Shown one piece after another: positions 1-64,000 of a stretch of DNA of 64,000 nucleotides (position 1 is the first letter of the stretch; the number at the start of each line of letters is the position of its first letter). The position numbers and the translations under genes were made by a program. The DNA comes from Octopus vulgaris. Lineage: Eukaryota. The DNA lies in NCBI GenBank assembly GCA_951406725.2, contig OX597815.1, positions 89,714,001 through 89,778,000 of the forward strand. Direction: 5' to 3'. The notes under the pieces are model-generated. The model saw nothing but the letters and a program-made list of their open reading frames with translations, had not been told where the DNA came from and did not search any database.

Positions 1-394
1 GGGAACGAATGAAATTGAGCTGGCGTGTATGAAAGGAAAGTCTAAAGACAGAAACATAGGGGACGGACACAAGGGGTGTTGGCGGCCAGTAGTCAGGCCA
101 AGAAAGAAAGATCAAGGCTGGCCGGACACCAGTCACATGGAAGGAGGAGAGATGGGTGGGGGGCAGCTAGATCGAAGGATTAGAAAAAGAATCAGAGATA
201 AAGATAAAGGTACAGGGGAGATAAATGAGTGGGAAATAGTGGAAGTTAAAGAAAGAGACGGCCAAGTAACGTGAGAAAGGGGGAGCGAGAAACAGCAATT
301 ATATATATATATATAAAAACACCTAACGCCACAAAGTTCAATTGCCGCTCGAAGCACCCAGACAGTCAGACCTAACCAAAAATATAAAAACCAT

Positions 395-1270
395 GACGTC
401 CTTTGCTATAACCTGATCTGGAACTCCAGCATCTCATCCGAGATTGCGAAACAATTTTTAACTGCACTTGATCGCTGCTTCCATAAAAATGGCGTGTACA
501 GCAAAATATTCAACCGACACACTGTAAAACTATCCTATGCAAATTCACTAAACTTAGATCACCATATTCATAGGATTAACAACCGTAAACTGAGGCGAAG
601 GTTAGTCAGCACTCAAAATAACTTTCGCAACATCCATCATAGCTCATATGATCAACCTAAAAACAACGATTATAACTCGAATTATACTACCAACCAAGAG
701 AGCAATAATTACAATATTCGTGATAACCATCCAACAAATAACACCAGCAACAGTTCAAATAATACATGAGAACACCTACAAATAGTGAAAATAAAACAAT
801 AATATTGACAACCAGCATACCGAACAGAACCAATCCCACAAGCGAACAAAATCAAACAGTTATGCTCATGCAGAGCTAGAGCCAATTGTCCTTTGGATAA
901 CCAATATATGACTAGGAACGTAGTATACAAGCGCCCTATAAACACTAGAAGAGGCCGCTGCGTATATATCGGGGCATCGGCCGATTTTTTCCAAAATCGA
1001 TACCACAACCAATTGCCAGCTTTCGAAATATCCTTAAACGACATATATCATCGCTGGCCAATTTTATCTGGAGGCTTAAGGGAGCGAAGCAAAATGCGGC
1101 CTTACATGGCCAATACTTAGACACGCGAGTCTCTGGAACAGTATATCCCGGAAATGACAGTTATGCTTCGAGGAGTCACTCTCGATAATGTTAACAGAGG
1201 GGTGCAGTATAAATAAATTCATTTAACAATTACCCAGGAGCCTACACGCAGTTAAACACAACATTCACAT
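395..1270 (+). mobile_element. Penelope-like element (PLE) 3' remnant: linker and GIY-YIG endonuclease, with stops and frameshifts
   Basis: Translates EIAKQFLTALDRCFHKNGVYSKIFNRHTVKLSY, then CSCRARANCPLDNQYMTRNVVYK...VYIGASADFFQNRYHN. This matches the PLE linker motif KIFNRxTVKxSY and the CxCR..CPL..VVY..YIG endonuclease motifs. Confidence 0.8.
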
Positions 1271-1411
1271 ATTACAATCCCGACCATACATAATCTGATG
1301 TATACATAACGTCCACATATCTTAATACACCTGAACTTGAAGAAATATATTCGAATAACTTGTATTTGACGTATGGTCTTGCCATATAGATCCACACACA
1401 AGGCTTTGGTC

Positions 1412-1478
1412 ATATAGCCTCGGGTCGACCAAAGCCTTGTGAGTGGATTTGGTAGACGGAAACTGAAAGAGACTAGTC

Positions 1479-1520
<42 letters not shown>

Positions 1521-1737
1521 GTGTGTGTATGTACTTGTGTCTCTGTGTTTGTCCCCCCCACTATCGCTTGACAACCGATGTTGCTGTGTTCACGTCCCCG
1601 TAACTTAGTGGTTCGGCAAAAGAGAGCGATAGAGTAAGTACTAGGCTTACAAAGAATAAGTCCTGGGGGTCGATTTGTTCGACTAAAGGAGGTGCTCCAG
1701 CATGGCCGCAGTGAAATGACTGAAACAAATAAAAGAA
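1412..1737 (+). mobile_element. tRNA-derived octopus-type SINE (family A), 5'-truncated, with internal microsatellite
   Basis: TATAGCCTCGGGTCGACCAAAGCCTTGTGAGTGGATTTGGTAGACGGAAACTGAAAG...(TA)n...GTCCCCGTAACTTAG...GTGCTCCAGCATGGCCGCAGT...ACTGAAACAA. It is homologous to the copies at 1775-2230 and 55615-58110. Confidence 0.85.
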
Positions 1738-1774
1738 TGTATATATACATACGCACACAATATATATGTATGTA

Positions 1775-2020
1775 TCTTTATCTTTTGTCTTTTAATTGTT
1801 TCATTCATTAGTCCGAGGCTCTGTTGGAGCACCGCCTTGAAGAATGTTTAGCTTAATGTCTAAACCCCAGTACTTATTTTTTTTTTAAGTCTGGTAATTA
1901 TTATAGGAATCACTTTTGGTGAAACGCTAAGTTATGGGGACGTAAACACACAAGGACCTGTTTTGAAGCGCTGGGGGGAAGTACACAAAGACACACATAT
2001 GCACACACATATATTTATGT

Positions 2021-2052
<32 letters not shown>

Positions 2053-2230
2053 TTATTTATATTTATATATATATATATCCGACGGGCTTCTTACAGTTTC
2101 CGTCTACCAAATTCACTCACAAGGATTTAGTCGGCCTCGAGTTATAATAGAAGATGCTTGATCAAAGGTGTCACGGAGTGGGGCTGAGCCCAGAACCATG
2201 TGGTTAGAAAGCAAGCTTCTTACCACGCAC
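1775..2230 (-). mobile_element. tRNA-derived SINE (family A), diverged near-full-length copy
   Basis: Reverse complement of the same family (CGACGGGCTTCTTACAGTTTCCGTCTACCAAATTCACTCACAAGG...AGAACCATGTGGTT...GCAAGCTTCTTACCAC), including the tRNA-like head. Confidence 0.85.
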
Positions 2231-4698
2231 ACCCACACTCACACATACACGCACACACTCTCTAAAACACACATATACAAGTATATACATACACATACAT
2301 AGATATGGATCTAGATACATTTATTGTTATTGCTATAACATGCAAACTTTAGTTCAAAATAAGCGAAAGAAAGCCACTAGAGTCAGATAATGGTATAAAC
2401 GTGCCGCATCATGAAAAATAGAGAGATCCACAGAGATCAATCGGTGAAAAGTTTATATTTTCATACAAACACATAGGTAAAAAAAAGTGGTTTTATGTAG
2501 ATATAAAAGCTAAGTATTCACATTATAATCTATCTTGCAAGTGGGAAGTAAATTCTCAACATTAATCTTGTATTTTCTTACTGAAACTTGACTATCTGAC
2601 TCACTTCATTTGCTCTAAAAAATATCAACCAGTATGTGATTCCAAAGTAAATCTTTTAGCTGAAGTAAATATTTGTCTTTTCTCGTTGTCAGTTGCTTAG
2701 AATACGACCTTAGTTAAATAAAAATCATGAATACTCTAATCTAGTCATTTGGACTGGAAAATTTATTCTTTCAGTATATGTATTTAAATTACTTTAACCC
2801 GCATTATATAGTAAATCGGGAATTTATAATGCTCACATGAAAGTCAATGACATTGTAAAAAAGCCAGTAAGCTACAGTTGCATTTCAATATGATCATTAC
2901 AGATATTTCCCAAATGCTTTCAAAGATATTGACGTAATTTTTATGTGAAATATATTTAAGTATATTATAAGAGCGCACATTCTAAACGGATTATTACATG
3001 AACCAATAAAAGACAAGCTATGAGGTATTGTATTTTTCTGGAAATAGTACCCACATCTTCATCAGTTTTCACATTTCTGTTTATATTATAAATGATTGTT
3101 ATGATGTAGCACATGATACCCTCTACATTCAAGAAGATGGACATATATGACGTCTAGAATTTATTTTACGGTAGACCTCTACAAGAAGTGATCTGGGGAT
3201 TTAACATAAAAACAATAATAACCAGAAATGATGTAACGATAATTCTGTGAAATAACTAGATTAAAAAATTCTCCCTATTCTATATCTGTGTGCATTAAGC
3301 GCAAATTTATTTTCTAAATTCTAGTTGAAGAAAGAAAAATGACCTTGAAATTAATTTATTTGGTTTTACAGAAAATAATACGTGATGTCAGTTAGAAATA
3401 AAGTTGCATATTCACCAACCGATGTTTAAATAATCGTAAATTTGACACAATCGTAGATATAAAACTCAAAGTAAAAAAAACAAAACAAAATAGAAAGATT
3501 TGTATTATGTTCACACCAAATTAAAGATTGACTAGAGGATTTTGAAAAAAATCGACACTTTCATAGACTCAAAGGCGTAAATAGTCTCCGTTATTTTAAC
3601 AAAAATTCCCTGCTAATGAGCCTATATCTAATACAATCTAGTATTTTGTATCACATTAAATTTAATTATGGCAAATACATCCGAGATAGCTCAGGTATAT
3701 ACTCTACGAAGCATTAATTCATACCCAGATTGGGTCAAAGAAATGGGCGTCACTAAAACATATTACAGTATAACATTGTGAATATGTTATAACTGTCGTA
3801 CACGTCCATCATATTGAATTCATGTGTATGTCGGTATGAGTGAATGCATGCATGAACGTGTATACATTTAAACAAAAATACACACAGGAACAGAGTTATA
3901 TATACACATACCTGCACAAACACACGCACATACACACATACATCACGTATAACTATATGAAGGTGTCTGAGATTACGTGCTGTCAAAAGTGTCAGTATGG
4001 GAACCTCAAATATTACAATATCAACGAAATCTATTCTTCCAATGATGTCTTTTGTCTGTAGACATTATATTATGTTGTTGAGCTTCTTTAATTATGTGCA
4101 ATATTGATTGTATTACTTTATTAAAATTCCTGTTTTGCACGGAATTATGGGAATTTTCTTTTATAGACCTGTTGTGATTATTTTAAGCCATCATTTTCAA
4201 AACAAGAAATCAATGGTGTTGTGATAATCTAAAGAGATATTAAATTAATGCACATTACTCCGTTCGGGTGTCACAGAACTCTTACGAAGGATGTAGTTAT
4301 TGTGGCACAACAGGGCATCTAAGTCAAAGTAAGTTCAGATGAAAATGAAACTCTGCAGAAATTTTAAATCGACTGATGTCCCATCAAAATTTTGGTTTAA
4401 TTATTCTTTTTCTCCTTTTATATCAAATGTCTGACATCGGAGAATCTGGGTCATAAAGAGAAATTAATTTTCTTTCAAGAAATTACAATTTTTATTTTAA
4501 TATTGATGAAGGAGATTAGAAAAATATAATGGCAACTTTGTTTCTAATATAATGTGTCTAGAATGAAATATATGAAGGTCTCTATTGATGAAGACATTTG
4601 GCATCAACTGCAATGAGAAAGGACACCTCTGGCACTAAATTATTACCTATTGATGAGAAGATTATTTCGATACATATATAGTTACATATATGTTTATT

Positions 4699-4753
<55 letters not shown>

Positions 4754-4755
4754 CC

Positions 4756-4789
<34 letters not shown>

Positions 4790-4814
4790 GTATATATATA
4801 TATATATATATTTA

Positions 4815-4853
<39 letters not shown>

Positions 4854-5427
4854 TTATATATGTACATATCTACGGTTGTTTTCTGTATATTAATAGAGTT
4901 TAGTATCGGAAATAAGTATGAATGTGATTGAATTTTTCTGGTGGCTGATAATGTTTTGTTAATACTATGGGCTTTTTGTGTATTTTACGTATCTAAAATA
5001 CTACCACAAAATTTATTTTTTCTAAAATATAATTAAAAGTATTGATACAGCCTAAAGAACCTAAAATATAATAATCAGATTTTTTTCCTATTTGTAACCG
5101 TTTCCTATACAGTTCTAAAGTTATTGGGTCACTCAGCGGTTTCTAACAATTGAATTCTTTTCATTAAACATTATCGTACAAATTAGGGCACTGAAAAGAA
5201 TCAGTAAATATGGAAGCTTTTATGTTTGGCTTCACTTTACAATTCTTTTTCGTTCAAACCACATACTACTACTGAAGAGAAGGAAGCGTTGGATAGTGTA
5301 GTTCTGATTTCATTATATCTAATAGTTGCGGGGGGAATGCCTTCGTTCTATATTGGTCTTTTGTCGCACACCTAAGCTAAGTTTTAACAGGAATAACTCA
5401 AATATGCAGATGCCATTTTTAACAGCA

Positions 5428-6565
5428 ATGTGGTGCATGATGCTAAGTTCATGAATTTAAGTGTTCAAATCATCTTAACGTTAGAACAGTGTATATGAGT
5501 TTATTTATCTAGACTTTTTCTGTTAGCAAACTAATACATTCTAAACACTTCAAATGAGTAATTTGATAAATAATACATTCTCATATTTACGTGTAAGCTA
5601 GTAAGAATATTTCTAGAGAAAGAACGCCAAGACATACTTTTGACCAGTTACGTTATTAATTTATGTATGTGCAATACAGTAGAGCGGTATATATGAGGAT
5701 ATCTATCTAGATTGTTTCTGTTAGCATACACATATATTCTCAACACTTCAAATGACTGATGTGATAAATAATACATTCTAATATTCATGTGTAAGCGAGT
5801 GATAATGTCTCTAGTGAAATAATTCCGAGACAAACTTTTGACCATTTATGTTGTTAATTTAAGTATGTAGTAATATTGTTCGTAACATAGATGCAAGTTC
5901 AGAATCTTCAGGATTTGAGGAGTAGTCCAACTACATTAATTATTTGTTACTTTATTTATCTAGCCTGGAATAAAGTTGTATTTAGTAGCGTTTGAATTCA
6001 AAGCGTAGATTTGCGAAACAGTTACCACAATACATTTGATCTGATGCTCAAACAACTCTGCCAATCACCATCCTGAAGAATGTTATAAATTAACATTCCC
6101 TTATCTTTCCCCGATAATACCGATGTGGAAAAGAATGACAATCATAATAGGAACTGTCTTCATGATGGCATTGCTTTTATTTGAAAACATATTCAGTGTT
6201 TATTTAAAGTACTAACATGACATTGTTACCTATAAGGCCTGCAATTTTCAAATTTTCTAATTTTACATTGATTAAATTATGTGCAGTACTGCACGAGGTA
6301 TCTCTAATAGCTTGTGGACTTGTCACAACTATATCAATTTAAATTGGCATAGAAGTAACATAGTTATAAGCAATGCTTAAAATTCTATCAGTAATTAGCT
6401 ATAATTTACAACTATGTGGTATTATGATGTTAGGTTCGTGAAGTTAAGTGTTTAAATCATCCTAATAGTAGAGCAGTAAGTCCACAGGAGCTTATCTATT
6501 TGTCAGCAAGAAAATATATTCTAAGCACTTCAAATGTATAACTGAATAAATAAAACATTCTGAGA
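5428..6565. repeat. Three diverged copies of a ~150-200 bp unit (about 5428-5680, 5695-5880, 6415-6565)
   Basis: The core TATCTA..TGTYAGCA..ATAYATTCT.A.CACTTCAAATG...ATAAATAA.ACATTCT occurs three times. Copies 1 and 3 also share upstream ATGATGYTARGTTCRTGAA.TTAAGTGTTYAAATCATC. Confidence 0.7.
5915..6075 (-). mobile_element. Highly decayed SINE (family B)
   Basis: TTTGAATTCAAAGCGTAG...CTCTGCCAATCACC resembles the reverse complement of the 27699-27912 SINE head. Confidence 0.45.
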
Positions 6566-8819
6566 TTCTGAACGGTATATCAAACCCAGTACGTGATAAT
6601 ATATAAGAGATTCTACAAATAAACACAAGATAAATAACACGTCATATCGTATTCTAGTTGTCTCTATGTGTACCTTTTTATATTAGCATTTCTGTGTTTG
6701 CGTGTGTGCATTTTATGGCTTCATCCATATATAAACATATAGTGATAATTACTCTGCTTGCCGACACTATGCTCACACAATACAAAGCATGTGAGCTTCT
6801 ATTAAGTATAGATAATTTACAAGAGATCTCATTTCTTTACAATTGCTTTACAATATGTTGATTTAAATAACGATAGAAAAATAATTAATAGAAAAGCGTC
6901 AGCCTGATGTGTTTAATTATATTAACACTTTCATTAAGCACATGAATGTCACCCTTCCAACGTCATAGTAAAGATTGTATGTAATCAATATTACAAAATA
7001 TGGAAAACATATTCGACATGTGTGTGTGTGTGTGTATGTGTGTGTGTGTGTATTGATTCATATTTGCTGCCCTTGTGTAACTAAGTTAAATTTTCCTATT
7101 GTAGCCAAACAAACAAATTATTTCCAAAAAATTGATTATGTGATTAAACCAATGCCGAATCATCTTCTGTTCTGAAAACTGGATATGCATTAGTGTAATT
7201 TCGACATTCTATTTCCACATGTCAACGACACAAAAAAAAAATAATAATAAGCCTATCTTATACATCTAAGATTTTTTTTTCTAAATGAAATAAAACATAT
7301 TATTAAAATCACTTTTTGAGGCAATCTTACTTCTATTCCCATTCGATGTATTTCATGTTACGCAAAGGGAAATAGAATCACTGACACACGTAGTGCTTTA
7401 CAATATTAGATTCCAAGTTTGATATAATTCATCGAAATTACTTCTTGATTTTTTTTTGTATTAAATTGATTTTTTTAAAACATTAATTTAAATTGTCTGT
7501 TACACTGTTTCTCTATCGAATATAAAATTATCAAATCAAATCTGAAATTTCTTTTGCAAATTCTAAATTATGAAGGAAATTTATAAAAATAATCGAAATT
7601 TGCATTGTCATTTTTTATTATTGAAAAACTTGGTATATTCCTGAAAACATTGATTTATTATTTTCATATTAAAATAATATAATTTCATTTCCATTGGATC
7701 TAATCATTTAGAAATATTGAATTGAATTAAAATATTATCAAATTAACTAACAATTCTATATACTTTAGTTTAATGTTCATTTATTGAATTATACATTCTA
7801 GTTATTGTAACAATTTTTTAAAGAAATTTCCTTAGATATTTATTCATTATTTACTAGTTGGCAACTTAGAATCATTAAATTAAAAACATTAAAACTTTCA
7901 TGAACACTTCTTAAACCAACGGGAAAATAGTTGATTGTTTACAGCCATCTATATGTTTTCACTGAGTGCTCTACTTCTACATTCCTGATAATTGCTTTAT
8001 TGCAAGATAAATTATTTGATTTGTGCAAATTAATTATCTAATTAGGTATAATCGAATCGCGGGAAAAGCCCACTCAGGTAGACAGATTCAGCTTTATTAC
8101 AAAATATACTGCTATTATTCAAGTGAAGAACAGTGGATGTTACAATTTTTACCAAATGGATATCAATGCCTGGAATAAAGTTTAGTATTTTTGCGATATT
8201 ATTCCACAGGTCTTCTCCGGTAGTTATATAAATTATTTTAATATTATAATGTATATTGTTATAATTCATATATTATATTTCTAACGTGTTCAGATATATT
8301 CGTACAATCATTTTTGGCTACCTGTGAAGTGGATGGTAATCTTTCTTATTGTGGATTGGACAATGTGAACGAAGGTAATTTAACCAGGGATTCTGTTCCT
8401 TACATTCCACAATTAAATGAACTTAGGCAGCGCAAAAATATTCAGTCGAAAGAAAATGTAATACCTCTTATGTACTGAGATACTCGATTTATGGACACAT
8501 AGTTCCCTATTTTGTTTTAAAATTTCGCTGTATAAAATATCACAATGAAACAGTCAGATGATGTTAGCCTTGTGTTTCCTTTTATTGGACGTAATAATCG
8601 GTTGGTCTTTAGTCGCAAGGACAGTGCCTATGACCTAGGCGTCTAACAATGGTAAGGAGAAAAGTATCCCAAATGGGGAAACTTGGTATAAATTCTTAGA
8701 ACGGAGTAGATTCCATTTAAAGCACCTAAGGTGCAGGTGGTAGCGTTAAGCCTGATGGAACAGATACCATGTGGCAAATGGTTCTGGTTTTGTAAACTTA
8801 CACCAATCTTCCTCCTTTG

Positions 8820-8935
8820 ACTAGTACCATTATGTCAACCCTAGAAAGGTGAAAGTGAAATTTGGTCTCCGAGGAATCTGAACACAGAACAGAGAGAAAA
8901 CGTCTGACCAAAGCTTTCATGACTCTATCAATTCG
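8820..8935 (-). mobile_element. Decayed SINE fragment (family B)
   Basis: GTACCATTATGTCAACCCTAGAAAGGTGAAAG...GGAATCTGAACACAGAAC resembles the reverse complement of the family B body. Confidence 0.45.
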
Positions 8936-10290
8936 CGGAATTAAAAATTATTAACTTTTGAATTAAAAAAAAAACTAATTTCGTCTGTATCAAAATTAAC
9001 TTGAAATAAAGCAGTGTGATAATGTTTCAAATATGTTTTTATCTTGACAAATATAGAACGGAATATTGAAGAAAACATGATTGTTTGTGAGATTAATTTG
9101 TTCCGTCTATATATTTCATTGAAGTGTTGTCAAATATTTCAAAGGCTATATTGCATCCAAAGGAATAATATAAAAAATTATAATTACAGAATTAATAATA
9201 ACTATTTATATTTGTATTCTTGGAGCAAATCATCAATATAGAAGATTACATTTTGTTACTACAGGAAATTAACAATTTAATATGTTTAATATAATACGTT
9301 CAAGCAAAGCTGGCTTCAAGGAATATATATTTAATACTGAACTAAAAGAGACGTCTAAAAATGTTCCAATACCTGTATAGTAAAGTAAATAAGTTTTCAC
9401 CTTTTACTGGAAGTAGCAACTTCGCTTACTCTGTGCCTATTTAAAACAAAAATGAATGCTACAATCCCATTTTGCATACTTTCGAAGGCTCACGTTGATG
9501 CTAATCAGTTACTTTTGTAAGCCAATAGATATACGTGCAGTGTAATATTCCACTAATGAAACGATGGCTGTTTTAAAAGGTTCCATTTGTATATGAAATC
9601 ACTAAATGCAATGAAAACAGACATCTCTCTAAATATGTCAACAATACTTGAAAATATTATCTTTACGACAATGATATACACATGACAGTCATATATGTAA
9701 AAAATATAATTCGTTGATTTTGAGAGAAACACTCAAGTAGGTTTCTTAGTAGTTGTTTCATTGTACGAACATAAATGCTTGTACATTGAACTGATATTTT
9801 TCTAAATATTACGACGCTTATTTCTTCAGATTGTTTTGATTGTTAATTCACATCTTGTTAATTGGTATGCAGCAAAGACGCGTTATATATTGTAATTTAA
9901 GCTGAATAATAAAAAGCTAGATGTACAATTCATATTGTGAATATACATTGTTATATTAAGATTTATATGTATAAGAGTATACTAGCAATAGTGATAGAGA
10001 TTATAATTGTTAAAACCTATTTATATATTATGTACAAGTTATCCTCATTGTATTTGCCATTCAATGGCCTTGATACCATGTTACATTTGGTTTACAATAA
10101 CATTTCTTACTCTGACATACTTTCTTAATTTTCTTTTCTTAATATGTAACACAGTCCTCGAATTACATCTCTTTCCAGAATAGATATGCTTTTGCATTTC
10201 GTGACTTAATACGTTTAGAGATGTACCAATCATTTCAATGTATGATACAAAATATCTTCTTTCTAGTCATATGTCAATCCTTGTTAATAC

Positions 10291-10353
10291 TAATATATAT
10301 ATATATATATGATATGATATGATATGATATGATATGATATAATATAATATAAG

Positions 10354-10427
<74 letters not shown>

Positions 10428-10465
10428 TATATATAATGTGTATGTGTTCGTGTGTGTGTAACTAT
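10291..10465. repeat. Compound microsatellite (TA)n-(ATATG)n-(TA)n-(GA)n-(TG)n
   Basis: Directly visible. It is representative of many (TA)n/(CA)n/(TACA)n tracts, e.g. 4700-4860, 12915-13260, 18350-18700, 34645-34715, 36935-37155, 45830-46620, 47930-48200, 62280-62345. Confidence 0.95.
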
Positions 10466-12931
10466 GCATGTATGTATAAAACCACAAGATGCATATTCTT
10501 CATTTGTGATGAATACCCTTTGTAATTTCGGTACCTGCTTTCTATCGATAATTTCAATTAGTTAAGAAGAATAAAATATTTCTCATATATGTCATAAAGA
10601 CATTGATGTTTGACCCTTGACAAGATAAGCTATCTTATGATTCACCTTATACCAACCACATTTAAAGATAATAATTTAAAGCAAAAGCCAAATCTGCTGT
10701 AACCAACTGATGTATCTAACAAATTTAAGGTCTGTTACACAAAGAATGTTATATGAAGGGAATTAATAATACGAGGACAACATAAACAATGTCTATTCTA
10801 TCACAGAATACTATTCCTATTGTTCCTTGTGTAGTAGTATATTTCACTGGGGAAAAGAAATGTAGTGATATAAACCAAGAATGGAATCAGCTAGATTAAT
10901 TCGATTGAAATATAGTTTTGATACATGTTATCTGCATAACTGAATCCCCTAGAAAACGGATAAAGCAACTGCAATAATTGATTTTGACTCAGTCATACAA
11001 TTGGTTCAATACAACAATCTTTTCAAGCAGAGTTCTATTTCTATTTCTAGATTGTTGAAAGATTTATCAACGAATCCTTTCTTATTCAGCTACTTGAGGC
11101 AATTAATCTTTTATTCCTCTGTAAATTGTTACCAATATTAGACAAACAAGTAAGGATTTGAATAAGAAACCTAATTGTATCGCATTTCAGGTTTGCAAGT
11201 TTAATAAAATCTTTGGCATAAATATTCAACTCATCTACAAACTAAATCAAGCAAATAATCCAAACCTCCTAATGAATTATATATGATTATAATCAATAAA
11301 AGATAATAGTCAGGTGTAAAGTTGATTGTAGTTTTATAGAGAGACGGCGTAATTTTCGTATTCACATTGATATATCAAACAAACTACTCTAATATTAACA
11401 GCTGAAATAAAATGCGTGCTGAGAATCTAAAATAAGAATTTCTTATCAGTGTACAGATCTTCAGATTTATAAGAAACTAAGATTAGGCAAAGTTCGTTGC
11501 TGTCAAGTACACAGAAGAAGTAGTTGAAGTAAAGTCGACGACTCGCAACATACATTTGTGAAGCAAAATAATTGTTGAAGGGAATATAAATGAGACCAGA
11601 ATCAACGTATATGCCTTCACCCCAAACATATAAACTGTTGTTTTATTAATTTAAAGTTGTAATATTTATTTTCTTCGAGAAATTGGAAATATTCTCTTTC
11701 GCATGAATCTTCACGTGAATGAATGGTTGTAAAATCCTGCATGGAGAGAGCTTCATGCTAAAAGTATATCTAATAAAAAGCTAGATCTACTAAAAGGGTG
11801 CGATGCCAAGATGTATTATCAAAGATAAGAACTTTTAGAAAAGTTTATACATTTTTCTGTCATCAATGTATTTCTTTTCGAAACTTACAACGTTTGTAGT
11901 AAACTGAACGTATCATACTTACGTACATAACTGCATATAGAAATACATACTGATATATACATTTACAAAGTCACACACTACATAAAAGTGAAGATTATAA
12001 ATTCTTCATCCACGATAGAATTAAGTTATCATTGGTTTAATATTTGTTAAAATATGAAACAGCTTTATTGGATATCATTCAACCGTTATCACTTATGTTA
12101 TAGCTATTCGGAAGCAAATTTTCTCCGTTTGCTTTCTTTGCAGTTTTATAGTGCTCCATAAAATGAGGGCTATATTGCTTTGCATGTATGGAAGGCCAAA
12201 ATAACATCTGATGACACGTTGAGAAAGAAATATTCTGTGTCTGCCATTAGCTTCTCAAACACTTGAGCTATCATCCTTAATATTAAACAGGAAATATATT
12301 GAATTCAAAACGCAAAATAAAAGCAATTTATAAAGCTTAATGTGCATTTGAAATTTATTTAGAGACAATTTTTCTTATCACTGAAGAGGCCTTGAAGAGA
12401 AACTTTTCTGATAATGTTCTTAGCATATTACTTTCACGCCACTGCAGAGAACAAAATGTTGATATAGCATAGTAATTGAATAGATGATGACATTCATGTT
12501 AAGAAAACACATATAAAAAAGAAAAAAAAAGGAAAACAGAACTTTATATTGCCCTACGGAAAGAATTGGGTTTGCTGTGAGGACACGATATCTATAGTTT
12601 ATCTTTGATTTTAATCTCTGCAATATTCTCAGAACAAAGAAAACTAATAATTAAATAAAAATGGTCGATCAGAATATCTCGAATCGATATAGTTAATTCT
12701 ACATCAACCGACGAGACAAAATATCACTTATTTAAAACAGTAACAAGGTAAACTTTTAGAAAATAGCTTTAATCTTGATGTTCTGTAGCATTCTTAACTC
12801 ATTTGTCTAATTCATGTAATTATTTCCATCCATACATCCATCCATTCTTCCTTTCACACCCAGAGATATATATGCATTTATTTGAGTGTGTACATTTGTG
12901 TGCGAATTCATATCCACACACACACGGACAC

Positions 12932-12966
<35 letters not shown>

Positions 12967-13196
12967 CACACACACTCACACACATATAGTGTTGGTTCTG
13001 GGAAGAATCATTCTCTTTTAGCCCTTATAATTTAAAACACAAGGAGACAGTGGTACACACAAACATGGAAACACACACAAACACACACATAAAAACACAC
13101 AAACACATGAATTACATACAAACGTACATCCATACATACATATATACATACGCACACACACACACATACACATGCATACGCACACTTACACGCATG

Positions 13197-13234
<38 letters not shown>

Positions 13235-13497
13235 CAAACATGTGTATGCACACACACACTGACCGACACACATGCGCACAAACAAACAGAAAGAAAGCTG
13301 CTTGAATAATGGACAGAGTCAATAACTGTTGAAAAGGTTGCAAGACGCAACGAAAATTTTAGAAAAATAAATAAGTAAATGAGTGGAAATTTAACCGGTG
13401 AGTGTTTTATATTATAAGGTGCTAAAAGAGAATGACTCTACTCAGACACAACAGAATATGCTTCAACACACGAACTTACATAAAGAGTTCAAAGACG

Positions 13498-13547
<50 letters not shown>

Positions 13548-13659
13548 ACATGCATATCCAAATCTAAAAACGAAAGATATATATGCGTATATATATATAT
13601 ACATGTGTGTATGAGTGAGTCTGTGCATGTGTGAATGCGTGTTTGCGTGTGTGAAGGAA

Positions 13660-13803
13660 GGCGGAAGTTCTAGTGATTAGACTGTTGCACTTACGATTGT
13701 GAGATCCTGCGTTCGATTCTCAGACCGGACAGCGCGTTGTTTTCTTGGGCAAAACACTTCATTTCACGTTGCTCTAGCCTTGCTTCCGGTCGATCACATG
13801 ATA
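13660..13803 (+). mobile_element. tRNA-derived SINE (family C), head plus internally deleted body
   Basis: B-box-like GTTCGATTC, then GCGTTGTTTCTTGGGCAAAACACTTCATTTCACGTTGCTC, shared in reverse complement with 46400-46438. The end GGTCGATCACATGAT resembles 61541-61556. Confidence 0.7.
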
Positions 13804-14326
13804 ACTTAATATGTGTGCGTCGGTGTGTATGTGTACGAGTGCATATGTATGCAAACACACACAGTTATCTATATATAAACTTGGATGACGCAATTGATAT
13901 AGCATGAAATTAAAATATCCATGTAACATAAAGAGCTTTTATACACCCCTGACAGGTATGATACTAAGTTTCGTGTCTGCGATAGAACACTTTTCATGGA
14001 ATATTATGTTAAAGACATATGTCAGAGCTATGGGAACGACGTTCCTGCTGTAATTCACGAAAATGTTAGACATGTTTCAGCCTACCTAAGCTTTATCATT
14101 GAGTAGTAGTCATTAATCAAAAGCCTAGACGAAATATTCCACTCCAATATATAGGAAACAGATACTAATACATTCAATGACAATTCGGAAAGCCTGCCAA
14201 ATTGAATAAAATTTTAGTGTACGCAATGCAAGTTTAACTGCACTAAACTAAAATAGCCGGCAGTTTTCTATACATCAGAATAGATTGTTTCTTGGTTATA
14301 ACTTATTCTGGTCTATGACTCACGTC

Positions 14327-14552
14327 GTACGCTCTTGACGCTTCATCAACCAAGTGTAGGTTGAAGCTTCAGTGAAGTCATTCACCTTGAATGGCAACGA
14401 CTAGTACCAGCGTGGCTTCAAAGAACTGACAGAAAGGTGGCTTCGGAGGGTGCAACACTATGGCCTCTACTTTAAATGTTAGGCTGGTTTTGTTGTATCT
14501 TGACGAATAAAGCAAACAAGTTGCTTACAAAATGTTTGATTCAACACAGTAA
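14327..14552 (+). mobile_element. mariner transposase C-terminal remnant and 3' end
   Basis: Translates YQRGFKELTERWLRRVQHYGLYFKC, matching the mariner C-terminal pattern Y.xGI..L.xRW.......G.YF. Confidence 0.55.
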
Positions 14553-15011
14553 CTTTCTTACTAAGCAGTTTCTTCTTAGAGTATAATTGTTTGTAATAAC
14601 CAATTTAAAATTTGACAGTAGAATTATATGGGAATGTTAAAGCGGCGATTGTACAACGATAAGAACAGAATATCATCTCACGGATAGAATCTCGACGAAG
14701 ATATATACAAGAAGGAATATTTTTGGTGAGGTATTTTATCTGCCTTCAAAGTAATGAGTCAAGAGAATGTAAAAACATATTAAGAATTTATTGTGGATAT
14801 ATCAATGAAAATAAAATCTATTCTAATACATAAAATTTTATGTGAATTTTACTCATTAAATATTAGAGATATAATAGAAACGACGCAGAAAAATCCTTGA
14901 CAGTTTCGGTTTCCTGTATCAGAATATGTTAACCTTTATAATTGAAATGAAGATACCCATAAAGAGGAAAATTTGCAACGAATTTTATAACACTCCTGCT
15001 TTATCGAATAA

Positions 15012-17318
15012 CATTGGTCAACAAGTATAAGGTGACATAGTATAGTTTTTAATGCTAATTTCAAATATACAATTAGGTTTTTGACACCACGTACAGTTTT
15101 CGAGGTGACAAAGTTTTTTGGGTTATAGCTTATGCATTATATAGAGTGTCCAATTAATGACATGTATGCATGTATTTAATTTACATCATGGAAACATACC
15201 TTTAAAATAAACTACATTATTCATTGCTGCATAGTTCAGATGCAATATTTCATCATCTTAAATTAACGAATGAAGTTTTGTCTGATGAAATAGGTATTTC
15301 AATATCTCAAACTGTCAAGTTATAATTGGTCTGATGAAATATTTCATCATCTCAAATTTAATATAAGTATAACCGCTTGTATTTATTTCCTTACTTGCTT
15401 TACAGTGTCAACAATGTCAAGACAGTGTAAAAATCGTGCTGATGTGTTTTGATATGTCTGTGGACAATTTATTGCGAAAGCTAAAAAATGTACAATGACA
15501 CCGGAGATCAAGAAGATTTATAAGCCAAGTTTTGTCGTCGTGGAGATCAGGACAAGTTATGGGCACAACGTTTTATCTGCTCAGCTTGCTCAAGTGGCTT
15601 ACGTAACTGGTTCAATAATAATAAGAATTACATGGCTTTTGCCATTCCAATGACATGGAAGGAACCGAAAGAACATTTTAATGACTGTCGTTTTTGAAAA
15701 GTAACTTTCACAGGATTTCCTATGAAGAATAAACATAAAATTGTATATCCCATTTTGGATTCTGCAATGAGACGTGTGCCTCACAATGCAATCTGTCAAA
15801 TCCACTTCCACCAGATGATGGCATTGGAACAACAGATGATGATGTTTACTGACATGATAGTGCTGCTGATGAAGATTACGCGGCTGATGGCGACAGCTTT
15901 GCACCTCAGAAATTTTTGCAAGCTGAAATGAATGAACTTGTCAGAGACCTATCCCTCTCAAAAGATAAAGCATAGCTGTTAACATCAAGAATAAAAGAGA
16001 AGTATCTGTTAGCGCACGGTGCTCGTATACCTTATTTTCGGCAGAGAAATGTGGTTCTTCAAAGGTGTTTTCCTATTTTTCAGTAACATCGATGCACTTT
16101 TCGAATGTGTATCACAAAATCCTGATCCTGCAGTGTGGCGTTTGTTTATTGACTCTTCAAAACGAAATTTAAAAGTTGCACTTCTCCATAATGGTAATTT
16201 GAAGTCCCCCATTCCCCATTGCACACCCCGTTCGTCTTCATGAATATGGAACTTTTACTTCATGCCATTACTTATGAAAGATATTCATAGAAAATATAGG
16301 GATATTTAAATGTCATTGGAATGTTAATGGGAATGCAGTCAGATTTCCCAAAATGTTGTTTGTTGTGCCTATGGGATAGTCGGAGAAGGGACAGACATTA
16401 TTCGGAATTAAACTGGCAGACAAGAACATCATACCAGCCAGGACTCACTAGTGTCAAGAATATACATATTATAGATCCACGTAATGTTTTATTGCCTCCT
16501 TTGCATATAAAGCTTGGACTGATGAAACAGTTTGTAAAGACAATAGCGAAAAGAAGTGCCAGTGTTTGAGTATATTGTTGAAAAGTTTCTCAAGATCACA
16601 CAGGCGATGTTGAAAGGGAGTATCTTTGTCGGACATCAAATTAGAGAAGTGTTAAGCGATGTCAGCTTCAAGACAACACTGAATGAACTGGAACTGCCTG
16701 CCTGGAATGCTTTCAATTGAATCCGTAAGAATTTCTGGGGCAACAAGAAGGCAATCGATTACAAGGATTGCGTCAAGAATCTTCTGAAACGTTACTCAGC
16801 AATATGTTGTCAAATGTCACTGAAAGTTCATTCTTGGACTTCCATCTGGATTTCTCCGTAGACAATCTTGGAGCTATGTCTGATGAACATGGCAAAAGAT
16901 TTCTCCAGGACTTTGGTGCTATAGACAATCAGTACCAAGGCTTCTGGAATGACAGTATGCTGGCTAACTACTGTTGGATACTTTACCATGATCAACCAGA
17001 TCAGGTACACCGCAAGATGTTTCTAACTCAGTTGTTCTAACCTTGTCTATTTTGTCTGACATATGTTTGTGTATTCACACTTTCTAGAATAATAATGATA
17101 ATTTTTAACTCAATAAACTCATTTACCTTCTAAAAATAACATTTCCTCATTCATTATGTTACTGATTTCATATATACAAATATGTAAATATTTGCGTGTA
17201 TCTACTGCAAAATCTGCATACAAATGGAGTGAAAGTTTGACATCAGAATGAAAAATTCATCTAAAAAGTTGCGTTACATTCATAATGAGTATAATACTCT
17301 TAATTTTGTTGACCAGTG
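15012..17318 (+). mobile_element. Chapaev3-type (CMC superfamily) DNA transposon with both termini
   Basis: TIRs CATTGGTCAACAA (15012) and TTGTTGACCAGTG (ends 17318). TAA flanks both sides (15009-15011, 17319-17321), the TWA TSD expected for Chapaev3. An internal transposase remnant is present. Confidence 0.85.
15414..17040 (+). pseudogene. Chapaev3 transposase pseudogene (multiple stops and frameshifts)
   Basis: N-terminal Chapa-like Zn finger MSRQCKNRADVF*YVCG...GDQDKLWAQRFICSAC...WKEPKEH..DC. Core motifs WRLFIDSSKRNLKVALLHNGN, CCLLCLWDSR, LPPLHIKLGLMKQFVK, FHLDFSVDNLGAMSDEHGKRF and YQGFWNDSMLANYCW. Confidence 0.88.
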
Positions 17319-18355
17319 TAATGATTTTGCATCCAAAATAATCAAAGTATCTAACTACCATGTTGTTTGATAGTATTTATTGTTTCAACACCTAATTGTG
17401 TGGATACTATATTGTTTGGCAATGGCTTTTCACATATCTGTATATTCATCTGAAGATGCTACAGTTAACGTAGTATTTGCCCAAGGATAACATCTCTTAA
17501 ATACTTGCTGTGTTAGAATCGAAATGAATATCATAGCCCAATGAAATTTCATTCTTGCGGCGGTCAAAAGTATATGACCGTTTTGGTTTTTTGTTTCAGT
17601 GGGGCATGTCGGTAGCCAGCCTCGTATCTGATATGGATATAATTGTATTTACCATTCACTGACATTTGGAATATACACCCGGTTATTCAAAAGTCTGGAA
17701 CATGTAGTGAAAGCAATAATTAACTGAATTATCCATCTATGTATACGGTAACTGCTGCCCAATTGGCAGAGTGTATATATATTATGCAAGATACATTCAT
17801 TGCTATATGTGTGAGTGTGTATGCATTTGCATGGATATATACATAGTCATAGACACATAGATAGAAGACGAGAGAGAGGAAGAGGGAGATATATTCGCCT
17901 TTGAGTTTATGTGCTCATGTATACTTGCACATAATATATTTTCGATACAACTATGCACATGAAAACAGTCAGTCATAAAAATGTTTCTTCAGATCTGTAC
18001 ATATCGAAGTAAGAGAAATATATGCGAATGATGAGAAATACGTCACTGGAATATATATTGATCGACGGTTGAGTTTAAATAAAGACACTATAATACAGTT
18101 TTTTTAGCTCTATTATTGTAAACAAATATGCAAAATGAAGGCAATACTTAGTTGAATTCGATTCATTTGATACTGACGTTTTTGTAAAGAATAGACTGTT
18201 TACTTTAAGGGATAAAATAACAATAAACTGAGGTTTCTTTTATATTTTATAAACATCATTAAAGATACAAATGTAAGGAAACTAAAGTTATTCAAAGGAA
18301 GAAAAAATATAGTAACTCTTATTGTGTAGTTTTTTTGTCATACCACATATATACA

Positions 18356-18451
<96 letters not shown>

Positions 18452-18617
18452 ACTTAAAAGTATGTATACAGCATATCTTAATGTGTCCAGCAGTATATAT
18501 AGTTATGCATCCTCACCATATACTACAAAGAGCAACGATATATATGTACACAGACATACAGAAGTAGTTTATAATTTATATATGTCTATGTATTGGTGTG
18601 CATATGTGTGCAAACAT

Positions 18618-18681
<64 letters not shown>

Positions 18682-19429
18682 ATACACGCACACACATACA
18701 TAAATGGATACAGGCTTACATATAGGTATTTACACTTTCATCTATCGATATTATATTTGTCACTTTCTCTATAATTTTCATTCCTTGTCTTTTATGCATA
18801 CGTGTATGAGTGTGCGTCTGCGCATATACATGTATGTCTATGTTTGAGTGTGTGTATGAATATACATAATTCTCACTGCATGATCATCAGAATGCATAAA
18901 ACATGTATCATTGTTTTCATACTAACCTACCATACTTTAATATCAGTTTTTGTCTTTTTATATTTTAGACCTGCTATCTCGTTCCTAGAAGTTACTTCTA
19001 TTGACGTAAGTGGACGAGTTTACAACTAATGCATGATCATGAATTTTGGGAACTAATCTGGCGACGCTACGAAACTTGTTTGTTAAAGAATCTGATTCTT
19101 TGACACTGTACCTTAGTTAGCAAAACTATCAATTAAAGAAGTGTCTATAAATGAAAAATCAACGGTCAAATAATAGCTCGGCTTCACCAAATATAGGGAT
19201 AATAGCTCACAATGTGAGTATACGCAAAACAGTAGTTGTTTTGGTTGATGAATAAACAATTTTAAAAGCGTTAGCCTCGTGTAAATAGAATAATTCATGT
19301 ATGGGATTTTTTGATAGCTTCAGCAGAGAATGGAAATCAGACTCTTCAATTATTCCAATAAAATAATGCAGTAATTATTTATCTGCATAGCGGAAAGTTA
19401 CTTGCAAAAGAATTGCTTAAAAATTAAAG

Positions 19430-21400
19430 TGTAAGTGGCGACAGGTCGACGTGTAATTCAATGTGTATTTGTAAGGAGAAGAAAAAACACGTGTATGGAC
19501 TTCTACTTCTGATGGGTCAAAGAGAAATATCGGGAGCAGAACAAGGCGTGAATTCAGTAGGGATTCTGGATATTAAATACGTCAAGAATGTCACGTATTT
19601 ATAAGGTTTGAGTACCCTGAAAGTTTTTCATCGGTCAAATAGTCTAAATTTAAAGTCATGTTAACAGAACTTAATGTTAACAGAACAAGTTTATCAAAGC
19701 CAATTTATGCTCACTTTATCTGAAAAAAGTTGTTCTAGGTATATTCCATAATAACTATTTAATAAAAAAAAGCGCTGAAGACATGGAAAGTTTAGTGGAA
19801 GCTAGAAAGTTTTGAAGCCATCAAATGTGGCTTGCAAATGTAACATTTGGACGACTGAACCTAAATGCTATCACATGAGCCCACTGTTGTCGAATCCAGA
19901 TAACAGTTGTAAATAGCTACTTTATTTATTTATTTAGAAGAAAAGATGATAGATGGAATAGCAAATTGACACCACGCCCAGATAATGGAAGAAGAAGGCA
20001 TTGGAAGAGTTGGCATGAAGACTTTAATTCTTCGGCGCCAAAACATGTATGAAGAAAACGATGATAATTTATTTGAGCAAGAGAAGCAATATTGATGGTA
20101 AGGTCAGTGGCAAGCTACATCTCAGGATTTTCAAGGTCTGTTTGGTAATTGGAATAGAAAAACAAGGGCTTCTTTAAAAGAAGCACGCGTTAGTACAACA
20201 TTTTCGAACAGCTGCAATATCCATACACTTTTACGGGCCTCAGACACGAACAATATATTGCAAACATTTAAAAAGCCGCACGGGATACTACAAAACTCAA
20301 GAAAACCTTATCTTACGAAGAATGCCATGCACCCTAATAGGGAAGTGTTATTGCCCTAACCAAATTTCTTCTGACTTGTATTTTCCACATAAATGAGGAA
20401 ATCGTTTTTGTTTTTAATTGCTGGGTCCACTGGAAGTAGCAGAGTATAAAACCCATGCAGTCTCTCTGAAATACAAAGACAGTGTTTCTACTTTACAGTT
20501 GTAGAGATAAGTTTGAGCAGACCATCTTTAAACTTACCGCTTGGGGATGGGATCAGTTTCTGATCGAGTCAAAATTAGCAAGTACTCTAATTTGCTTTGC
20601 GATAACGTACCTTACTTTTGATATAGGTAAAAGAAGCCTTCTTTTGTGACTTATCTGAAGCATTCTTTTGCAGCAAGGGATATCTACTTTTCTATGTTTG
20701 TAGTCTAATTCATGATTTTTTTAAATATATTTTCTTTTCTGTGTGAGATAAATGATTATTGCATTAGTAACGTCTCACTACCTTATTGTAGGATGCATGT
20801 CGTCGTTTAGAACTAAAGTGTAAAACTTGATCGGTGTTTGGTGCAATCTTTTTAGTCTATTGCTTGGGTACTACACTGAACGCATCTGAAACGGGTCACT
20901 GCAATTCAATGTTTAGTCTTATTGCATTGTCAATGTAAGACTGACAGCAACTTAAAGAGCATCTTTAATTTCTTTATCTTACTCGGACAGTATTGTTATT
21001 CTGCATGCAGTGATATATTGTTTTTATATTGCTGTCATAATCATAAATTATTGAATTAAACATTCCCTGTATATACCCATTTATAAAGTCAGTTGTTTTC
21101 TCTGTGTGAATTGGAAGCGAATTGAAAGTAGATTCAAATTTTACACTTTCTCACTAATCAGTTACTCATGACACTAGTGTAAACAAAGAAGCTTTAGCAA
21201 TCCTCAACACTTTACAAAAATTGGATTTATCCCCAAGCGTATCCATTACCGAGGCAAAAACATTTGAAATACACTTAAGCTCTGAAACACCGCACTCACA
21301 TATAACGTTCAAGCAACCACATTTATGAAATCATTTCATCTCACGATCACTATAGTGTTACATATAAAGAGAATGACCTGAGTTTTGTCTGTTCTACGCT
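19430..21400 (-). mobile_element. Very decayed CR1/Jockey-group LINE (possible RT remnant, possible PHD-like ORF1 remnant)
   Basis: Minus-strand fragments weakly resemble LINE RT blocks (LDSTTVGSCDSI ~ LD..KA.GPD.I; PESLLNSRLVLL ~ PQGS.L.P.LFL) and a K*FHKC PHD-like motif near 21330. Heavily interrupted. Confidence 0.3.
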
Positions 21401-21914
21401 GACAATCATTGTCTGTTCTCTACTAGCAGTGAGGAAAAGTTTCCTCCTTTCCTTAACCGCACAGCTGTGGCAGATTTGCAATCGGTACTTTTTCTGTAAA
21501 AATAAAAAGTGCTTCCTGCGTTGCACCCAAATTAAAAATGTACTTGTAAAGTCATGTCTAGACCGATTCCTTCACACCAAAATGTTTTTTAGAAATTGGA
21601 AATTGTAAAGTCCTTATATACTGAGATGTTATGCTTTCTTAAGTTTGATGATAAGGAGGCTGAGTAAATGTGTGATTGAAATTACTTCTAGGTATTTTAT
21701 ATACTAAATTATGAGCTTTCAATAGATATTCATTTTCTTAGCACATTCTAACTTTTTATTAGCCGCCAAACCTGAAATCACAGCCAATTGTTTATAAATA
21801 TTTGTATTTTTAATTTTTTAAATGTGCACTAACAAGGATTGAACCCAATAATATATTATATTTAACTTATTCGCGCAAGATATCCCATAAAGTTATTAGT
21901 TTTGACTATAGTGG

Positions 21915-22860
21915 TTCAAGAGTTGGTACATACAGAAAAAGCAGGAGGGAATAATCTTGACAGGCCGAGGATAGGAAACTGAAAGGAGGCCGTCTTTTCT
22001 ATCCACCGAACAACATTTGTAGGTTGCAGCCCCAGAAGGCACCACTGAGACTCGTTACTTTCAAGATAGTCGCATATAATGTTAGTCGACGTTACTGAAG
22101 AACAAAATCTTGATTTTAGCAATTACCAGAGCTATATTTTAAACATTTTCAGTGCTTTCTCCTTGTCAGGGTTCGTTCTCAACCGTGCTACTTCTCTCCG
22201 GCTCACAGAAATGAGAATCCTCTTGTTCTGATTCCAGATGTGATAGACATCACCGAAAGATCATACGCACACCCGCCGAACTAGGTGATTTGTCCCGCGT
22301 GCTAGTCATTACTATCTCTAGTTACGTGACTGCTTCGACATTTTACAAAAGCTCTAAGGCTGCTATCAATATCTTCTTTAAAACAACTGGGGTAGGCACC
22401 GAGCTCTATCTGATGCTGTCTACCATTCGTCTGTATCACTTAGTGAAATGCCAGCCATTAAAGCTGCACATATCCTCCTCGCAACGACAAGCATCCACTC
22501 AGCATAATCACTATATATCAAATAGTGTGTTTGCTGTCATGTTGCTATGTTGCCAACCGGTCACATCGAACGGCTTTCCTTCTTCGTGTCTTAGAGTTCA
22601 TGGCTGATCTGTGGCTGACAAAGCAGTCTTCGAGTTAAACAATCTTTTCAGAGCAGACCCACTTCTGTTGTCGATGATTGTCCGCATATCCGATGTTTCT
22701 ATGTTTACCACACCACGAATTCCACCTTCAGTTTTCAATATCTGGATCTCTACCTATGACGCATAACGGTTTCGATCATTCTCTGTACAAATACAGGCCC
22801 TATTGCTAACCACTCTGAATCGTGACAAGCTACAACCTCCTTACACAATGGTCTCTAGAA
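21915..22860 (-). mobile_element. Possible decayed L1/Tx1 ORF2 C-terminal remnant
   Basis: GC-richer island. Minus-strand KTEGGIRGVVN resembles the K..GGLG..N motif of L1/Tx1 ORF2. No intact frame. Confidence 0.25.
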
Positions 22861-23535
22861 TACTATATTTCTGTTTGTGTTGTTTTGTTGTTTTGATGCA
22901 ATTTATATACACTAGTATGTTGTTTGCTGACGTGATGAAAATGTTCGTGAGTAATGCTTGTGTGTAAATGTGCGCACTACATTATTTGTTTGCGCTTAAA
23001 TCTATAGCCGTGTTGTTAAGAATTTCTTACATATTTTTCTGTCACGCAGAAGCTATTCTGGCTTTTTGCATACGTGTGAAAGGTTCTACATATGTTTCTA
23101 GTATTTGCAATATCTATGGTGACGGTGATGGCGATGCTGTTGATAGTATTGGCATTGATACTATTGGTAGAATGCTAGTATATCGTTTAATTGCATGTTT
23201 TGCGTATTCACTTATTTTTGGTATTAAGTTTTTTTTCATTATTTTCCTAATTTCAGCCCTTTAGAGACTCCTTGTCATCTGCGTCACAGGACATATCTGA
23301 GTGGGCCGAAGAGGAAAGGGGCATGTCTTGAGAGCCATTGTAAATTTGTTTAGTTGTGTTTATCATTGTTTGAAAGACACACTCACAAATACATATACAA
23401 AGACTCATACACAAATACATTCTTACAAACGCTGACACACACAGCATGTGTATGTGTTTATATATTCTACAAGTATTTTTTTCCTTTAGCCAGTTATGTT
23501 ATGAAAAACATTTTAAATTTGTTAATCTATTGAAG

Positions 23536-23623
23536 AAAACTTTTATTCAGACTTATAACGAACGGGTTTTCCGTCTAAAAACTTTTATTCAGACAATAAC
23601 GAACGGGTTTTCCGTCTAAAAAC
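23536..23623. repeat. Tandem duplication of a ~44-bp unit
   Basis: AAAACTTTTATTCAGAC(TT/A)ATAACGAACGGGTTTTCCGTCT occurs twice, head to tail. Confidence 0.9.
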
Positions 23624-25571
23624 ATAAACATTATGCCAGACGCATTTCATTTTTCCAAAGTCTCTGAGATATATAAAACTTTTCTTGCGTCTTGAAATAG
23701 CGGATCTTGAATCACCAATTCAGCATAAAATATTGGAGATTTTAGTTATATATATTGAAAGAAATACAGAGTAAATATCTAACGTATATCAGGCATTGGA
23801 ATATTAGTAATGCAAGAATGCGGAAATATCTGAACACACGTCTTTTCTTCTTAACATAACCATTCTCTGTTACTCTTATATCACATAAACATGTTTGTTT
23901 CATGCCAATAGATAACATCAATAATACCAATAGTCTTAACATCAAAATGTCTATTCCTCTTTACTGTATAGTATTGCGAATCTGTCGGTTTAACAAATGC
24001 CAGTTGCTTATTGTCTTTTAAAAATCAACTAAAACATTTTTTGTTTTGGTTTTTTAACTTCCTAGAATTTTATATATTCACGAAACAAAGGTTTGTAAAA
24101 CACATTTATTGTAAGTGAAACTAATCAAGTCATTAACGACCTACCAAACGATACGCACCAACTATATTACACTTTGCCATTTGATTTTTGTAACAGTAGT
24201 AAACTATTTTATTTTAGCTTCACTTTGATATTGTATTAGTACTAATACTTTTTTCTATAAGTATATAAAACTCTCAAGGAACATTTCCCATAAATGTTAC
24301 ATTTACGTGAAAACAATAATCAAGACACAGCACGTTTCTCTTTTTTATTTTTTGTTCCAGTAAAAATGCTACCATTATTGAAAGTAATTTTTTGCAATAT
24401 TGCGGAATAGAAGAAGTAAAATTACAAAAATAAGTATGCTTTATAATTTGATTTCTGGATAAAGCTATCAAACGCTAATATTAAGAAATAAATAATTTGA
24501 TAAAACATTGCTTTGGCAAGACTTCCTTATAAGATTAATGGGTAAAACTGATATGTTGACAAGCCTTAGTGAAATGCTACAAAACGCACACAAATCAATA
24601 AACACACTTCTGATTTAGAAACAAAAAAAGGAAGAAATTATTGCAAAATATAATTTAACAAAAAGAACCCTACTAAAACACAAAAGCCAAGACGATTGAA
24701 CATACGTATACAATATTATGGAATATTGCAAATGAAAGCATCTTGCAACTATTTTACACTATTAATGATGAACAGAACATTTTCAGTTTATTTTTATTTT
24801 TCTGCCTTCCTATTGAAAACTATTGCATGTACAATGCAATTCTTTGAATTTTTATTTGTAGATAATAGGAATAAAAAATGGATATCTTATTTCTGCATTT
24901 GACGATAAAATGTTTTTTTCTTATTATCCATATATACACCTGCTGGAAATCCATATTTCTCTTATCAAACAAATCTAGGCGAATATTAGTGACGGATAAA
25001 GACAATTATTGGTAGTAACGCTGAAAATGAAAGAAAAATGTTTCTCAAATTGCACATTAGAGCTTCATGTTGAATACCCTTGCGATAACGATTGAATTTT
25101 GTTTCGGTAAATTTTGGAAAATACAGAAAAATACAGGATAAAAAAAAATATTGTTCTGTCCTTTCTAATAGATTTTTATCTATCTACATCTTACTATAAA
25201 TTTCTCCCTACTCCATTTGCAGTATGTGCATACGTGTGTTTTTCTGAATGTAGCGCAAGGTGTCGTTTTTTCCCCACATTTGGTAATTTAATCATATTTG
25301 GAATAGATACAAGATATATTTTAGTGTGTGTGGCAGTTGTAGTGGTGGTGGAAATTGAAAACTGCTACGTGCGTGATATTCTCCAAGAAATTATTAATAT
25401 CAACAAGCTGAAATTATTTGAAAATAGTATTCAAACTTACTGCCCTATCGTAATTTTTGCGCATAGCTTCCTCTTATTCTATGGAATTTGGCTTACGGCA
25501 CCTAGTAATAATCCGTAATAATCAATGAAGTGAATTAACGCAACAATAGGCTCAGACTCATTTAAAAACTG

Positions 25572-25572
<1 letters not shown>

Positions 25573-25632
<60 letters not shown>

Positions 25633-25655
25633 GCTCGCTGCTGCTGTTGCTGCTG
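25573..25655. repeat. (ACT)n trinucleotide microsatellite grading into (GCT)n
   Basis: Directly visible. Confidence 0.9.
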
Positions 25656-26390
25656 CCCTTACTGCTATAATGCCACACAGAGTATGGAAATCGATAGACA
25701 TGCCATATTATTTGATTGGAAATTATTCTCTTGACCTCAGGATGGTGAACGGCAAAGCTTCTATAACTTTATTTGTCATAAACACGACTACAAGGCAAAA
25801 CATACTGAAACGCTAATTCACTATACTTCTATAAACTAGTTACTATGAATCAAATTCTAAGTCCAGTCGTGAACTCGAAAGATATTCGTGTTGCCTGGAT
25901 AATTACCGCCTTTCATTACTTCACAGATTGAATGGAAATTCACCAGATTAAACATTCTACAGAGACACAGTATTGGCAAAAAGTACACCCACTTGATTCA
26001 ATCCTTTTAATAATTATTCAACACCTTCAATTCGGGAAGACCTGTATCAAAATATTTAGATGCATTAAAACTTTATTGAGTTATTACGCACGTCAACTAA
26101 GATCTGGATGAAAACGTTTGTCAGGAGATTAATTAAAAGCGGTTTGCTTCTCGGACGACTCAATTCTGAAATGTATTTCAGACTCGGTTATGATTTCTAG
26201 CCAAACATAGAGGTACACTTTATATTCCACTTGCTCAAGTTTATTTTTACTATCACATGATTTCGTGAAATGTTACTCAAAACCGGCAAGCAATTGTTTG
26301 GACACCTAAGCTACATGCCATCTGCAGTATTTAAATCGGTTTTGTTACTGATTCACGAACAAACAATCCGAAATCAAATTACAACCTTTA

Positions 26391-27244
26391 CGAGGTGGTA
26401 TCAAAAGGTTCACGGACTAGCTATGTTTAATAAAAATAAATTACGGATTTACCTACGTTTTAACATTATCGCCTTCAAAATAGTCAGCTATTACACCGGT
26501 CCCAGCTTTCCTGTAACTTTTTGAAACCGGTATGGAAGTCGCTTTCCGTAAGCGAGTCGAGGCTCCTCTGCGGTTCGCCCTGTATCTCGAAAACGGTGTT
26601 AAAATGGCGGCCTTGGAGCTGCATTTTCACTTTGGGAACGAAGCAGAATTTCGCAGATGCTCTATATCTGGCGAATAGTGTGAGTGCAGAAGCGATACGA
26701 AGTTGTTTTTGGCTAGAAACTCATGAGTAAGGTGTGTTCCAATTCTTCGTGCTCCACAGATCCGGTCTCTTTTCCCGAATGTCCTCCCTCAAACGCTTCA
26801 CACAGTCGCTATAGAACGAATTCCCGATGCACAATACCGCATTTCCAGGATTGATGCTCGTGGTAAGTATTCCAGATCGCTCATCGACCTCCGGGGACGT
26901 TCTTCCGCTTTTGATGCGGCCGTACCACTCGAAACATTGCGTACGACCCACTCCATTGTTGCAGTAAGTTTGCTGAAGCATGGTCGATGTCTCTGTAGCA
27001 TACATCCCAACTTTAACCCCAAATTTCATGTTGACCCTTTGTTTCTGTCTATGACAAATATATATACTATAGCATACACATGATCACAAAAACACAAATT
27101 TCACAATTTGTGGAGTACACACAGCGATGTCATTCTGTACGCTGAATCATGAACATCATTGCTAGCTCTCACCATGTGCACAATCTTGTGTTGCTATCTG
27201 TTCGCGCGCTACCTAACTAGTCGCTAAAGAACTAGTCCATCTCG
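26391..27244 (-). mobile_element. Internally deleted mariner element
   Basis: Minus strand gives MKFGVKVGMYATETSTMLQQTY...RTQCFEWYGRIKSGRTS...ERSG (mariner HTH), fused through a deletion to the C-terminal YSPDI...PKVKMQLQGRHF...LQESW. Termini are TA|CGAG...GGACTAG and ACTAGTCC..CTCG|TA. Confidence 0.85.
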
Positions 27245-27698
27245 TACACTCGTATGCGTTAAATAAATCGGGTTTGCAAAATTAATAAATTGTTCGTGCT
27301 TAGCATAGACGAATCGCGAATATTTACTCCTGACAAAATCACTCACCTATTCTTTCCATTAACTTAACTCCCTCTTTAATCAAGGTTGTTAAATTCTATA
27401 TCGATTCTGGTGACAGTTGTATTTTTTTGCTAAAACCTATCTCGTCTGTTATAATAGCATAAATAAAGCACTATTTTGTACAAGAAAAATGTAATTCCTA
27501 GTAATAAGATCCTTGTTTAGTTGTTCCATTCGAGTCAAACAGGATTATCTTAAACTGACGTAACTATCTCGTTAAGGATAACATTAGACACATCCACTAA
27601 CTTTATGATCAATGAGCACTAAAAGCCCACTTCTTTAAAAGTACAATCGAGAAATCACTTCGATACCAATCAGAACGGGTGTAATATTTTACGACGCC

Positions 27699-27912
27699 AA
27701 GGCAGTGAACTGGCAGAAACGTTAGCACGCCAGGCGAAATGCTTAGTGGTATTTCGTCTGTCGTTACGTTCTGAGTTCAAATTCCGACGAAGTCGACTTT
27801 GCCTTTCATCCTTTCGGGGTCGATAAATTAAGTACCAGTTGCATACTGGGGTCGATCTAATCAACTAGGCCTCTACCCCAAAATTTCGAGCCTTGTGCCT
27901 AGAGTTGAAAAA
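27699..27912 (+). mobile_element. Full-length tRNA-derived SINE (family B) with 16-bp TSD
   Basis: A-box-like TGGCAGAAACGTTAG, B-box GAGTTCAAATTCC, central GTCGACTTTGCCTTTCATCCTTTCGGGGTCGATAAATTAAGTACCAG and an A tail. Flanked by AATATTTTACGA(C/T)GCC at 27683-27698 and 27913-27928. Confidence 0.9.
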
Positions 27913-28699
27913 AATATTTTACGATGCCTCATATGATCTGATATGCTCACAATTCAAATGGGCGTCCAATGCATCATATCATTAGTAGCAATGTAAAGGT
28001 TTCTAATTGCTTTGGCATTCTTTTAACTGTTGGATGTTACATTTGCAGTCACACAATGAAACTGTAACATCAAACATATATTTTTTATTGTTATTCTCAT
28101 ACTTCCCATATCTCTGCCTTTCCAAAATAACTTCTTATATTGAACTCTCTGATTTCCTTCTATTTAACTATCTCATATCGCCTCTGATTATGGGATAAGT
28201 TTTATATCTCTTAAACAGCTGTGAGACTACCTTTCTCTTTATAAATGTCCTAGAAATCTCACACTAACTTGCCTTTGCTGTCTCATTTTATTCAACATAT
28301 ACACGCTGACACACAACCCGCATTACACTCCACAGGGAGTCTAACAGCGGTCTTTCCGTAGCACTAACATAGCCTTAATTGCCTTTTGGGTCTTCTGTAT
28401 ACCAAAACCTCTCATATCACCACAGCAAGGTGGCTGTTCCATGTTACTACTACTTTACCCTCAAGCAGCTCTTCAGCCAGCTGGTTATCGGTGCAGCACT
28501 ACACCCTGTACGTATATATTGCCATCAAGGGAATGAAGCCCTACCATCGTCCAGCAGACGACAGGACCACTGATCTGCCTGGTGTTGAACTAGTAGTAAC
28601 ATGGAACAGCCACTTTGATATGGCGATTAACATTACTTATTAATGTAGCTACTGCTCTCATAGGTTCTTGAGATTTTACAGCCAGCGACTTTACTCATA

Positions 28700-30790
28700 T
28701 ATATATATATGTATGTGTGTGTGTTATATAGGTAGACAGATAGAGAGGGAGAGAGAAAGAAAACGTATACAATCTATTATTGAGTGTCTTCATAGAGCTA
28801 ATAAGAAGCAGATGGAAACGATCAATAATGGCAAGACACTACAGAAGGATGACAGTAAACAGCTTATGACGTTTGTCCGTCAAGGTCAAGATGGTTACCC
28901 AAAAGAAGCAAAAAACTGAATTTTGAGAACTAGAATAGTCTTTGGGATGTGGTAGCACATCTTGTTGGATGTGGACGCTTCCTTTCAATACAAATAAGGA
29001 AGAAGTCGGATATGACAATATGGTGTGAGGAATGTAAGATAAAAGATCTTGTTTATCTAAATGTGTCACACGAACACAACTCAGTGGCAATCCAGTTTAG
29101 CAAAGACAAGTGTTGTGAGATACTTCTGGAAGACTGCATAGATGCAGGTAGGATAGCAGTACACTTTCCTCGGCTGATATAAATTAGAGTCCAATAACAG
29201 GAAGCAAATACCATTTTGTGAGTGATCCAGTTGTCAGTTGAGAAGGTCAGCTATAGGATATAGCTGAAAAGAAGGATAAAAGCTGGCCGGAGAGATGATA
29301 GTCCCCAAATGGACTTGAGGTCGAATATCTGTCAGTTGAACTTGTACGTGGGGGCCTCACATCAGTGAAGAATCGGCAGGTGCACTGTAAAACTCTCGGG
29401 AGAAAGGCTCTGAAGCACTTGCTACAGATATTAATATAATAAAAACATCATTTGTGAATGACCCAAAAGTCTATGTTAAAATGTTAACAATTCCAAAAAA
29501 CAGCTGGAATTAATAACATATTTAGCTGACATAAGAAGGGAGTTTGGCTGAAAAAATTATCATATTTCATTGCTGAACGGGGAAGATACCCCCACCATCG
29601 ACACAAAAATCTGTGTATTAATCGTTTCACATAAAGATTGTGACAAATAACTTGGCATTAATGTAATCATATCGCACAAAGGTACTTTGGATAAAGCTAG
29701 ACTGATCGAGAGTATTATACCAGACTTAGTAAGATATCACAGTCGGACCTCTCCTCATACAGAAAGAAAATATCTCGCAAGATATTTGCAGTACAAGTTT
29801 TTGATTCCAACATTTGGGATACTAGACTAGTCAGTAAAAGATATTCACTCTATAGACGTACGTTAAAACTCGCAAAATGCTAACATCAACTGGACATTTC
29901 CACAGAAATAATGATAACGACAGGCTCTACCTAAGAATAGAAGAAAGTGGTAAAAGCTTTAGATCAATGCAGACAGTATTCGAATATCGTATTTAGGCTA
30001 TAATGGTTAAACAAAAGCAGCAAAATTAAATGCAGGAACTTAGTTCTGAAACGTGAAGAGCAGAAAGTCATATCTGCTGGCAGCAACCTCGTCAGAGAGC
30101 ACTCACTTTCTGATAACCTCCCAAATAACACCAAACAGACGGATTAACATACCACAGAAAAGACCGGGATGTGAAACGCTCATCATATCAAAAAAGAAAA
30201 AAAAGAAAGGCTATGCCTGGGCATGTATCCCGACGACATGAAGAAGACTGTAATATCGACATGATGCACAGCTTCTCTTGGACTCGTCATCGCTACATCA
30301 CATGCTATATTGGAGATTATGCATTTCCAACCCAAGAACAGGAGACTGCCACGAAATACCTAATAAACAAATGGCAGTGAAGCTCTTGGACGTAGAAATA
30401 GTAACCGAAAATGTATATTATATCATATTTCTGTGGAACACATCACGTATGTAATTAGCACTTGCTCAAAAGTTTCATGAAGGTACTATTTCCATCTGCA
30501 ACACGACGTTCTCACAAAAGCAGTATGCAATTCCATTCAGAAAAGAGAACGTCTTGGAATAAATATAGAAAACTCCTCCTGTTATTGAATATACACGCAA
30601 ACCTCAACACAAGGTATCCCGGTGGAACAGTCACTCACATATGTACTAAGTGTAAACATAATTGGTCGGATATTGCTGTTTGAGGCAGTCAAGAAAATGT
30701 ATGCACCGTTATAGAAGTCAGCTGTCGTACTAATATGAACATCTCTTTGAAAATCAAAGAGGAGGGCAATTATGGACAACTGACACGAAA
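28700..30790 (+). mobile_element. Decayed L1/Tx1-like LINE (ORF1-like, then ORF2-like fragments)
   Basis: WDVVAHLVGCGRFLSIQ...EILLED.CHRC resembles an RRM/Zn-knuckle ORF1. Downstream AKIKCRNLVLKREE and QGIPVEQSLIYVL resemble the L1 linker and RQGCPLSPLLY. Many stops. Confidence 0.35.
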
Positions 30791-30849
30791 CGTCCAGTTT
30801 CTATACCCAGATTATAAATTTATATATATAATAATAAAGATCGGTGCAT

Positions 30850-31260
30850 TTGTGTTTGTAAGTAAATACCGAAATGTCAAACAGTGTAAGTAAGTGTTTT
30901 CAGAAAAAGGAATCGACCTACTAATTCGCATATTAGAAATAAGTGGAACAGTAAAATTTAAGACGTGAGATATTTTGCAGCTATCTACACTCCAACGATG
31001 AAGCTTTCTACCTGTTTTTAGAAACCAGGTCATTCCTCATAGGAAGAACAATGAAAAATTAAAAAGAAAAGAGAACATACACATGTACGTATAACACTCA
31101 AACTTTAACAGTGATCAGTAAAAATTGTATTTATGCGACTCGATTAATATCACATATACTCTAATATGAAATACTGATGAAGAGGCTACGAATAATAAAA
31201 TTTTATTGAATCGAGCTAAAATATTTAGGTGTTCATATAACCATCAAATTACTATACTTG
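30850..31260 (+). mobile_element. PLE 3' remnant (GIY-YIG C-terminus) with decayed HHR-like CTGATGA at 31174
   Basis: FYLFLETRSFLIGRTMKN*KEKRTYTCTY resembles the PLE end C.LCLEE...I......LNKR.E....C.H. It is followed by CTGATGA. Confidence 0.45.
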
Positions 31261-34253
31261 TATAAAGTTCTAGTCGCTCATAACAATAGAGAAATTGGTT
31301 TATCATCAGAAGGGGATCTGTGGAGTATGAATATAATGTCATCAGTAATTCCTTAGCGATCGAAATTCATTTATTGTTATTTGAGCATATCTTAGAGGCC
31401 TATCTAAATTCTACCTTATAATGTGAAATTACGAAGTCACAATACATACTTCAGGGAATATCTCTTCTTTTTTAGTTTTGTTATTTTATCAAGTACCATT
31501 CCAATACATCTATTACAATCATTTCTATACATCTATTTTGTACTACGTGTTAATACATACATATTCATACACATATACGGATACGTTTCAAAACCAAGTA
31601 TATTTACAATTTATAATCCCCATATCCACTTATGGCGAAATTTAAACTTATGGATAATTATGGTTGCATAATCAGTATGTTATTATTACATTTAAAACAT
31701 TTTTAATGTTGCATTTAATCGTTTTCTCTTTATCAGCAATTTGTGGCAGTACAACTTTTGTAGCTTGTGCTGAGCTTCAGTGACAAATATTTCCGAATGT
31801 AAAGTCGAATCCCTACGAAGCATTTTTTTTTATTGCACTTAACTGTGTGTGAGTTCCTGTCAGATCTGCATCCACCTCTTATTTTCTGCATTTGGGAAGA
31901 CAACTCTGCTAAAACAAAACACTTTAGCATTTCAATCTTACTGTTTGCTTTATTATTTGAAGAAAGCAGGAATTACCTTGGTCTAGTTGCCAATACATGC
32001 GTGTCTAAAATAAAAACCTGCATTCGCCATGCTCTTATGCCACTTATATCGAGTGATAAATTATTAATGTATCATCAAATAAATGTGTATTTCATTCAAA
32101 ACTTCAATTATATATCTATTTTATGTATGCTGCAATCTTTAGATTGCTCAACAGAGAATATATTTGTATTCGTTCAAGCGGTTTGAGATATAATCTAAAT
32201 TTCAGTATCATGTTCAAAGAGAGAGAGAAAAGGACTATTGGGTAAAGTTGATTTTGCTAGATATACAAACAATATGGAATAACTATGACTAGGGCATCTT
32301 TTACGATGGCTCTTCTCAATCAGAAAGAAGCCTGGAAATAAACAATAACAATGCTAAAGAAATTGGTCTACTGATTGTGTGGTCAGTGACAAGACCTAAT
32401 AAGACTGAAATATCTTATAAGTTGTCAGCTGCAATTGATAAGATCAGATTTAAAAAGAAACTATATTAGTCTTGTTCTTGTGTTTCTTTCACCTTACTCT
32501 AAGAACAATTTTATTTATTTTTAGTATAATATAGCTGTCTTAGGTTGACTGTGGATTTTGAGAGGTTGGCAAAAGATAAAACCACTTAGCCATTACACTA
32601 GTCTTATTACCTGTCTTCGTCCTATTTATAATCATATTGCTTAGTATAATCAGGATAAGTGAGAAACAAGAATTGACAATTTAATATTAAATTAGCTAAA
32701 AATAAGACAAAGCAAATAGTAATTTTATATTTTCTCCTAATAGGAAGTGTATATACATGTGAATAAATGAAAATAATGCGTCATATTTTCCGAGTTAATT
32801 TAACAAGAATTTTAATGGCATCTAAATAACACTATAGAATAACATAAACTAACGCATCAGAAATTCAACAATAACGGCTAAAAGACATTAGTAACAACAA
32901 TAATAATTAAGAGTAGTAACGGTAACAAATGTAGCAATAAACAATAACAATTATTCAATAACAATACTAAATTTCAACTTCATTCACTGAAGTTAATATA
33001 ATATAAAATTATGCAAAAAATGCTTTCAATAAAAATCAAATTATAAATCAAATGACATTTGACTGCTTTAACATATAATTGCTTTATTCGGCATGTTTAT
33101 TGTTGAAAGGAATAAACATATATATTCAATTATCTGTTTATATAACTATACTAATAAAATACTTAAAAGAAAAAACTTGTCAAACAATACAGCTAAATAT
33201 TCTGTTTTCATTAATTTATCTTTTAAAGTTTTACATGGCAAAACTTTTAGACTTACGACTCTGGAATCCAGTAGATTTAAAATAATTTTCTGAAGCTTAC
33301 TGCAAACAAGAAATAATATATTTGGAAAATCTTTCAATTTATTGAGACATATATTTGGAACGCATTTTTTTTTTTTTTTCAATTATTGGAAATTTTCCTC
33401 TCAGGTTTTTATGTTTAGGTCAGACATTTCTCACAAATAAAGAAAAAAATTTAATCATCTTGAAGAGATTAAAGAAGTCACATTTTTAGGTTTTCAGCCT
33501 GCACAAGTATTTTTTCATTTAAACCAATACCATGCGGTAGTGAATACACTATACAGGTGACGAGATTTTGAAGAGAAGACAATGGTTTTGATCTTCTCAG
33601 CAATTCCCATAAGCATCTTACCTTTGGAAAATTTCAGACCAATGATAAGATAGTTTTAATGTGGGTTATATCAGTATACTAACCCTTTCGGTTAAAAATC
33701 TGTGCCGCCAATTCCAGTTTAGTATGACGTGATATAATGATTCTTCGATTTTGTATATAGTAATATAAAGTTTTGAAAAGCACTTTATTTCCATTACAGA
33801 GCTTAGTATAGAAACTATTATTGTTTTCTTTATATTATTCAACTTTCATATTATCCCTTACAATTCAGATATATTGTAAATTTTAATATATTATGCGTTG
33901 AATTGCTACCAATGAAAACAGATATTTTCCTGATAGATTAGACGGAAAGTATTTTGATAAATAGATTCATAAATTTTGAAATAACAAGCACTTTACATTA
34001 GACTGGACATCGGCTCCTCTTAAAATAACTCTTGGACTGCAACAGGAAATTGTGATATTCTTTTCTTTTAAATACAAAATGGACAGATTCAATGATTCAA
34101 AATTGTGTATTCATGTATTACCGGAACTGTTGTCAGGCTGATGGTTTTTCAAGTATCTAAAGTTAACTAAACAGTTAATACACGTTGAAGAAGGGTGTTT
34201 ATTGACTGTATTAGGTGCTATCGTATCCTCAGACTGTAACGGAAATATGTTAA

Positions 34254-34289
<36 letters not shown>

Positions 34290-35479
34290 AATTTCGGTCT
34301 GTGAAACAATAGAGAAGTTAGCAGTACAGACTTGTAAATTGCTTTGCAGAAATTTAGAATATAGGTTATTGTATATTAGGAAATTTATCTCATAAAATTC
34401 AATATGTTCGTATCTCGACAATTGCTAATATATTTTCGATTTAGTTTGGATTGATATAAGTTACAGTTTTAATAATGTGGTGTACGTGATGATTATAACA
34501 GCAGTAGTTAAATATGCTTACGATTACGGTGGTCTGTAACATGTTGCAAGATAATTAAATATCCAGAAAATATACATACATAAGCATAAAAGCATATAAC
34601 CATGCCCTTCCACACAGACACGCATACAAACACTGATGTACGCATACATACATACATACATACATACATACATACATACATACATACATACATACATACA
34701 TACATACATACATACATGCACACGTATGAGAAAGGAAAAACATTCAAATGACACACGTCGTCGATTTATTCATTCTAGTTTCACTTTGTGATATATAAAA
34801 GTATTTTGCAAAGAACAAGCGTTAAATAATTTTCATTGAACAATTCCGTTGAATTTCACTTGCTGGTCAGCGATCAGTAATTAGAGAGTGACCTGGATGT
34901 AGAGATATGATGGAATTTTTTTTAATTACTATATAACTTTTGATAATTCTTAGCATCTAAAAATAGCACATACCAAGAACAGTTTTAAGCCACGTGTTTT
35001 AAATAACTTATAAAACGTCTCCAACGTAATTGTTTCGCTTTCAATACACAACCTTAAATGAATTCAATTATACTAAAATTGATGCATTCTAGTATATGGA
35101 GAAAATGATGAAACAAGAATGAGATAAGTATGTAAAGATGATTTTCTTCAGCGATTTGAGTTTGACTGAAGGAATATGCGAAGTGAATTACGCTTTGAAT
35201 GTATGTTTTTACCTCTACACATGCGATTTCAAAACATGAAACAGCTTTTGCTTTACATTTTCTTTATATACTATCACATTTGATATGCGCTTTCAGTTGA
35301 GTTCATTTTTTTGCAGATGTATTCAGGTTATTAGGATATTCTATTTCTGAGTGGGAAACATGTACGCTTATATTCAAGACTAAGATCCTCACAGTTAAAC
35401 AGTACTTCAGCAGCACACTATCCCCAGCAGTCAGAATGCATCTGCAAACATCTTTTCAATAAATAACATTTTTACGATT

Positions 35480-36620
35480 TTTTGTAGATGTATGACGTCA
35501 TTCTATTCCTCACATTTCTTTTCAAATATACTTACGGGACCCGTGAGAATTTCACAGAATTAATGGTAAACCTCGTGGGCTATGTCTGAAAACTTTATCC
35601 AAAAGCCCTGAAAGCGTAGCCAGTATTGGGTCTGTGTGGAAAAATAGTCGCTCATCTGCTACTTACTGATAACTGAAAGAAATTGGAATACGATGAGTAG
35701 TTAATTCACTTTATATATACACACTATTAACTTTATGCACAGTTTTGTAGGCTTAATACACAACATTCATAGAATAAATATTCACTCTTATTTTTCTATT
35801 TTCCCCATACACAAAAAAAATCACCGTACATATGATACAACCTATAGATAAATTGCACATATCTTTCACGTAAGTAAGCGTGAATATTTCCCAGCATTGC
35901 ACTTATGCGCATGCGTTAAATGATAGGTGATATAAAAAAAATAGTTCAATTGAAAGAAATATACTTTTCACTATTCACTCACCACTGCCACTTCCACCAA
36001 CATCATCTCCAACACCACCACTTCCATTTCCACCAATTATATTATGTATTTTACGTATTTAGTATTTAAAATGTTTAGACTTTACAATATTTCCAGTTAA
36101 TGGTATATTAAAGTTAATTTTTTTCCTTATTCTTACAGATATAATACATTTGTAATTTTATTAGCTTAAAAAATATTTCTATTTATTTGTTCTATAAATT
36201 CTTATTACACCATATTTTCACGCGATGTATTTCTTATAAACGCTAAGTTCTACGTTTTACGTTTAAATTTTTAGTTATCGAAAATCCTTCGAAAAATAAC
36301 TTATGTTTTTATTTTAAGAAATATGGTTAAATGCTTTTCGATTATTTATAGTTAATAAACGTATTTGTTTTATATATTTATTTGATAATTAGTATAAGTT
36401 AAGATAAGTACATTTATTCTATAATTACTTTTTTATTATATATCATCTTAAAGATGATGAGTTACTACATTATTAAATGGAATTAATTTTAGTTCGATTT
36501 AATTTGAAATCGAACTGATTTTATTATTATTATCTATTTGAAAACATAGCCACGAAACGCGCGTAGTCATTTTACTACTATTTACTATTTATCGTACTTT
36601 ATTGATTTGCCCAAGTACCG
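35480..36620 (+). mobile_element. PLE 3' remnant plus terminal repeat
   Basis: ICYLLITER resembles the C.LC..E end of the GIY-YIG domain. The AT-rich tail ends in the HHR-like motif GAAACGCGCGTAGTC, identical to 42399-42413. Confidence 0.5.
36450..36572 (+). ncRNA. Degenerate type I hammerhead ribozyme motif
   Basis: TGATGA (core C missing), then GTTACTA...TAGCCAC (helix II, 2 mismatches), GAAA, CGCGCG, TA, GTC. Confidence 0.5.
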
Positions 36621-36961
36621 TTGGAAATTTTGGGGTCTATTTCGACTTTAATTTCTTTCGGGATAACATTGAAAAGAACAGGACCATTTGCAGTTAAGAA
36701 ATTGTGTCACAATGTTCTTATGTGGTGTGATCTCGAACTTTGTAGGGGACACATTCCACGGGGGACTAGTCTTGGGTGCATTGTAAACATAATACCGATA
36801 CAATCTGTATGATATTGGTGGAATATTTTCCACGTGCTGCATATAATATATCGCTCATGGCGATGTTGCAGAGAGCAGTTTCAGCTGTTTAAGTCGAACC
36901 CAATAATCAAATCCCGTCAAAAGTTGTACGGGGATATATATACATATGTATACATATATGC

Positions 36962-37020
<59 letters not shown>

Positions 37021-37116
37021 TGTGTGTGTGTGCGTGTGTGTGTGTATGCGTATGTATGTATATATGTATGTATGTACGTGTGCGTTTATTTACTATATAT
37101 ATGTGTCTGTCTGTGC

Positions 37117-37160
<44 letters not shown>

Positions 37161-37194
37161 GGAGTTAAACGCATGTTTCATTCAAATCGTTTTA

Positions 37195-37280
37195 CTTCCG
37201 ACATATTTCCAAGAGAATATTGCTATTTTTCCAGAAGGAATAAAGCGGTTTAAAACAATGCAATCTTCTCATCAGGGAAA
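37195..37280 (-). ncRNA. Type I hammerhead ribozyme motif (PLE terminal repeat, left copy)
   Basis: Minus strand reads TTCC-CTGATGA-GAAGA...TCTTG-GAAA-TATG-TC-GGAA, with a GUC cleavage triplet and helix I TTCC/GGAA. Confidence 0.7.
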
Positions 37281-38228
37281 TAAAGAAACCAAACACATCA
37301 ATAAGAAATTTTAATAGAATATAGATGACTGAGTATATGATGAAGGGAACGCTAGCAAGGTTTTATTTAAAAAAAAAACATTAGTAGATATAAGGGCAAA
37401 ATAGTTTATAGAAAGCGAAGGAGAAGAAAGAAAGAAATTAGCAGTGGAGAGATATAGAGTAATAGATGAATAGGAATAAAGCTTAAAGGCTTGGAAGTAG
37501 ATATATATATATATATATAGTAGAAGTGAAATGTAAGTGGAAGTGACAGTCAAAGGTCGAATTTTATAGAATGGTAGAAATCATTTATAGGAACAAAAAT
37601 TTTTTTTTCGAATGTTTGCAACGATAAACGTGTTTACAACAGGATTCTCTGAAAACAGGGTGAAATATATTTCATCATTGCAAAGCAGACAAAAAGATTT
37701 ACCTTTATTATATGGAAAAGATATAGATTGAATATTCCATTCCAAATCAAACTGTTTATTATGATAATTTAAATACCAAATTAATTTACGAAGCCCAGTA
37801 TTGTTAAGTTTATTGATATGTCTAAATGTAGATTAATGATTAGATATTCTTTTGGACAACTGAGATGACGTCAGGACTGTAAGTAAATTTACATTGATAA
37901 ATAGAGTTTCTCGTCTTAGAATTACTGCTAAGGAAACGAATGCGATTGAAATCAACATCAGAGACACTGACACCGCTGCTATTATTATTTAAAGAATGGT
38001 TAGTGTTAATAAAATCAATTTGCAATGATGAAACGTATTTCATCCTGCTCTCAGAGAATCCTCTTGTAAATACGTTTATAAGCACTGCTAATTTCTTTCT
38101 CCTCTTTCTCTTTCTATAAAGTACTTACAAACGGTTTTTTAAAAAATAAACTTGCCAGCGTTCCCTTCATCATATACGCAGTCATTACATTCTGTTAAAA
38201 TGTCTTATTGATGTGTTTGGTTTCTTTA

Positions 38229-38316
38229 TTTCCCTGATGAGAAGATTGCTTTGTTTTATGCCATTTTATTCCTTCTGGAATAATACCAGTGTTTTCTTCG
38301 AAACATATGTTAGAAG
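38229..38316 (+). ncRNA. Type I hammerhead ribozyme motif (PLE terminal repeat, right copy)
   Basis: TTTCC-CTGATGA(38234)-GAAGA...TCTTC-GAAA(38300)-CATATG-TT-AGAAG, with a palindromic helix III. Confidence 0.7.
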
Positions 38317-38602
38317 TAAAAATATTTGAATAACACCTGCGTGAAACTCCATTTATTTATTTATCTATATATACACAAAAACATTTCACCAAAACCTGGA
38401 ATTTCTACCTTTATACGTAGGCTGTTGCATCCTTGGTACTTGTGTCAACTTTTGCTGCCTGGTAACTATTTGTTTACTTTTTCCGTGCTATTTGTAAACA
38501 TTGAAATTACACACACATGCGCGCGCGCACACAGATACAGATACACACACACTCGCACATACACACGCGCACGCACGCACACATACATACACGCACACAC
38601 AC

Positions 38603-38645
<43 letters not shown>

Positions 38646-39149
38646 TATATAAAACCACTTTTGGAAATTTCACAAAAGTATCGTCACCGAAACAATAATT
38701 TGGGCTGTGTTGCTTGAGTTAAAATACATATTGGAATCAGATATTATGATCATTCTTCTGCCAATAGTTCGCGCGAAGTATAGAAGATCTACAAAGCGTA
38801 AGACTTAAATTTATAAAAATACTAATGTACCTTCATTAAATTCAAATTATACATGATACTGAGAAAATGATTAAAACCCAATTTGTGATTTGGTGATTAC
38901 GGAAATATTAATGTGTATTCACCCAATATACACAACTATATAATAGGATATGGGTTGATGTGATCATATATATCATTATTGATATTTAACCTTGTCTGTT
39001 ATTAAAACTTCGGGTAGGAACATTTATTAGACATCACCTATGTCGATATAAGGTTACTGTAATGAACGAGTGTAAAATAAAAAGTATTGCTTAACGGGAT
39101 CATTACTTATAACTGTTATCCCCGTGTAACTCTTATTTTTACCTAATCC

Positions 39150-41150
39150 CACTAATCCACGCGTTCATATACTCAAACTCCTTGCCAACTAATTAGACAG
39201 TAACCAGACCGTTTTACGTGATCTTTAAAATCTGAGAGTAGGACAGGTGAACGGAACTGATCCATTGTATGTGTCATTTCATATTTCTCACTATAAAACC
39301 AAATATATTAAACAACTCGCGTACAAACCCCAATGCATTAAACACTATAAACGCAAATACGTTAAAGGGTTCAGCAGCAGTGCATGAAATGTTTACTTCC
39401 TATTAACGCTTGCAAAAATTCCTCTATTTTATCAGTTTCTACTAACCCCTGCTACACTATAGACTACCATAATAAAAATAACACGTGGCTCATGATCCGA
39501 GAAATGAAATGCGATTGTCTGGACGAAAGCCAAGCGAATTCCTAGCAAATTTATTGAATTCTCTGCACAATTTATGGCCCCGAAAGCCCGAATACTGTGT
39601 CTAAGTTTTCCATAATTTGTGATAGATACATCGGCAGAATAAACACACACATACGGACATATGAAAGCGATAAAGCGATAATAACCATTTCATCTCACCC
39701 AATGTATAAAAGAATTACGGTGATTTCGAAACTAGACCATATGCTTTGAAGATAACATATTAATTACTCTAAATTTGTGGACAACAAGTTTAACAATATC
39801 TTCAATATTTGTCTTGTCCTTCACCTGTTGCAGCAATTATTAGTAACGCTTCCGTAAACTGAGTGATTTGGGAAACCCCTCTCCTATAGTCTCTCACTTT
39901 ATAGAAATGTATCGAAAGGAATATAGTTGCACTTGACATCTAAATAGCATGTAATCGTCTCTATGAACCACCTGGCTCAGCAACCTATGTATGGACTTCA
40001 TCGGAGTATAGAGATCGAATGGGGTACTTTATTCACCAAACGGCCATTACACTCCATACGGTATTTGAGTAATTGTATGTCACGAATGTCAATGACATTA
40101 AAACTACGCCTTGTCACACTCCAAAGTTTAGGTTAAGTATCTTGCAAATGCCACCCTTAGGTAGTATATCACTTATTACACTCTTAAAGTCAAGCGATGA
40201 CTTTGTCAACCATCGCAAACGTAATTACTCGAATGCATATAATTATAAGAATTTTGTATTGTCTCAGTTTATAAGGAGTGTGTGTCCTACTCTATTATAA
40301 ATCTTACTCATACTATGTTACCTGATTCGGACAGAAAGAGTTTTAGTTAATTTTGTTGAAATAAAAATCAGAATCACAAAGCACTTAAATAAATGATTTT
40401 TACGTATTTTTACCAATGGCGCCTGGCACACATCGCTACTATTTAGCCTTCTTTCTGTAATTAAAACTCTTATTTTATTAGATCATCTACCCTTCATTAT
40501 AAAGTACAATGGCAGTCCAATTACCAGCACCCTTTACCCCGCAATAACATTTTTATTTAGCAATGAGATAAATAGCAAGGGTATATTTAATTCTCTACTT
40601 TGGATTGACTTGATTACTAGCTGTAATGTCAGAATATTCTTTTATATATCTTCATTTAACTACATCTTTACCACATTGCCTAAACAACCAAGTGCAACTA
40701 TTGTCTGCATGGCAACATCTTCACTGTATTTTATAGGAAACTTCTGTCCGTATATCTTTACCGAGTAGCCATCATACTACTACGGTAATCGAGTATCGGT
40801 TCAATTTCCTGGTACAGGCCACAAAATCAGTGTCTTCATGTCTCATAATGACGTCACTTGCAGTTTTCTTCCAATGCTTCAACCAAGCAATCTATTCAGT
40901 TAATCGTTGCAACTACTGCGTATATGTGAATGAATATGGGTCAATATTTTCATTAGAAATATGCATCAAATATGATAACATGGAATATAAATATTACTTA
41001 TTCAGTGATATTAAATGAAATATTTTATCAAAACAGATTAAACGGGAAAACGTATGCATATTCCCGATGGGAACAACGTTAGTATTTTCCATTGAAAAGT
41101 GAGCTCTGGTTGTCTACTTTTGTCAGAAATATAGCTTCCTCTATTGTTGT
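39150..41150 (-). mobile_element. Highly decayed Ty3/gypsy-like pol remnant
   Basis: Minus-strand fragments occur in RT-then-integrase order: QAPLVKIRKN..LCD (RT start), LDFKSVISDILPKG, NIEDIVK (integrase Zn region), EFNKF and AFVQTI (~AERFVQTxK). No LTRs recognised. Confidence 0.4.
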
Positions 41151-41749
41151 AGTGGAACATTGTTTGAGTAAATATCATTTTTCAACTTGTAGCCTCCAAT
41201 ATTGATTCTTAAATACTTAATTTAGTTCCTGTAGCTGATAACTGTTCTTCTGACTAACTTAGATAACCGTTTCCGGTGTCTTACAAACAGCCCGTAATAT
41301 ATTACATTATTATCTGTCAGTCTGTCTGTCTGTCTCTTTCTCTCTATGAATCAGAGTCTCTATATCTTTATTTATCTCACATAAGTGCACTCATACATAA
41401 AACATGTTCAAAATCATACACTCAGCATTATATACTTCATCATTATATACATCATCACTATATACATCATCACTAAAATCTAATCAAAATTTTCGCGCAG
41501 TTATGACGTCATGTAATTGTGTTTGACTTTCTGAACTCCTACATAATATTAAATTTCTACCCAAAACTTTATGGCTTAATTAAAGTACAAGTTTTATAGT
41601 TTCTTCAAGAAGAAAAATATCGGGCTACGAAACTGTCTCTAAGCTTTGTACATCAAATGAATGTTAGTGAATTACAAATAAGTGATTGTACAAGGTACGA
41701 GGTAGTACGTAAGATATATATATTGGTACTTTAAAATTAGGAATAAGAA

Positions 41750-42470
41750 ATATTAGTAAAAAGAAATGTTAACTTATCTGCATGGTAATTTTCTCTCCAT
41801 GAATTAAACATGGCTACAAGCAATCATATAAACCGACTTTTACTTATTTCAAAATATTTTTAAATGTTTTAAAATTATGTTGAGCAATTTAGTTTACCTA
41901 TTTACCGACCTAGAAATTTATTACTTATCGAAGTTAACATAAATAAAATAAAGAAAAAAGACTATTCCCATCATACACTCACTTCTGGCTTCCCCTGATT
42001 TATTATTATAAATAGTAGAAAATACCTTTTAAGAACTTTTAAATCTTAATAAGAATTATCTCCCTTACAAAGTTGCTCTCAATTTTGGATTATACGATTG
42101 CTGGTAGCCATGTTAAATTTATGGAGAGAAAATTACCATACAGATAAGTTAACATTTCTTTTTACAAACATTTCTTTAATCTACTTTTTTTCCACATTTC
42201 CGTTCATTATTTACTAAAGTAAAATTATTCCAACAACTTCTAGTTATGTAATTTTAGCTTGCCATGTCTTTATATAGGATGTAAATAGCAAAATAATTTC
42301 ATATAAGATAGACCTGAAGATTGGCAATATAATCGTTTTAATATGGTATTTTTTTTAGAGACATTCTATTTCAGCAATATCGAGGAATATGTTGTCATGA
42401 AACGCGCGTAGTCTATATAATGTAAAGTAGATGATTTGAAATAAGAATTGAAGGTATTAATTTTGATATT
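41750..42470 (+). mobile_element. PLE 3' remnant with partial inverted terminal repeat
   Basis: 41756-41832 (AAAAAGAAATGTTAACTTATCTGCATGGTAATTTTCTCTCCAT...) is the near reverse complement of 42088-42165. PYKVALNF.GLYDC resembles the GIY-YIG end, and an HHR lies downstream. Confidence 0.6.
42308..42416 (+). ncRNA. Type I hammerhead ribozyme motif with intact core
   Basis: ATAGAC-CTGAAGA(42314)-TTGGCAA...TTGTCAT-GAAA(42399)-CGCGCG-TA-GTCTAT. Perfect 6-bp helix I, GUA cleavage triplet, palindromic helix III, long loop 2. Confidence 0.8.
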
Positions 42471-43399
42471 TTGGAATACGAATTGTTCGTATTAATTTTT
42501 GATAATTTTAATATTTAGTCCTATATGTACCTGCTGTGGTTAATGTCATTCAATAATAATTGAGTTGCTTGAGGCTGATTCTGTCTCTTAAACCTATCCA
42601 AATATTTGTATATAATACACTGAGTAATTCATTTTAGTACCACTAAATTGAGCTTCACTCCCCTGTGAACTCGGAAATAACTTCCCTAATATTAATATTA
42701 ATTATATATAGATAAACGTTTTGGATGAACTCCATAATCATATCATCTGCCATATCACTACATTTAAAAATAAAAAAGTCCTCTCTATTAGGGACAATAA
42801 TTTATGCGAGATTCAAATTTTCTTTGTCATTCTTATAATTACAAATGCACGTTTGTTTATTCAAGCATACACACACATATATACACAGTTGTACATATAC
42901 ACATATATGTGCAGAATTATTTGTTTTAAATAATGAAAATCTTCACAAGTACAGTATAGAGTGTTTAATATCAGTTGTTGCTCGTCCTTTGTATCGTTCA
43001 TTAATATTCACTTTCTTATTGGAATATTCGATTCAAGATAGCTTTATACAATGTGTGCCTTTTGTTTTAGATGGCACGTTGTAATTTGAGAGAAGTTTTT
43101 GAAACAATTGAGCGACGTGGGGATATATATATATATATATATATATGGTATAATTCAAATGTTATATATATTTGAGGATGTGTGGATCGAATGTTCGTCT
43201 TGGCGACAATTAAGGAAATTTGTGAAGCTAAAACGAGCTGTTAGAATTCAAATTCTCGTGGATTATTGGCTTAGAAAAGTGAGAGTTATGGTACATGTAT
43301 TCCATGAATATATATTTAATGTAGGAAGCAATATTGACGAAAAAGCTTGTGGTGTTTGAACGTAATGTCTGAGTTGTACTCTTATTGTATAAAGTATGA

Positions 43400-43680
43400 A
43401 TTTCTTCAAGATAGTTTTTGAACCAAAGTAACTGGAAACCTTTCATTTTTAATGACACAGTGGGAGAAATGAACGTTGAGTTCACTGGTTACTTCTATGC
43501 GAAGAATCCTTTTTCCTGAACGGTGAGGAAACATGATATGTTAAGAGGTCCAGATGTAGGTGCTGCAAATTACTGAGTGGCGTGTTAGAAGGAGACGCTT
43601 ATAGAAAGAAGGCAAAGGATAGCGATGCTATAAGGGGTAAATGTTGCAGCTGAGCCTACAGCATCTATTCATGTGCCAAG
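43400..43680 (-). mobile_element. Possible CR1/Jockey-group LINE 3' remnant
   Basis: Minus-strand VNSTFISPTVSL...LLWFKNYL weakly resembles the LINE ORF2 end SFFPRT..LWN.LP....FK. Confidence 0.25.
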
Positions 43681-44988
43681 TCGTGCTTTATGTATCAAGT
43701 CATCAGATCAAAACTAATGTATTTACTTTGGAATCTACTATTAAGTTTTAATTTTACATTCAGTTTATTAAAATTTTTCTGTAATCAAGTAGTCTTCTTA
43801 TGATATTTGAGACAGCATTTCTAGTAACGTGGATCAAGTTACATGACACATTATCTCTGCTGATGATACTATTTTCATTTTCGAGTATAGCGAAGTTCTT
43901 ACATTTGCAACACTATGGAATTAACCTCACATAAATTTGTTGCACATTCACAAGTAACAATTTAAATATTGAACTCTAGTAAAAGAAACTGGGAGGAAAG
44001 CTATCCGAAATTCTGGCATATAAATTAGGGGAACTTGGATGATGTTCAAATATATAAATTTGAAAGTGCAATTGTGTTTTTAATTTGGGAACATGTAATA
44101 TTTCGTAGTTTACAAAAGAAATAGTTGGGAAATTTAGGTTCTGCAATATAATGATTCTCACTGTTAATGGGAGGTAACTTAGATAACTTAGATACGTTTC
44201 GACCAAAGACTGGCCGTGGCCATGTCTAACTTAATAGCTCCATTTGATGGTATGTAGTCTATCTGTGGTTATTCTTTAAATACCAAGAATATTAACGTGG
44301 GTTCACGCTAATATGATTTCAAAATATTGTGTATTCATTGCACTTAAGTTTGATGAAATCGAGTGCTACTTGCCCATTGCGTCCGTGTAAAAATGATTTT
44401 TAAAATACAAAAATATAACGTTTTGTGAATGTAATGCATTATTCTTATTCCTCACATTTACAACAGTAAGTGCAATTGCATACGATTACAACATAAATCT
44501 CTTTAGGGAATAATGAACAACACAACATCATACTTCGTTCTCTGCAGAAAACTGACATGTTCTGTCGGAGTAAGAAATCAATATAATCTAGTTGATTCGC
44601 TTGTTTGTAATCTGCACGTACATATTGCATCAAAATAGAAGTGGCTTTTAATCAATTTTTATTTCCCAGTGCTATCCAAACTAATTTGTTGTCAATGAAA
44701 GCAATAGATGCAGAACATGATTTAGTTTGATAATAACAAAAATCACAAAAAGGGAAAATGTAATAAATATATACCAAAATAATTAATAAAATTTAGAACT
44801 AAAAACTGCTCCCCACAAAAAAAATATATAAATAAGCGAAATAAAAATTTCAGATATTAAAATGTTATCAGAAAAGCATTTCATTTGTAAATTTCCTTTA
44901 CTAAGCAATTCAACAAAATTGAAATTGATTGAAAATGAGAAAAAAATTGAAAATGAAATTTTCATACGTATATCCACACAATGAAGTA

Positions 44989-45088
44989 CATACCAGCATA
45001 CGAACTAGCATACGCACCAGCATACACACCAGCATATGCACCAGCATACGCACCAGCATACGCACCAGCATATGCACCAGCAAACGCG
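44989..45088. repeat. 12-bp minisatellite (CACCAGCATAYG) x ~8
   Basis: Directly visible tandem array. Confidence 0.9.
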
Positions 45089-45481
45089 CATATATATGGA
45101 AGTATATATATATACGTATGTGTGTCTGTGTGTGTACATGTAACTTAGAATCAAGAGACTGTTTATGTTTGTTTTGTAAGATAGAGTTTTACATGTGGAT
45201 TATTGTTCTATAGGATATATAACTTAATTGCTGTCTGAAATAACAAAGTGGAAATACTAAAAAAAAAAATACTGACATACATATATTGAAATATTAAAAT
45301 CCATACGCCGAACATTACGTCATGTATATGCAAATCTGAATTGATTTCATCAGCAACAAAAATAATTATGAGTAGCACTTGCTTATAAATATAAAGATAC
45401 CAATAAACACACAACTACCGGCACGTAGAAATACATGCAGATATATTGACTTACACAGGCAATGTAAATGTGTCTGTGTTT

Positions 45482-45540
<59 letters not shown>

Positions 45541-45828
45541 GTACATAAGAACCAAGTTTGCACATATGTATCAATGGGACTCGTGTAATAAATGTTTTCC
45601 TCAACATATAAAGAAAGAATGTAGTAAAGCTTTGAATGAATTATTTCATGAAAATTCATTGCAAAGTATTTATATATGAAATATAGTGCATTACCTTAAA
45701 CTTTTATTTAATAATACATAAATTACTGCTTCTTATGAATATATTTGTTCGGCAGTAATTAAATTAAGCAATTCTAGATACAATGTGAAATTTACTGCGT
45801 AATATTTAATATAATTTTTCACCTTATG

Positions 45829-45902
<74 letters not shown>

Positions 45903-46076
45903 TGTGTGTGTGTATGTATGTATAAACACACAGACACATTTATATTCTGCACATACATGTGCACCCGAAACGCAATTCATTTTATCTTGCACGTTTGTGC
46001 AAATATTTTTGAGCGTGAGAATATTTTGCTGCTGAAAGTGGAAGGGGGAGAAACGTATTTCAGTACATAACATACA

Positions 46077-46109
<33 letters not shown>

Positions 46110-46114
46110 TATAA

Positions 46115-46177
<63 letters not shown>

Positions 46178-46178
<1 letters not shown>

Positions 46179-46437
46179 AAAGGTAAAGACCCCCTTCGGT
46201 CATGTGTGACCATGGGTTTGCACCTAGAGAGTTACCCTCTGAGGCACAAGTCTGGGCAAGGTTGTTTTTATGGAAGATCAGCAGTCGCCCATGCATACCG
46301 GCCTCCCCTCTCCACGCCACCAGTGTTATCCAAGGGAAAGACAAAGGTCGATACAGCTTGGCACCAGTGACGTCGCAACTCATTTCTACAGCTGAGTGAA
46401 CTGGAGCAACGTGAAATAAAGTGCTTTGCTCAAGAAC

Positions 46438-46438
<1 letters not shown>
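46178..46438 (-). mobile_element. SINE (family C-related) body and tail, head missing, embedded in (TA)n
   Basis: GGAGCAACGTGAAATAAAGTGCTTTGCTCAAGAACA is the reverse complement of the central domain at 13738-13775. It is a GC-rich island between TA tracts. Confidence 0.75.
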
Positions 46439-46484
<46 letters not shown>

Positions 46485-46492
46485 CATGTATA

Positions 46493-46555
<63 letters not shown>

Positions 46556-46839
46556 CCATGTACGTATATGTACATATACATATATGCACATATATAAATA
46601 TATATATACACGCACACACACATATACAAATGTATGTGCTGAAATAGATAGATAGATAGATATAAGCTGTAAATTTTTACAGGGGATTCAAAAGCTTAGT
46701 TTTCGTGTTTGGTATGTGTGTCAAATTTTCTTAGCAGTTATTGCACAATTTGATAATGCCCTCCCTTCAAAATATGTAGTATAGTCCAGATTTGATAGTT
46801 AAGTCCGGTCATACATTTATCTGGAGCCGTAAGATAGCT

Positions 46840-47710
46840 ACATTGTCCTGGGTATGACATTAAACTGCATTCTGTGGCCAAGCTCCAGTCGGAATTTCCG
46901 TAGTTGTGGTGAGCATGGAGTCACACATTAATTACTCCAAAACCAGCACACGCTCTCAACAGCCCTGGGTAAGATTATGGAGAACTATCCGTCGCAGCCG
47001 GAGATAGCGAGAAGTGATGAGAATGAAAACATTTACAATGTATCCATGTTTTTTTCTCTACACCATAGTATGAGCTTCGATCTTGAATAATGTTACTGCT
47101 TGGATACGCAGGTTACAGAACCACATCCCGAGACAAGACATCTAGGCAGACTTGTTACTGCTCTGCTTTATGAATAATCGGCACTTAGGTATTTTCCATG
47201 TTGTTTTGAATGTCAATATTTGAGCTAGTTGTAGTGAGACTGGTGGTCATGACTTGTAGTTGTGGTTCCGATGAGTCTCATATCATCGGACATTGAAGAC
47301 ATGTGTACCTTTCTATTCCTCATTTGCTACCCTTACAGAGAGAATTTCACTTCTCTTTCTCGCTCCCCCTTGAGACTGTGACCACCGAAATGAAACGCCA
47401 AGCGTCAAAAGGACCGTCGTTGATAGGGCGCCATCTTGTTCACCCAGCGTCCGTAATTACCAGCTCTGTCTCCACGAAGGATCACACCAACCTGTGGTAT
47501 CCATCATCAGGAAATGCGAACTGTCTTATTGCTGTCATCAGAGTGGTGCAATTGTGGTAAACTACAAATCACTTGTCGCCGAGAACACGGACAAGCCACC
47601 TTAGCATCAGCTGCTCCCATGCACTGGATGCACCAGGAATAGCATCACCAACCTACGAGAGCAGGGTCGTCAACCAACAGCCACCAGCGTCTGCGTAGTC
47701 CGACCCCCAT
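46840..47710. mobile_element. GC-richer interspersed-repeat remnant (possibly LINE 5' region or SINE-like)
   Basis: GTCCTGGGTATGACATTAAACTGCATT...GCTCCAGT resembles a common repeat motif, and composition shifts. No clear coding motif. Confidence 0.3.
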
Positions 47711-47927
47711 CGACTTGTGCACCTTCCACGCCCTTAATTCCGTCTCATATACGGGGAGAGCATGCATGCATAAGCGACTACATATAAGCACACACACAAA
47801 TATTCACGTGCATGCCCCTCCTCCAACGCACAAACTCCCAACACACAAGCAGTGTACCAGCCATAAACAGTACACCCGCAAATCCACACTCATCGTATAT
47901 GCATTTGTATCCAAGTATACGTATACG

Positions 47928-47968
<41 letters not shown>

Positions 47969-48007
47969 ACACACACACACATGCACACACGCGCACTAAT
48001 ACACCCA

Positions 48008-48061
<54 letters not shown>

Positions 48062-48126
48062 AAGAGATACATTGATAGATAGATACATACATACATACAT
48101 ACATAGATAAATGTACGCAACGAAAG

Positions 48127-48199
<73 letters not shown>

Positions 48200-48206
<7 letters not shown>

Positions 48207-49720
48207 AACAAGAAATTTAAAAAGGAAATTACACACACTTTACATAGTTTCGCTTTAGCTATTCATGATATTAAGGTTTATAAATTTGAATACGTACTTT
48301 TTTATGAAGAAATTTTTGTCCATGTTGTGTGTAATGATACTTACGAGTGAATGACTTCACAATTAGAAAAATAAGTGGAGGTAATTGGTTATCGTTATTA
48401 TTATTGTTGCTGTTGTTGTTGTTGTTGTTTAGACATCATGATAAAAGTCAACAATTATATCATAACTGACATCTGTTATAAACCAACTGACTCAAAACAA
48501 AATCTCTTTAGCCCTTGCTACCCGAAACACATCAAGATAAATATCCGTTTCAATTTAGCAAAAAGGATTTGCTCAATAGTGTCTATTAGAACAACGCGGG
48601 ACCTTCGTTTTCAAGACTTCAAAACAACGCTTACTGAAAGACAATATCCACCCTCACTTATAAACGAGGTAATTAAACGTGCCCCAAAATTAGACGTAAA
48701 AACACTAAGAACAACAAAACATAACACCACACCTCATGTCAAAACTACTATTTATATCAACACACAGCCCCAGAAACAGTGAGGCATTTAGCAATATGGT
48801 GCATAATCTTCCTTTACTAACTACAGATCCTAAAATGAGCGACATCCTGAAAACACGCAAGCCCAACAAATGCAAAAAGCAACACAAATCGCTAAAGAGA
48901 CTACTAACAAATGCGAAGCTTTACAAAACAATCACGAAACCAACGGTTAAAAATGTGGACAGCCAAGCTGTGGAACCTGCCTCAACTTACTTGAAGGCTC
49001 GGTTTACCTTTTCAAACAAGGACAGAGGTTCACAATTAAAACTAGTTTCACTTATGCCTCTGAGAACCTAATTTATGAAATAACCTGCTCGGGTTGCGGT
49101 CAAAACTATAATGAGAGACGAGTATGAACCTGAGAAAGAGAACTACTCTACATAAAGATCAAATCCGTTTCCCGCATACAATCAAATTCTTTCAGGGAAC
49201 ATATAGAAAAATGTGCAGATAGCATCAAACCTAATTGCACAGTCTTCCCCTTCTACCAGTGCAAATACACTATCTCTCCACAAGAACGTTTATATAAAGA
49301 AACTTTTTTCGTTGAAAAATACAGAACACGTCTTAATATGCACGTACAACCAACTTTTATCTTTTTACATATTTCAGTTCACGATTACATCACTATACAT
49401 AAATCCCCTCACTAAACACGTTTTTCGAAACCTTTTTTTTTTGTGTGTGTGTATACACATATATACCCTCACCTTACCGAAACCGAACAGTTATCTACCT
49501 TTATTTTTCTACTTACCCTTATTTTTTTACTTGTGAAGTCATTCACTCGTAAATGTTAAAACACACAACATGGATAAAAATTTCTTAAGAAAATACATAT
49601 TCAAATAGGTAAACCATAATATCATGAATAGTGAAAGTGAAACCGGTCCATATATTACAAAGTTTATTAAAAATGTAAAGTTTGTGTATTTTCCTTTTTT
49701 TAATTTCTTATATATATTAC
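48200..49720 (+). mobile_element. 5'-truncated PLE (RT thumb, linker, GIY-YIG; frameshifted) with inverted terminal repeat
   Basis: LDIMIKVNNYIITDICYKPTDSKQ..PCYPKHIKINIRFNLAKRICSIVS...YPPSLI, then CGQPSCGTC..FTYASENLIYEITCSGCGQNY. 48200-48390 is the near reverse complement of 49490-49715 (TTACGAGTGAATGACTTCACAA / TTGTGAAGTCATTCACTCGTAA). Confidence 0.88.
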
Positions 49721-50265
49721 AACTCACCACGTGGGGATAATCAAAATTCCTCCTTTTCTGTTACTACAATACGCACATACACACACACACACAAACACAC
49801 ACATATATAACTGGGAAAATTTGGAGTCCGGTTGGATATTTAGTGAAAATCGATGTTCAACAGTACACCTTGTTGACTCCAAAATGTTTCCAATTTATCT
49901 ATTCATACACAACAGGAGACCAAATGCAAATTTGGAATATAGTACTTCTACTGGATAGCGAATGGTGAAATCTGAACGTGGATGAACTTTATACTGTACT
50001 CTAATGCGTTCTTAACAGAATATACTATAACTGTGTGTATATATATATATGTATATACATAAATACACGTATATACGCACACAAGCACGCACACATACAT
50101 GTACGTATATACGCGCATGTACATTCGTGCGCACATACACGTGCATAAACTTGTACATATATATATGAAACTTGAAGGATTAACTTGTAATAAACGTGTT
50201 GAGTGCCTTTTTCTTTTGTCTATCGACTCATTTGTATATATGTATATATGGGGTATATTTTGTAC

Positions 50266-50362
<97 letters not shown>

Positions 50363-50403
50363 TGTGAGTATACACACACACACACATATATATATACACA
50401 TAC

Positions 50404-52095
50404 ATTGTGGCTGCTCCCTCGTTATCGAGTATGGCCATTGCACGAAGCTTAACTGTTACTGGTGCTGTGATCGAATGTGACTTTTTAGCCCAGCTAAAGA
50501 TCTACAATGTCTTGTACAGAATTGGCAACTAAAAATTTACCGGTAATAGCCGGCTGTATTTGTAACTGGGCTTCATGTACCTTTGCATGTCGTTTAAGTC
50601 CTCTCCTCATGCTGAATTACACTCTCTTCCACATGCCCGGCAGATATGATTTGTATGATGTGTTACACCAAACCAGTGACCAGGTTGTCACTCATCTGTC
50701 TCGCTTTATGACTACGAAGATGACTGTTGAGTCCAGCTTTACTGAGGCATGGTCTTGCACAGACATTGCATGTCAGCATCAGAGGAAGACCCTTCCCATC
50801 TGGAAGTGTAACAGCGATGCCCTTCCTGACATCCCTCCTTACTTTCTCATGTGCAACTCAAGATTTCTCAAAAGTGGCTGTCTTCTCGTGCACAATCCTT
50901 CTCCATCTGCTACGATCAATAGCTATGTCTTCCCATGTGTCAGGAGAGATGCAAGCATCTCTTAAGGAAGCCTTCTGCGAGTCCTTATACCTCCTTTTTG
51001 GTTTATGTGGAGGTCGTTCTCCTTTAGCTACCTCTCCATAAAAAAGTTGTTTTGGCATCCTTGAATCCTTCATCCTGACCAGATGACCATTCCATCTGAG
51101 CCTTTGCTTTAACACAAGAGCTTCTATACTTTCACACCGAGAGCCTTCCAATATTTCAAGATGCAGTCTTTCCGCTTAATGCCATAGATCCGTCTGAGGC
51201 ACATCTGATGGAAACGTTCCAGTTGTTTAAGGTGGTATCGATATGTGACCCATGTTTCGCAGGCATAGAGAAAAGAAGGGGGCACACATGGCTTGTACAC
51301 CGTTATCTTTGTTTTTCTGCATATGTCTCGCCGACTCCAGAGGCGCTTTTCTAGCCTTCCGAAAGCAACACTTGCTTTCCTAATTCTATATGGAATTTCA
51401 TCATCCAAATTGCTATATCTATTAATAGTGCTTCTGAAGTAGACAAACTGATCAACTAAATCACGTCGTTTACCGTACACATAGATATTTGGTACACTAT
51501 ACTGCTTACCAGGGGCAGGTTGATGCATGTCAACAGTTTTCTTGAGATTGACTGTCAATCCTAAGGCAGTGCAAGCATCAGATAATGTATTCAAAATGTG
51601 TTGCATATCAATCTCTGTGTGTGCTACTAGCTCACAATCATCTGCATACAAAAGGTATCTTATGATAGAGGTAAATACCTTTGTTTTGCAGCAAGGCGCC
51701 CGATATTAAATATGCTGCCAGAGGTTCGTTAATGGACGTAAACACTGTATCTGCAGTTTCTGAATGCAATACAGAACACCATCGCAAAATATATGGAAAA
51801 TAGGGTCGGTGCCAGAATATCCCCCTGTTTCACTCTATTTTGTATTGAAATGGGCTCCGACATTTTTCCTCTAACATTAACCCTACCATTCATGTCTTTA
51901 TGAAAAGACCTAACCAAAGTTATGAACTTTTCAGGGCACCCAAGTTTCTGGAGGACTTTCCACAATGCTTTTCTATTGACAGTATCAAAGGCTTTTGTCA
52001 GATCGACAAAAACCTGATACAAATCCATAATTTGTTCCACACACTTCTCCTGAAGCTGTCTAGCTGAAAAGATCATATCAGCAGTACCACGTCCC
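50404..52095 (-). mobile_element. RTE-clade LINE, 5'-truncated ORF2 (RT) pseudogene with intact 3' end
   Basis: GRGTADMIFSARQLQEKC..FVDLTKAFDTVNR..VKQGDILAPTLFS, YADDCELVAH..GLTVNLKKT, LRWNGHLVRMKDSRMPKQLFYGE, and a terminal CRSLAGLKSHIRSQH zinc finger followed by a short 3' UTR. Confidence 0.92.
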
Positions 52096-52139
52096 ACATA
52101 AATACATACATACATACATACATAATACAAACATACGTA

Positions 52140-52940
52140 GAGGGTCCGAAGGGTAAATTGTTGCCATTTTATAATTACAATTTTGCGCATCCGCAGTTGG
52201 GCACCATCTGTGAGAAAAGCAGCACCATAATGCAATTCACTCTACCAGAAATTTGGAAACGACATGATGTACTGTTCGGCATTTGTGCCCGAATCTCCAA
52301 TACGAATAATTCAGCGTGTTTCCGTTTCAATCTGAGAACAGTGCAATCTGAGGATATGTACCGAGAGTGATAAAAATCAATCATCCAGTCAACATCATGT
52401 TGTTTGGAGTTATCACTTATGATGGTGACGTTATGCCTCCAGCCATCTTCTCACATGGCCTCAGAGTCAACACGGAGGCCTGCATCAAAGTGCATAATGT
52501 AGATAGTGCTGCCCTGGGTCAAGACGGTGGCTACTGGAATACCCGATATCTCGCAACAAAACTTTGCCCCATGCCACACAAGAAAGAGAACCCGGTCGTG
52601 ACTGTCAGACAATTTCTGGGGCTACATCAACCCAACCATCTGGCCACCTAACGCCTCAGACTACAACCCCTCAATTATTATGTGTGGGTTGAGGTGAAAG
52701 ATAGATTAACCAAACTCCTTGCAACACCAAAGATGAACTGAAGGCAACTTAAACAAGGAGACCGTCCGGAAGAGTTGCAGGAGAATCCGAAGTCGTCTAG
52801 AAGCCGTGGTTGAATAAATTTACTCTTTAGTATTACGAGATATTTTTATATCATTTTGTTAAATGTAGTATTTAAAATGCGATGTCAGTGTTATCTTCAT
52901 TTTTGCGTAATTTATACGACCGTTTATTCACTGCACCCTT
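52140..52940 (+). mobile_element. Internally deleted Tc1/mariner-superfamily (maT-like) DNA transposon
   Basis: HPVNIMLFGVITYDGDVMPP..FSHGLRVNTEA, APCHT and IWPPNASDYNPLNYYVW (~WPPxSPDxNPLDY). Imperfect TIRs AGGGT...TAAA and TTTA...ACCCT with TA flanks. Confidence 0.78.
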
Positions 52941-55900
52941 TATATGTATGTATGTATACCAAACCAAATCCAACAAGTACTATATTTAAGAAATCTGACT
53001 CACCTGTTATTGTAGTGGAAAATGACTGTAAATTACATGAAAAACTAGCAGATATACGCAAGGAATTATCATATGGAATATGAAGTATTACAAGAAAGCT
53101 ATCTACCTGTATATTGTCACTTTAATTCTTTGCCATTTCGTATTTATTAATATTTTCCTAAAAGAGTCAATATTTTGTAATGTTTCATATCAATATAAAT
53201 ATTATACGGAGAATGAAAAGTGTTTGGCTAAACTTCTTTCGTCCTGGAAGCAATTCATAGAATATTATGCCGAATGGTTACGGGGAAATTTTTAAATATG
53301 ATGCCAATCCACTTGTAATAAATATTGCTGGCGTACATCTGATATTGAATATTATACAGGAAACCTCAAAAATATAATCAAAAAGGCAAACGAAAGTATA
53401 TTTCTTTACCTGGCTATAAAAAAAAGAAACAGAGAAGTGGATATCAACTTACTGAAAATATTCCAACCAGAAAAAAAGATATAAAGAAACATAATGCAAT
53501 GCAGGTTTACAAGTTAAAATATCAGATTTGATAGATACACCTACGTATTAGTATACCGCTTCACAACTAAACAAAAATTGTATTTTTTCTCTTTCTTAGA
53601 GCTTTTGTCAATAACCAGCCGGATGTACTTTTGAAATTTTAAGTGTATAGAGCAAATAAAAAAGAAGTCTGAAAATTGAATTATATTATATATAATATAC
53701 GATGTACTTTATAGTTATGAATTTGAGTATTAGAAACGATATTTTTTTAATGATTGCAAAACGTAGATTTGAATTTCAAATGGGAGTAGAATATAAATAA
53801 GCACCATGAAAATCGAGACGTAATCTAACATCTGTATATGAAACCTTTCCGCACTTGGTATATAATGAATGATTACTCACGTTATTACACCTTACAAATT
53901 TTATTACGCCTACGCGTTAAAAGAAAACCGTGAAAAACAATTTAAATGAATTCTTTCCATATTTTTATTGGTTATGTTTTTTTATTGCTGTTGTTTGTTA
54001 TTTGGGTACCTGGAGCTGCAAGGAAAATTATACGGAAATGCTCTCTATATAATAATTTTAGTGTGAAACCATTTATTTCTGGATCACTTTACATTGAACT
54101 AGAAATTTTCTTACTATCTTTAAAATATCTAGAGATGATTAAGTGACAAAATATGGAGCAGAAGATAAATATTCCAGCAATAAAAACGTTAATATTCTCA
54201 TTGTGTTATAACGAGCGATGTTTTACTATATTTTCATTGTTATAACGCAAATGGTAATTTCATAAAGCTCTAAAAGAGATAAAGGGTAGGAGAATCTTTC
54301 AAAATATAAGGCTATAATTTTCCATTAAAGTCGTTCTTTGATTTTGTTTCAATATATATTTAGCACAAAACCGAACACACTATATTGAGATTTCTCACAA
54401 TTTATGCATATTTGAATAGTTACGATACATAGTTAATTTAACAGAATCTTAATATTGTAAGTTATATATCTTTATAATTCTCCTATTCAACATTATTTAT
54501 AAGTCACTTTTTATCGGCCAGCTTTATTGTTTGCAATAACGATCATGATGCGTGCTAATATGTTAGAAAATACGGTTAATATGAAGCTTTCAACTCTATG
54601 AAGACAAATATGTTAGTACGTTTCGCTTGTTGTGTGAAGTTCTGTGTGTGGTTTACTCATTTAGCTACATGTAAATTTGTATTCAGGCTTTTATTCTCAT
54701 ATCTATTCCACTTTGAATATAAATATTCCCTGTACTTGAACGTTATTAAATTCATAAATTATAATGTCAGCATGGCCTGTATCGAAGTAATTCGTTTCTT
54801 TATTCATATCCGAGGTTTATCCATGCAGATTCTGAGTTCAATATGATCTCATAGCTTTCTGTAAAAATATTAATTATTTGAAAAATCCTTGATTAAATTA
54901 AATGGTGCATGAGAATGTATTAATGCAAACGTATCTTTCACAATGTATACGTCCAATTCATAAACGGTTGAGTTTCACATTCACCGGGTTATAAATTATT
55001 TCAGTACAACGGTAGGCATTGTGTACATGTAAGACATCAAACCAAAAGATTAAATAAAGTTGGAAAGGAATCTTGAGATTATATTCATCAAAACTTGTGC
55101 GTATATTCTATATGTTATATAAGATGTTATATCACATATGTCTGTGTGTGTCTTTGTGTGCATTGTGTGTGTGTCTGTGTGTGTTAAATAATATTATCAA
55201 GATACCATCACAGATGGCCAGTCGATGGCCGTCGATAATGTTCCTATTCTAGACGAAAAGTCCTGAGTCATAGTTTCACTCAAGAATTAAGTGATACTAT
55301 GATCACTTTCTCATTTACGGATTCTGTGTAGAGGTATCGACCGTCGATCTCCACACATTCAGTTTTGGCTTACTATAGATTTCATTCACAACTAAATAAA
55401 GTGAGAATAAGTTTTGTCTTGGCAAAATAGATTCCTTTATTCTCCGAACACACCCAAACTAGTGACTGTTCTTCCATGCACCAGCCTTTTCCATGCTATG
55501 GAGTTTGGATATCTTCTGCATAGAAGTGTTACTGACCATTCGTTACTGAATATATTTATACGTATACATACTCACACATATACATATACAAAGAGAGAGA
55601 ATATATATATATATTACTCTTTTACTCTTTTACTTGTTTCAGTCATGTAACTGCGGCCATGCTGGAGCACTGCCCTTAGTCGAGCAAATCGGCCCCAGGA
55701 CTTATTCTTTGTAAGCCTAGTACTTTTTCTATCGGTCTCTTTTGTAGAACCGCTAAGTTACGGAGACGTAAACACACCAGAATCAGTTGTCAAGCGATGT
55801 TGGGGGGGGGGGGGGGCAAACACAGACACACAAACACACACACACATGAACATATATATATATACATATATGCGACGGGCTTCTTTCAGTTTCCGTCTAC

Positions 55901-56011
55901 CAAATATACTCACAAGGCTTTGGTCGGCCCGAGGCTATAGTAGAAGACATGTGCCCAAGGTGCCACGCAGTGGGACTGAACCTGGAACCATGTGGCTGGT
56001 AAGCAAGCTAC

Positions 56012-58069
56012 TTTATTTCATAAAATTTGTCATCATAGACAGTACAAAGAGTGTGTAGCTTTGCGGGCTGGACAAACACATTAATGAATGAAAATGAAAT
56101 AGAATGAATAAATGAGAGACCCGCCGATTGGATATTTCTCGAAAACATATTTTCTTTTTTTAAAAAATCAATATGAGGTTTCAAACCTCTTACAAGAAGG
56201 AGGCACTAAAACCTCTTACTTAACATGTTTTTTTTTAAACACACAATTGAGGTTATAAACCACTACAAATAATACAATAAGATGAGGTTTCAAACCCTAT
56301 AACGAGGGTCTTTCACCTCCTACTCTTCGATATATCCATCAATATATTCATCATTATCTTCAATTCCGCTTGAGTTCCCGTATTCAGCCATTTCCCATGC
56401 CTCACTCATGTAGGACATGTAAGTCGTGTAAGGGCCACCCTGCCATATGCGACACTCCTCCCCAAATCCTTTAAGTATTTCCCACAAGGGAAACCTTATG
56501 ACCTCCAAAGCTATCTGCGGAGGCCATTCGGGATCCCGTGTGAAGGGCATATCTACTGTCTCTTTATGTTCTTCTACTATTTTTTCCACCTCCCCGCCCT
56601 TATAGAAAAATATAATTAATTGATCATCTTTAAGGGTGGGGGTGGTTTCTTCCACCGTGGGTAGCACAACTTCGGGACATACAGACGTCACATCATCTCC
56701 CCGCTGATATGAGCCGTTCTTCCTTCTTTTTTTTCTTTTCTTCCTGACTTCGGGAGTGTGGAGCTCTTCCGCTTTGTCCGGAGACTCTCCCCCGCCTTCC
56801 GAAGCCTTGGGTTCCTTCGGCGGGCAACTAGTGTTGCTTGCCTTCTTCCTTTTTAATCCTTTTTGAGTTGAGGAGGCTGAAGCCCCCTCGACCACATCCA
56901 CCTCTCCCTTTGACCGGGTAGGGGAGGTGGCATCTAGTGACTGTTCCAGGACCTTACCATGGTCCTGGGGGCAGTTTCTTTTAATGTGGCCTGGCTGCAG
57001 GCACGAGTGACACTTGGGGGGACGTCCCTCAAGTATCACCGGATACCTGCAGCCATCCATTTTCAAGAAATCTGGAGAAACCAGATCTGTTGCGGCTGAT
57101 GGGGTCCACATGGTCAAAATTGCTTTTGACCCTTCCCAATCGACCGCCGGCAATACCCTTACATTTAAGAGCCTGGGCCCGCCATCCCCCAGTCCCCGTC
57201 GGATGGTATATTCAATCCAATCCGCTTCGGTGTCTGGGGGCAACCCACATACCCAGGCTCTTATTAATTTCCTCCTGCAATATGAACAGAATTTCCTTGC
57301 CTTCTAAAGGCTGACTCGCAAACTGGCGAGCCTTTTCCCCGTTGTCAAACAGCAACCATACGGTTGCATGTTTGACACCACGGGATATATATTTTAAAGA
57401 GGACAAATAGTCTTTAAGTTCATTTCTTATAACTTGTTTTGGGTAGACGGAGATGGAATTAAGAACTTTAGAATAAGTTCTAAGCACCACCGTCTTCTCC
57501 TCCATATCTTTTAACCACTGCTTAGGCGGGTTAATTTCCCACTCTAAGGCAGAGTTTTTCTTTTTAAGTTCCTTCTCTGCCATGTCAAAAAACAGTTCAA
57601 AAGTAATTCAAAAGACAGTCTGCCAAAAAATTAAGTCGAATAAAAATAAAACAAAATAAAAGAGGAGGGAAGGAAACTGAAATTAAAGTAATGAAAAGAA
57701 TGAACCAAAATTTAGAAAGAAAGAAAAAATAGAAGTGAAAAGTAAAAGAAAAACCTCACAAATAGCACAGACAGGGAATCCTTTGTATAATACTCCAAAA
57801 AGGTAATCCAAATGGCTTATTCTTGAAGTTCGGAAAATTTGTACTTTTTCTGGCGTGATACGCCCACTAGTATTTACAAAAATAATTTTCAAGACAAAAT
57901 TCTCAATTCACCCTTACGGTGATAAGATCCCAGTATTTTGCTAGCTATAGCGAGCCATAATTAACAATTTTCTTTTTGTTATTTTTTCTATTCACGTAGC
58001 CCAAAAAATCTCACATCTTGTCACTGTAACATTCCAGACCAACTAGTGTTGCATTCTGAGTAACCGGAA
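56012..58069 (-). mobile_element. Non-autonomous ORF1-only retroelement (half-LINE/HAL1-like) with 13-bp TSD
   Basis: TSD GTAAGCAAGCTAC at 55999-56011 and 58070-58082. On the minus strand: ~490-nt 5' UTR starting TTCCGGTT, a single ORF1-like gene, and a ~300-nt 3' UTR ending in AATAAA. No endonuclease or RT. Confidence 0.8.
56320..57583 (-). pseudogene. L1/Tx1-type ORF1/gag-like protein (RRM-like region plus CCHC zinc knuckle), ~420 aa, one frameshift near 57283
   Basis: ORF 57583-57212 (VVLRTYS..VWLLFDNGEKARQFASQPL) joins ORF 57243-56320 (RAWVCGLPPD..YPVILEGRPPKCHSCLQPGHIKRNCP, a CX2CX4HX4C knuckle). Basic tail KKRKKRRK and acidic C-terminus. Confidence 0.8.
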
Positions 58070-58110
58070 GTAAGCAAGCTACCTACCACACAGCCACCAC
58101 TGCGCCTATA

Positions 58111-58199
58111 AGATGAAAAGCAAAGTCGACCTTGGCGGAATTTGAACTCAGAACATAGGAGCAGATGAAATATTGCTTTCTAACGATTCTGCCAGTTCG
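58111..58199 (-). mobile_element. SINE family B 5' fragment
   Basis: GATGAAAAGCAAAGTCGACCTTGGCGGAATTTGAACTCAGAAC...TTCTGCCAGTTC is the reverse complement of the 27699 SINE head. Confidence 0.75.
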
Positions 58200-58309
58200 A
58201 TACATAATTATGTACATAATTATAAAATATTTATAAAATTTATCTACGAGGTTTTATTTTCGTACTGACCACTTGGTAAAAATCATTTAGGATTTGGCCC
58301 TTTATTATG

Positions 58310-58377
<68 letters not shown>

Positions 58378-58467
58378 TATATGTATGTATGTATGTATAT
58401 ATATTTCTAAGAAAATAGAGATAATTAAATAAATAATTATTTATTAATTACAAAATTGGACATCATC

Positions 58468-58547
58468 CCTGATAGCTATTTCGATTTAAGACATTAGAAA
58501 TTAATTAGTATAATTAAAAACATTTTAAAGTTGAATCTCGTCGGAGG
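58468..58547 (-). ncRNA. Type I hammerhead-like motif in a probable solo PLE terminal repeat (~58400-59000)
   Basis: Minus strand reads CCT-CCGACGA-GATTCAA...TTAAATC-GAAA-TAGCTA-TC-AGG. Core U4 is C, helix III is palindromic, triplet is AUC. Confidence 0.6.
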
Positions 58548-59154
58548 TGAAAAAAGATATACCCTTACATTTTCATATTATTGTGAGTTGAGCGTAGCGA
58601 ACAAATCCCCAAACTGATAAATTTGTTGTAGAAAGAACATGGTATAAACCTTACAAGGGTGGGGGTAGTACATTTATAGAAGTTATTATAAAAATGAAAA
58701 TAGAAATAAACGATAAGATATGGTAATAAAAAATATATATCTCTAAAGTATAATTAAGTATCACATAAAAGTAACTGTGAATGTTGTTATATGAATGTAG
58801 GTAGTAATATATTGCGTCTAGTTATTAATATTATAAAGTAAATAGTATTTTAATTAATGCTATCGTAAAATAATATAGAATCGAATAGTTAGTAGGCAAA
58901 TGAGAATTTGTTATTGCGCAAATATAAACATAAATTTACACGCATATGCATAGTAAATATAAATAATTGTGGGTAAAAGACGTATTGAAAAATTTGTGGA
59001 AAATTAATATATATATGTATATATATATATATCTATATATATATATATATATATATAACGGGAAGCTTTATGAAAATAGAGAAAAGACGAAGGCAGGTGG
59101 AAAACAAACAAACAATTGTATTAGTATGGCGCTCAGGAAATATAAATAAAACAA

Positions 59155-59193
59155 GTCTTTAACGTTTCGAGCCTACGCTCTTCAACAGAAAGA
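59155..59193 (-). ncRNA. Ultra-minimal hammerhead-like motif in PLE terminal repeat
   Basis: Minus strand reads TCTTT-CTGTTGA-A-GAGC(GTAG)GCTC-GAAA-CG-TT-AAAGA. Core A6 is U, and helix III is reduced to the palindrome AACGTT. Confidence 0.55.
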
Positions 59194-59361
59194 TACACAG
59201 AGAGAAAAAAACACAGAAAGAAGGAGAGAAAAAAAATGCGTGCAGTAACTAACGAATCAACATGGCGATCTGATTTCGGCCAGAGGTCAAAGATCAAACA
59301 TGAGACGCGAGAGCGAAATAAGGGGAGATAATAGGGTTGATAATAGGGTTGAATGACCAGC

Positions 59362-59712
59362 TATTAGTGCGCAGGAGGGGTCTGGACGTGTGTATGTATA
59401 GGGTTGGTGTATGTATTAGTATGTATTAGTATGTATAAGGGCGTGTGTGTGTGTGTGTGTGTGTATGAGAGAGTATTAGTGCGTAGGATAGGTCTGGACG
59501 TGCGTATGTATGGGGTTGGTGTATGTATTAGTATGTATTAGTATGTATTAGTACGTATTAGTATGTATAAGTGTGTGTGTGTGTGTATGAGAGAATATAA
59601 GTGCGTATGAGGGGTCTGGACGTGTGTATGTATAGGGTTGGTGTATGTATTAGTATGTATTAGTATGTATTAGTACGTATTAGTATGTATTAGTTGGTGT
59701 ATGTATTAGTAT
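59362..59712. repeat. Three ~110-125 bp tandem units with nested 10-bp TAGTATGTAT repeats in the PLE 3' region
   Basis: GGTCTGGACGTGYGTATGTATRGGGTTGGTGTATGTATTAGT occurs three times. Confidence 0.85.
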
Positions 59713-60754
59713 GGCACATCATATATGATGTGATGTGTAAAGTCGTGTGGTGTAGTGAGGAGAAGAGGGGGGAGAAGGGGAGGGGTAGGAGAGGGGGAAG
59801 AGGAAAGGAGGGGGGATAGAGGAGGGGAGAAGGAAGGGGAGGGGAGGGGGAAGAAGGGGGAAAGAGGGAGAGGGAGAGAGAGAAGGGGAGTGAGGGAGCA
59901 GAGGGAAGGGGAAGAGGGAAGGAGGGAGGGAGGGAGAAAGAGGGAAGAAGGGAAGGGGAGTAGGGGTGAAAGGATGAAGGACTGAAGAAGTAGGGGTCGG
60001 GGGGAAGGATAGGTGAGGAGGGGGAGAGGGGGTTAGATGAGGAGGGGGGAGAGTTGAGACCAAATGGCGTATAAGAGCGAAGAGAGAAGATTAATTCCTG
60101 TTCACGGCGCAAACGGGAATCCGGATGGCCTCTGTGTAAGAACAAACCGAACACAGATAGGTGTTGCAAGGAGTGACCGGTGGAGCGGAAATGGCGTGAG
60201 ACCGGTGTGTCGTTCGCAAGGTGGATGTCATGAAGGTGTTCCGCGAACCGGTCAGCCAAGCGGCGTCCCGTTTGTCCGATGTACAAGGAATTGCAGAGAG
60301 AGCAAGAGACGCAATAGATAATATTACTGGAGGTGCAGGTGAAGGAGTGGATGATGGGATAGGGTCGATGGTGGGTGCTAGTGAGGCGGGTGGTGTTGGA
60401 GAGGTAAGGGCAAGTGCGGCAACGTGGGCGGGAGCAGGGGAACGAGCCGGGTTGGGAGGTAGGGTCAGGGAAGGAGCTATGGACCAAAAGGTCTCGAAGG
60501 TTGTGGGCTCGTTTGAAAGAGGGGAGGGGTCGGTTAGGGAAGAGGTGTGAAGTGGACGGGTCGGACTGGAGATGACGGAAAGCTCGAAGAATGGTGCGTT
60601 GGAGACGTAGGGTCGTGGGGTGGTAAGTGAGGAGAAAAGGGAGGCGGGAGACTACAGGGCGGGTTCGGGGAGAGAGAGCAGATACACGGTCCACGGATCG
60701 TGCTCTGGCAAGGGCGGTGTGGATAGTGGATATATGTATATATATCGAACTCAC
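59690..60754 (-). CDS. PLE linker plus GIY-YIG endonuclease (real coding part ~60050-60730, 5'-truncated; Pro/Ser tail is low-complexity read-through)
   Basis: RLPFLLTYHP..FPNRPLPSFKRAHNLRDLLV..PCSRPRCRTC..FTCTSSNIIYCVSCSLCNSLYIGQTGRRLADRFAEH..VSRHF..RLRREQELIFSLRSYTPFGLN. Confidence 0.85.
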   Translation of the reverse strand: MSSIYIHISTIHTALARARSVDRVSALSPRTRPVVSRLPFLLTYHPTTLRLQRTILRAFRHLQSDPSTSHLFPNRPLPSFKRAHNLRDLLVHSSFPDPTSQPGSFPCSRPRCRTCPYLSNTTRLTSTHHRPYPIIHSFTCTSSNIIYCVSCSLCNSLYIGQTGRRLADRFAEHLHDIHLANDTPVSRHFRSTGHSLQHLSVFGLFLHRGHPDSRLRREQELIFSLRSYTPFGLNSPPSSSNPLSPSSPILPPDPYFFSPSSFHPYSPSLLPSFSLPPSFPLPLPSAPSLPFSLSLSLFPPSSPSPPLPSPLLYPPSFPLPPLLPLPFSPLFSSLHHTTLHITSYMMCHTNTYTN

Positions 60755-61008
60755 TACTTCATCATTGTGAACTCGACTCTCTAATTACTGGGTCATGCGC
60801 CTTTACAACCTGTATGTATGTATATATATATATATATATTTATATGAGGTATATTTGGCATCACAATATGTCTAACCATTAAGGGTGGGTGTTACTGTAC
60901 CTTGTAGCACCAGGAGAACATCTCCTCCAGCTGGCTATAGGCACACTTTCTGTGCACTATCGGTATTTGCAAAGGAAGGTCATCCTTCCCTCGTCAACCT
61001 AAGTGATA

Positions 61009-61053
61009 CGCACGGACTGCAGTTTCTGGGAATTGACCCGTCATCAGCGTATG
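61009..61053 (-). ncRNA. Minimal type I hammerhead ribozyme (left arm)
   Basis: Minus strand reads CATACG-CTGATGA-CGGG(TCAATT)CCCA-GAAA-CTGCAG-TC-CGTGCG, with a GUC triplet. Confidence 0.78.
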
Positions 61054-61068
61054 ACAATCACCGGTTTT

Positions 61069-61113
61069 CGTACGCTGATGACGGGTCAATACCCAGAAAC
61101 TGCAGTTCGTGCG
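61069..61113 (+). ncRNA. Minimal type I hammerhead ribozyme (right arm)
   Basis: CGTACG-CTGATGA(61075)-CGGGT(CAAT)ACCCA-GAAA(61096)-CTGCAG-TT-CGTGCG, with a 6-bp helix I (one GU) and a GUU triplet. Confidence 0.78.
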
Positions 61114-61325
61114 TATCACTTAGGCTGACGAGGGAAGGATGACCTCCCTTTGCAAATACCGAGAGGGCACAGAAAGTGTGCCTATAACCAGCTAGAGGAG
61201 ATGTTCTCCTGGGGCTACAAGCTACAGTAACACCCACCCTTAATGGTTAGCCATATTGAGATGGCAAATATACCTCACATTGTCGTGCAGTTACTATTTA
61301 TATCTGGTTCAGAGATTTATTTTTG

Positions 61326-61393
<68 letters not shown>

Positions 61394-61439
61394 TATCACT
61401 GCTGTACTCTTTCGCCACAACTTTGTCTCACTCTTTCTT

Positions 61440-61556
61440 CTGTTGGCTTGCTCGCTTAGCCTGCGGGGTGGCGTCATTTGAGGGCTAAAACGCTGCGAAG
61501 CGTATTGTGACCAGCGATGTGTAGCAACATCTGATAGCCTGGTCGGTCACGGTGAT
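61440..61556 (+). mobile_element. SINE/LINE-derived 3' tail fragment ending in (ATGT)n
   Basis: GCTTAGCCTGCGGGGTGGCGTCATTTG...GTGTAGCAACATCTGATAGCCTGGTCGGTCACGGTGAT. The end resembles the terminus of the 13660 SINE. Confidence 0.55.
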
Positions 61557-61599
61557 GTATGTATGTATGTATAAAAGAGTCATATGTATATATGATTTT

Positions 61600-62200
61600 T
61601 TTCTGTAGGTTCAGCTCTGAGTTGCTACTGTTGTTACTGACAGCCTCCTCCAATATGTGGGACTTGGGTGAAGAATGGAGTTTGGTGTAGCTACCCTCCT
61701 TTGCACTTCTTGCCGTGAGGTAGGTTCATCTAGAACTCTTGACAGGAAGAGGTCCAGCTTTCATTTAAAAACTCCTATATCTACTTTGTGCAGGTTCCTC
61801 AGGCTCTTTAAAAGAATATTAAAAACTCTGGGTTCCTGAAACCCAGACTGTTGCAGTAACTGGTCCTGAAGCGCGATGGCGTTGCTGGGATCTTTGGCAC
61901 TATGCAGTGTCATCCCGTTCTGGCATTGGTGTAGATTCCAATACCAAAATGTGGCACAATTCCTTCTAGGATCTTCCAGATGTATATAACTGCATACCTC
62001 ACCCGCTTTCTCTCCAGGGAGTAGAGGCTTAGCTGTTTCAGCCTTTCCCTGTAGCTGAGCAGTTGCAAAGAGACGATCTTCTCTGGATTGCTTCAAGGTT
62101 CGCTGTTAATTTCACACTGTTGGGTGACCATAGCTGTGAGCAGTAATCCAGGCGGCTGAGGACGAATGTCCTCCGAGGACCATCATGGTTTCTTTAACCC
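61600..62200 (-). mobile_element. CR1-group LINE 3' remnant (ORF2 C-terminus)
   Basis: FVLSRLDYCSQLWSPNSVKLTANLEAIQR..SYRERLKQLSLYSLERKRVRYAVIYIWKILEGIVP..VFNILLKSLRNL..VFK*KLDLFLSRVLDEP. Confidence 0.85.
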
Positions 62201-62276
62201 TGGTTCACAACAACAATGAGGTCACATTTTCTACATGAGTGTGTACCTATCCATCAGCACCACACAAACATTCACA

Positions 62277-62350
<74 letters not shown>

Positions 62351-62899
62351 GTCTCTCTCGCACACTCACACATACACACGCATATGTCCATTTCATTTAC
62401 ACATACATCTTTCACTTTCTCGTATCCTTCACTTTCTACACTCTCTCCCCTTTTCGCTTTCTCTTTTCTTTCAATTTCTGCTCTCTTGAAAGCATAAAGA
62501 AATTAATTTTTACGAAGTGAACGAGTGAAACGCAGAATGAGAAAAAGGCTGAGAGACAAAAGAAAGAAACAGAGACAGAAAGCAAATTTCTATAGGAAAA
62601 GTTGAAAGACGGATAGGGTAAGAGACAGACGCTGATGATTCATACCCTATGTATGTTCTAGTTGTTATTTCCCCTTTAATTTTATTTATATTTTTAAACA
62701 CAGTATACTGAAAGATTATCTCATTTTCATGCAAATTGTTCCCCCACTTCAGTTCTGGACAAACAATAACTTCCATAACGCCAATAATCCATTCCACTAT
62801 ATATCAGCTAACAGAATGCATTATGCTTATCAAGACAGAACATAGCTAAATCATTCATACTTTACCGCTTCTCATAATAACAGTATACAATTTGGCATA

Positions 62900-64000
62900 T
62901 GGATTTTTCCACATCTTTTCATTCATTACTAAAAAATCAAATTATGCAATGCACAGCTTCAAATTGCTATGTCTTCCATCTTAAATGTTCCTCAATCGTT
63001 CGCTCTTTTCAGCCATGCCACCAAAACGAAGACATTCTCATTTATCTCCACAAGCAAGAACCGCAAAGAAGACTGCTTCTATTCGTGCTCAATATAACTC
63101 ACTTCAGCGATGCCCAAATGTGTAATATTTCAAAACGATCACCAATGGCAGAAGTTCTCTAAACTACACATACTGTCTGGGATGAATGCACGATGGCACA
63201 CCGTGGTTTACTAGAAACCCCAGATAGAAACAATACGGCCGTTAGGGTGGGGGCTAAATGTTGTCCTCGCAAGGGATTTCCGCCAAATATTACCAGTCAT
63301 ACCAGAGTTTTCATCTCTGTGAAAGTTTGTTCGTCAGATTTCATTAAGCAGCAATATGCGAGCTCATCTCTGCAATTACTCTTTAGCTGAGGAATTCTTT
63401 CATCAAGTTCTGAAAATTAGAAATGGCGCCTTACTGTTGAATAATAATTTGCAACAGTAAGTACTACAATGTAGGCGCATGGTGTCTACATTGACCGAGC
63501 TTAAAGAAAAGGTATTTCCCACATTGCAAGACAACTTCAAATGAAATGTAATGAAAGCATTGATAAAGAAATCCATGAACTCCTCCACAATCTACCAGGA
63601 GATGCTTCAACGTCTGTCTACATTGATACTACCATCGACGAACATGCCACTATTGAGCATCCAGTTGAATTTCGCAATTCTCTACAATCCAAAGGACTGC
63701 CACCGCATTAGTTGTTCCTAAAGAAAGGTACACCTATCATGCTCTTGAGGGATTTCCACCCACCATGACTATGCAAAGGTACAACATTGACTGTAACAGC
63801 AACTATTATTGCTGGCTGTTATCGAGGAGAGATTGCATACATTTCACGCATGCCCCTTATTCCGTCAACTGTGTCATTTCAGTTAAAGCGCCTCCAGTTC
63901 CCAGTGCGATTGTGCTTCGTTATGACAATCAACAAAGCCCAGGGTCAAACTTTAAAAATAGTGGGTCTCAATTTACAAATACCCTACTTTTCTCATGGAC
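62900..64000 (+). mobile_element. Helitron Pif1-like helicase pseudogene (runs off window end)
   Basis: MCNISKRSPMAEVL..VWDECTMAH (Walker B), HPVEFRNSLQSKGLPPH*LFLKKGTPIMLLRD..LCKGT and RMPLIPS..KRLQFPVRLCFVMTINKAQGQTLKIVGLNL..FSHG. Confidence 0.88.

Follow-up and report, generated by a model that had tools for sequence, protein, structure and literature searches.

Structure of the insertion and its host SINE

The window, that is, the whole 64,000-nucleotide stretch of Octopus vulgaris DNA analysed here (contig OX597815.1), carries on its reverse strand an ORF1-only insert lodged in a SINE. The locus is composed of the following features (window coordinates):

56012..58069, minus strand: ORF1-only non-LTR retroelement, apparently 5'-complete copy, 2,058 bp
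57584..58069, minus strand: 5' UTR, 486 nt, with a presumed internal promoter
57284..57583, minus strand: N-terminal 100 codons of ORF1, probable first RRM-like domain (low model confidence)
57283, minus strand: frameshift site; three contigs of run X4 have 8 more bases here and the homologue P0003 reads through
57019..57279, minus strand: second domain, RRM fold, from the model of residues 101-186 of the homologue P0003
56965..57015, minus strand: single CCHC zinc knuckle (Pfam)
56719..56745, minus strand: basic tract, putatively NLS-like, closing a low-complexity linker
56404..56628, minus strand: C-terminal domain, containing a depth peak at 56504-56581 in all four runs
56012..56319, minus strand: 3' UTR, 308 nt, with its AATAAA end at 56012-56017
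56155..56299, minus strand: 36-nt repeat in three copies, with a palindromic core and predicted to form stem-loops
55999..56011: target-site duplication (TSD) flanking the 3' end of the element, exact over 13 bp and possibly as long as 15 bp (to 56013)
58070..58082: TSD at the element's 5' end, 13 bp exact
58070..58106, minus strand: host SINE, 5' piece, with an A-box-like motif at 58086-58096
55613..56011, minus strand: remainder of the host SINE, with a B-box-like motif at 55972-55982, a microsatellite middle and a short tandem-repeat tail

The original prediction placed a 2,058-bp insert between perfect 13-bp duplications that split a SINE, and both of its ends hold: in an exact-match scan the 13-mer occurs in the window only at 55999-56011 and 58070-58082, a 13-base match at two fixed ends having a chance probability of about 5e-8, and the SINE becomes continuous once the insert is excised, its alignment with the uninterrupted SINE at 1764-2236 running through the junction. 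Insert and SINE lie on the same (minus) strand, with the insertion point between the A-box-like and B-box-like motifs. Neither ARAGORN nor Rfam called a tRNA, the nine Rfam matches are all at chance level, and a second copy of the insert was not found within the 64-kb window. Pattern searches of metagenome contigs (81 matches in one search, 0 in another) and of prokaryote genome contigs (601 matches) yielded no confirmed relative, a result that carries no weight because these collections are not from octopus. In public contigs from all four runs described below, the majority of uninterrupted SINE copies read TT after the 13-mer; hence, the duplication may span 15 bp, a single letter at 58083 having changed since, and the final AA of the element's AATAAA may stem from the target. 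The L1 nick consensus is TTTT/AA (PMC1950540), with which the presumed nick site agrees only at TT/A.

A second very high-copy repeat adjoins the head of the host SINE at 58112-58200, with sharp ends in the runs at 58112 and 58153-58154 and another copy at 27750-27810 in the window. An ETS-like motif spans the 5' junction of the element (58064-58071); it may resemble a motif at the starts of fish L1 elements, a likeness for which our literature search found no support.

Coding capacity and domain architecture

The ORF opens with an ATG at 57583 and runs for 100 codons to the break at 57283, followed by 320 codons up to the stop codon at 56320-56322; restoring the frame yields an ORF of about 423 codons. 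These coordinates, together with Pfam, agree with the predicted layout of a 5' UTR, an ORF with a single frameshift and a 3' UTR ending at AATAAA, all without an endonuclease or a reverse transcriptase (RT): the only domain that Pfam finds in the insert is zf-CCHC (E 0.00076, just below the curated cut-off), and no RT- or endonuclease-like domain was detected by it. In the one copy whose end was read, AATAAA directly abuts the TSD without a poly(A) tract.

The ORF had also been predicted to be RRM-like with a CCHC knuckle. The knuckle is recovered by Pfam and the second RRM by structural modelling, but a first RRM can be kept only tentatively. We modelled residues 1-204 of the homologue P0003 from a 7-row alignment (pLDDT 58.7). 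Residues 101-186 of this model match RRM domains with a best Z of 7.8 (rmsd 2.5, 73 aligned), a middling score, with nearly all of the matches listed being RRM-type domains, which supports an RRM-like fold for the second domain at the level of the model. A Foldseek search returned no match at E 0.001 or better, and tandem-RRM proteins appeared only at E 0.02 or worse; therefore, the RRM-like reading of the first domain is tentative. The RRM fold of P0003 101-186 and the CCHC knuckle together identify a single ORF1-like protein. An RRM combined with a CCHC knuckle is the layout of type I LINE ORF1 proteins (PMC4120745, PMC5203782), and this is the layout of the element's ORF.

The 36-nt repeat pattern, itself taken from the element, matches three times in the window against 0.27 expected. 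The hairpins have a folding z-score of -4.2 in a region chosen after the repeat was seen, and the whole 3' UTR has one of -2.3, with 3 of 100 shuffles folding as well.

Copies in public sequencing runs

Contigs from four of 24 listed public runs (X1, X2, X4 and X15, the last possibly RNA, at a guess), bearing three organism labels, were aligned to 55880-58200, and a junction was counted as bridged if at least 31 letters matched on each side. Statements about individual pieces concern 32 listed of 543,599, and those about differing sites 40 listed rows of 312. The best run contains 0.49 of the words of the window, and thus the window copy is absent from the runs at near identity.

All 30 bins of the insert are nevertheless covered in all four runs, and by diverged sequences: the number of distinct contigs with a letter other than that of the window reaches 85, 72 and 97 at position 56508 in X1, X2 and X4, and is still 17, 13 and 20 at 58059, which lies ten bases short of the 5' end. 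Between the 3' UTR and the 5' end the summed depth falls 10.2-, 6.5- and 8.1-fold in X1, X2 and X4 (Spearman correlation of about -0.83 to -0.85 over 26 bins), and 3.4-fold in X15. This gradient fits 5' truncation, although summed depth is not copy number, and part of the drop near the 5' end could come from swapped 5' UTRs. X1 record 7 and X4 record 32, which bear different organism labels, both diverge from the element at 57722. There is also a roughly 5-fold drop of depth at 57830 in X1; together, these exits and this drop possibly mark a subfamily with an alternative 5' UTR.

At the other end of the ORF, four of the 32 listed pieces (X1 record 1, X2 records 17 and 18, and X4 record 25) bridge the stop codon and continue into the same 3' UTR; at the stop codon itself, no listed piece departs from the element. 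Each of the four has 17-32 differing letters, making it 8-12% diverged from the window copy, and they therefore come from other copies of the element. The possibility that all other copies continue into an ORF2, which the original prediction had named as a challenge to itself, is thus contradicted as far as these pieces extend. Two pieces depart from the element on its downstream side while still within the ORF: X4 record 26 at 56491 (with 98 unlike letters) and X2 record 23 at 56982 (with 113). They may belong to relatives that continue in another way. The contigs are short, averaging about 68 letters in X1, and as no single one covers the whole element, the window copy is the only one seen in full length and with its TSD. 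Nevertheless, the many diverged contigs in each bin, the joining of the stop codon to one and the same 3' UTR and the Octopus homologues described below uphold the prediction of a multi-copy ORF1-only retroelement. The lack of ORF2 is seen in the window copy and in the four bridging pieces, and spread by retrotransposition in the many copies and their 5' truncation, with the TSD contributed by the window copy.

The window copy itself has decayed. At least 21 sites of the ORF differ between it and the runs; among those listed, 18 change the residue and three are synonymous (3/21 versus 22% expected, p 0.60), falling on the three codon positions as 7/10/4, as would be seen under neutral decay of this copy. 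Three X4 contigs have 8 more bases at the frameshift, giving a whole number of codons; they account for 239 of the 1,864 depth units at the site in X4 and are absent among the rows listed of the other three runs.

Homologous proteins in Octopus

The RRM-knuckle core recurs in nine proteins, seven of which carry names, and all seven are from Octopus (four from O. sinensis and three from O. bimaculoides). P0003 is identical to the element at 60 of 96 positions in the N-terminal domain and 74 of 105 in the second domain, against 32 of 76 in the linker, a distribution expected of a protein under constraint. It reads through the frameshift of the window copy and ends immediately past the basic tract. 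At five of the seven listed differing sites that fall in the two N-terminal domains, the letter of the runs gives the P0003 residue. None of the nine homologues is fused to an endonuclease or RT domain; a search for such a partner among longer proteins, a weak one with 7,997 candidates scored, gave two matches, neither of them so fused. From 13 representative matches we retained P0003, P0006, P0012 and P0015, and set aside P0004, P0010 and P0014, whose matches were remote or driven by the knuckle. The 'uncharacterized' Octopus gene models P0003, P0006 and P0015-P0018 are probably pieces of retroelement ORF1s. A separate model, P0020 (O. sinensis LOC115225349), joins an unrelated-looking coiled-coil protein to the N-terminal part of the element's ORF1 family, and is either an exonisation or a misannotation.

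The C-terminal domain

The approximately 95 residues after the basic tract had been flagged as not recognizable, and they stayed so in every search that we conducted: scanned alone they have no Pfam match, the best E against PDB sequences is 1.2, the Atlas returned no match, and in the search of the C part against 1.84 billion representatives none of the 13 matches had its best stretch past residue 215. Single-sequence modelling of the domain reached a pLDDT of 44, and we discarded as unusable the fold matches of that model (Z up to 4.2, mostly ferredoxin-like alpha/beta). Two homologues, P0015 and P0019, have a tail of similar size following the basic tract. A resemblance seen by eye in the tails of P0015 and P0019 was set aside as not significant (p 0.11). 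The tail of the element has no significant match to the tails of four homologues (shuffle p 0.26-0.64).

In all four runs depth peaks at 56504-56581, at 2.5-5.6 times the level of the 3' UTR, and drops just 5' of 56582. More broadly, the raised depth at 56426-56581, the core of the C-terminal domain, shows that this segment is common to more relatives than the remainder of the element is. Either more distant ORF1-only subfamilies have retained the C-terminal domain and diverged in their UTRs, or the tail represents the terminal part of an ORF2.

Proposed origin and mobilization of the element

We interpret the insert as an inactive copy, apparently of full length, of an ORF1-only retroelement that is present in many copies in octopus and is likely mobilised in trans by an autonomous LINE, probably of the L1/Tx1 group, and we give this reading a probability of about three in four. 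The family would have arisen when a two-ORF LINE lost its ORF2. Transcription would start from the 5' UTR and the RNA would end at AATAAA; the RRM/CCHC protein may coat its own RNA in cis, and a master lineage would hence keep the ORF. The repeated hairpins of the 3' UTR would recruit the ORF2 protein of the partner, which in the present case may have nicked the SINE at TT/A, with the terminal As of the RNA pairing with the freed TT. Target-primed reverse transcription could then have yielded the 13-15-bp duplication, with most copies probably being 5'-truncated.

The placement of the autonomous partner in the L1/Tx1 group is a guess, favoured by the length of the TSD, the AATAAA end and the 80 L1-Tx1 families of O. 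vulgaris. The type I ORF1 (RRM and CCHC) of the element is a Tx1 feature, but a non-diagnostic one. Such ORF1s also occur in I, Jockey, R1, Tad1, L2 and CR1 elements (PMC4120745), and thus the ORF1 type alone cannot fix the clade.

An ORF1-only element derived from and mobilised by another clade (I, CR1, L2, Jockey or R1) would accordingly have an ORF1 of the same type, and the look-alikes in the Atlas are CCHC clusters of arthropods and molluscs (0.91-0.93). Against such a parent, L1/Tx1 is the better fit to a TSD of 13-15 bp, to a TT/A nick and to an end at AATAAA that lacks a tandem-repeat tail. The abundance of L1-Tx1 families in O. vulgaris, of which 13 are reported as recently active (PMC13282606), points the same way and makes another clade unlikely. 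The loss of ORF2 could also have produced a chimeric ORF, in which a deletion brought the basic tract of ORF1 into frame with the ~100 codons that close ORF2; on this view the tail would be what remains of ORF2, and its extra depth would come from 5'-truncated copies of autonomous LINEs. The depth peak with its step-down just 5' of 56582, the end of P0003 right after the basic tract and the want of significant matches to the tails of four homologues would all follow from such a fusion. However, none of the 13 matches of the C part is RT-bearing over the tail, Pfam finds nothing in the tail alone, and P0015 and P0019 also have tails of similar size in the same place; we therefore regard the chimera as quite unlikely.

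It is more improbable still that most of the repeat signal comes from an autonomous parent LINE, of which one or a few copies lost an internal part by accident and themselves spread little. The lack of an element-spanning contig and the small share of listed pieces bridging the stop codon would be expected of such accidents. In contrast, the four bridging pieces are spread over three runs and three organism labels at 8-12% from the window copy, and the depth of the ORF body, about half to three-fifths that of the 3' UTR (31,147 versus 63,039 in X1), is far above that of the 5' ORF of a 5-6-kb LINE after truncation. The single-copy processed pseudogene of a host ZCCHC3-like gene, an alternative that the original prediction had itself named, retains hardly any likelihood: Atlas clusters with ZCCHC3 RNA-binding domains do score 0.89-0.90, but Pfam's RBD_ZCCHC3 is found in none of the 10 aligned members at E up to 1, and tens of diverged variants per position (as tested in part, at the position with up to 85, 72 and 97 of them), a 5'-truncation gradient and the lack of a poly(A) tail speak against a pseudogene.

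Under the preferred reading of an ORF1-only element mobilised in trans, the position of the window copy invites the question of target choice. Many, though not all, Tx1 members prefer a target sequence. That this element targets SINE heads is nevertheless doubtful. Equally tentative is the proposal, made by analogy with the binding of TFIIIB by the ORF1 of TRE5-A, that a Tx1-derived ORF1-only element would insert specifically between the A and B boxes of the abundant octopus SINE, possibly steered by the C-terminal domain of its own ORF1. Only one SINE insertion, that of the window copy, has both flanks read. With SINEs accounting for 11.6% of the O. vulgaris genome, landing in one by chance is unremarkable, although landing in the head is rarer. 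In all four runs contigs reach 58090-58098, which is 21-29 letters beyond the 5' end and below the 31-letter bar, with two sequence types in X1; contigs being short everywhere, early stops are common. X15 record 16 was rejected as proof of targeting: it has 27 SINE-side letters, and at 57895 it carries a letter seen otherwise only in the window, so that it may be the orthologous insertion.

Relationship to known ORF1-only elements

ORF1-only non-autonomous LINEs have been reported in mammals, flies and mosquitoes, where they belong to the L1, Jockey and CR1 clades, and in Dictyostelium. The original prediction was aware of none described in molluscs, and we likewise found none in a search of published papers that covered, among others, PMC9115989, PMC12988792, PMC11203168, PMC4758252 and PMC13282606; an entry for the element may well exist in Repbase, Dfam or the deposited octopus repeat libraries under an L1-Tx1 label.

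A poly(A) tail is a feature of HAL1 and L1, whereas in the one octopus copy read AATAAA abuts the TSD. Like the octopus element, the mammalian HAL1 is non-autonomous and encodes ORF1p only, having had multiple origins (PMC5753468). However, its ORF1 is the type II of mammalian L1 (Transposase_22), while that of the octopus element is of type I with an extra tail, and Transposase_22 is found in none of the 10 members at E up to 1. The element is thus not a HAL1 in the strict sense. Among the Drosophila telomeric families, approximately 40% are ORF1-only; HeT-A and other such elements resemble ours in being ORF1-only with CCHC knuckles, and HeT-A depends on a foreign ORF2 (PMC13534243). In contrast to the interspersed octopus element with its TSD and one knuckle, HeT-A belongs to the Jockey clade and has three knuckles, long UTRs and chromosome-end arrays.

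TRE5-A.2 of Dictyostelium (AB-ORF1-BC) is likewise ORF1-only, is mobilised in trans with a structured 3' module being required, is associated with Pol III (B-box) targets, and is suggested to gain in its rate of trans-mobilisation from ORF1 binding its own RNA (PMC3159450). It inserts ~50 bp upstream of tRNA genes through an ORF1-TFIIIB contact, whereas the octopus copy lies inside a SINE, between the A and B boxes. Ag-Sponge of Anopheles is similarly a bipartite non-autonomous LINE with ORF1 present, but is CR1-derived (PMC5786205). The target-specific Tx1 elements Tx1L, Keno, Kibi, Koshi and Tx1-Mar differ in being autonomous and RT-defined, and their reported targets are DNA and LTR transposons, snRNA, 5S, satellites and microsatellites rather than SINE heads.

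A mollusc family would bring the ORF1-only strategy to cephalopods, and to another clade if the parent is a Tx1 element. In addition, several Octopus gene models annotated as 'uncharacterized' are accounted for as retroelement ORF1s. Were SINE-head targeting true, it would add a target class, with a LINE parasite using another parasite as a safe harbour, and would offer a natural way to find out whether the site is picked by ORF1 or by the borrowed endonuclease; without it, the element extends the repeat catalogue of a genome in which repeats make up about two-thirds.

Other retroelement remnants are visible in the window. A decayed LINE has left two RT fragments (Pfam RVT_1) at 51124-52241 on the minus strand, which have no similarity to the insert (best E 0.5). 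An open frame of 364 codons at 59690-60784 on the minus strand has a weak GIY-YIG match (E 0.0097) and is probably a Penelope-like fragment. The stretches at 317-769 and 48375-48782, in which Pfam gives no GIY-YIG match, resemble this frame by eye.

Follow-up and report, generated by a model that had tools for sequence, protein, structure and literature searches.

Penelope-like elements (PLEs) provide the closest parallels to the locus described here. Those bearing an endonuclease leave an inverted 5'-truncated copy, a tail on one side and a bias for microsatellites (PMC8557442), and a second account presents the same three traits as standard for these elements (PMC8969392). Among PLE junctions, the head-to-head type is reported as the most frequent (PMC3846280). 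With the Poseidon element PAc of Anolis, both target strands were cut and extended in vitro, two start sites of reverse transcription (RT) defined the tail, and unprocessed RNA was the dominant template (PMC11167929). In Schistosoma mansoni, dual minimal hammerheads lying on opposite strands ~100-700 bp apart were described in 2014 (PMC4209133), and retrozymes are presented as monomers or direct tandem units that stem from PLE ends (PMC7229834; bioRxiv 10.64898/2026.07.22.740005).

The window, the whole stretch of 64 kb that was analysed, contains a hairpin that shares with PLE insertions (PMC8557442; PMC3846280; PMC8969392) head-to-head arms, a tail at one end, a putative microsatellite target and a small palindrome at the junction. 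It differs from them in that each arm is reduced to the terminal repeat, no ORF is left and the tail reaches ~47 nt instead of 30-40. As in the hammerheads of PLE pLTRs (PMC4209133), its motifs form an opposite-strand pair in which the core is intact, a single nucleotide follows A9, helix III is short and palindromic and helix I has 4-6 bp; unlike the S. mansoni pairs, the cores are 28 nt apart and helix II shows at its base either a C.A mismatch or one additional A. The resemblance to PAc (PMC11167929) lies in two end points bounding the tail, a putative AT-rich target and copies running through an uncut hammerhead, but the PAc ORF starts in the hammerhead, whereas in the arms of the window every one of the three frames is interrupted by stops. 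Animal non-LTR retrozymes (PMC7229834; bioRxiv 10.64898/2026.07.22.740005) are likewise non-coding, with a type I hammerhead, a similar unit size and a proposed PLE origin, yet they are described as direct tandems or monomers and the arrangement here is inverted.

We estimate at about two in three the probability that the hairpin is a truncated Penelope-like insertion, in which both cut target strands primed RT on uncut RNA from one source copy. The locus offers a clean natural case for an open question on PLEs, namely how head-to-head arms and one-sided tails form. It appears to be one more PLE-type insertion, working as PLE insertions do, of a family that we could not find described: no publication on this repeat emerged from a search that did not extend to most subscription journals and repeat databases.

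The inverted repeat consists of two arms of 216 nt (60842-61057 and 61065-61280), 93% complementary and separated by 7 nt. Compared over their 216 nt, the arms differ by 16 substitutions and no indel; over 207 nt they differ by 13 substitutions (6.3%, ~3% per arm), also without indels. The minimum free energy (MFE) of the hairpin is -384 kcal/mol, compared with -141 +/- 6 in 100 shuffles, none of which was as good (z -42.7). These values bear out the near-perfect foldback seen in the initial annotation, and the ~440-base hairpin is confirmed as a genuine feature of the sequence. The absence of an ORF held equally well, the longest ATG-led frame within 60842-61327 being 28 aa and the longest stop-free stretch 88 codons. 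In both arms, the frame that opens at an ATG inside the hammerhead core closes after 16 codons. Small insertions in sister variants, seen unphased, might shift this frame.

The (TA)n tracts reported on both sides of the palindrome are indeed present, but the right one begins at 61328 rather than 61281, and the 47 nt between these positions are family sequence. From the sequence, the target microsatellite comprises a left part of (TA)n/(TGTA)n at 60811-60841 and a right part of (TA)n at 61328-61388. A target duplication is unreadable within (TA)n, and no empty site was seen.

The type I hammerhead descriptor combined CTGANGA, helix II, GAAA, helix III, UH and a helix I of at least 4 bp. It matched exactly twice in the 64-kb window, at +61075 and -61047, and on average 0.03 times (maximum 1) in each of 100 dinucleotide shuffles of the window. 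Two head-to-head motifs, one per arm, had been proposed in the initial annotation and are thereby recovered. The left motif (61009-61053, minus strand; descriptor match and constrained fold) has C3 at 61047, a GUC site and a predicted cut after 61015. The right one (61069-61113, plus strand; descriptor match and fold) has C3 at 61075, a GUU site and a predicted cut after 61107. Relaxing one core letter added a single match, the motif of a neighbouring element at -59188, and under looser criteria again 10 rows were obtained, mostly chance 3-bp helices. With Rfam, neither the whole window nor a 491-nt stretch matched any hammerhead model, the only matches being to AT-repeat and hairpin miRNA models, below threshold.

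The core positions C3-A9, G12-A15.1, U16.1 and H17 are present in both arms. Helix I comprises 4-6 bp, and helix III (CTGCAG) is self-complementary, two copies being predicted by folding to associate through it. At the base of helix II, where a G10.1-C11.1 pair next to G12 is expected, a C.A mismatch is found (or a G-C pair with an extra A); a U.U mismatch has been described at this place in an axolotl hammerhead (PMC7229834). The proposed minimal form was retained for the core, helix I and the palindromic helix III, but not for the G10.1-C11.1 pair. The retained parts agree with the minimal hammerheads described from PLE terminal repeats (PMC4209133; PMC6765202). Private changes have cost the left motif one helix II pair and given the right copy its GUU site, GUC accounting for 93-99.8% of family depth. 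A sister motif with the fourth helix II pair swapped and no extra A (one loose end, two contigs) lends weak support to helix II.

The folding energies of single motifs are no better than those of shuffles, and the MFE structure of the monomer is not a hammerhead fold, so that the hammerhead call rests on the descriptor and not on stability. Between the arms, the motif differs at 2/41 positions and the rest of the arm at 11/166 (p = 1.0). Among 40 of the 54 variant rows, those listed, none falls within 61067-61101, shallow places having been dropped first and the contigs being at least 80% alike. A change at position 61102, which accounts for 10-17% of family depth, disrupts the helix III palindrome on which dimer folding depends.

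To describe the family, four of 24 public runs were compared with the right arm and its flank at 80% likeness; the contigs are short and none spans the stretch, and their summed depth is not a copy number. Matching contigs numbered 4704, 3970, 1781 and 469, and all four runs thus show the hammerhead arm to be an abundant repeat family. No RNA data set was listed among the runs containing part of the stretch; the run with 469 contigs (X11) is only guessed to be RNA and was not used as evidence of expression. Part of the stretch was found in 20/24 runs, from nine studies and four organisms, and half or more of the words of the locus in 0/24. Scans with exact patterns gave 0 matches in metagenome contigs (two scans), prokaryote genomes and viral contigs.

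The copies of the family end in two zones, ~61273-61280 and ~61321-61327. Loose ends behind 61280 occur in 4/4 runs (at least 39, 44, 17 and 5 contigs), those behind 61321 are heterogeneous (at least 15 contigs in X7), and the depth at 61292-61300 amounts to 10-24% of that in the 61247-61255 bin. The inverted repeat and these loose ends delimit a right terminal-repeat copy at 61071-61280 (plus strand), starting 4 nt upstream of C3 and reaching the first end point. Beyond it, depth and loose ends outline a ~47-nt tail at 61281-61327 (plus strand), present on the right arm only and finishing near the second end point. The left copy (60842-61070, minus strand), delimited by the same kinds of evidence, has its 5' end at 61070, 23 nt upstream of C3, and a tail-less 3' end abutting (TA)n. 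Depth climbs 20- to 46-fold towards the 3' end of the family. Loose ends before 61132 and 61219 correspond to diverged sister variants, and the rise reflects 5' truncation only in part, because such subfamilies also drop out. Among the joints listed, no whole-unit direct tandem was seen, contigs showing presence and not absence. A foldback element of the MITE type, a DNA transposon that duplicates its TA target, would account for long terminal inverted repeats without an ORF and with TA on both sides; its ends would not be expected to be as unequal as the one-sided tail makes them, the family is mainly non-palindromic and the arms hold a hammerhead motif, which leaves this origin barely credible.

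The apex itself belongs to the family. Loose ends before 61068 (at least 22 contigs in X2 and 11 in X7) match the minus strand of the window from 61070 through the loop, and native upstream sequence is visible over only ~15-30 nt. Because other copies continue upstream with those letters, the loop is the native upstream of the left copy, the apex is asymmetric and the true head-to-head junction lies between 61070 and 61071. There, 2-of-3 microhomology is read from the sequence and may have served in joining. Folding and contigs show that the apex, 61052-61070, consists of this upstream sequence, with an imperfect 5-of-6-bp hairpin and a 7-nt loop. The gap of 7 nt agrees with the earlier impression of almost no spacer, but not with a neutral spacer, as the minus strand of 61052-61070 is the family's own.

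The depth of the apex bin was 0.22, 0.23, 0.06 and 0% of that of the core (ribozyme) bin in the four runs. Opposite-strand joints in other copies numbered five among the joints listed (one contig each, at 80% likeness), all with different breakpoints. Two of them, 61068/61183 and 61069/61122, are head to head by geometry. Unlike the joint of the window, those in other copies unite arms that differ widely in length. The palindrome with the apex of the window is not the unit of the family. We accordingly regard it as very improbable that the palindrome is itself the unit of a specialised non-autonomous ribozyme element. Such an element would agree with the lack of an ORF, with both arms beginning close to the hammerhead and with an apex depth above zero in 3/4 runs. 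This depth nonetheless never exceeds 0.23% of the core bin (an argument weakened somewhat as contigs under-represent perfect hairpins), native upstream continues in the contigs counted above, and other inversions lie elsewhere. In addition, both ribozymes are predicted to be buried and the hammerhead is no better conserved between the arms than the rest. Of the two possibilities first envisaged for the locus, an ORF-less derivative of a PLE with inverted pLTRs is the one supported; a distinct non-autonomous element with a fixed apex is not, given the rarity of that apex, the continuing upstream and the other joints.

The preferred reading, a truncated PLE insertion, can be described as a series of steps. 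The PLE endonuclease would cut both strands of the TA tract. One target end would prime at a first start point on the RNA (~61280, without tail), and the other at a second start point (~61327, with tail). Both cDNAs would pass the uncleaved hammerhead and halt 23 and ~4 nt past its core. The 3' end of the left cDNA would then anneal to the other cDNA through the 2-of-3 microhomology, repair would seal the palindrome, and the arms would decay neutrally. The foldback would be a by-product of insertion and not a self-copying unit. Two-strand priming, the two start points and joining by microhomology are proposed by analogy, the two-primer step having been demonstrated in vitro with a single Poseidon element, from a lizard. 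The locus displays several PLE features, including a type I hammerhead-like motif in the terminal repeat, an inverted 5'-truncated head-to-head copy, variable junctions and a one-sided tail. Against a PLE origin, the tail (~41-50 nt) exceeds the 30-40 bp of published cases, and no RT or GIY-YIG ORF is linked to the family over the short upstream visible. The odds are about even between a coding PLE and a short non-coding derivative as the source.

The extent of the two copies also bears on the template. They run 37 and 56 nt upstream of the predicted cut site, and the template was therefore not cut there. Both arms moreover carry an A at position 61243, where G makes up 98.4-99.4% of family depth, and this rare allele common to both points to a single source copy. 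Private changes have since accumulated on the right arm (61107, 61125, 61187, 61194) and on the left arm (at least 61091, 61251, 61259 and 61264, absent from the change counts of X1), which suggests one source copy followed by separate decay of the arms. The shared allele could also stem from later gene conversion between them. A fold-back chimera created during library preparation or assembly is a very remote prospect. The exact locus is found in 0/24 runs, and the changes are skewed towards transversions on the left (7/8) and transitions on the right (4/5; p = 0.03 post hoc, with one right-arm site polymorphic in the family), which would favour it. An artefact would not readily yield 13 substitutions in 207 nt without an indel, several sites where each arm retains the family base that the other has changed, and a tail on one arm only.

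Loop polarity, the side of the tail and the shared rare allele fit two-strand priming and exclude a simple snap-back of target-primed cDNA. Two other ways to produce the mirror half were weighed. In the first, still of PLE origin, it would come from self-priming of the antisense strand at the small native hairpin of the apex, a route put forward for the Penelope elements of rotifers (PMC3846280). A strand reading antisense arm, loop and sense arm does end its first part in the 5-of-6-bp hairpin, a single molecule accounts for the allele at 61243, and under the published model self-primed copying of a tailed antisense RNA would leave the sense arm as the tailed one, in line with the window. This route nevertheless appears unlikely. 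A target-primed cDNA, once folded back, would be extended along its own arm into the TA flank and could gain no family tail on the second arm; the antisense-RNA version requires a transcript that is hypothetical here; and the arms united in other copies are far from equal in length. In the second, one inserted copy would later have been duplicated in inverted orientation at the DNA level, by a snap-back during replication or repair. We consider this improbable: although it explains a single source allele and exploits the quasi-palindrome at the apex, it predicts the tail on the antisense arm preceding the loop, which is tail-less here, and requires that the left tail was additionally lost by an exact deletion. 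Comparable joints in other copies, and the two other insertions with inverted ends found in the window, also point to a property of these elements.

A further scenario for the family may be put forward tentatively. The family might be a short non-coding parasite of PLEs, abundant in several related species, whose copied RNA starts just upstream of the hammerhead with its non-standard base of helix II. PLE machinery would rebuild the mirror half at each insertion, and 5' ends would pile up at the edge of the ribozyme, giving near-symmetric, self-silencing double-hammerhead hairpins. Breakpoints of other copies at 61068-61069 make up 2/10 of those listed (0.18 expected in 4 nt, p = 0.013), a place that coincides with the boundary of the reference match. 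Should 5' ends indeed cluster at the hammerhead edge and the unusual helix II prove conserved, a testable handle on the role of these weak ribozymes would be provided by the family.

Folding predicts that either hammerhead is buried as it is made within a read-through RNA, and hence silenced by pairing. In the full plus-strand hairpin the probability of helix II is ~4e-15, and in both directions the antisense copy precedes the sense motif, which pairs while emerging. The initial annotation had placed a sense hammerhead within a dsRNA hairpin and suggested a folding switch; folding upholds the former, but as the antisense copy is always made first, burial works against the latter. Lying on opposite strands, the two motifs cannot form a dimer within a single transcript. 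Differences that break pairing amount to 12/13 on the plus strand and 9/13 on the minus strand, as in neutral decay, and nothing suggests selection for a switch or a duplex. Between the arms, no ADAR signature was seen (0/5 right-arm changes are A to G).

The palindrome lies beside a 5'-truncated PLE of a different family (59057-60742, minus strand) with a GIY-YIG remnant, whose Pfam match (E 0.0097) is below the curated cut-off and whose tblastn match to its relatives reaches E 2e-45. This neighbour has an upstream cysteine motif of Neptune/Nematis type, a long 3' region of polypyrimidine and tandem repeats, and a hammerhead-like motif with C3 at 59188 and U at core position 6. BLASTN of the palindrome against its end (59057-59320) found no similarity, in agreement with the earlier remark that no obvious sequence is shared with the adjacent terminal repeat, and a link between the two was rejected on this ground and on the different hammerhead. 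Protein searches with the neighbour endonuclease returned 30 and 5 relatives, none close (at most 55% identity over long matches), and none of the first 30 ends like the frame upstream of the palindrome hammerhead, in whose core the stop of an ORF might lie. Between the left (TA)n and the 5' end of the neighbour, 60747-60803 (minus strand) bears what we take to be a resemblance to a tRNA-derived SINE head broken at the B box; the search for tRNA genes found none.

The inverted-end architecture is thus common even locally, because two older insertions of this kind lie beside (TA)n in the same window. One (37157-37446 / 38083-38379) keeps CTGATGA in both arms, the remainder having decayed. A nested inverted repeat is seen at 37624-37684 / 38019-38079. 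The other, with inverted ends at ~48200-48383 / 49510-49715, shows the textbook inverted-copy structure of PLEs and encloses a PLE-like ORF remnant on the plus strand (within 48200-49715, E 3e-8); BLASTP of the neighbour's ORF against 48709-49068 found nothing.

The region is dense in dead mobile elements. LINE-type RT fragments (RVT_1), a gag-like zinc-knuckle ORF and what is presumably a decayed helicase-like stretch occur among 50858-52241, 56320-57607 (both minus strand) and 63400-64000 (plus strand). Short inverted repeats of 56-90 nt and 80-91% likeness are also present at 41745-42176, 28416-28627 and 12983-13460.
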